A DNA stretch of 64,000 bases. It comes from Eledone cirrhosa. Lineage: Eukaryota. Position 1 is the first letter of the stretch, and the number at the start of each line of letters is the position of its first letter. This document shows, piece by piece, positions 1-64,000 of this stretch. The stretch covers positions 62,000,001 through 62,064,000 of the forward strand of contig OZ024741.1 in the NCBI GenBank assembly GCA_964016885.1. The letters are read 5' to 3'. Made by a program: the position numbers and the translations under genes. The notes under the pieces are model-generated. The model was not told the origin of the DNA and ran no database searches. It worked only from the letters and a program-made list of their open reading frames with translations.

Positions 1-266
1 ACTCTGCAGAACTAACATCAAGGATACCATCCATGTCCTCAGCAGCTGTCCAAAGATGTCATCGCGGTACTATCTACCTATGAGGCATGATGTAGTGGCC
101 AAAACACTGTACAATTCAGTTCGTAAAAAAGATAGCCCCGAAAATAAACACATTAAAAGCTACAACAATGTGGAAGACATCCATATACATAATATGAAAG
201 AGTACTGGTGGAATGTTCCAGTAAAAACCCCAATAAAATGCAGGCATAACAGACCAGATATTATGA
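1..266 (+). mobile_element. Fragment of R4/Dong-type REL LINE (CCHC knuckle to start of REL endonuclease)
   Basis: Translation CR..IHVLSSCPKMSSRYYLPMRHDVVAK...HNRPDIMI matches the CCHC, RHD and RPD motifs also seen in the LINE at 60215-61343. Confidence 0.75.
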
Positions 267-414
267 TAGAGATCGCTACCCGCTTGTATTCACGTTATTC
301 GATCACCAAATCAAAGTTATAAACAGTCAATTCATCGGAGCTTGTGTGAATTGACTGGTTATAACTTTTTATTGGTGATCGAATATCGTGAAAACAAGCG
401 AGTAGCGATCTCTA
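267..414. repeat. ~148-bp near-perfect fold-back hairpin (MITE-like or palindromic insertion)
   Basis: tagagatcgctacccgcttg... is the reverse complement of ...caagcgagtagcgatctcta; short central loop; TA at both ends. Confidence 0.7.
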
Positions 415-661
415 AACCTACCAGTTCAGAGAATCAATTGTCGGCAATGAGATTAAAAACCTTTTTTGTATAGCAAACCGTGTCACTCTTCTTTCGTGAT
501 ATATATAAAATAACAGGTTAAAGTTTAAGCAAATAATCGTTGCTTTCACCCTTAACGGGATCTTCTGAAACTAACAAAGTTAATCTATAAACGCAGAACT
601 GGATATTTCAAAAAACGTTGCAACCGGAGGAAGACAGGAAGACGATACTTTGGTTCATGGT

Positions 662-931
662 GACGTTCGCGGGCAAAGAACGGGAAAAAACGAATAATAT
701 GTCATTAATAGGAGCGGTGAAAAACAATTACGCGCAAAGACAGAACCACGTTTATGGTATAAAAGAAGTCGTAGACTAATGTTCTCTTAGGTGGTGCATA
801 GAGACGTTCTCTGGCAATGAACGAAAAAACGAAGATAATACGTCATATGTGGAGCGTGGAGAACAATAGCACGCAAAGACAAAACCACGTAAATGGTATA
901 GCAGAAGTCGTAGACTAAAATTCTAACTAGG
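662..931. repeat. Diverged ~141-bp tandem duplication
   Basis: gacgttc...cgcaaagaca.aaccacgt..atggtata..agaagtcgtagactaa occurs from 662 and again from 803. Confidence 0.7.
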
Positions 932-1486
932 AGACTAATGAATCTCCGCTACAGAGTTAAGAACAAGTAAATAAATACAATACAGAAGTAATAGAAATAA
1001 ATAAATACATACACGCAAACAAATACGTACATACACAAGCATACGCAAAACCTTACCATAGGTATACAAAACCACGCACATATAAATATCTGTGTGTGTG
1101 TATGCGCGTATACAAATAAATAAATAATTATATAAACGTATATAAATAAATACGTATATAACAAGCGCACACACATACCTACATATAAATACACGAATGT
1201 TCGGAGTCAGCCAAAACATGAAGTACACATATACACACACCCACCATACGTACGAACCCGCATACTCACACAGACGCAAAACTCCCGTATACACATAGCC
1301 AAACAATATGTACCAGAATATATAAAATTATACGCCAAAACAATCAAATATACGTATGAGAAGGTATACGTACCTTCACAAAAGAAACGGGTAATACATA
1401 CTTACCTATGCAAATAAGTAAAGGAATAAACAAAACATATACTTAGCTCCCACATCAAGACGTAAAATATCCACGTATAGATCGTA

Positions 1487-1840
1487 CTATTCTTTAGGGT
1501 ATAAAGTGGGGCTGTAATACAGGACATTTTTGTGCAATTTATGTTTACAAGCCGAAATTGCCTCAGATTTGTTGTTTAAGATGTGGTCTGTGGCGTAGAG
1601 TATTTCCAGGGCCTCAGCGGCGCAGAGGTCACGTGGTCTTTTATTTCCGTTATACGATCTAGCCCTAGCTAGGATCTCCCAGTGTAACTTATATTGGGTG
1701 TGGTTGTCTTTTAGACTCCAGATATAAGCTGAAAGTGACGTCATATTCCTTCTTAGAGGGTAACGAAAAGAATGGTTATGCATGTAAAGTCGTTGCTTGA
1801 AACTGTTGGCGGTTAACTCTATGTAGGCCCTACGGGACGT
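1487..1840 (-). mobile_element. PLE GIY-YIG endonuclease C-terminal fragment (family distinct from 1946-7772)
   Basis: YIELTANSFKQRLYMHNHSF...TSLSAYIWSLK...WEILARA..Y...DLCAAE...LNNKSE...CKH fits the PLE endonuclease C-terminus pattern. Confidence 0.7.
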
Positions 1841-1894
1841 GGGTGTTACAACCTTACATTTGTAGTTGGATTTTAGTCTTCAAATTTATTATTA

Positions 1895-1945
<51 letters not shown>

Positions 1946-1951
<6 letters not shown>

Positions 1952-4236
1952 ATACTTGGGGAGGGTCATATTTGTGTAATATTGCCAGAATTAATAACAG
2001 AACACACACACTGTTTGATTGGTTTTCGCTTCTCGCTTCTGTGTCTTTTATATCGGTAATCTAATTTATTCAGTCCTCAATGTTGCCATTGACTGACCAA
2101 CGGTAAAAAATAATACAGATACAATATAGACACAAACACATATATATAGTTTATCAAAGTTCTTTCGTTGCACATCTGCAACATCGTCAGTGGTGCTATT
2201 GTTTCCTCCCGTTACATTGTATGTCTACGCCATTTTTATTTAGTCTGTCTATATATTTATTTATTTATTTGTTTCTTTGTTTATTTTATTTTGTCTTCTT
2301 TGCGCATGCGTTTGCGTGTGTGTATAGTGTTTTGTTTGATGTGTGTTCATGATTGGGTGACTGTGTATGGGTTAATGTATTCTATCTTTACTAGTGTGTG
2401 TTTATATGTGTTTGTTGTTATTGTGCTTGTGTATGTATTTATTTATTTATTTATTTATTTATTTATACTTCTCCTAGGTCAGTGTTGTTTGTTAGGGTGT
2501 TGTTGTTATTCCATTGATTCTTTCTGTTTAGTCTTGGCCTTCTAAGTTCTATTTCACTAGCCTCTCTGATTTGCCTATCTGCTGGGTCATTTCTATGTTT
2601 AGATATTATTCTAATTTCTATGTTGTCTATGTTACCGTCGTGTTGTTGTCTGGCATGTTTGTATAGTACTGACCCGTTTTTTCGTCCTTTTAGTTCCCCC
2701 AGTGTTGGTCTATCCTTTCACCTATGCTACGAGCTGTCTCGCCTATGTATGTTGTTGTCATGTTTCTGCAAGTACCCTCTGTACATCTTATGCTATAGAC
2801 TACGTTTCTAGTTTTACAGTTTATCCGGGGGTTTACCTTACATATGATACATTTCCTATTAGTACAATGGGTTTTCTTAAAAGGGTAGGTTTTGCTGATC
2901 AGGGATTTTATGGTGGTTCCTGGCTTTTCTACCACCTTAATCTTTAAGTGGGTCTTTCTGAGGGCCTTTCTACACTGGTTAGCTAATTTCCCTCCAGGGG
3001 TAGCTTCCACAAACATGACACTCTGGTATCTCTGGTTGTCGTACCATGAGCTGGCTTTCCCTATCTTATGTCTAGCCCTATCTAAGGTATTTCATGATTT
3101 GCTTCTGTATAATGGGCAAATTCCTTTCATGTCCAGTTCTATGAGGCTCTTATACTTCTCCATGGCTCCTTCGTATACTCAGACTCTGTCTCTTTGGTTG
3201 TAGCCAGAGAACTGCATGTGGTTAATGAAGTGTTTGATGTGTCTTTCTATTTCTGTTGGGTCGCACATGCGGGACACATTCTTCATCACTCGTACCAAAT
3301 CTGCGATCAGAATATTAAACTTAGCACTACTGGACATTGCTGAGTTTTTGAGTATCAGGTATTTGGAGGCCGTGGGTTTAGCATAGTGTGAGTGGAGAAT
3401 GTGGGCTCTCTCGTCTATAGTGTTAATCCAGAGTTCCGTGTCTAATACAGGTAGTCTATTGTTAGGGTGTTTGGAAGGGTAGTCGATAGTTACAGTTATA
3501 CTCTGGTGTATGGAATTAGCTATCTGTTGGATGATTTCTATTGTGCTACGTTCTAAATCAAACTTGTTAGTGCTCTCTTGTGGGGATGTTCTTATAACTA
3601 TATTGATATCGTCTACGTAACGAGAGTACATGATGAGGTCTATGGAGCTCTCATTAGGGAGATCTTTAAGTCTCCTTTCCCACTATACCATAAAAGGGTT
3701 GGCAACATCACCAGCTATGCTGACGCCAATGGCTGCTCCCTCATTTTGGGTGTAGATCTTCTCGTTGAACTTGAATATGTGACCCTTTAGGGTAGTTTTG
3801 ATACTAGCCCCTATTGCATGTGCAACCATTTTTCTTACCTGATCATTGTTTTGGGGAGTCAGTATAGCTTTGGTCCACCCAATCCACCTTCCCATCGGAG
3901 TCTTTTTTGCCATTGAGGTTATGGTGGGGGGTCTACCTCTTATGGGTCTACTAGGGCAGAAACGTATAAGGTCATGGCTGTCTAGGTAGTCAGTGTCGTA
4001 GGTAAGTCTAAGTAGGAGGCCCAGTTCGTCTGTGTCGACGTCGCAGAACTCCACCTCACTCTCAATGATCATCTCCACATTTTTCCACAGCAAAATCAAT
4101 GTTAATGGATGGGTACAGTGATACCACATCCATGCTGCCTATTATGCAGTTGGATAGGTTCCTGTTTTTGTTGCACTCACTGATTCTGCTGAGGAGGTCC
4201 TCTGTACTGCCACATACATCTGGGGACATCTTGATA
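1946..4236 (-). mobile_element. Penelope-like element, inverted 5'-truncated arm
   Basis: Reverse complement of ~5425-7730; RT motifs (GAAIGVSIAG, YSRYVDD) and GIY-YIG (VVYSIRC...YIGET); abuts (TA)n. Confidence 0.92.
2146..2199 (-). ncRNA. Hammerhead-like ribozyme in PLE 3' region (pLTR)
   Basis: ATAG-CACCA CTGACGA T GTTGCA gatg TGCAAC GAAA GAAC TT TGAT AAA CTAT: intact core and 6-bp stem II, but weak stem III and a CUU triplet. Confidence 0.6.
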
Positions 4237-4294
4237 TATAAACAATAACTCTGAGTATAGAAATAACAGCCATAATAATAACAATAGCAGGAGA

Positions 4295-7150
4295 GTGAGG
4301 AATAGTAATAATGGTAATAATACTAACGATAGACAGAACAACAACAACCACAATAATAATAATAATATAAACATTAACCACAGACACAGCAGCAGCGACC
4401 ACAGTTGTAATAACGGTAACAATACGAACAACAACAACCACAGTGGTAATAATGGAAATAATACATGTAGCAACATTAATGATAGACACAACAAAAACAA
4501 GAAACATAATAAAAGTAACAACCACAATGGTAGAAATAACAGTAACAACAACAATAACGGTGAAGTAAACAACAATCACAGCAACAATACATCTAGCAAT
4601 CATAACAACAATACATCTAACAATCACAGCAACAATACACCTAGCAATCATAACAACAATACATCTAACAATCACAGCAACAATACATCTAGCACATATA
4701 ACAATAATAATAATGCTAATGATAGGAACAACAACAACCACCATGATAACAATAATAGCAACACACACAACTATGACGATAGATATAATGACAACCCCTT
4801 AGAGAAACTATTTTTCAACCCAGCTGACAAAACATATAAGATGGGTAATATCTATTCTACGAGGTTACCCTTTAATAAAAGAGTTTGCATACCACAACAA
4901 ATAGATAACGAGACAGAGCCACAGTTCACCATAGCTAGAAATAAGATTAGACAAATAGTAGACCGGTAAACTAAGAGACAGAGCAGACCAGAGGCCCAAC
5001 AACTTGGGAGGAAACCTGTAGAAGGCTTGGTTAACCTCAAGCAGCGCACAAGGGATGGTGAGGTAGTATGTCTACCCACGGATAAGTCTGGTAGGATGTC
5101 AATAGATAGCATGTCGAACTACATCAAGGCTATGCAACCCCACATCACCAACACGAGCGAAATTGCACAGCAAACACATGATGGGAGAGAGAAAATCCTC
5201 AACGCTCACATGATGATGTGGACTGACATCCTAAAGCCAAGCAGACGCACTGCCAACAACTTCCAGGCGTCTAACAATGGCATACCACCCTTGTATGGGC
5301 TCCGCAAAAACCACAAGACAGTCGACGACCCGACAACAGGACCACCAACAAGACCCGTATGCGGAGCTAATATAGCTAGCAACTACAGGATCTCCTACAT
5401 CCTCTCAATGGTTATACGCCCCATATTCAAGATGTCCCCAGATGTGTGTGATAGTACAGAGGACCTCCTCAGCAGAATCAGTGAGTGCAACAAAAACAGG
5501 AACCTATCCAACTGCATAATAGGCAGCATGGATGTGGTATCACTGTACCCATCCATTAACATTGATTGTACTGTAGAAAAATGTGTGGAGATGATCATTG
5601 AGAGTGAGGTGGAGTTCTGTGACGTCGACACAGACGAACTGGGCCTCCTACTTAGACTTACCTACGACACTGACTACCTAGACAGCCATGACCTTAGACG
5701 TTTCTGCCCTAATAGACCCATAAGAGGTAGAACCCCCACCATAACCTCAATGGCAAAAAAGACTCCCATGGGAAGGTGGATTGGGTGGACCAAAGCTTCA
5801 CGGACCCCTCAAAACAATGATCATGTAAGAAAAATGGTCGCACATGCAATAGGGGCTAGTATCAAAACTACCCTAAAGGGCCACATATTCAAGTTCAACG
5901 AGAAGATCTACACCCAAAATGAGGGAGCAGCCATTGGCGTCAGCATAGCTGGTGATGTTGCCAATCTTTTTATGGTATAGTGGGAAAGGAGACTTAAAGA
6001 TCTCCTTAATGAGAGCTCCATAGACCTCATCATGTACTCTCGTTACGTAGACGATATCAATATAGTTATAAGAACATCCCCGCTAGAGAGCACTAACAAG
6101 TTTGATTTAGAACGTAGCACAGTGGAAAGCATCCAGCAGATAGCTAATTCCATACACCAGAGTATAACTGTAACTATCGACTACCCTTCCAAACACCCTA
6201 ACAATAGACTACCTGTATTAGACACGGAACTCTGGATTAACACTATAGACGAGAGAGCCCAAATTCTCCACTCACACTATGCTAAACCCATGGCCTCCAA
6301 ATACCTGATACTCAAAAACTCAGCAATGTCCAGTAGTGCTAAGTTTAATATTCTGATCGTAGATTTGGTACGAGTGATGAAGAATATGTCCCGCATGTGC
6401 GACCCAACAGAAATGGAAAGACACATCCAACACTTCATCAACCGCATGCAGTTATCTGGCTACAACCAAAGAGACAGAGTCAGAGTATACGAAGGGGCCA
6501 TGGAGAAGTATAAGAACCTCATAGAACTGAACATGAAAGGAATTTGCCCATTATGCAGGAGCAAATCATGGAATAGCTTAGATAGGGCTAGACATAAGAT
6601 AGTGAAAGCCACCTCATGATACGACAACCAGAGATACCAGAGTGTCATGTTTGTGGACGCTACCCCTGGAGGGAAATTAGCTAACCAGTGTAGAAAGGCC
6701 CTCAGAAAGACCCACTTAAAGATTAAGGTGGTAGAAAAGCCAGGAACCACCATAAAATCCCTGATCACTAAAACCTACCCTTTTAAGAAAACCCACTGTA
6801 CTAATAGGAAATGTATCATATGTAAGGTAAACCCCCGGATAACTGTAAAACTAGAAACGTAGTCTATAGCATAAGATGTACAGAGGGTACTTGCAGAAAC
6901 ATGACAACAACATACATAGGCGAGACAGCTCGTAGCATAGGTGAAAGGATAGACCAACACTGGGGGAACTAAAAGGACGAAAAAACGGGTCAGTACTATA
7001 CGAACATGCCAGACAACAACACGACAGTAACATAGACAACATAGAAATTAGAATAATATCTAAACATAGAAATGACCCAGCAGATAGGCAAATCAGAGAG
7101 GCCAGTGAAATATAACTTAGAAGGCCAAGACTAAACAGAAAGAATGAATG
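4295..7150 (+). pseudogene. Disrupted PLE RT-endonuclease ORF
   Basis: ORF pieces 4295-4969, 5027-5980, 6032-6619 and 6647-6862 are in one frame, split by TAA/TAG/TGA; frameshifts near 6845 and 6965. Confidence 0.85.
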
Positions 7151-7474
7151 GAATAACAACAACACCCTAACAAACAACACTGACCTAAGAGAAGTATAAA
7201 TAAGTAAATAAATAAATAGATAAATAAATAAATGAATACATACACAAGCACAATAACAACAAACACATATAAACACACACTAGTAAAGATATAATACATT
7301 AACCCATACACAGTCACCCAATCACGAACACACATCAAATAAAACACTATACACACTCGCAAACGCATGCGCAAAGAAGACAAAATAAAATAGACAAACA
7401 AACAAATAAATAAATAAATATATAGACAGCCTAAATAAAAATGACCTAGAGATACAATGTAACGGGAGGAAACA

Positions 7475-7528
7475 ATAGCACCACTGACGATGTTGCAGAT
7501 GTGCAACTAAAGAACTTTGATAAACTAT
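7475..7528 (+). ncRNA. Degenerate hammerhead-like motif in PLE pLTR
   Basis: Same as 2146-2199 but GAAA is mutated to TAAA. Confidence 0.5.
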
Positions 7529-7769
7529 ATATATGTGTTTGTGTCTATATTGTATCTGTATCATTTTTGACCGTCGGTCAGTCAATGGCAACATTGAGGA
7601 CCGAATAAATTAGATTACCGATATAAAAGACACAGAAGCGAAAAGCGAAAACCAACCAAACAGTGAGTGTGTTCTGTTATTAATTCTGGCAATATTACAC
7701 AAATATGACCCTCCCCAAGTATAACAATATTTGTTTCGACACACGATTTCATATAAAAAAATCTCGCAA

Positions 7770-8161
<392 letters not shown>

Positions 8162-8241
8162 CATCGGTAACATCGGTAGGGGTACTCCTACATCGATATA
8201 AAGTACTGAAGTAACTCGAAAACGAGTTGGCAACCACCATA

Positions 8242-8300
<59 letters not shown>

Positions 8301-8495
8301 TCTCTCGCATACACCTGCCCTTCTCCATAGTTATAGATATATGGGGGGAGGAGTGTGTGTATGAGAGAGAGTATGCATTTGTGTGTATGACTGAGTGTAT
8401 GTAAGTATAAATACATATATGTGTGTGTGTGTCTGCGTTTGTGTGTGTCTCTGTCTATGTTTATGTATATGCGAGTATACATATATATATATATA

Positions 8496-8630
8496 TACGT
8501 GTGTGTTACAATGTCGATACGTGTGTTTATGTCTATGTTACAATGTGGATACGTGTGTTTACATTTGTGTTACAATGTCGATACGTGTGTTTATGTTTGT
8601 GTTACAATGTGGATACGTGTGTTTATGTTT
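8496..8630. repeat. 32-bp minisatellite, ~4 copies, with alternating gtcgat/gtggat variants
   Basis: gttacaatgtSgatacgtgtgttta... repeated. Confidence 0.8.
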
Positions 8631-9650
8631 TAATATATTAGCTTTCGTTAGTTTCCGTTTGACATTTTACCCTATTTTGTTGTTTTATTTAGTACTATTT
8701 TATTCGTTTCTCTCTTTTCGTCCATTTTGATTTGGTTTTTGTCTACTTTGTTTTTATGTGGTCTGCTGAAGTATTGAAAGAGGTCGTTATCTTTTGATTT
8801 TATTCAATAAGTTGGAGACAGAAAACTTCGCATTATTTATATAAATATATTTGAAAGAAAGTAGAGCAGTACCATATACTAATCGATGAATCGATTAAAT
8901 ACGTATAGTCGGTAGTGAAGATTGAACTTCTGCCCTTGGAATTGGAAAACATTTTAATTTATGACCTGTCATATTTCTATTAAAATACTTTCTTCTTCTT
9001 CTTCTTCTTCTTCTTCTTCTTCACCTTCGTATTTTCTCTGCTCCTCCATTGTTTGTAAAAAATGTTTTATTCCTTTCTTCTCGTCAAATCAGTGCGCCTC
9101 AGTAACCTTTTCTTCTTTCATTTGCAGTTTATTCCATTCTGTTTTGATTTTGTTTTGTTTCACATCTATCACTGTAATCATTTCTAACGTAGAAACTAGA
9201 CATATTTGTTGTTCTTTTACGCAGAAAATGAAACTAAGGAAAAATGGATTAAATGATGTGTTCACGTACAATAAAATAAATGTTTATCACCATTGGCACA
9301 AAGAATAACAAAAAGAGTAGATAATTTTTAATACCATAACATCGTTTAAAAACGTTAATCAACATAACCAGTGTTATGAATAAGTATGTTTTGTGAGTAA
9401 AGGTGAACGTAAAATCAAACCCTGGTTATATAAATTTATGGAAAATGTTTTTGAAAAATTACATTTATGTTGCCATTATTCCAGAACATCGTTTAAAGGC
9501 ATTAATAAAAATTCAATAGAATGCCTAAAAAGTGCATGGGAGATAGGAATTTCAAAGTATATTTTTTACTATCGAGAAAAGAATCAGAACACAAAAATTA
9601 TCAAAATGTAATAGTTGTGAATATTTCCGGTGCTTAACTAGTTGGAACCA

Positions 9651-9721
9651 GTCGCTTTAGTATAATGGAACATAGCATACCGGCATTAAGACATATGTGA
9701 GTTCGAGTCCCATAATCGGTG
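9651..9721 (+). pseudogene. tRNA-derived sequence (SINE head or tRNA pseudogene)
   Basis: A-box-like TAGTATAATGG and B-box GTTCGAGTCC at tRNA-like spacing; cloverleaf incomplete. Confidence 0.5.
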
Positions 9722-9968
9722 TTCGTTTCATGAGCAGGGGTTTCGTCCAATAGAATACTCATCCAATAGAATACTCATCGCTGAAACCGATGGAGGTGCA
9801 TAGATCGATGGACTAATTCAACAACAATTTGACCGAAATTTCGAGAACAATAATAACAAAAACAAAGTAAAATAAGTACAATTATTAGTGTCAAATGTCA
9901 AGATAGAAACATATTTCAATTCAAACATAATTCCATCCACAGCTTACATAAAGGAAAGCTTACACACA

Positions 9969-10073
<105 letters not shown>

Positions 10074-10118
10074 CGTAAAATAAGAAAATTATAAAATTAA
10101 CTTACTTACTATAAAATC

Positions 10119-10202
10119 ACTTCCAACTAATTAGTTTCTGGAATGGAGTAAATATATTTTCCGAAGAAACATATTCAAAAATCATTCCGTCATCAGGAAA
10201 GT
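10119..10202 (-). ncRNA. Type I hammerhead ribozyme in a small TA-embedded element (10068-10226)
   Basis: ACTTTC CTGATGA C GGAATG...CATTCC A GAAA CTAATTAG TT GGAAGT; palindromic stem III, GUU triplet. Confidence 0.75.
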
Positions 10203-10222
10203 CTTTTTCCTAGATATAAATT

Positions 10223-10273
<51 letters not shown>

Positions 10274-10277
<4 letters not shown>

Positions 10278-10656
10278 TGTATGTATAGTAAAAACATTTA
10301 GAAGACCATACGCTATCAGTTTTAAAGTAGTGACTATGTCACTTACTTCTTTTCGCCGAAAGAAGAGAGAGAAGTTGACTGTTCACACTGGTTGGCGTTC
10401 ATCAGAGCCACGCACTCCCCTGCTTCCGCCGAAAACAATAGAAGCTGGATTCTTATAGAATTCCAGTAATAATCAGGAGCTGATTATACAGAGCGATTGC
10501 CGGTCCAGCGTGAAACAGACTGCTAGCTTCTCTCCCTTCTTTCGTCGAAAAGAAGTAAGTGACATAGTCACAACCTTAAAACTGATAGCGTTTGGTCTTC
10601 TAAATGTTTTTAATTAAACATACTGTATATTGCCAAATATACTATACATACATTCA
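10274..10656. mobile_element. Palindromic non-coding insertion next to (TA)n (arms ~10274-10391 and ~10505-10656)
   Basis: Arms are reverse complements; only decayed hammerhead-like remnants (CTGATGA ACGC..GTGT GAA on the minus strand). Confidence 0.65.
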
Positions 10657-10847
10657 AGTATACATCGCTATTTCAGAGCACCAATCCTAATACTTAATTT
10701 TTGCTGTGTGTGTGTGTGAGTTTCTGATATAGACACAAGGCAAAAGATTTTGAAGGAGTAGAAAGTCGATTTAATCGACCTCACTGCGTTAATGATACTT
10801 TAAATCCGAAGTGAAACTCAGATAATGCGTATCTTTATATTGGCAAC

Positions 10848-10981
<134 letters not shown>

Positions 10982-11254
10982 ATATATAATTCTACCAGGA
11001 CTTATGACTAGCTGATTATATGCTGCTTTCCCAGCAGATTGACATCTCTTGTAATTGGCCTTATATAGGTGGACATGTCTTTGAAATACCAGTTGATATA
11101 TGTTCATAACAGTTTATACTCTGCTGTAAGTGTATACAGCAGTTAGAGAAAAAAATGTCATTTGACCGGTTTAATCCCGCTGTATTCAGTTTACAGAGAA
11201 GCTGTACACATATTTAGATGATTTTAACGTCTACATGGTATGTGTAGACATTAT

Positions 11255-11400
11255 CTGTTTCATGGTATTCCTTCCGGCTCTCACGCTCTGAGTTCAAATT
11301 GCGCCGTGATTAATTTTGCCTTTCAGAGTTTCGAGATCGATAAAGATAATAGCTGTCCAGTACTGGTGTGGTTTATTCCAATATCACTCTTTCTCAAGAT
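11255..11400 (+). mobile_element. tRNA-derived SINE, decayed
   Basis: ctgagttcaaat...tttgcctttca...tcgataaa...ccagtactgg shared with the 37655, 38275 and 43039 copies. Confidence 0.6.
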
Positions 11401-13044
11401 CTCTCTCTTGCTCGTTATTTCTGATTCACTAGAAGAAATCGGGTGTATATAGACCTGATGAATGGTGTAAGTCCAAAACAGTTTTAAGTGTCATATATCA
11501 CAACTCTCCTTCGATTCCGTCAAGAGATCATTGCTCATGGCATAGAATATTGTAAGATACAGTGATGAGGTCTTAATTGAGAAGCCATTATATATGCATG
11601 TTATGACGAATGGGTGTTCTGTAGGAGAGGAAGATTATATACATAGTTTCTATTTAATTTTCTTCATGGCGACCGTTTAAGATTCTTAACACTTTCATTA
11701 CTATTTTTCTCATAATAGATATTTTTTGAAATAACCAAGAATTTGAAGAGATTTAGTAATATTACTATTTTTCTAAATATTAAGCTGGTATTTGAAAGAT
11801 AAAATCTCTCACAAAGATTTCAGATTGTAGTTTTTTTAGATAAATATAAATACTTATAAAAATCAAAACCATTTTGTATCGTTGAACCAGAGTCAGTTTC
11901 GGTCGATTTGGTATCAAAAGGGTTAAGGAAGTGAGGTTTTAGAATTTCCTGTTTCTACTAAGATCATAAAGTAGCTACATGTCTTGAACTAGTGTCACAG
12001 ATTCTATTAATCGACGCCTTACCATCGATTGGCAGCAATATCTATTCTTTACAGATTGTAAAAAGATTCTAATTACTGAATAGATTTATGATCACAAAAG
12101 AAAGAAACTACCAAGAATATATTCAAATTAGACTTCTCTCTGCATTGTATTTATTATATTTATTGAACACATCAAATAATATAAAACTTTTCTCTGGATA
12201 GAGAATGGCCTTAGTAACATTATTATATTAATATATATGATAATTATTACAATAAATCAGCAACGACATCAGATCTGTAAAGCTCTAATTATAATGTATG
12301 TGTGACCTCTCCCCTTTTGCATTACTTTATAAGATTTAAATATAAGATTTCTGGTCAAATGTACCTATTCCCTAGTCTAAAGAAAGGGGTTTCAGAAACT
12401 ACTTTATTTCAAATATATTATTTGCCATTTCACAATTGAAAATGTAGTCCCTAAATTGGACAGACCATTATTTTCATATTGTATACTTTAGTAGCAATTT
12501 TGAACTAATACCATTACTGTGGTGCTATTTAATTTCATAAACAATTGAGCAATTGTGCTGTGTTTGGTAAAATACTGTCCAAGTATCCTGTCTGTTTATG
12601 ACCCAATTCTTTCAGCAATAAATATTATTATGTGTAAGACGGACTTATAGCTCATTTCTATATTCAATTATATGTATAATGTTATCATACATACAGCCCC
12701 GTTATACATTAAATTGCCGATCCCTACATTTCCCAAAATGCCAATTTCAAATTAAGAGTATTCTTTACTAAATCAACCCAAGTATATTACTGCTATATAT
12801 ATTATAGATTATGGGAATAGTGTCGGCTTTTTAATTTGAACAGATAACGTAGAGTATCATAGATAAATACAAATCATTTCCTCAAACGTTTTATGAAATC
12901 TGGCAGCCTGCTTCTTTATGTTTGAGAATTAACTTCAATGACATTGCTTCGTGTCAAAAGTGTGGTGGTGAAAGCGAGACATACCGATAGACACACAAAC
13001 AGGGACAGATACAGAGAGATAAAGATAGATAGTTAAACAGAGGA

Positions 13045-13200
13045 GAAATCGACTCTAGTGTTTGATTGGTGTTTTATTTATCGACCCCGAAATGATTAAA
13101 GACAAAGTTGGCTTCATCCGTATTTAAATGCAGAGTGCGGGACCGGAATTAAATACCACAAGTATATTATCCGTCACCCTAATAGCCCTGCCAATTCGCC
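13045..13200 (-). mobile_element. tRNA-derived SINE, decayed
   Basis: tttatcgaccccgaaa..at.aaag.caaagt is the reverse complement of the SINE core. Confidence 0.6.
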
Positions 13201-13849
13201 GACTTTTATGTTGTTGTTGATGATGATGTCGTTGTTATTGTTGCTCTTACTGCTGCCGTTGTTCTATTATATATTTATAGATTGTATTTTTATTGTGAAA
13301 GTTTCTCTACACGGTGTTATTATTGTTGTTGTTATTGTTTTTGCTGTTATTTTTGCTGTTATTGTCAGTTATATTGTTGCCATTTTTGTTGCCCTACTTT
13401 TGTTGTTGTCGTTGTTGTTGTTTTCGTTGCTATTGTTTTTTTATACTGATGCTATTGTTGCTGTTGTTTTTATTGTTGTTGTTATCGGTCCTGGGATAAA
13501 AATAAATATATGAAAACAGGAAAAAATGTTTATCACATAAAATAATAAATATTCATAAAAACTACGTTGATATTTTTTTCATGCATTTAACATTTTTTTC
13601 TATTAATTCTACTTCCTGTTTCATGTTTTATTCAAAGTTCTGCATGATTGGTTATTAAAGTAAATTGTTGTTGAAAATAGACGCTAAATAGATTGTTGTC
13701 ATAGCAACACAAATACAGATCCAAAAATAAATTAACAATACCAAAGAAACAAGAAATAACGATAAAAGTCGATAGCGAAACAATATCGAATTAATAAAGA
13801 GCTTTGGGAAAAACGCTAGATACATTTCTAAATTAGAAAAGCTAAGAGA

Positions 13850-14070
13850 AGACTATATGTCCTCCATGTTACGATGTGTGCAAACTTCCGTTTGAGAAAT
13901 GTTGATAATCAAATTGTTATAAGCCAACGATATTTAGCTTGGGTTCGATAGCAAAAAGGTTTAGCTGTCTTCAATGGCAAGTACACGAAAATACTTAAAG
14001 AAACCACTGACTATTTCGTTTTTGTGCCGATTGCCATTGAGACATGCGTTATTCTTGATTACTGGACTGT
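13850..14070 (+). mobile_element. Decayed REL-endonuclease LINE 3' fragment
   Basis: GKYTKI...FVFVPIAIET resembles the REL C-terminal K.Y...FVP.A.ET motif. Confidence 0.4.
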
Positions 14071-14711
14071 ACATGTAATTCAAATTGCCAGATTTTTCAC
14101 ACACTGTGTTGTATTGAATTTCCCTGAGAACAAGGTTTTATGTTATACATGTATGCGGAATGTCCATCCACTTGCACCTTAGGTTTACGAACAGTCTGGT
14201 CCGTTAACTGAACAATTGGAACGATCGTTGTCGGACCTCATAGAGTTCCAACAATTTCTTGTCCGTTGCATTAGAGCGGCGGTTGGTATGATGTATGATT
14301 ATGATAGGGATGAGAATTAGAGATGAAAGTGTTTTCGTTACAGATATTGTTATACTTACACCAGTCACATTATCATAAGTATTTATTGTATTTTACGAGA
14401 AGCAAAATGTTATTTCATAGAGAGAGTTTTACATTCAGTTTAAAACTTAATGGCAAAAAAATGTTGAGTCTATTTTCATGTCTGAAATTCTTTCTCTGAT
14501 TATTGAATTATTTTAACTTTTAATCAAATATATATATCTATAAACACCTTCCACGGTATCTTCAGATTGAATTAAAATATATCTAATATATGTGTTTGGA
14601 GGGAAATAGTTTAATGAATATTAGAAGAAAAACTTGGTCGTGAAATAAATTTGTCTGAGCATTCTACAAGTACGGCGTGTGGTTTTCATACTTCTGTCTT
14701 TCTCTCCCAAT

Positions 14712-14786
<75 letters not shown>

Positions 14787-14793
<7 letters not shown>

Positions 14794-14904
14794 GTTTGAA
14801 GTTAGAAGGCCAAAACAATGCAGGTATGGATATGCATTGTTCTGGCCTTCTAACTTTCAAACGTTTATACCTCACTACGCAATGCTTCAAGTAAAATACC
14901 ATTT

Positions 14905-14908
<4 letters not shown>
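14787..14908. repeat. Small fold-back insertion between (TA)n tracts
   Basis: tataaacgtttgaagttagaaggcc...ggccttctaactttcaaacgtttata hairpin at 14787-14869. Confidence 0.75.
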
Positions 14909-14984
<76 letters not shown>

Positions 14985-15098
14985 AAGAATATTTCATATA
15001 TATATATATACCCGTAACTCCTGTTAGTGTCGTAGAGACCTAGAGGCGTTTCTTGGGGATTTTTTAAAACCTTGCTGAAACCATCCCCTCTCCAAGTC

Positions 15099-15153
<55 letters not shown>

Positions 15154-15164
15154 TATGAAGGAAG

Positions 15165-15315
15165 AATTGACCCCCAGTACTGGACTGGTACATTTTTTCA
15201 ACCTGAAAGGTAACGATGACCTCGGCGTGATATGAACTCAGAGTGTGGAGGGACGGAACAAATGCCGTAAAGCATTCCGTCCGAAGTTCTAGTAACTTCG
15301 CCGTTCCGCCGCCTT
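15165..15315 (-). mobile_element. tRNA-derived SINE
   Basis: gacccccagtactggactggtac...tgaactcaga...ccgccgcc. Confidence 0.65.
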
Positions 15316-15342
15316 CATATATATATATATATTTACACACAG

Positions 15343-15370
<28 letters not shown>

Positions 15371-15375
<5 letters not shown>

Positions 15376-16043
15376 AATGAAAGTTAGAGTTAATAACTTT
15401 TACTGAAACCCTGTAATGAATAAGCTCCAAGCATAAATACTGAGCATTATAATAATAATATATATGTAGTAAGAAACACAGTAAACCGTGTGTCTAATAT
15501 TACGAGGGTTGAAAGACCACATTTGTTTGAAAAAGTTAACCATGAAGCAGACAGAATGATAAAATAAAATAAAATTATATTATACAAACCGCCTATGCTC
15601 GGAGCTTATTCATTAGAGGGTTTCAGTAAGAGTTATTAACTCTAACTTTCATTTATATTTAGGCTCCCTCATGAGGTGAGCTTATTAAGTTGCGTGTGTT
15701 GGACTGTTGTTTCTAACCAATGCACTCATACCACTTTTGACTTGCGGCGCACGAGGTGATAGATTCATCTTTCTGTTTGAACGTTAGTACTATTGTGTTT
15801 GTCGCATTTAATCAGATTCTCTCGCTGATGATGCCCTGGATTATCTGTTGCAAACACACTCTGGGCGAAACAGATTATCCCTAATCTGTCCGAGAGATAT
15901 AATTGTTATTGAGGCGGTTTGTATAATATAATTTTATTTTATCATTCTGACTGCTTCATGGTTAAATTTTTCAAACAAATGTGGTCTTTCAACCCACGTA
16001 ATATTAGACACACGGTTTACTGTGTTTCTTACTACATATATAT

Positions 16044-16050
<7 letters not shown>
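15371..16050 (+). mobile_element. Second retrozyme-like family (~470-nt unit) with inverted 5' arm, in (TA)n
   Basis: Inverted arm 15371-15594 and forward arm 15594-16050 carrying a canonical hammerhead. Confidence 0.75.
15818..15897 (+). ncRNA. Canonical type I hammerhead ribozyme (predicted GUC cleavage after 15890)
   Basis: TCTCTCG CTGATGA T GCCC...GGGC GAAA CAGATTA tccc TAATCTG TC CGAGAGA; all three stems pair. Confidence 0.9.
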
Positions 16051-16108
<58 letters not shown>

Positions 16109-16381
16109 CTTTATTATTATCTCCAAATTATTTGTCGAGCAATATTGGCCATGACTGCTGCTACGGTTGTAGGCAGGCCGCTGTCTTATTAGCAAACCAC
16201 TTTCCACTGATTGACCTCGATGTCACGTGTTCGATTCTTTTTGAATTCGCCACAGACGTAGAGGCAGTGATTTCTCAATGGCTTGGAATTCAGTCCACGC
16301 TTCGCTATTTCCTATCCACTGAATTATTTTTTAATAAGTTTCCAGTGTCCTCGCTTTGCCTGGAAACTTACATGAGAATAG

Positions 16382-16464
16382 ACCTTCCTGGCGACGGAAT
16401 GCTTCTATATATTATTCTTCGGAAAATATATTTACTCCATTCCAGAAACTAATTAGTTGGAAGT
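16382..16464 (+). ncRNA. Hammerhead, second copy of the 10119-10202 family (core variant CTGGCGA)
   Basis: ACCTTC CTGGCGA C GGAATG...CATTCC A GAAA CTAATTAG TT GGAAGT; downstream flank to 16515 is nearly identical to the reverse complement of 10068-10170. Confidence 0.65.
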
Positions 16465-16633
16465 GATATTTTAGTAAGTAAGTTAATTTTATAATTTTCT
16501 TATTTTACGTCTCTTATATTATTGTTCTGCAACCCCATGCATTGAACCACACTGTTATTAAGACAAAACCTATATATTTGCTAGCATTGATATGCATCTG
16601 TATGTATATATATGTTACTAGATATGGATTCTT

Positions 16634-16790
<157 letters not shown>

Positions 16791-16815
16791 TGTGTGTATT
16801 ACTCAGAGTAAAACT

Positions 16816-16868
<53 letters not shown>

Positions 16869-17411
16869 AAGAATGTATGTGTATATATAAATATATATGA
16901 CTTAAGAAAAAAGAGATGGGGAGCTGCGTTTGTCACCAGTGATATTTTAATATTGGCAGCAAGTACAAGACTCTTTGGTCATCGGTCGTTGAAAGAGGTG
17001 TACATAGTTTCGACCAAGCACCATCCGAGAACTTAGTGCCTGACGAAATAGTGAAACACTCTCCTTGGAGTAATATGAAGAAAACAATTCAACACAAAAG
17101 TTAAGTGCATGGAATAAATTGTACGACATCTAAAGCGTACAATACATGACGAAAAAGGTCAGTTAGACCTGGAGACAAAGGTACACAGAGCGACACACAG
17201 AGAATGTAACACTCGGAGAAGAAACTTTTGGCTTGTTTTAACACACCAAGATGAAAGCGGACGTGACTCTTCTCATCTTCTTTTGGTAAATTATCTATTT
17301 TACCACGATGTCTCTTCTATCACACGACATTTGTTACATCCTTTCGTCTTGGTCTCTTCCACAACATATTATATATACATATATAAAAATGCATATATAT
17401 ATATATATATG

Positions 17412-17469
17412 GGCGGTGCCCCAGCATGGCCTCAGCCGGATGGCTGAAACAGGTAAAAGAGTAAAAGAG

Positions 17470-17472
<3 letters not shown>
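17412..17472 (+). mobile_element. SINE 3' tail fragment
   Basis: gccccagcatggc...gaaac..taaaagagtaaaagagt; similar copy at 42085-42140. Confidence 0.55.
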
Positions 17473-17526
<54 letters not shown>

Positions 17527-17552
17527 GAGTGCTCTATGAAGGCTACAGAGCT

Positions 17553-17739
17553 TATTAGTTATGTAATAAACAACAAAAGATAATTATTACATTTACCAGT
17601 GGTTTCTTGAAGGCAGATATTCATATCTGTCTTCAGTCGTCACATTTATTCATTCTGACGACTGAAGACAAATATAAATATCTGCCTTCAAGAAACCACT
17701 GATAAATGTAATAATTATCTTATGTTGTTTATTGCATAA

Positions 17740-17745
<6 letters not shown>
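17553..17745. mobile_element. Palindromic hammerhead-bearing insertion in (TA)n
   Basis: ~90-bp inverted arms around a 13-nt spacer. Confidence 0.8.
17645..17712 (+). ncRNA. Type I hammerhead ribozyme
   Basis: CATT CTGACGA C TGAAG..CTTCA A GAAA CCACTG(A/G) TA AATG; the inverted arm preserves ACCACTGGT stem III and a GUA triplet. Confidence 0.75.
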
Positions 17746-17774
<29 letters not shown>

Positions 17775-17784
<10 letters not shown>

Positions 17785-17990
17785 TAGAAGTTTCCACCGT
17801 ATTTTTTGTGGAAATAAATGTTAGCCTGTCAGTGGGGTATAGAACTCTGAAGGAATTGGAAGAAAATGAGTATTGACGTACATGTACGTCAATATTCATC
17901 TTTTTCCTTTTCTTTTATGGCTCTAAACCTGACTGCCAGGCTAAAATTTATTTAGTCAAAAAAATACTGCGAAAGCTTCTATTTCTAATT
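17775..17990. repeat. Old degenerate palindrome centred on gacgtacatgtacgtc
   Basis: ttagaaatagaag at the left end, cttctatttctaa at the right end, perfect central palindrome. Confidence 0.6.
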
Positions 17991-18028
17991 TTAAAATTCG
18001 CTCGCTGTTTCAAAAACATACTGACTTG

Positions 18029-18100
<72 letters not shown>

Positions 18101-18903
18101 ATATATCTATATATATATATATATATACATACATCTTATTTCCCCCTTCCCCACCTTGTATCAAACAGTCTGTTTAACTTCAATTGAGCATTCAACACAC
18201 TATAGCCACAGAACCACAGCTAGAGCTTGAAAAGCGAGTGGTGCGTTAAGCACAGTGAGGCCGAAGCAAGCTCTAGACACAGAACCCCAGCTAGATATTT
18301 CTTAGCGAGCGTTGCTTGTTCTACATTGTATCTTCTTGTTCGCAAAACCAGAAAGAATAATTTTTCTTCTTGGCGTGAGGAAATTGAACTCTGGTCAGTC
18401 TTTGCCAATTAAAATTAGCAAGTACACAATTATATAATCAACAGTTGCACACTCAACCAGCAAGACTGTCCGCGAGTCTTAATATTTTTGAAAGTTATAT
18501 TACAAATATTGACTTTTAGAATCTTTATGGTCTTACCTACTTCACACGTATGTATTGGGTTGCGAAAATATTTTACATCGTTGATTACTGGGTTATTCAT
18601 CAATTATTAAAACGAAAATTTCTAACGCATTGCCTTCATCATCCCCCGGAGAAACGACTTCTCCATTCTGTCCGCTGGGGCTGTTGGGAGGCCAGCACGT
18701 GGGACCCCATTTGCTCACCATACAGAGAGATGGAGAGGGCCAGAGAAATAGAGGCGATGAGAGTGGGAGTTCGACTGACTGATTCTTGTAGCATTCATTT
18801 GCCGTTGCCACATTATATCCTGTTGACGATAAGCCATGTTGCTCAAAACTAAAATTTACCTTTATTTATTGAATTATTTTCATTCTTATCTGTACAAATA
18901 ACT

Positions 18904-18975
<72 letters not shown>

Positions 18976-18976
18976 C

Positions 18977-19072
<96 letters not shown>

Positions 19073-19304
19073 ATATATATATATTTATTAAAATAACAGA
19101 TTATAAATATTTGCTCAAGGGTTCTTATATATTTGATATACAGTATATTTATCCTTATTGAGCCATCTTTGGATTTTAGTCTTCCCATTTATAATTATTA
19201 CTATATATAAATATAACCAAATATTAATATGGTTCATTGATTACTCAATGAATATAGTTTTACAATAGATTAAAAGCACTCTACATAAAAGTTTTCTGGA
19301 GTTA

Positions 19305-19520
19305 TTATTATTCAGAATAATAATAAATGAAGACATTCACATAATCAAAATATAAGTTTTATTATATATATTTCGAAGGTACTGTGCTGTTTTTTCTGTA
19401 CATGTATTTTATCTGACGAGTACGTACTGAAAAAACAGCACAGTACCTTCGAAATATATATAATAAAACATATTTTGATTATGTGAATGTCTTCATTTAT
19501 TATTATTCTGAATAATATAT
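19305..19520. mobile_element. Palindromic hammerhead-bearing insertion
   Basis: Arms ~19305-19396 and ~19429-19520 are reverse complements. Confidence 0.8.
19407..19468 (+). ncRNA. Type I hammerhead ribozyme
   Basis: TTTTAT CTGACGA G..GTACTG..CAGTAC..C GAAA TATATA TA ATAAAA. Confidence 0.75.
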
Positions 19521-19537
19521 ATAAATATATATATATG

Positions 19538-19620
<83 letters not shown>

Positions 19621-20449
19621 ATATAAAGAGAGAGAGAGAGAGATGGACGGACTGACTGACAGATATTCATAGATATGCTCGTGAGTGTTGTACAATATAG
19701 CCTATTATACATCATCTTCTACCTTGCATTTTAGCCTCACTTTGCCGGTTTCTCATAATATCAGTTTTAGTAACTAGAAGAAAATCGAAATATATAGGTG
19801 TCTCTACCGCCAGTACACATAATATTGAGAACATTTATTCATATTATCTATGAATATGATAACTGCAACTGTTGATTGGTATATCTCTTATATCAGATGA
19901 TTTAAAAAAGTATATTTCTTGTATTTGCACATCTAAATATCAGAATAGTTTCCAGCATATTTTTTTTCTTATCTTTAGCCTTAAATATGTTCATTCCATT
20001 CGGAAAATTAATTTTCATAGCAATGTTTTGCTGGATCCTAATTAAGTAAATGTGTGAAAATCTTTTTTTTTTTTTTCGTTTCTTATATTTCATTTGTTCT
20101 AAGGAATGAAGTATCCGAACTATTTTATCTAATTAACGTCTGCCATATTGATATTTTGTTATTTGGATCAGCTTTTAAAGAACAATTAATTCATTCGGGT
20201 TTTTCACAGCTCATTTTAGCATTATCTTCATTGGACTGGAAAAAAATTAGCGTGGAATAATGGCTGGACATCTTCTATGAAGTAACGCATAATTCTATTT
20301 ATTTATATCTTGAAAAAATAATCAAACAAATTTTAGATCAAATTAAATAATCGATTTGGTTATTAAATTATATATAATCTAATGGAATGTCTAAAATAAG
20401 ACAATCAGCAACTTTCAAATCATTAATCAGAGTAATAAGAATATTAATA

Positions 20450-20660
20450 GTTGTTTCTACTTTAGGCACAAGGCCAGCAATTTGAAGGGGAGGGGTAGAC
20501 GATTAAATCGACCACAGTGTATTACTGGTGCTTTATTTCATTGACCCCGTAAGGATGAAAGGCAAAGCTAACATCGGGTGGATTTAAATTCAGAACTCAG
20601 AAAGGGCCGTACCTCTATGCTACAAAGCATGGTGTCAGATGTTCTACCGATACTGCTATT
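20450..20660 (-). mobile_element. tRNA-derived SINE
   Basis: gtttctactttaggcacaaggccagcaattt...gaccccgtaaggatgaaaggcaaag. Confidence 0.75.
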
Positions 20661-20945
20661 CCAAATATGAATAGACATCTTGCGTTATCCTATCCTATGT
20701 CTTACATTGTACTTAAACCACATTTTATGAGAAATGGACCCAGCATAGCCGCTTGTTTCAAAGGTAACCTTCGCTATCATTAGCTTCGGGCACTATCTCT
20801 CTGTATGGCAAATTCTTTTTCCGTCTTTTAAGGTTGGTCACCCTATTTTATAAGGTATTTTTACAGCATTTCTGCGCTTAAGCATTTCCTTTACCCTTAT
20901 ATAATTACATATATTCCTATCTGTTTTTTTTCTGTTCAAATTCTA

Positions 20946-21004
20946 GCTGCCTGATGAGGTCATAGCTATTGCATAATGTTTATCACCGAAATATATGTAA
21001 TAGC
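20946..21004 (+). ncRNA. Hammerhead ribozyme (slightly decayed stem I) upstream of AATAAA and (TA)n
   Basis: GCTGC CTGATGA GGT...ACC GAAA TATATG TA ATAGC. Confidence 0.6.
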
Positions 21005-21052
21005 AATTATGAATAAAGGAAGTTAATTTTAACTTGTTGACTTACACGTCTT

Positions 21053-21116
<64 letters not shown>

Positions 21117-21737
21117 TATATATAGAGAGAGAGAGAGAAAGAGAGAGTGATACGCATACATGCGCAACGATATATGGTGTCTGTAGGTATGTTTCTCATT
21201 TTGTGAATCTGAATGTATTTCTTTGTATAATTTTCAATTGTTTTTATCTTGAATTCCAAAGTCATCAGCTTAACCAATATACGCCATTTGTTCTCGCACC
21301 AAATCTCTCATTAATTCTCAGCGAAACTCCATACAGGCTGAAAATGAAAGTTGCGCACAGTGACAATTGTTCAACCTAGTTGTAAATATTCTGATATTTC
21401 TGTCCTTCTTTTCTCATCATAAATACTTCCACTCCGTTGGACGTAAAATTTCCAGTAGGATGACTAATATAATGTGTGCAATCTCTCTACTTCTTGGCAA
21501 TATTAGAAAGTTTTCTTTTGTTGTTGTTTAGCTGCTTTCGAACCGTTTTAAACATTCACTTTCGCTTCAAAAGATAAAAATATAATGAGATGATACGTAA
21601 GTTTTCATGAAGATATACTTTAACGTGTTTCCTAGACTTAATTCTTATTATAATCTAGTACACACGAGCCAACAACAATGCAAACACGCACATACGTTCA
21701 CACTCACACACACAGGGCTTAAATGCATATACACACG

Positions 21738-21774
<37 letters not shown>

Positions 21775-22055
21775 ACACACACACACAAACCCCATACACA
21801 CACAGACCACACACACACACACACACACGTATATATATATATAATTTTTTTTTTCTCACGAGTCAGTTCTTTCGTTACTACGGACCCGCGGCTGAATTAC
21901 CGGTCTTCATTTTGCAAAGCCCTTTAAACTGTATGTTATTACTTTGAGGTCCTATACCTTGTCGAGTGCCTTGGCTGCACTGCTGAAAGTATTCGTCGGC
22001 TTAGCTGAGGTTCTGGCTTCGAATATGCTGTACTACCATTTATATATATATATTA

Positions 22056-22128
<73 letters not shown>

Positions 22129-22804
22129 TATATAAATATATATATACATACACTCATATATATATATGATATATATATATGTGTGTGTGTGTGTGTATGT
22201 ATATATATATATTTATATGTATATATACATAATATATATATATAGGTTTCTTGGTGAGGAGGGTGACTTTGGACATCCTGCAGGACTAAAAACAAAACCT
22301 GTCAAAGGGCAAAGGAGCTCTTAAGAGTCAATGGCCATCCAAAATCACCGGGAGAGATGACCCCTTAGCCTTTGTGAAGGCAGAATGCTAGGAGAAGGAA
22401 AATTCTGATATAGCACCTGCAACCCTGATGGTATCCAATGATGTTGACTTGTTCTTCTTTTTGGTAAATATCTCTTGGTTAAGAGAGTGGGGACTGGCTT
22501 TGTGCAGTGCATTTGCTCACTATAAAAGCTTCACAGCACAGGCATTGCTTTATATCTGGAGATCTCTCTGCACTTGTCGTCACGTGGTACCATGGGCCCA
22601 GCACTATGTGTCAATAATTGTCACAAGTGTAGTGTTTGTACCAGAGTTTTCAAGTCGCTGGCTCGACTAAAACGTCACACTCGTTCAGCGCATCGGTAGG
22701 GGTTCTCCTACATGGATATAAATTAGTGGCCGTACTCGAAAAAGAGTTGGCAGCCACCATATATATATGTATATGTATGTATGTATATAATAATATATGA
22801 CATA

Positions 22805-23599
<795 letters not shown>

Positions 23600-23624
23600 A
23601 AAGAATAGAGGTGTAACACACAAG

Positions 23625-24022
23625 TTATTATATATTGGTAAACGGAATAGAAAATGCTGACAAATTGTTCACAGTTGAAAAATGGTTTAATTAGGAATAA
23701 AAGAGTATTAGTGATTGTATGGGTTAGTATTCAGTTGTGGTTTTAAGTTTTTAAGTTTTTACCGGTTGCGCATTTCTAAATGCTTTTCAAAAATAATTTT
23801 GAGATAGAGTGTCCGTGCTGTTTGCTCTGATCAGAGCAAACAGCACGGACACTCTATCTCAAAATTATTTTTGAAAAGCATTTAGAAATGCGCAACCGGT
23901 AAAAACTTAAAAACTTAAAACCACAACTGAATACTAACCCATACAATCACTAATACTCTTTTATTCCTAATTAAACCATTTTTCAACTGTGAACAATTTG
24001 TCAGCATTTTCTATTCCGTTTA

Positions 24023-24030
<8 letters not shown>
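23625..24030. mobile_element. Perfect ~400-bp palindrome between (TA)n tracts
   Basis: Centre gctctga|tcagagc at 23830/23831; no mismatches seen between arms. Confidence 0.85.
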
Positions 24031-24061
<31 letters not shown>

Positions 24062-24065
<4 letters not shown>

Positions 24066-25802
24066 TAATAAAATAAAGAAACAGTTTCTTATATTAAAAA
24101 AATTCATCATTTTACTATCGTTTCTAGGATATATATGTGTTAGAGTTGGTATGCATATTCTATAGATCTATGTACAATATTTATACAAACTATCAGAGGG
24201 AATATACATACCTACACATATATATGCTGTCTTCAGAAATAATGATATTTGTTTATTGAAAAAAACAAAGATTCAATACAATAGGTCTGTTTGGGACCAG
24301 GTTTTGAATTGACCAATAGAGAGATAGTGAGGGTCAGGATAGTAATATAGTAGTAGAAGAACCTTAAATTATGGGTAGAGGAAGGTAGATTTCAGTTTTG
24401 GATGGAAAAGAATATTATGAATGAAGGATTATTTTAGGGAAGAAATAGGTGTTATGCTGAGGTCAGAAATAATTTTATTTTTTCATTGAATAAAACCAAC
24501 AAAGATCTAATATATTCTGTCTGTTTGGTAAGAGGTTTAGAATTAACCAATAGAAAGTTAATAATTGGCCAAATGGTAAAATAGTAGTAATTGAGGCTTA
24601 TTGTAGGGGTGAAAATAGGTCAGGTGGTCAGTAAAAGGTATACAAGCAGTTCCTGTTATAAAATAGTAATGCCAATACAAATATCTAAGGTGACTAAAGT
24701 TTTAAGATAAGAATGTTAGTGAAAAAAATACATCTATGAAAAGAATATAAATTAATTTAATTGATGGGTATATTTATATTGATAAAATTATACTAATACA
24801 TATAGATATGATAAATAAGAGTTAGATGCAGTTGAAAAGTGCTGTTAAAGATGAGGGGAAATTAAAAGAATATAAAAATAATATATATATATATATACTT
24901 ATACATACATATATATACATATATATACACATACACACATACATATATATACATATATATATACACTTATATATATACACATATATTCATACATATACAC
25001 ATACACACACACACACATACACACATACACACATACACACATATACATATACATATATATAGACATATATATACATAGATATATACATGCATATATACAT
25101 ACATACACAAACATATACACACACATATACACTTATATATACATATAATTATTGGGGGCGGGGGTAAATTTATTAGTGAGAAATAGTAAATATATATAGT
25201 TTTCAAGGAACATAGAGTCATAACCTGAAGTTAAAGCATTATATATGTTTACTTAATGGTATCAGTTTTAGGAAATGATATTTGTAAGAAGGAAAGCAAA
25301 ATGATGTAGTTCATCAGTAGTAGAATATTAATTATAGGTTAACTAAATTAAAAATAGTTTATATATTAATTTCAAAAGTGTATATTAATTAGGTTTCTCA
25401 TTTTTAAAGCAGAATTATGTAGGTCATCAGTAGTAGAATATTAATTATAGGTTAACTAAATTAAAAATAATTTATAAATTAATTTCTAAAGTGTATATTA
25501 ATTAGGTTTATAATATTTAAAGGTTTTTCTTAGTTTATGATTACACGATATTATTAATTCCTGTCGCTTATTTAATAGGATATCCTTAGATTTCATTATT
25601 TCAAAATTATCCTATTAAATAGGATATGTGTGTGTATATATATGTGTGCGTATATGTATGTGTATGTATGTATATATGCATGTATATATCTATGTATATA
25701 TATGTCTATATATATGTATATGTATATGTGTGTATGTATGTATGTGTGTATGTGTGTGTGTGTATGTGTATATGTATGAATATATGTGTATATATATAAG
25801 TG

Positions 25803-25837
<35 letters not shown>

Positions 25838-26655
25838 GTGTGTATGTGTATATATATGTATATATATGTATGTATAAGTATATATATATATATTATTTTT
25901 ATATTCTTTTAATTTCCCCTCATCTTTAACAGCACTTTTCAACTGCATCTAACTCTTATTTATCATATCTATATGTATTAGTATAATTTTATCAATATAA
26001 ATATACCCATCAATTAAATTAATTTATATTCTTTTCATAGATGTATTTTTTTCACTAACATTCTTATCTTAAAACTTTAGCCACCTTAGATATTTGTATT
26101 GGCATTACTATTTTATAACAGCAACTGCTTGTATACCTTTTACTGACCACCTGACCTATTTTCACCCCTAAAATAAGCTTCAATTACTACTATTTTACCA
26201 TTTGGCCAATTATTAACTTTCTATTGGTTAATTCTAAACCTCTTACCAAACAGACAGAATATATTAGATCTTTGTTGGTTTTTATTCAATGAAAAAATAA
26301 AATTATTTCTGACCTCAGCATAACACCTATTTCTTCCCTAAAATAATCCTTCATTCATAATATTCTTTTCCATCCAAAACTGAAATCTACCTTCCTCTAC
26401 CCATAATTTAAGGTTCTTCTACTACTATATTACTATCCTGACCCTCTCTATCTCTCTATTGGTCAATTCAAAACCTGTTCCCAAACAGACCTATTGTATT
26501 GAATCTTTTTTTTTTTCAATAAACAAATATCATTATTTCTGAAGACAGCATATATATGTGTAGGTATGTATATTCCCTCTGATAGTTTGTATAAATATTG
26601 TACATAGATCTATAGAATATGCATACCAACTCTAACACATATATATCCTAGAAAC
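24062..26655. mobile_element. Large non-coding inverted element (arms ~24062-25140 on - and ~25627-26655 on +), PLE-type architecture
   Basis: ~1-kb arms are near reverse complements; ~112-bp tandem duplication in the spacer (25307/25419). Confidence 0.8.
24104..24245 (-). ncRNA. Type I hammerhead with ~105-nt extended stem II
   Basis: TCATTATTT CTGAAGA C AG-C-ATATATATGTGT...ACACATATATAT-C-CT A GAAA CGATAG TA AAATGATGA; 9-bp stem I. Confidence 0.75.
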
Positions 26656-26901
26656 CATATGCAATATATAAATATGCAATATATAAACTGAATAACGGTC
26701 AATTTTTGTTTTGTTTTTTGACCAATCTAATTGCGCAATATTTTAAGTAATTTATTAAACGTTTAAACCAACTGTAATTATTCTCCCACTCACGTAACCT
26801 GCTATGTGCTGAGTTTTTTCTAGTCATATGCTTGGTGGTCACCAATCTGTCTAGTTCGATTGGCTACCAGCAAATCATGAAAGATTGTACGTCTCATAAT
26901 G

Positions 26902-26979
26902 TATTTTGTCTGACGAAGACATGTTCTGTTTTATGTTATACATAAAACTTTGCATCTTCGAAATATATATAATGAAATA
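26902..26979 (+). ncRNA. Type I hammerhead ribozyme
   Basis: TATTTTGT CTGACGA AGACATG..GTTTTATGT tat ACATAAAAC..CATCTTC GAAA TATATA TA ATGAAATA. Confidence 0.7.
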
Positions 26980-27020
26980 AATAGATATGATATAAAGCTT
27001 ATATCTTTCGTTTATTACTC

Positions 27021-27230
<210 letters not shown>

Positions 27231-27273
27231 TATATATATATATAAGTATATATATATATATATATATATAAAC

Positions 27274-27339
<66 letters not shown>

Positions 27340-27346
27340 GCACATA

Positions 27347-27433
<87 letters not shown>

Positions 27434-27435
<2 letters not shown>

Positions 27436-27622
27436 CGAAGGAAATGTGGTAAGGAACCAGGTGGACCATAACGCACCAAAGTACTCAATACTTAGGGTAG
27501 TAGAGTGGGTAATAGGAACAAGTAAGACTCCGACGGCTGAGCTCAAGCCGTTTCGACGGCTAATTCTGTACCGAATTAGCCTTCGAAACGGCTTGAGCTC
27601 AGCCGTCGGGGTCTTACTTGTT

Positions 27623-27627
<5 letters not shown>
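27434..27627. mobile_element. Fold-back insertion containing the 3' half of a hammerhead on both strands
   Basis: Palindrome 27512-27627 with GAAA CGGCT tgagctc AGCCG TC; CUGANGA absent. Confidence 0.7.
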
Positions 27628-27687
<60 letters not shown>

Positions 27688-28140
27688 GTATGTGTATATA
27701 GTAAAAAACGAATGATATATACTTTCTATCATCACATTCTCTGTATATATATATCTATGTATGTAGGATATGCATGTATGTATGTATGTATGTTCGTGTG
27801 TGCGTGTGGGTGAGTGGGTGTGGGTGTGTTTGTGTGTGTGTGGTTCGGTGTGTGTTTGTGTGTGTGTTTTTGCAAATTACCAGCTCGACGATTTAATCGG
27901 TTGTAATTTGTTCTTCATACTCAATAGAATTGAGAGTTGGAATAAGTTCATATTCCGATTAAATATCTATTAAAATTTAATAGTTTCATCTGAAATTTCC
28001 ATCTCTCTTATACTTAACTTAACAATATGCATATTATGATAATAACACTCCCAAAAATAGCCGACCGAACACACTGGTGCTTTTTCGCAATATTTCTTCT
28101 TTTCCTTTCTGTCTTTCTAATTTATCTTTTATTTCTCATT

Positions 28141-28185
28141 GTATCTACTGATGAAGGAGCAGTGTCCGAAATATAAAAACTATTT
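28141..28185 (+). ncRNA. Decayed hammerhead core
   Basis: CTGATGA A GGA gcagtg TCC GAAA TATA; stem I does not pair. Confidence 0.4.
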
Positions 28186-28263
28186 TCCTGCTATACCAAG
28201 CGTTGAACTAATATATTTCTCCATTGTACTGTGTTGTTTACTTTGTTGTTTCCGTTTATTTTT

Positions 28264-28297
<34 letters not shown>

Positions 28298-28298
<1 letters not shown>

Positions 28299-29302
28299 TA
28301 GCAGCAGTACCCAGCGTTGCCTGTGTAGGTAAAATAATATCTGCTTTGATGAAAAGGTGTTGTTCTTAGCGACTGCTTCTCGATGACTCATCTATGGCCA
28401 CACACAGGCCATGCGAGGGAGGGTTGTGATGACTTATATCACTGAGAAACGCGGGTGACTGACGAAGGGGCATGCTGAGGGAGGGAGGTAATGACCTCTA
28501 ACACTAAGCCAAATTTTCTCACGCTACTTGATTGGAAACCGATGAATTCTCAAATACACAACTAAAAGCTCAGACGACGTCAGTGGCCATCGTTTTGCTT
28601 TTGACCATCTATAAGATGTACAATGATAGGTTCTATCGTAGTATAAAAGTTGAACCAAATAAATTGAATTATGTGTGAGGTGGAGCCGAAGTTTCGAATT
28701 TGAACGAAATCGGTTGAAAAATGTGGGAGCTAGAGCCGAATAGGCGGAAATTTGAGCGAAAAGGTGGTTTTTTTTAATATTTAAGCGGCTGCCACGCCGT
28801 TTCTGAACAAAATATCCAAAATGTAAAGCCACTTTAAGACGCGAAAGAATTAGATCTAGTATAGTGTAAAATTTGAATAAAGTAGGTTGATTAATGTGGG
28901 AGCTAGAGCCGATAAAGTGGAAATTTGAGTCTAAAAGTGGTACTTTTGAATATTTAAGCGGCTGCCACGCCCTCCCTGAACAACAAATGCAAAATATAAA
29001 GCCATTACAGGATGTGCAATGATAAATTCGATTTTGCTTTAAAATTTGAACGAAATCGGTGGCAAAATGTGGGAGCTAGAGCAAAAAATCTTACTTTTCG
29101 ATACCTAAAAAAAGGTGACATCCCTATTGATTTTTATCTGCAGAATGACCCCGGAATAAAAAGAAAAAACGATACGCTGATATCTAAAAGAACACTCCTC
29201 GATGACTAATCTATGAGCCTGTAAAGTTTCATGAAAATCGGTCGTAAGATATATGGATAATACACAGACAAATACTTAATTTTATATATATATATATACA
29301 GA
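28298..29302 (-). mobile_element. Non-autonomous Helitron
   Basis: On the minus strand: 5' TC, subterminal hairpin (cAGGCAACGCTGGG), 3' CTAG, A|T target; internal gtgggagctagagcc subrepeats. Confidence 0.75.
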
Positions 29303-29316
29303 TGTATATATATATG

Positions 29317-29422
<106 letters not shown>

Positions 29423-29445
29423 TGTATATATATATATAAAATTAT

Positions 29446-30001
29446 GTATACAGACGTACAGTAGCATGCATATATGTATATATATACATACATATATACA
29501 TATACATACAGGTACACATACATACATGCACGTATCAGTTTAGCGGACGCTTATTATAACGCCGCTTTGTTCGTTTGTAAACAAACTGAACAGCCTGAAT
29601 TGTTATGCCGTACGGTGTTAAGGCAACCACGTCACCTTTTTGTTCAACACTGACACAGGAACGATGTACTAGTTTCAAGCTTGTTAGCTATCATCAGCAG
29701 CGTATACACATCTGCCAGATAGTTGAACGTTAATTTTCATAAGGAAAGTATATACTTTCGAACGTTCAACTATCTGGCAGATGGGTATACGGTGCTGATG
29801 ATAGCTAACAAGCTTGAAACTAGTACATCGTTCCTGTGTCAGTGTTGAACAAAAAGGTGACGTGGTTGCCTTAACACCGTACGGCATAAAAATTCAGGGT
29901 GTTCAGTTTGTTTACAAACGAACAAAGCGGCGTTATAATAAGCGTCCGCTAAACTGATACGTGCATGTATGTATGTGTACCTGTATATATATGTATATAT
30001 G

Positions 30002-30049
<48 letters not shown>

Positions 30050-30165
30050 TGCTACTGTACGTTTGTATACATATATGTATGTACGTATACACACATACTT
30101 ACATTTATGTAAGTGCCGTACTAAGAGTGAGAAATGAAATTTCGTTTTCATTTTATTTCAACTTA
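29446..30165. mobile_element. Palindromic insertion of the 466-bp retrozyme family
   Basis: Close match to the array unit; inversion junction ~29730; hammerheads at 29661-29703 (-) and 29789-29831 (+). Confidence 0.9.
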
Positions 30166-30270
30166 TATATATATATATATATATGTAGGAGGTGAGTTTT
30201 ATTGTAGTACAATAAAGCAATGCAGATATCGGATAAGAAGCACTCTACAGTTTGTAGGACTGGAGTATAC

Positions 30271-30600
30271 ATAATATAAGATCAAAAGATGGTTAAAGGA
30301 GTTCCATGTATTTTATTATGCGCATTTCAAAAACAAACATCATCATGCAATAATATTTGTGTTTTCATCAGATAAAACAGGAGAACATGATATGAAGGCT
30401 AAAAAACACTTGTGGATAGTGCAGTTTTAAATCAACATATATGTTGATTTAAAACTGCACTATCCACAAGTGTTGTTTAGCCTTCATATCATGTTCTCCT
30501 GTTTTATCTGATGAAAACACAAATATTATTGCATGATGATGTTTGTTTTTGAAATGCGCATAATAAAATACATGGAACTCCTTTAACCATCTTTTGATCT

Positions 30601-30608
<8 letters not shown>
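30271..30608. mobile_element. Near-perfect palindrome with hammerheads on both strands
   Basis: Centre 30439/30440; ends in (TA)n. Confidence 0.85.
30501..30569 (+). ncRNA. Type I hammerhead (mirror copy at 30310-30378 on -)
   Basis: TTTTAT CTGATGA AAACACAAATATTATT..ATGATGATGTTTGTTTTT GAAA TGCGCA TA ATAAAA; palindromic stem III. Confidence 0.85.
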
Positions 30609-30648
<40 letters not shown>

Positions 30649-31275
30649 TCTTTCTCTCTCCCTCTTCTCTCTCCTTCTCCCTCTTACTTTCACTCAACCC
30701 CTCTGCTAGTCACCCTCTCTCTCACTTCCTTCATCGTCCCACACCGTACGACATTCTTTCCTCGCTCACATTCGCACGGCCAAGATGTGTCTTTTGCCTT
30801 CTCATCAATATTCGCACGTTCTTATGTTCAAATGAATCACTGATTTGATTTTCTCATTTTTACCTCTCTTTACGTTGCCTCACCATTCGTGTTTGTTTAC
30901 CTGCCTCTCTTTCTCCACCCAACTCTTTTTATCCCAATAACTTAATTTAGTTATTGTATTTCCCTAGCTTGAGGTATATGGTCTGTAATGCGAAGAAATA
31001 CCTATGATGGCTAGTAGACCACTGATGACGGATATTCCTGGCTTACATATGACGTACGTAGATATTTAGTTATACAAGCATAATTACATGCATATGCACA
31101 TACACTTTTCTCTTGTAGATATGAAGCTATAGAAGTGACATGTGGCTCAGCAGATAAGTACCATTAAGTTTTAAATCTATGGCCCTCGAGTCACTGATAT
31201 AGGTTTACTGTTGTATTATATATCACTCTACCTCTGTATTCAGTTTTGTGTCTTGTTTTCACAGACAACACTACA

Positions 31276-31367
<92 letters not shown>

Positions 31368-32379
31368 TATGAGGGAGAGAGAGGGAGTGTGTGTGTGTGT
31401 GTGTGTTAATAATCAGACCATTTTGACTCTGAGTCTATCCCATAGTCAAATGTGTGTCCCTATCCTAATTAACTTTGCCCCTGAAAAGCTGATCAGGGTT
31501 TATCTTACGTAAACTTCACCAGTAGCTCCTTCCTTGAGATAATATCTTGTTAAAATGTTGACCTCTGAACAGATAAATCACAAAAAGCACACAAGTGCTA
31601 GAAATTAAATAATTGAAATTGACATATTAAAATGTCAGCGTTAGGAGTTTGGATACTATTGCTTATTGTTGCTTAATATAATTTAATCATAAAAAGAAAC
31701 CTGGGGTAATATTTCCCTCGAAGACGCCCAACTGAAACCAGCGGGAAATTACTCTACAATCCGATATAATTATCTGTGATATTTGGAGACAAAATGTAAG
31801 TCCATGGATATCTGTTTTATTATATTTTTCTTGCTCTCTTTGGGATTTCTACACGAGTGAACATTAGCGTCTCTTCACCTTTAGGGAAGTTGTTATGTTG
31901 GTTTTAAATATTTATTTTCTTAATCTCTTTTATATATTTTATTTTACACAAAGAAAAGATCACACTATATCGTCCTGTGTTGTCTTTATGTTTCCTTAAT
32001 GTGAACCCTGTGTATCTAATAAAGAAATCGTTATTATTGTTTCATTTTCTTACGCTATTATTATGATTATTATTTTCGTTTTTCTTCTTCCTTCAATTTT
32101 GTTTCCATTTCTTGTCGAATATCTTCACGACACATAGAGCCGAGAAACTCACTGCATTCATTGATAAGCCACAAAAATTAATCGCAACGGGCTGATCACG
32201 TCACACACTTTAGAAGTATATTATTTTCTTTATAGATGTGCACATTATCTGTTTAAAATCATGTTCACAACAGAATGATATTCAATAATTTAAGAGTGCT
32301 CGATTATTTACAACTTATATAATTACGGAATATAATTAAATAAATTTATTTTATTGTTGTTATCATTATCATCATTATT

Positions 32380-33350
32380 ACTTTGATATCTCAGTCAATG
32401 TTGTAATTCAACCGGAAAATTTGCCCTAATGAACATCAAACCGCTACCTGCCCCCACAGTTATTCAGGATGTATCGGAAGTGGGGGTCCTTGCTGATCCC
32501 AGTAGGCATGCCTTCTGGAGTGTTCCGGGGACGACCTTGATCTCATGAAATTTTCAAATTCTTTTCAGTTCCCACTTTATATCCTGGTGCCGATTAATCT
32601 TCTCTTTCTCTTTTTCTTGCACTCTTGCGTCAAAAGGGATAGCTACATCTCTTATCAAGCAAGATATTTTTCCTTGTCAAAACCCACCAGATCAGGCCTA
32701 TTGTGTTCTAATTCTTTGTCCATTTGTATCCTGAAATCCCACAGCACCATCACGCGGTCGTTTTCTATCCCTGACTCTGGCTTATGATCATACCATTTCT
32801 CAGAATGAGGTAACTTGTTCAGTTTGTATAAATGCCAATGAATCACTTTTCGTATATCATGCCTCTATCATTTATATTGAGTCAGAGCTAGGTGTTTACA
32901 CTCGGATACAATGTGAGCCAAAGTTCCTTCTCTCTGTATCTCCACAAATCCTACAGAGTGGGCTAGCATCCTCCTTATCATACACTTCATTCTAAAAGCC
33001 TGATCCTTTGCAGCCAATAGCATTCCCTCTGTGGATTTCTTCAGGTCTCCTTTCTTTAATCAGGTTCATGCCTGTGGATCTCTGAATTCTGTTTTCTTTA
33101 AAAAGATGCTATAAAGGGCCTTTTCTTTCAAGTTGTTTTTCCTCTTTTTTGTTACCTTTTTCTTGGACATCCTTGCTCTATTTTTTCCTCCTTCACTACA
33201 GCCTTAAGCATTGGCTCGTTACTGTCATATACATATTTATGTAGACAGCTTTTCTCCATCTGAACACAATCTTCCACGATAATTAAACCTCTTCCACCAT
33301 CAAATCTCCATAAGTACTATCTATCAACATCACCTGTCTTATGAAACATA
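32380..33350 (-). mobile_element. R4/Dong-type LINE, decayed 3' part, same family as 60140-63750
   Basis: IHWHL...WYDHKPESGIENDRVMVLWDFRIQMDKELEHNRPDLV; 3' UTR matches 60140-60215. Confidence 0.85.
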
Positions 33351-33689
33351 CTGTAGGTGGTCATTTATTCCCTTGTTTGTTTTTGTTTGTTTTTTTATTC
33401 AGTTCTTTTTGCTATCTTACATACCATTTAAAAATTTCCGCACTGCTCGGGAATTTACTGCATGTATGGTATTTCTACTTTTCAGTTGTGGTTTTAGTAT
33501 TTCCTTACACTCCTTATATATTCAGATCTTATCATCTCCTTCACCATTTTGTTCTTTCTGTTAGCTGCCTCCAGAATACCTAAATACTTATATCTCTCTT
33601 CAGTGTATATCTCCTTTATTGTCTCACCCGTTATTTTTTTCTTAGGCTGTTCTTTTGTCGCATTACTAAACCAAGCAGACGGGTCATAG

Positions 33690-36600
33690 CTATTGACTTA
33701 GGAACTGTTGGTTACTTTCTTCTGGGGTTTATGTTCCCATCACCCTCCTCGAAATTGTAGCAGTTCCTAGGAATGTTGTTTTCTGCAGGAATACTACCTT
33801 TGCTTGGATCACAAGTTTTTCTATCCATTTTTCTAAATTTTTGGTCACACAACCAAGAGCACCTAATCACTGTTGCTATGACCTTAATCTTTTTTCATGT
33901 TTCATAATTTTGGACTTCAATTCTAAGGTCCTGATATTTATCAACTTTCTTCATTTCTTTTGGGTGGATCCTCTCATCTCCAGGAATGGTGACATCAGTA
34001 ATTCTACATATCCTCTCTAATTTTTCTATTACAACTATTTCAGGTTTCTTTACTGCTATTATGTTATCACACTGTATAACCATTAAAGTTTTACATTATC
34101 ATTCTTAACTACTCCTTCTGGTTGATGTTCATACCACAGTTCATTTCCTTCCAGATGATACCCCCCCCCCCCCCCCAGCGATTCCAATGGATAATTTTAG
34201 CAACTATCTTGTTTGTTCTCTTGTATTCTCTTCGGGCTAATTTTGAACATTCACTAATGACGTGACTCACACTCGTTCCATTCACATAGTCTACATAGGG
34301 ATGAATCTACAGTTTATCTATTTTGTTTTTTTATCAAGTTGGCTTTGATTCATACTCTCGAGTGGAGAAAGTTACAGTTCAGATTTTCATAGCCAGTCCC
34401 ATGACCACTCCTTATGGATTGTGTCTGGCATTTCTCTCACAAATTGTCCATATATTATTTTTCCTTTCCATTTAGCCATCATTCCGTTTTACTTTTCCCG
34501 TTTATAATCATTATTAAGCTTAGCATTTTCAGTATCAAAGTAACCACCATTTCTTATTATCACTTTTAACAGTAATCCTTCCGAATTCCTGATATACCAA
34601 GCAATGTTATTCTCCTCAGTCTTCACACCCTATTCTGTCTCCATCTCTTTTATGGTGGAGTGCTACAAACACGTTCATCAATTTCCTTGTCTTGGTGTGA
34701 AGGCACTTTAGCTCATCTACTGGCCATTTAATAATTCCCGCATTATATCTCATCATTGCTGCCGCCCATGAATTCATTGCCGTTATCTTAAACCTGCCAT
34801 TAAGTTTTGACTTTAGTAGACATACCACCCTTCTCTTGTATTCTTTTGAAAATGCATCCCCTTTATATTTTTCCGTAATTTGATCATATTCTAGTACACC
34901 CAGATATCTATATCCTTGATACTTTCCCCGTAGGGGAACTCAACTCATTATTATGTAACAACGTTTCCCCCTTTTCATCATCTTTTCCACATGCCCTTAT
35001 GCCAAACTTCATCGGGATATTCCTACTGAATACCTGTACAGTTGAAATCAATCTATTTATCTTATTCTCACTTTCAAATCATCTATAAAGTGCAAATGGC
35101 TTCAGCTTTTCCCACAAAGTAAGGTGACTGAGCTTTCCGTAAGATTTGTATAAAGGGGATCATGAAAATAACAAACAACAACAGTGATAAGCTATCACCC
35201 TGAAATATACCCCTCCAGAGGTTTACCTTCTCCAGAAATTTCCCACATCAGGTTAGTTGCGTTTGCCAATTATTCATTGATCTCTTAATGAAATTTACTA
35301 TATTGTCTGAAACTTGTGCCAGTTATAAACTTTCTAAGAACCAGGTATGGGGGACCATATCATAATCTATTTTATAATCTATCCACGCCGTTCTCAAATC
35401 CATGTGTTGTCTCTTACAATTTTTAAGCAACATTCTATCTATGTGTAGCTGATCCTTTGTTTCACAGCTTTTCTTCCTGCACACTTTCTGTTCCACATTT
35501 AGTTTCTTGCTGATTTCAAGGAATTCATATACATGTTCAGATATGATTCCAGTCATTTGCTTCAATATAAGGGATAAGTATGGGATCAGTCTATAATTAT
35601 CAACATTATTTCCTTTCGCAAGTACGTTTTCGCACATTACTCTCTTTGCCGTAGTCATCCATTTTTAGATCTCCACACCGTTGTTAATCATATCGTTCAT
35701 TTGCAAATCTTTTTTCAACCAATACTTTTGTAATCCATCTGGTCCTGGGATTTTCCATTTGGGAAGGGAATCCTGTTTGCTTGCATTGTCACCATCTCAG
35801 TAGTTATTGCTACATTTTCTTGTTTTATTCCCTCATTATCAGGTCTTAATTCCTTCAACCACTCAGCTTCTTTATCATGGCCTTTATTACTATCCCAGAT
35901 GTTACAGAATATCTTACTCTTTTCAGCATCTCTTTTCTCATTGTTGTTTACTTTCCAGCTGTTGGTAAACACATTTTTTAACCTGTTGGAAACATTATGT
36001 TAATCTTATATTGATCTATCATCTGTTCATAACTCTTAATTCCGGTTGATTTAGTCTTTAGTCTGTTTAGGTTCTTACAAAACTACATTTACACCCTTAT
36101 TTTTAATCCTGTATTTATGTTCAAGTACCTGGTATTTCTCCTACCGACTAATCTCGCCTCGTTTCCTTTTGCCTAGGATGCTATATTTCCTTATTTCCTT
36201 AATTACCTGCCCTATTTTCCTCTTCCACCATTATTCCTTTCCTTCATAGTCTCTTTGGTTTGTTTTGAAACTTACCTGTCACTCAATATAAAGGCTACAT
36301 GCTTTGATTAGGTTGTTTATTGTTCTTATGTTATCGATCTTTATTTCAGATAACACTGCATTCACCCTTTTCGTCTGTTAGTTAAGCAGACGTCTGTCAA
36401 CTCTCTTAAACCCTTTGATATTCTTTCCCTGTTCCACAATATCATTCGATTAACATCTTCACTTAATTTTTTCCTATTTCCAATAGATATTCCGTTGCTT
36501 CTTATTTTTTGTTCATTGTCAGCATTTACAACTTTAACTTCTTCAACATATCATTACATCACATCCTCTCCTTCAATTTCCCTTCTCTCATCGTCGATCA

Positions 36601-36850
36601 CCCTCGTTTTCAACTCTTGTAGTTCAAGTTCTGTTAATCATCCATTCTTCATTGTTATCCTTACTTGGTACACAGCCTCTGTTCCATCCTTTTTGATTCC
36701 AGATGGAATCGTTAATGAAATTAAGAGAATGAACTCAAGATTCTTTTTTCCTGAAAGCCCTCACTCGCTTCCCTTCATCACCAATTTTAGAGTTCATTCT
36801 CTTAATTTCATTAACGATCCAATTTAACATATTGAACCTGTAGGTGACGA
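33690..36850 (-). mobile_element. R4/Dong-type LINE, heavily decayed, related family
   Basis: Fragments NYRLI.YL, TKDQL.ID, AWIDYK..YDMVPH, IFQGDSLS, KKPEIVV..DVTIPGD..K.DKYQDL. Confidence 0.85.
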
Positions 36851-36879
36851 CAGGGATTGAAAGCGCATTTATGGCAGCT

Positions 36880-37270
36880 AGTTTATTTCTCGATTTCAGC
36901 TCAGTTTTCAAAACAACACCTACTCTCCCCTAGAATTCCTTCCTGATTCTCTATTCCATGCTGGCGTAGCGAATACCTTGGCCTTCACTGATTCCTAGAT
37001 ATATTTAGGCTTGTTCCTGTTCTAATTCCCTAATTACTGTATTCACATTTCTTTAAAATTGAGTTTGTGCTTGTCATTCTGCCTTTCTTGAATGTTGCTT
37101 TGGTGGATTTTTCCAGTTCAAACTCAATCCCTACATCATCGCTGAATAACTTTACTGTCTTCAGAAGTCCTTTCAATTCGTTATCATTTTTTCATACAAC
37201 ATCAAGTTATCCATACAAAACAGGTGATTTATGGTTTTGCTGTCTATGTTGTAGCCATGTTTTGTTTTGT
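36880..37270 (-). mobile_element. RT fragment of another REL LINE
   Basis: HLFL.DNL..Y...ELKGLLKTVKLFSDDVGIEFELEKSTKA..YLG. Confidence 0.6.
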
Positions 37271-37654
37271 TGACCGTTAAAGACAGCAGTCAAAATGCAA
37301 TGCAAAATATCAAAGGAGAAAATGAAAAACACCCACAGTTAATACTTATGCTGCTGGAATGTAATACTGCCATCACTGTGTGACAGTGATAGATTTGCAT
37401 TCGAAATAGACATGTTGTAATTCAGGAAGTTTGATGTTTCTGGGGAAATTTTCAGAATATCTAAAGTTTTCAAAATCCATGCTTGGAATGTTATCATTAT
37501 TATTAACTTATTATTATAAAAAAAAACTTTTTTTAAAATAAATAAATAAAAAATTTAAAAAATAATAAATAAAGAAAGCATTATTATTATAAAACAATGA
37601 TATGAATAGGTAAAATAACTCGATTTTGTTGTTATTATTTTCATTGATAAAAGG

Positions 37655-37860
37655 GCGGTGGATTGGGTCGGACGCCATGCTTTGCAGCATAGAGTTACGG
37701 CCCTTTTATGATCTGAGTTCAAATCCTGCCGAGGTTAACTTTACCTTTCATCTTTAAGGGGTCGATAAAATAAAACACCAGTAATAGCCTGGTTTCGATT
37801 TAATTGTCTTTCCCCTCCCCTAGCTTTATGCATAAAGTAGAAACAATTTTTAGTATCATT
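37655..37860 (+). mobile_element. tRNA-derived SINE
   Basis: gtcggacgccatgcttt...ctgagttcaaatcc.gccgaggttaacttt.cctttcatc...gtcgataaaataaa. Confidence 0.8.
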
Positions 37861-38274
37861 AGTTCTTGTTGTTGTAGTTGTTCATTTAATGGTCGTGTAT
37901 TGGCAGACATCTTCATGTATATATATATACATATATATACATATATATATACATACATACAATACATACATACATTTATGAAAAAGACGTTGAACATGAA
38001 ACTGAAATCTTTTAGGAGATGTATTTACGTTAACCTTACCGGTTTCTCAGTTTTATGATTTTTAAATATTCAGTGGAATAGAGAGATGTGTGGCTATGCC
38101 ATAATATCTCTCGCATCTGATGTGTTGGGAAATTTCCCTCCGCTTTATGCAAAAATTGTGGCTTTGATTATTATCTGCTTTTGTGTGTGCATAATGGTCT
38201 CAAATTATGAAACTCGGAATAAAAGACTCAAAGAGTTATAAAAAATTCTACTTGAAAGATAGTATCCATCATTA

Positions 38275-38450
38275 TACGGTGGCGGGTTTGACGCCATGCT
38301 TTGCAGCATAGAGTTACATCCCTTTACGATCTGAGTTCAAATCTCACCGAGGTTAACTTTGCCTTTCATCCTTACGAGGTCGATCAAATAAAGCAAGAGT
38401 TATGCACTGAGTAATTGCTGGCCTTGTGCCAAAAGTAGAAACAATTATTA
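38275..38450 (+). mobile_element. tRNA-derived SINE
   Basis: Same consensus as the 37655 copy. Confidence 0.8.
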
Positions 38451-39304
38451 GTGTACAATGGAATAAAACGTGCCAAAGCAATAGATAGTCAAGTATTCCC
38501 AAAACAAAAAAAGCTTTAGATACATTCAATACTCTATCATATATCTCAACTTACATCACAAACAATACAGAGGCATACATTATCGACACAAACAACAAAC
38601 TATTGCGACATGACCTGCGAATAAAATAAAATTGCTTGAAACACATAAACTATCTAAAGCCGCTTTAAAAAACTACTCAATAGCGTCATATTACCCTCTC
38701 CTTCAATTTCCCTTCTCTCATCGTCCATCACCCTCGTTTTTAACTCTTGTAGTTCAAGTTCTGTTAATCACTTCTTAGTTATCCTTACTTGATCACACAG
38801 CCTCTGTTCCGTCCTTTTAGATTACAGCGTCAAATTAACCCCAGTGCATATTTTTTAATCAGGACAAATGTTTGTAAAAAACATTTCACCTGTTCCTCAA
38901 ATAATTTAATATATACTATTAAATTTAAAAGGTGCAACGAAGTACATAGGGCAAGCCAAATTCACCTTCAGAATCAGAATGACAATAAATTGCCACAAGC
39001 TGCGCCACAAGACAGATACAACTAATTGGCATTTAGACTTAAGTGCAACAATTAAGTCCCCCAAGTTCCAAGTCTTGGGAGTTTACCTTTGTCCAGACGG
39101 TACCACAAACTAAACAAGAATAAATATAGAAAATTTATTTATTGAAATATACAAACGATGTTTGAATAAACTCTTACAAGAAATATTTGCCACATACACA
39201 CAAACTAACATGCATACACACATACTAACATACATACACACACATACACACTTATCATTCTTCTTTATTTTGCTAATGGAGCTATTATTATTATTATTAT
39301 TACC

Positions 39305-39560
39305 ATTCTGAGTTCAAATCCCGCCTAGGTTAACTTTGCCTTTCATTCTTACGTGGTCGATAAAATAAAGTACCAGTAATGCACTGGGATAATTGCTGGC
39401 CTTGTGCCAAAAGTAGAAACAATTATTATTATTATTACCATTATTATTATGTTATCGCATGTAACGTACCAGTAACGTAGTGGGGTCGATATAACCGACA
39501 TTCCCCTCCCCCCAAATTACTGGCCTTGTGCCTATACTAGACATCATTATGTTATCGCAT
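39305..39560 (+). mobile_element. Truncated or duplicated SINE copies
   Basis: SINE core followed by a second 3' half (gtaccagt..ggggtcgat..ggccttgtgcc). Confidence 0.7.
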
Positions 39561-40139
39561 GACCATCTGTACCCGAAAGGAGAATGGGACAAATAAGTAC
39601 TCTTACACACACACACACACATACACACACACACATACACGCACACATAAAGAAAATTCCTGTACAATTCACTGAAATTAAATTCTATAGACTTAACTGC
39701 TTAATTCACCAAAACAATTCATGTTTATTCCAAAAATTGGAAGCGTCATGATTCAATGAACGTGACGCTTCCAATTTTTGGCGCAACAAAATTATAATCC
39801 TAATCACAAAATGGTATCTCTAATCTTGTGATCATCAATATGTGACGCAAAAACTATAACACAACTCTCTACCTAATCACATGATCATCTACAAACCGAT
39901 AACAATCTGAACCACTTTTTCTGCGTATAAGTTTGCGCAAGCGCACGAGTGTATATGTGTAATCCGCTTTTGTAAAAGTCATATCTATATTAATTTATTA
40001 GAATGTATGGACCTGTAACCCCCTTTTGTAGTGGCACCGTCGTGACATACAACGGGTCTTGTGCATTGATGGAAACTTGATGGAACCCATCCTTCTCCAG
40101 CGCTGAAAACTGCTGATTTCTTCCAGACGCAAAGAGAGA

Positions 40140-40330
40140 GTGGGGGATGGAGGAAGTGCGCAAACGATATGGTTGATGAATCGACCCTAATACTTGTATT
40201 TTCTATCAGCCCCAAAAGTATTAAAGGGAAAGTTGACTTTGGTTAGATTTGAACTTAGAGCGCGGTGAACCGGAATAAATATCGCAAATCATTCTAGCCG
40301 ACGTTCTAACGAATATGTCAATTCACCACC
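40140..40330 (-). mobile_element. tRNA-derived SINE, decayed
   Basis: tcgaccc...aaagttgac...atttgaact.aga. Confidence 0.55.
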
Positions 40331-40969
40331 TACTAATTTGTTAGACAGAAAATTATTTTTCTTAGTTATAATCTAATGATTAATTTCGCTTTTTAAACTG
40401 CACCTGATCTGTGTATTTTGATAAACCCTATATTTTAATATTCCGTTATCAGCAAACTAATTAAAATTTAACGCCTTTATCTCCAGCTTATTTCTTTGTC
40501 TTTCACTTTGATCATCGAATTTCTCATCCTTCCTTTTTTTATCGATTATCTAACTAGTAATTATTTATCCGTAATCAGTGGCTCCTTCTCATACCGTCTT
40601 TGCATGTAGTCTACGAATTAATCGCCCTTTGTTATTCAGTTATTCATTGTTTTTATTTGAATAATGGACAACTGAAAATGTGGAATTCATACGACAGGGA
40701 TATCAAAATCTATTGATTCTTCCCCATGGTTCTGTTATGATGAAAATTATAATTACCCTTGTTTTTGTTTTAAATTTGCTGTATTTTTTTTTAACAATGT
40801 TAGTGTGTGATAGTCCTTTACACCTGCTATATATTGTATTGTATTTACCTGTAGACCTTATGCAAAGCTGTTCAACAACCTGTTTATCAATATTTTATAT
40901 ATTTTTAATTAAGATGTGTCGTTTGCTTTGATTTAACTGTTGTGCTTAATTAGCCATGATCATACTCAT

Positions 40970-41340
40970 TTTAGCAACGGTTGCAACTATCTTGTTATAT
41001 GGTGGCGAGACATGGACACTGACACAGATGCTTGAAAATCAACTAGACGGAATGTAATCACGCATGTTTCGGATCCTACTTAACATCACTTGGAAGAGCC
41101 ACATCAACAAAACAGAACTATTTGATGACCTGCCAAATGAAACTGAAAAGATAACTCAGTGAAGATTGTGGTTGGCAAGTCATTATGTGAGACACCCTGA
41201 AGAAATATAGTACTATGGCGGTCAATACGCGGGCAGATAAACTGCAAGAGTCAATCCAATAACTTTATTGAAATACACCGATTGAAGACTCTATCGAATA
41301 TACAAATAGTGATGATAGAGCGAGACATCTGGCATTAATT
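40970..41340 (+). mobile_element. RTE-like LINE 3' fragment
   Basis: ILLYGGETWTLT..LENQLDG..RMFRILLNITW.SHINK.EL...RLWLA.H.VR. Confidence 0.7.
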
Positions 41341-41749
41341 TGTTTTCGTGATTCTTAAAATTGGGTGGAAATCCCTCAGTTTAACGCATCCTAGGGCCTG
41401 ACAGTTGTGATATTCGTGGCAAAAGACTATGTATAACTCCAAAGTTGACCACAGTGGGATTTGAACTCAGAAAGCAAATTCGAAGCATATCCCACAAAGC
41501 ATTTCATCCGATACTAACAATACCACCTATCCACCGCTCTGGACTGATATGTTAATTTCTCAACGGCAATAGCTTGCAAGGAATTGTTAAGCTCGACAGG
41601 ATCCGAATTAAGTGTTATTTTTCTAGGTTCTAGCGACGTGATATTTTGGATATTATCTTTGAATTAAATTAGAAGACGCTGACATTTCAGCTATTCTTCA
41701 TTAAATAACTTAGGAAGAAGAAAACCAGCAACATATACAGATCTGTATG

Positions 41750-42045
41750 TGATTTCCAGAGACGTTACTATAGAATCGTACTTAGGATGTATTGGTGTAA
41801 CCGTATCAGAAATAAAGAAATCATATGAAGACCCGATTTTGTAATCTATGAGATACCATCATCGTACGACGGCAGAAGGAGCTCGGTCACATGCTAGACA
41901 TACACGAAGAGGCCAGTGAGGGCCTCCGCGTATAGAAGCTTGATGGGGGTATAGGAAGCAAGGCATATCTGTCAAGAAATGGTTGAGGTCCGTGGAGGAA
42001 GACCTAGTAGGCATGAGTCAGGCCGGGGAGTTGACCAGACGTAAA
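41750..42045 (+). mobile_element. RTE-like LINE 3' fragment, decayed
   Basis: LRMYWC...IRNKEI...RRQ..LGHML...G.RKQG....KWLRSVEEDL. Confidence 0.5.
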
Positions 42046-42140
42046 GAAATATGTACTGGGGTCGATATAATTTAATAAATCTAGCCGCTGCCCCAGCATG
42101 GCTGCAGTCTCAAAGATAAAACCAATAAAATAACAAAAGA

Positions 42141-42208
<68 letters not shown>

Positions 42209-42215
42209 ATATATA

Positions 42216-43265
42216 TCTGTATATATATAAAATTAAGTATGTGTGTGCGTCTGTGTGTCTGTGTATTACCTATAGGGGCCTACATCTTACGACCGATTTT
42301 CATGAATCTTTATAGGCTCATAGATCATAGATTAGTCATCAGGGAGTGTTTTCTATATATCAGCGTACCGTTTTATTTATTCCTGGGTCATTCCGCAGAT
42401 AAGAATCAATAGGAAGGTCACCTTTTTTTAGGTATCAAAAAATAAGATTTTTGGCTCTAGCTCCCACATTTTGCAAAATAGAATTTATCATTGCACATCC
42501 TGTAATGGCTTTATATTTTGCATTTGAGGTTCATGGACGGCGTGGCAGCCGCTTAAATATTCAAATTTCCACTTTATCGGCTCTAGCTCCCACATTAATC
42601 AATCTACTTTGTTCAAATTTTACACTACGCTAGATCTGATTATTTCGCGTCTTAAAGTGGCTTTACATTTGGGATTTTTTTTGTTCAGGAACTTTTAAAT
42701 ATTCGAAAATACCAGTTTTTCGCTCAAATTTCCGCCTTTTCGGCTCTAGCTCCCACATTTTTCAACCGATTTCGTTCAAATTCGAAACTTCGGCTCCACC
42801 TCACACATAAATCAATTTATTTGGTTCAACTTTTATACTACGATAGAACCTATCATTGCACATCTTATAGTAGCTTTACACTTTGCATTTTTTGTTCAGG
42901 GACGGCCGCGTTTCTCAGTGATAGAGCTCCTCATCACCCTCCCCCGCATGGCCTGTGCGTGGCCATAGATGAGTCATCGAGAAGCAGTCGCTAAGATCAA
43001 CACCTTTTCATCAAAGCAGATATTATTTTTCCTATCCAGTGCGGTGGATTGGCAGTATCGGTAGAGGGTCGGACGCCATGCTTTCCAGCATGGTTATGTC
43101 CCTTTACGATCTGTGTTCAAATCCCGCCGAGGTTGACTTTGCCTTTCATCCTTACGGGGTCGATAAAATAAAGTACCAGTAATGCACTGGGTAATTTGCT
43201 GGCTTTGTGCCTAAAGTAGAAACAATTATTTTTCCTGCCCAGGCAACGCTGGGTACTGCTGGTAG
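42216..43265 (+). mobile_element. Non-autonomous Helitron, second copy
   Basis: Reverse complement of 28298-29302; A|TC start; hairpin plus GTAG|T end. Confidence 0.75.
43039..43224 (+). mobile_element. SINE nested in the Helitron with a 17-bp TSD
   Basis: attatttttcctatcca (43022-43038) and attatttttcctgccca (43225-43241). Confidence 0.8.
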
Positions 43266-43304
43266 TATATATATAGAGATATAATTTATATATATATATA
43301 TATA

Positions 43305-44785
43305 TTAGTTTTGCGATGTTTTTGATATGAAATCGTATGTCGAAACAAATATTGTTATACTTTGGGAGGGTCATATTTGTGTAATAATATTGCCAGACTT
43401 AATAAGAGAACACACTCACTGTTTGGTTGGTTTTCGCTTTTGTGTCTTTTAAATAGGTTAATTTCATTTATTCGGTCCTCATTGTGCTTGTGTATGTATT
43501 TATTTATTTATTTATTTATTTATTTATGCTTCTCTTAGGTCAGTGTTATTTGTTTGGGTGTTGTTGTTATTCCATTCATTTTTTCTGTTTAGCCTTGGTC
43601 TTCTAAGTTCTATTTCGCTGGCCTTTCTGATTAGCCTATCTGCTGGGTCATTTCTATGTTTAGATATTATTCTAACTTCTATGTTGTCTATGTTACCGTT
43701 GTGTTGTTGTCTGGCATGTTCGTATTGTACTGAACCGTTTTTTCGTCCTTTTAGTTCCCCCAGTGTTGATCTATCCTTTCACCTCTGCTACGAGCTGTCT
43801 CGCCTATGTATGTTGTTATCATGTTTCTGCAAGTACCCTCTGTACATCTTATGCTATAGACTACGTTTCTAGTTTTACAGTTTATCCGGGGGTTTACTCT
43901 ATATATGATACATTTCCTATTAGTACAGTGGGTTTTCTTAAAAGGGTAGGTTTTGCTGATCAGGGATTTTATGGTGGTTCCTGGCTTTTCTAACACCTTA
44001 ATCTTTAAGTGGGTCTTTCTCAGGGCCTTTCTACACTGGTTAGCTAATTTCCCTCCAGGGGTAGCGTCCACAAACATGACACTCTGGTATCTCTGGTTGT
44101 CGTACCATGAGGTGGCTTTCCCTATCTTATGTCTAGTCCTATCTAAGCTATTCCATGATTTGCTCCTGTATAATGGGAAAATTCCTTTCATGTCCAGTTC
44201 TATGAGGGTCTTATACTTCTCCTTGGCTCCTTCGTATACTCTGATTCTGTCTCTTTGGTTGTAGCCAGAGAACAGCATGCGGTTGATGACGTGTTGGATG
44301 TGTCTTTCCATTTCTGTTGGGCCGCACATGCGGGACACGTTCTTCATCACTCGTACCATGTCTACCCTTTTAAGAAAACCAACTCTACTAATAGGGAATG
44401 TATCATATGCAGAGTAAACCTCCGGATAAACTGTAAAACTAGAAACGTAGTCTATAGCATAAGATGTACAGAGGGTACTTGCAGAAACATGACAACAACA
44501 TACATAAGCGAGACATCTCGTAGCATAGGTGAAAGGATAGACCAACACTGGAGGGAACTAAAAGGACGAAAAGACGGTTCAGTACTAAACGAATAGGCCA
44601 GACAGCAACACAATGGTAACATAGACAGCATAGAAGTTAGACTAATATCTAAACATAGAAATGACCCAGCAGATAGGCAAATCAGAGAAGCCAGCGAAAT
44701 AGAACTTAGAAGGCCAAGGCTAAACAGAAAAAATGAATGGAATAACAACAACACCCAAACAAAAAACACTGACATAAGAGAAGCA

Positions 44786-44824
<39 letters not shown>

Positions 44825-45300
44825 ATACATACACAAGCACAATAACAAAAAACACATATAAACACACACTAGTAAACTAAGATAGAATGCATTAACCAAT
44901 ACACAGTCACCCAAACAAGAACACACATCAAACAAAACACTATACACACACGCAAACGCATGCGCAGAGAAGACAAAAAATAAACAAATAAATAAATAAA
45001 TAAACAGACTAAATAAAGATGGCGTAACCATACAATGCAACGGGAGGAAACATAATAGCAACACTGTCGATGTTGCAGATGTGCAACGAAAGAACTTTGG
45101 TAGACTATATATGTGTTTGTGTCTATATTGTATCTGTATTTTTGACCGTTGGTCAGTTAATAGCAACATTGAGGACCGATTAAATAAAATTAACCGATAT
45201 AAAAGACACAGAAGCGAAAACCAATCAAACAGTGAGTGTACTCTGTTATTAATTCTGGCAATATGATTACACAAATATGACCCTCCCCAAGAATGACAAT
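43305..45300. mobile_element. Second insertion of the 1946-7772 PLE family, head-to-head arms (43305-44359 on -, 44360-45300 on +)
   Basis: Same RT C-terminus, GIY-YIG and 3' UTR; junction cgtaccatg|tctaccc; hammerhead-like motif 45055-45108 in the right arm, deleted in the left arm. Confidence 0.9.
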
Positions 45301-45377
45301 AAATATATAGAGAGGGAGATAGATATGTTTATATATAGATGACAGATATATAGTTACTTTATATATATATATAGTTT

Positions 45378-45417
<40 letters not shown>

Positions 45418-45422
<5 letters not shown>

Positions 45423-48400
45423 AGTATGCATGTATACGTACATACATATATGTATACAGACGTACAGTAGCATGCACATATATATATATATATACATATA
45501 TACATACATATGCATACAGGTACACATACATATATGCACGTATCAGTTTAGCGGCGCTAACGTCGCTTTGTTCGTTTGTAAACAAACTGAACAGCCTGAA
45601 TTTATGCCATACGGTGTTAAGGCAACCACGTCACCTTTTTGTTCAACACTGACACAGGAACGATGTACTAGTTTCAAGCTTGTTAGCTATCATCAGCACC
45701 GTTTACCCATCTGCCAGATAGTTGAACGTTCGAAAGTATATACTTTCCTTATGAAAATTAACGGCTGAGCAGCCTAATTTGCATATTGAGTGAGTTAAAT
45801 CGGTCAGGCATACCGAAAACGATAAATTGAAACAAAATGAAAACGAAATTTCATTTCTCACTCTTAGTATGGCACTTACTTAAATGTAAGTATGCATGTA
45901 TACGTACATACATATATGTATACAGACGTACAGTAGCATGCACATATATATATATATATACATATATACATACATATGCATACAGGTACACATACATATA
46001 TGCACGTATCAGTTTAGCGGCGCTAACGTCGCTTTGTTCGTTTGTAAACAAACTGAACAGCCTGAATTTATGCCATACGGTGTTAAGGCAACCACGTCAC
46101 CTTTTTGTTCAACACTGACACAGGAACGATGTACTAGTTTCAAGCTTGTTAGCTATCATCAGCACCGTTTACCCATCTGCCAGATAGTTGAACGTTCGAA
46201 AGTATATACTTTCCTTATGAAAATTAACGGCTGAGCAGCCTAATTTGCATATTGAGTGAGTTAAATCGGTCAGGCATACCGAAAACGATAAATTGAAACA
46301 AAATGAAAACGAAATTTCATTTCTCACTCTTAGTATGGCACTTACTTAAATGTAAGTATGCATGTATACGTACATACATATATGTATACAGACGTACAGT
46401 AGCATGCACATATATATATATATATACATATATACATACATATGCATACAGGTACACATACATATATGCACGTATCAGTTTAGCGGCGCTAACGTCGCTT
46501 TGTTCGTTTGTAAACAAACTGAACAGCCTGAATTTATGCCATACGGTGTTAAGGCAACCACGTCACCTTTTTGTTCAACACTGACACAGGAACGATGTAC
46601 TAGTTTCAAGCTTGTTAGCTATCATCAGCACCGTTTACCCATCTGCCAGATAGTTGAACGTTCGAAAGTATATACTTTCCTTATGAAAATTAACGGCTGA
46701 GCAGCCTAATTTGCATATTGAGTGAGTTAAATCGGTCAGGCATACCGAAAACGATAAATTGAAACAAAATGAAAACGAAATTTCATTTCTCACTCTTAGT
46801 ATGGCACTTACTTAAATGTAAGTATGCATGTATACGTACATACATATATGTATACAGACGTACAGTAGCATGCACATATATATATATATATACATATATA
46901 CATACATATGCATACAGGTACACATACATATATGCACGTATCAGTTTAGCGGCGCTAACGTCGCTTTGTTCGTTTGTAAACAAACTGAACAGCCTGAATT
47001 TATGCCATACGGTGTTAAGGCAACCACGTCACCTTTTTGTTCAACACTGACACAGGAACGATGTACTAGTTTCAAGCTTGTTAGCTATCATCAGCACCGT
47101 TTACCCATCTGCCAGATAGTTGAACGTTCGAAAGTATATACTTTCCTTATGAAAATTAACGGCTGAGCAGCCTAATTTGCATATTGAGTGAGTTAAATCG
47201 GTCAGGCATACCGAAAACGATAAATTGAAACAAAATGAAAACGAAATTTCATTTCTCACTCTTAGTATGGCACTTACTTAAATGTAAGTATGCATGTATA
47301 CGTACATACATATATGTATACAGACGTACAGTAGCATGCACATATATATATATATATACATATATACATACATATGCATACAGGTACACATACATATATG
47401 CACGTATCAGTTTAGCGGCGCTAACGTCGCTTTGTTCGTTTGTAAACAAACTGAACAGCCTGAATTTATGCCATACGGTGTTAAGGCAACCACGTCACCT
47501 TTTTGTTCAACACTGACACAGGAACGATGTACTAGTTTCAAGCTTGTTAGCTATCATCAGCACCGTTTACCCATCTGCCAGATAGTTGAACGTTCGAAAG
47601 TATATACTTTCCTTATGAAAATTAACGGCTGAGCAGCCTAATTTGCATATTGAGTGAGTTAAATCGGTCAGGCATACCGAAAACGATAAATTGAAACAAA
47701 ATGAAAACGAAATTTCATTTCTCACTCTTAGTATGGCACTTACTTAAATGTAAGTATGCATGTATACGTACATACATATATGTATACAGACGTACAGTAG
47801 CATGCACATATATATATATATATACATATATACATACATATGCATACAGGTACACATACATATATGCACGTATCAGTTTAGCGGCGCTAACGTCGCTTTG
47901 TTCGTTTGTAAACAAACTGAACAGCCTGAATTTATGCCATACGGTGTTAAGGCAACCACGTCACCTTTTTGTTCAACACTGACACAGGAACGATGTACTA
48001 GTTTCAAGCTTGTTAGCTATCATCAGCACCGTTTACCCATCTGCCAGATAGTTGAACGTTCGAAAGTATATACTTTCCTTATGAAAATTAACGGCTGAGC
48101 AGCCTAATTTGCATATTGAGTGAGTTAAATCGGTCAGGCATACCGAAAACGATAAATTGAAACAAAATGAAAACGAAATTTCATTTCTCACTCTTAGTAT
48201 GGCACTTACTTAAATGTAAGTATGCATGTATACGTACATACATATATGTATACAGACGTACAGTAGCATGCACATATATATATATATATACATATATACA
48301 TACATATGCATACAGGTACACATACATATATGCACGTATCAGTTTAGCGGCGCTAACGTCGCTTTGTTCGTTTGTAAACAAACTGAACAGCCTGAATTTA

Positions 48401-49489
48401 TGCCATACGGTGTTAAGGCAACCACGTCACCTTTTTGTTCAACACTGACACAGGAACGATGTACTAGTTTCAAGCTTGTTAGCTATCATCAGCACCGTTT
48501 ACCCATCTGCCAGATAGTTGAACGTTCGAAAGTATATACTTTCCTTATGAAAATTAACGGCTGAGCAGCCTAATTTGCATATTGAGTGAGTTAAATCGGT
48601 CAGGCATACCGAAAACGATAAATTGAAACAAAATGAAAACGAAATTTCATTTCTCACTCTTAGTATGGCACTTACTTAAATGTAAGTATGCATGTATACG
48701 TACATACATATATGTATACAGACGTACAGTAGCATGCACATATATATATATATATACATATATACATACATATGCATACAGGTACACATACATATATGCA
48801 CGTATCAGTTTAGCGGCGCTAACGTCGCTTTGTTCGTTTGTAAACAAACTGAACAGCCTGAATTTATGCCATACGGTGTTAAGGCAACCACGTCACCTTT
48901 TTGTTCAACACTGACACAGGAACGATGTACTAGTTTCAAGCTTGTTAGCTATCATCAGCACCGTTTACCCATCTGCCAGATAGTTGAACGTTCGAAAGTA
49001 TATACTTTCCTTATGAAAATTAACGGCTGAGCAGCCTAATTTGCATATTGAGTGAGTTAAATCGGTCAGGCATACCGAAAACGATAAATTGAAACAAAAT
49101 GAAAACGAAATTTCATTTCTCACTCTTAGTATGGCACTTACTTAAATGTAAGTATGCATGTATACGTACATACATATATGTATACAGACGTACAGTAGCA
49201 TGCACATATATATATATATATACATATATACATACATATGCATACAGGTACACATACATATATGCACGTATCAGTTTAGCGGCGCTAACGTCGCTTTGTT
49301 CGTTTGTAAACAAACTGAACAGCCTGAATTTATGCCATACGGTGTTAAGGCAACCACGTCACCTTTTTGTTCAACACTGACACAGGAACGATGTACTAGT
49401 TTCAAGCTTGTTAGCTATCATCAGCACCGTTTACCCATCTGCCAGATAGTTGAACGTTCGAAAGTATATACTTTCCTTATGAAAATTAA

Positions 49490-49491
<2 letters not shown>
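45418..49491 (-). repeat. 466-bp hammerhead tandem array, inverted arm (~8.7 units, 9 ribozymes, first at 45659-45703)
   Basis: Exact 466-nt periodicity of identical ORF-track translations; each unit contains tactagtttcaagcttgttagctatcatcag. Confidence 0.93.
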
Positions 49492-60087
<10,596 letters not shown>

Positions 60088-60099
60088 CTGTTGTTGTTG

Positions 60100-60131
<32 letters not shown>

Positions 60132-60139
60132 GTTATTAC

Positions 60140-63100
60140 TCTTTGAGTCTCAGTCATTGATGTTAGTTAACTGGAAAGTTTGTTGAAATGAATATCAAGC
60201 CACTACCTGCAGCCTCAGATATTCAGGACGTATCGGAGGGTTCTTGCTGTTCCCAGCAAGCATGCCTTTTGAAGTGTTCCAAAAAGCGTGAAGGGGCCAA
60301 TTTTCTTTAACCATCCCTGGAAACTTTTTGAGATAGTCCCTAGTGCGCCTATGACAATCGGGATCACTTTGACTTCATGGCAGTTCCAAATCCTTTTTAC
60401 CTCCCACTTTAAGTCCTGGTATCGGTTAATTTTCTCCCTCTCCTTCTCTTGCACTCTCGTGTCGAATAGGCAGGCCACATCCACAATCAGGCACGATCTT
60501 TTTTCTTTGTCCAAAACCACCAGGTCAGGTCTATTGTGTTCCAGTTTCTTGTCCGTCTGTATCCTAAAATCCCACAGCACCTTCACCAGATCGTTTTCTA
60601 TCACCGACTCTGGCTTATGCTCATACCACTTCTCGGAAAAATGGTAAATTGTTTACTTTGCATAGGTGCCAGTGGATCACCCTGCCCATCACATCATGTC
60701 TCCAGCCCTTATAGTGAGTCTGGGCTAGGTGTTTACACTCGGATACAATGTGAGCCACAGTCTCCTCTCTCTCTCCACAGATCCTGCACAGTGGGCTAGC
60801 CTCCTCCTTGTAAATGTGGTGTTTCAACCACTTCGTTTTGAGGGCCTGCACAGCCATTAACATTCCTTCTGTAGCCTTTTTAATGTCTCCTCTTTTCAAC
60901 CAGTTCCATGTCTGTGGATCTCTAAATTCAGTTTTCTCAAAGAAGGTACTATGAAGGGATTTTTCCTGAAGGCTTCTCTTTCTCCTTGATGTTATTTCCT
61001 CCTTGGACATCCCCTGGCCTATTGTCCCCTCCTTCAGTACAGTTCTGAGCATTGGCTCCTTACTATCAGTCACGTATTTGTGTAGGTTGTTTTTCTCAAT
61101 CTGAACACAGTCCTCTATGCTGATAAGACCTCTTCCACCCTCAGATCTCCTTAAGTAGAGTCTATCGACATCACTCCTCTTGTGGAACATGTTGTAGATA
61201 GTCAATAGCTTCCTAGTCTTCCTATCCATTTCTTTTTGTTCAGCAACATTCCATCTCAGAATTCCCGCACTGTACCTAATAATAGACACAGCTCGGGAAT
61301 GTACTGCACTTATGGCATTCCTACTGTTCAGATGTGACTTCAATACGCTCCTTACTCTCCGAAGTTATTCAGTTCTTATCAATTCCTTCATTTTTTTGTT
61401 CTTGATGTCATCAGCCTCCAGAACGCCCAAATACTTGTATCCTTCCTCAGAGTCAATTTCCTTTATCATCTCACCTGTTGGTATCTGGATTCCGTTACTT
61501 CTGCTCAACTTACCCCTCCTCATCACAATGACTCCACACTTACTAATAACAAATTGCATACATATATCATTGCTGAAAATACGGACAGTGTCAACAAGAA
61601 CATCCAACTCCTTCTCACTCTTCCCGAAGAGCTTAAGATCGTCCATGAAGAGGAGGTGGTTGATGGTAAGCCCTCCCTTTCCCAACCTGTATCCTGCTCT
61701 CACTTTTCGCAGTACACTGGTCAGGGGCATCAGGGCAAGGACAAACAACAGAGGGGACAGACTATCTCCCTGGAAGATACCTCTCTTGATCTTCACGCTT
61801 CCCAAGGATTCTCCAGTTGATGTTAACTCTGTTTCCCAGGACTTCATACTTTTGCCCAACAACTGCCTGATGTTATCTGCCACCTTGAAGATCTCCAGGC
61901 TTTTGGTGATCCAAGAATGAGGCACCATGTCAAATGCCTTTTTGTAGTCTATCCATCCCATGGCAAGACCAGTGTGTCTCCTCTTGCAATTCCTCATTAC
62001 CATCTTATCAATAAGTAACTGGTCCTTTGTACCACGGGACTTCTTTCGGCATCCTTTCTGTTCGTCCGGTAGCAAGTTGTTTGTGTGGAGGTGATGGTAG
62101 ATTTCCTCAGACATAATGCTTGTCAACGGTTTCCACATTACGGACAGACATGTGATAGGTCTATAGTTGGTAACATCATTACCCTTGATTCGGTCTTTCC
62201 TTATCAGAACTGTGGTACCTTTTGTCAACCACTCTGGTACCTCACCTGACATCAAGCAGTCATTGAACATGGTTGTCAGTTTCGGGTGGAGGGATGTTAT
62301 GTTTTTAATCCAATACCCCTGCACACCATCTGGGCCAGGTGATTTCCAGTTGGTTAGTTTTTTGGCCTGCCCCTTAAGAGTTTCAACTGTGATACTCAAA
62401 TCAGTTTGTTGGCGTGCCTGTTCACTGATCTCCTTCTGTACTGTCTCAATCCACACTGCCTGGTCATTATGTTTAACATCCTGCTCCCATATTCCTCTCC
62501 AGAATGTTTTAGTTTGTTCCGCCTCAGGGATCAAGTCGTTGCCTCTTTCTTTCCCTTCAAGCTGTCCAAACAGCATCTTCTGGTTGTTGTCGAACATGCG
62601 GTTCTGTCTATACTGGCTGACCCTGTTCTCGTTTCGCCTGATTTTTGCACTTTTTGCTACAATGCGTTGCTTCAGTTCCTCTATGATAATATTTAGCTTT
62701 TTCCTCCTAGTTTTGTACTTTATTTCCAGTCTATTTTTAGTGTCTATGTTTTTTAGTGTCCCAATCAGTAGGGACTCAAGCTTTCCAATGTCATTTCTCA
62801 TTTCCCTGATTTGACCACTCAGTCGTTTCTTCCACCAAGGCTCTGCTCTTTCTTGTCTGTTGTTTCCTCTCGCTTTTATACCAAGTAGTTTCCTCACCGT
62901 ATTTGCTGTTGCTTTGAGGATATTGTTGCACTGGTGAAGGCTCCTCGCCTCAAAGTATGGGATGACTTTGTTTACCTTAGCTGTTGTTTCTTTTAACTTT
63001 TCCTGTCTACAAATCTTAGGTTCATAGGTCTCCCACTATCATTGTTCAATTCATCTACCACTAAGTTTAGGGTATCTACCAAATCTTGTCCTAGCCCGTC

Positions 63101-63750
63101 AGCACTCATCTCCTCAGTGGCCGTATCTCTGTTCCAGGTATTATTTATCTCAGCATTCAGATCATTGTCTGTTTCGGGTGGTTCCTCCGTTCTCTCGACC
63201 TCTTCAACTTCATTTCCCACTGGCTCGTTTGCCTGGCATACTCCACCCTCCATCTCTCTGCCCAGTTCCTCCAGTTCCAGCTCGCTTATCCACCCATTAG
63301 TTCTTATTACCCGAGCCTGCCCGGCCAGTTTTTGTTCATCTAATTTAAATGGACCAATCTCGTTCCAGATGTTATGCATCCTTTTCCTATAGCCTTTCTC
63401 CTTGGGGTTACTCTTCAGGTAACATTGCATAACAGTTCTATTCAATTCTTTCGTCCAGTTGGTTCTGGTCCCTTTCCTTCTTCTTCTTCCTCCGACACCA
63501 GCAGTATTTGGTTGACAGCCAGGTCCCTGCTGCTGAGCCAGGGAGCACCTGTTGGGTGAGAGTCTGTCACATGACATTCTAGTCTCCATTTCACCGTTAT
63601 TCGAACTGTTTAGGTTCGACATTTAAACACTCTTATCGAGGATTGGCGAATGTATGGTTACATAACCACCGGTGAATTACTTGTCTCCGGTGGTTTCGTC
63701 ACTCCACGTGACTTTTGTGTGGCATTATCACGCTGTAGACGAACCCAAAC
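60140..63750 (-). mobile_element. Near full-length R4/Dong-clade REL LINE with (AAT)n tail
   Basis: Single long ORF with RT (QGDSLSP, LFMDDLK), CCHC (CRIC..HIVSEC), RHD and REL (RPDL..D..K..Y). Confidence 0.92.
60215..63622 (-). pseudogene. LINE RT/REL polyprotein broken by a few stops or frameshifts
   Basis: ORF pieces 62993-63622, 61365-62897, 60621-61343 and 60215-60604 are collinear. Confidence 0.85.
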
Positions 63751-64000
63751 AAACAAACAAACAAACAAACAGGCAGAAAAAAACCCAAAAATGAATAAGC
63801 ATAAGTTTCATTGTAATGTAGTGTTTGAATGTTTGACTTAGTTTTCCCTTCCCTTCTCTGTCCGTCCGTTTGTTTTTCTCTTCATTTTTATTTCCTTTAC
63901 GTTTTTCGTTGTTGCTGTGCTGCTTTGAGTTTGATTTTTGTTGTTTTTTTTTTTTTTATTTTGACCGGGTCATCAATTCAGTATATTTATATATTTTGAT

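What the first reader, a model, noticed from the sequence alone, without database searches (positions are those of the whole stretch)
15371..16050. Second ~470-nt retrozyme family whose inverted arm shows a circular or multimeric template
Seen: the forward arm reads A(15594-15658), hammerhead, C(15912-16048). The inverted arm reads C, a 17-nt linker, then A, so the end of the unit is joined to its start. The implied monomer is about 472 nt, close to 466 despite unrelated sequence. The ribozyme is canonical (GUC, stable stem III) and should cleave as a monomer.
Basis: partly seen in the sequence, partly recalled or inferred. Interest (0 to 1): 0.72.

Follow-up and report, generated by a model that had tools for sequence, protein, structure and literature searches.

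The report
Retrozyme family with self-blocking hammerhead
This is one aged copy of a dispersed family of 472-base non-coding jumping elements that carry a hammerhead (self-cutting RNA) motif and land in TA repeats as two mirror-image arms with two different fixed ends; they were likely copied by a Penelope-type enzyme from a unit-length, probably circular RNA, and a conserved neighbouring strand is predicted to hold the ribozyme off.

Summary
Observation confirmed: inverted arm C-linker(17)-A, forward arm A-B(hammerhead)-C, unit 472 nt. The element is a dispersed family: 248 exact ribozyme 18-mers, about 430 loci estimated, no useful ORF. Among 128 loci, 185 of 208 arms end at one of two fixed points about 85 nt apart, mostly in (TA)n; of 62 classifiable inverted insertions 61 have one end of each kind. 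That is the known Penelope-like (PLE) tandem/inverted/tail layout, so the inverted arm alone does not prove a circle. Family data favour a unit-length template: arms reach 3.2 units, 52 of 59 read through the cut site, and repeated units in one arm share subfamily variants (28 of 859 discordant, 39% expected). No copy runs in-line into a parent ORF. New here: loop II pairs over about 17 bp with the strand just upstream of the ribozyme (78 of 81 copies, also two sister families, covarying in one), predicted to block cleavage until downstream RNA is made; this copy stays blocked and has one ribozyme, so it cannot yield a monomer. No RNA run was available. The scan noted similar families before on other DNA. 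Verdict: animal retrozyme/non-autonomous PLE, with a likely ribozyme switch.

The parts
15352..15370 (.). left (TA)n target tract
   Evidence: sequence
15371..15435 (-). inverted arm, tail segment A; ends at fixed 3' end E2 (15371)
   Evidence: 94% to 15594-15661; same end in 102 of 208 arms
15436..15452 (-). 17-nt linker joining C to A (start of the E1-E2 tail)
   Evidence: same junction in many loci
15453..15594 (-). inverted arm, segment C; 5'-truncated start at unit position ~254
   Evidence: 94% to 15912-16054
15594..15658 (+). forward arm, segment A (5'-truncated start, unit position ~410; 1-nt overlap with the inverted arm)
15662..15681 (+). GGCTC...TGAGC hairpin just past E2; like motif follows E2 in sister family X and in a coding Hydra-type PLE
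15794..15813 (+). strand complementary to ribozyme loop II (predicted blocking helix, 17 bp)
   Evidence: duplex -19.4 kcal/mol, 0 of 200 shuffles as good; pair probability 0.99
15818..15897 (+). type I hammerhead ribozyme, extra U after A9, 26-nt loop II, predicted cut after 15890
   Evidence: sequence; stems 99-100% paired in 20 copies
15839..15858 (+). loop II strand that pairs with 15794-15813
15950..15979 (+). downstream strand predicted to sequester the blocking strand in most family members (not in this copy)
   Evidence: consensus-circle fold; median penalty falls from 4.2 to 1.7 kcal/mol in 51 copies
15912..16048 (+). forward arm, segment C; ends at fixed 3' end E1 (~16043-16048)
   Evidence: same end in 83 of 208 arms
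16049..16104 (.). right (TA)n target tract
   Evidence: sequence

Best explanation
This locus is one aged, two-armed insertion of a dispersed 472-nt non-coding hammerhead element that was likely copied by a borrowed Penelope-like RT-endonuclease from a unit-length, probably circular, RNA. Shown: hundreds of dispersed copies, no useful ORF, variable 5' ends, two fixed 3' ends (E1, E2) about 85 nt apart in (TA)n, one of each on the two arms, arms that run through the ribozyme cut site and past one unit, and same-subfamily units within an arm. Inferred: rare loci with two ribozymes give a monomer that is ligated to a circle; the PLE enzyme cuts both strands of a TA tract and primes one strand at E1 and the other at E2; each cDNA runs round the circle until it stops, and the two are joined head to head. 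Predicted: a strand just upstream of the ribozyme pairs with loop II as the RNA is made and holds cleavage off until a segment 70-95 nt past the cut site is transcribed and takes that strand away; this copy stays blocked and is a dead daughter. The helper is not identified; a Hydra-clade PLE is the best candidate.
For: Family size and spread: 153 exact tail 24-mers; 248 exact ribozyme 18-mers; about 430 loci. Ends: 185 of 208 arms at E1/E2; 61 E1/E2, 1 E1/E1, 0 E2/E2 among 62 classifiable inverted insertions (14, 0, 0 in the 40 loci chosen without the tail); 165 of 185 ends followed by TA. The same E1/E2 pairing in 15 of 30 loci of a coding Hydra-type PLE, none with E2 on both strands, and in the window's 466 array. 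Read-through: 52 of 59 arms pass the cut site, 3 5' ends at u228-240 against 2.7 expected; 19 of 88 tail-chosen arms exceed one unit; longest 1518 and 1110 nt. Homogeneity: at 54 subfamily-diagnostic sites tandem units differ in 28 of 859 pairs (3.3%; background 3.6%; 39% if random), with arms over 1.2 units in 6 of 8 clusters. No coding continuation: no shared junction-adjacent flank among 71 flanks; longest ATG frame 62 aa. Blocking helix: 78 of 81 copies at <=10 of 200 shuffles, against 2 of 30 and 0 of 8 other hammerhead-like motifs; present with unrelated sequence in families X (92.8% of cells paired) and Y (94.8%, 3 pairs changed on both sides, covariation score reached by 3 of 500 shuffles). 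Literature: PLE layout (PMC8557442), two RT start sites define the tail and both strands are cut and extended (PMC11167929), metazoan retrozyme circles (PMC7229834).
Against: No RNA data: transcription, cleavage and circles are all untested. Only 5 of 128 loci carry two same-strand ribozymes and no long array was seen in the first 100 listed matches of either pattern. In the Anolis PLE the uncleaved linear RNA is the main template in vitro and the ribozyme is dispensable (PMC11167929), so read-through does not need a circle. Within-locus divergence (4.0-4.1%) is no lower than nearest-neighbour divergence between loci (mean 3.1%, a minimum), and only 16 of 176 locus-private alleles are shared by all copies in a locus, so template identity rests on subfamily sites. 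5' ends at u226-246 are mildly in excess (8 against 4.4, p 0.08). The blocking helix shows no two-sided change in this family or in X; the Y result rests on 9 related sequences; all switch energies are nearest-neighbour predictions, the block is above 0.5 in only 30 of 51 copies early and 13 of 51 late, and a partial version could be an activating pseudoknot. No coding PLE with significant nucleotide homology to the unit was found.
Confidence: 0.66

Rival explanations
1. Same element and same PLE helper, but the template is linear: uncleaved read-through RNA of partial-tandem loci, with multimers rebuilt by RT jumping between unit ends or by unequal crossing-over and gene conversion in DNA. 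No circle is needed and the ribozyme is incidental.
For: Uncleaved RNA is the main template for the Anolis PLE (PMC11167929). Few two-ribozyme loci (5 of 128). The ribozyme is predicted to be blocked in nascent RNA. Most arms are under 1.5 units.
Against: Linear copying can only shorten arms, yet 6 of 8 subfamily clusters have arms over 1.2 units with matching variants in both units, also in the always-duplicated tail; no upstream-versus-downstream difference recurs in more than 4 loci; the cut-site junction is intact (C232 142 of 147, C233 143 of 148) and the ribozyme is among the most conserved parts of the unit (0.94-0.97 against 0.89-0.94 in the first 140 nt; partly biased by how 40 loci were chosen).
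Confidence: 0.24
2. The locus is the 5'-truncated stump (pLTR plus inverted copy) of a coding Penelope-like element.
For: The layout is exactly that of coding PLE insertions (PMC8557442). Many coding PLE families live in this genome and only a few were sampled.
Against: Upstream of C the arms always continue into B, A, linker and C again, up to 3.2 units, never into an ORF; A is followed by B or by TA; 71 junction flanks share no common sequence and only 2 hit PLE proteins, from two different families. A profile of the unit finds no PLE pLTR among the PLE loci held.
Confidence: 0.05
3. The upstream-loop II pairing is not an off switch but a short activating pseudoknot between stems I and II, and the ribozyme is fast in context.
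For: About 40% of natural hammerheads use such a pseudoknot (PMC3088659, passages); stems I and II have the usual 7 and 4 bp; the loop is highly conserved.
Against: The helix covers 20 of 26 loop nucleotides here and 21-22 bp in family X, too long to coexist with a closed stem II (geometric inference); in X and Y it extends into stem II or next to it; pseudoknots tested in that paper were 5-6 bp.
Confidence: 0.25
4. A fold-back DNA element or a local DNA rearrangement made the inverted repeat.
For: Long inverted arms at both ends of a short non-coding element.
Against: Inversion points differ from locus to locus while 3' ends are fixed, arms are asymmetric, 48 of 128 loci have one arm, and tandem arms exist.
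Confidence: 0.02

Closest known systems
Metazoan non-LTR retrozymes (Cervera and de la Pena 2020, PMC7229834; Li, Clavereau and Pollet 2026, bioRxiv 10.64898/2026.07.22.740005)
   Same: Short non-coding unit, one type I hammerhead per unit, GC under 45%, head-to-tail multimers and monomers, co-existence with PLEs, PLE mobilisation proposed.
   Different: Unit 472 nt (170-400 in the tested invertebrates; 51-972 in the vertebrate survey); mostly dispersed two-armed insertions rather than arrays; 8-bp stem III and 26-nt loop II; a long helix predicted to block the ribozyme, whereas most metazoan circles were predicted to leave it free (some mussel ones excepted); circles not shown here.
Insertions of EN+ Penelope-like elements (Craig et al. 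2021, PMC8557442; Frangieh et al. 2024, PMC11167929), Hydra clade in particular
   Same: Partial tandem, inverted 5'-truncated copy, tail at one end only, (TA)n target, hammerhead, two fixed RT start sites; a Hydra-type family in this genome has ends 84 nt apart each followed by a GCTC...GAGC hairpin, as here.
   Different: No ORF; tail about 85 nt, not 30-40; full monomer-type ribozyme rather than the minimal dimer-type one; Frangieh et al. saw no difference in start site between strands in vitro, whereas here the two arms almost always use different ends.
Plant LTR retrozymes (Cervera et al. 2016, PMC4918200)
   Same: Ribozyme predicted to be held off by a complementary strand.
   Different: Type III ribozyme in LTRs, Gypsy helper, 4-bp target duplications; there the block is a long rod in the circle, here a local upstream strand with a predicted downstream release.
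Non-autonomous Chlamys PLEs such as MRC1 (PMC8557442)
   Same: Non-coding, pLTR-forming, often multicopy head-to-tail PLE passengers.
   Different: They resemble their helper at the 3' end and mostly lack hammerheads; here no clear helper homology was found.

Membership tests
Metazoan non-LTR retrozyme | type I hammerhead in each unit | tested here: met
   15818-15897; stems 99-100% paired in 20 copies; one extra U after A9; no Rfam hit
Metazoan non-LTR retrozyme | short non-coding unit, low GC | tested here: met
   472 nt, longest ATG frame 62 aa; 37% GC for 15001-16000
Metazoan non-LTR retrozyme | head-to-tail repeats with two or more ribozymes | tested here: met
   met by the family (5 of 128 loci, up to 3 ribozymes), not by this locus (one ribozyme)
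Metazoan non-LTR retrozyme | self-cleavage of the RNA | not testable with these tools
   folding predictions only
Metazoan non-LTR retrozyme | accumulates as unit-length linear and circular RNA | not testable with these tools
   no RNA holder listed; indirect support
PLE-type insertion | fixed 3' ends, variable 5' truncation, partial tandem | tested here: met
PLE-type insertion | inverted 5'-truncated copy; tail at one end only | tested here: met
   80 of 128 loci inverted; 61 of 62 classifiable have the tail at one end
PLE-type insertion | (TA)n target | tested here: met
   165 of 185 ends
Coding PLE (pLTR of an autonomous element) | RT and GIY-YIG ORF between pLTRs | tested here: not met
   units follow units; no common coding flank in 71 junctions
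Non-autonomous derivative of a named PLE family | sequence homology to the helper's pLTR or 3' end | tested here: inconclusive
   no significant profile hit in four sampled PLE sets; motif-level likeness to a Hydra-type family (post-hoc p 0.008); three chimeric junctions, not above PLE density
Plant LTR retrozyme | type III ribozyme in LTRs | tested here: not met
   type I topology, no LTR pair

The most novel reading that the evidence does not exclude
A clan of animal retrozymes (this family and two sisters of 471 and 512 nt) uses a conserved, covarying RNA switch in which an upstream strand locks ribozyme loop II until downstream sequence is made, so the RNA circle is stable enough to be rolled by a dimeric Hydra-type Penelope enzyme that always primes the two cut DNA strands at two different hairpin-marked sites. 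The family is then a genomic record of coupled two-site priming on a circular template, with a 470-nt substrate for testing it.
Probability: 0.3. Interest if true: 0.72.

Novelty: new variant of a known kind. Interest (0 to 1): 0.45.

Why it matters
The class is known, and the scan has noted similar families before. Two things add value. First, how PLEs make tandem, inverted and tailed insertions is an open question (PMC8557442, PMC11167929); a 61:1:0 rule for the two ends, seen also in a coding PLE and in the 466 family, says the two priming events are coupled and unequal, and a 470-nt passenger is a small substrate to test that. Second, the role of hammerheads in PLEs and retrozymes is unclear; a conserved helix over loop II gives a direct, cheap test of regulated cleavage and of how animal ribozyme circles avoid cutting themselves.

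Tried and rejected
Rfam found no hammerhead at the locus or among the 150 rows listed for the window, so the call rests on manual structure. RNA evidence: no RNA holder listed; three contig sets of unknown kind from one sample hold the family but show nothing on expression or ends. A pile-up of 5' ends at the cut site or at one unit length was tested and not found. Private-variant test for a shared template was weak. The ~185-nt insert at E1 in several copies was first suspected to be part of a composite unit; it is a genome-wide SINE-like repeat (53,787 exact 19-mers) and the two inserts in L050 differ. Helper search: Hydra-type families of L137 and L286, GIY-YIG hits L191-L220 and the family next to L056 gave no significant homology; profile hits beside Neptune-like copies L211 and L218 were a sister non-coding family in the TA tract. 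Chimeric junctions with PLEs (L074, L110, L056) are 3 of 48 single-arm 5' flanks, while those PLEs make up 2.5% and 0.6% of fetched DNA, so they are hints only. The energies had a register error in stem III and were discarded; one search is the corrected run. A family accession recalled from memory was not in the Pfam copy. Literature searches for a cephalopod retrozyme, for this kind of loop II block and for strand-specific PLE ends listed no description of this family or helix; Repbase and Dfam could not be searched and no supplements were read, so the family may already be in a repeat library.

Full report
Observation. The window is G000:C2:62,000,001-62,064,000 of a 3.0-Gb animal assembly rich in microsatellites; earlier scan notes on this genome call it octopus (unchecked). 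Self-BLAST confirms the layout: 15912-16054 matches 15594-15448 on the minus strand at 93.9%, and 15594-15661 matches 15435-15368 at 94.1%. The inverted arm reads C, a 17-nt linker, A; the forward arm reads A, B, C; the implied unit is 472 nt. The type I hammerhead is at 15818-15897 with GUC at 15888-15890. It has one extra U after A9, a feature reported for PLE ribozymes (PMC4209133, passages read), and an unusually long 26-nt loop II. Rfam does not detect it. The unit shares nothing with the 466 family beyond AT-rich 10-mers.

Family. A DNA search gave 1134 first-look candidates, 40 scored, 48 matches at 90-100%. Exact patterns gave 153 tail and 248 ribozyme matches, controls 0 (only the first 100 of each are listed). 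Capture-recapture on the two largest contigs (40 tail loci, 77 ribozyme loci, 25 shared) suggests about 430 loci, a rough figure. I examined 130 loci (30 from the DNA search, 60 from the tail list, 40 from the ribozyme list) and dropped two duplicates (L013, L019). Mapped on a natural 472-nt unit, 185 of 208 arms end at E1 (unit position about 385-395, 83 arms) or E2 (position 472, 102 arms), while 5' ends vary. 165 of these 185 ends are followed by TA repeats. Eighty loci are head-to-head inversions; 18 have an unclassifiable end; of the other 62, 61 are E1/E2, one E1/E1, none E2/E2. In the 40 loci not chosen by the tail the count is 14, 0, 0. The window locus follows the rule: E2 on the left, E1 on the right.

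What the layout means. Partial tandem, inverted 5'-truncated copy, tail at one end only and TA targets are the described PLE layout (PMC8557442; passages and the Hydra section read). In vitro, a PLE protein cuts and extends both strands of AT-rich DNA and starts reverse transcription at two internal sites that bound the tail (PMC11167929; parts 1-2 of 4 read). So the inverted arm is expected and does not itself show a circle. A coding Hydra-type family in this genome shows the same pairing in 15 of 30 loci, never E2 on both strands, and so does the window's 466 array. That paper saw no strand difference in start sites; the near-absolute pairing here implies the two priming events are coupled and unequal (inference). 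An earlier scan note reached the same reading for another family (e1-9836639).

Coding parent or passenger. Arms run unit into unit: 19 of 88 tail-chosen arms exceed one unit and the longest are 1518 and 1110 nt. The 71 non-E1/E2 junction flanks share no common adjacent sequence; two hit PLE proteins, of different families. The longest ATG frame in the unit is 62 aa. A unit profile found no PLE pLTR among the loci held, only sister non-coding families.

Circle or linear template. For a circle: 52 of 59 arms that reach the cut site pass it, with no peak of 5' ends there (3 against 2.7 expected at u228-240; 8 against 4.4 at u226-246, p 0.08). At 54 subfamily-diagnostic sites, tandem units within an arm differ in 28 of 859 pairs and opposite arms in 62 of 1140, against 39% for random members and a 3.6% background; 6 of 8 clusters have arms over 1.2 units. 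New variants thus reach every unit of a multimer, which needs a single-unit stage. Against: only 5 of 128 loci have two same-strand ribozymes; private alleles are rarely shared within a locus (16 of 176); uncleaved linear RNA serves the Anolis PLE; template jumping or DNA recombination could also homogenise units. No RNA run was available to test it. I put the circle at about two to one. This locus cannot be a source: one ribozyme, a 453-nt forward arm, arms 4% apart.

The ribozyme in context. Loop II is complementary to the strand just 5' of stem I: 17 bp, -19.4 kcal/mol here; 78 of 81 copies beat all but 10 or fewer of 200 shuffles, against 2 of 30 and 0 of 8 other hammerhead-like motifs. 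The same arrangement occurs with unrelated sequence in family X (22 pairs, 92.8% of cells paired, no two-sided change) and Y (17 pairs, 94.8%, three pairs changed on both sides, covariation score reached by 3 of 500 shuffles in 9 related sequences). In this family it has no two-sided change. Covering 20 of 26 loop bases, it should exclude stem II (geometric inference). In 51 copies the median cost of the active fold is 0.9 kcal/mol alone, 4.2 with the upstream flank and 1.7 once 130 nt downstream are added; the consensus circle costs 0.8; this copy stays at 4.4-7.1. The block exceeds 0.5 probability in 30 of 51 copies early and 13 of 51 late. The X circle folds with the block in place. Blocked ribozymes are described for plant retrozymes and viroids (PMC4918200, passages), while most metazoan circles were predicted free except some mussel ones (PMC7229834, passages and sections 14 and 17). 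Short activating pseudoknots between stems I and II are common (PMC3088659, passages) and remain a rival reading.

Helper. Two young families with Hydra-clade marks have open frames of 713 and 758 aa. The first has ends 84 nt apart, each followed by a GCTC...GAGC hairpin as in this family (post-hoc p 0.008 for the post-E2 match). Two loci join this element directly to that family and one to another GIY-YIG family, but 3 of 48 is not above what PLE density allows. The helper is a candidate, not a result.

Comparison and verdict. It works like, and on the tested features belongs with, metazoan non-LTR retrozymes as PLE passengers (PMC7229834; bioRxiv 10.64898/2026.07.22.740005, parts 1-3 of 5 read). 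Cleavage and circular RNA were not testable. Searches listed no paper on this family or on cephalopod retrozymes; repeat libraries and supplements were not seen. The scan has noted several like families before; none matched this sequence and a word search for the helix gave nothing. The class is known; the long upstream-loop II helix across three sister families and the strict pairing of ends make it a variant worth a bench test. Interest 0.45.

Noticed in passing
window 45.4-59.5 kb: The 466-nt hammerhead array is two head-to-head arms; all 28 units compared (20 plus-strand, 8 minus-strand) are identical; the plus arm ends at unit position ~341 and the minus arm at ~282, the same two-end asymmetry. 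Very young rolling-type event or an assembly effect.
   Followed up: partly
window 22.8-23.6 kb and 29.3-30.2 kb: Two older inverted insertions of the 466 family, each with a ribozyme on both strands.
   Followed up: partly
L221-L250 (family Y, 471 nt) and L251-L280 (family X, 512 nt): Sister non-coding hammerhead families with the same order of parts, tail hairpins and upstream-loop II helix; Y is 67% like this family over 150 nt of the tail.
   Followed up: partly
L044:5949 (+): A further hammerhead-like motif with long upstream-loop II complementarity (-19.6 kcal/mol, 0 of 200 shuffles).
   Followed up: no
L131-L160 and L281-L310: Two abundant young PLE families with open 713- and 758-aa frames showing Hydra-clade marks (RW[RK], DKT, CxCx5C); the first has a ribozyme-like motif with CAGAAGA in place of CUGANGA.
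   Followed up: partly
L074 near 3851; L110 near 3287; L056 near 3270: Direct joins, without a TA tract, between this element and coding PLE sequence: L074 at the only shared 10-mer with a Hydra 3' UTR, L110 at a TTA run with a Hydra arm ending at its E1 on the other side, L056 head to head with another GIY-YIG family.
   Followed up: partly
L003, L021, L044, L047, L048, L050, L052, L066, L087, L094, L095, L112, L116 at unit position ~385-395: A tRNA-like SINE (label from recalled A/B-box motifs) sits at the TTA-rich E1 site in 13 of 128 loci, in both orientations.
   Followed up: partly
L030, L091, L098, L108, L129 and others: The 4-nt loop of stem III is inverted in 14 loci and lost in 4, a hairpin-loop micro-inversion shared by all units of the L091 trimer.
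   Followed up: no
window 17553-17745, 19.4 kb, 20951, 28148, 30371-30508: Further short inverted repeats and hammerhead-like cores of other families.
   Followed up: no
window 1496-1864 (-), 2673-3066, 6597-6989: 3' fragments of the Hydra-type PLE and of the GIY-YIG family seen beside L056.
   Followed up: no
window 15160-15315: SINE-like repeat just left of the element, resembling the insert found in other copies (sequence).
   Followed up: no
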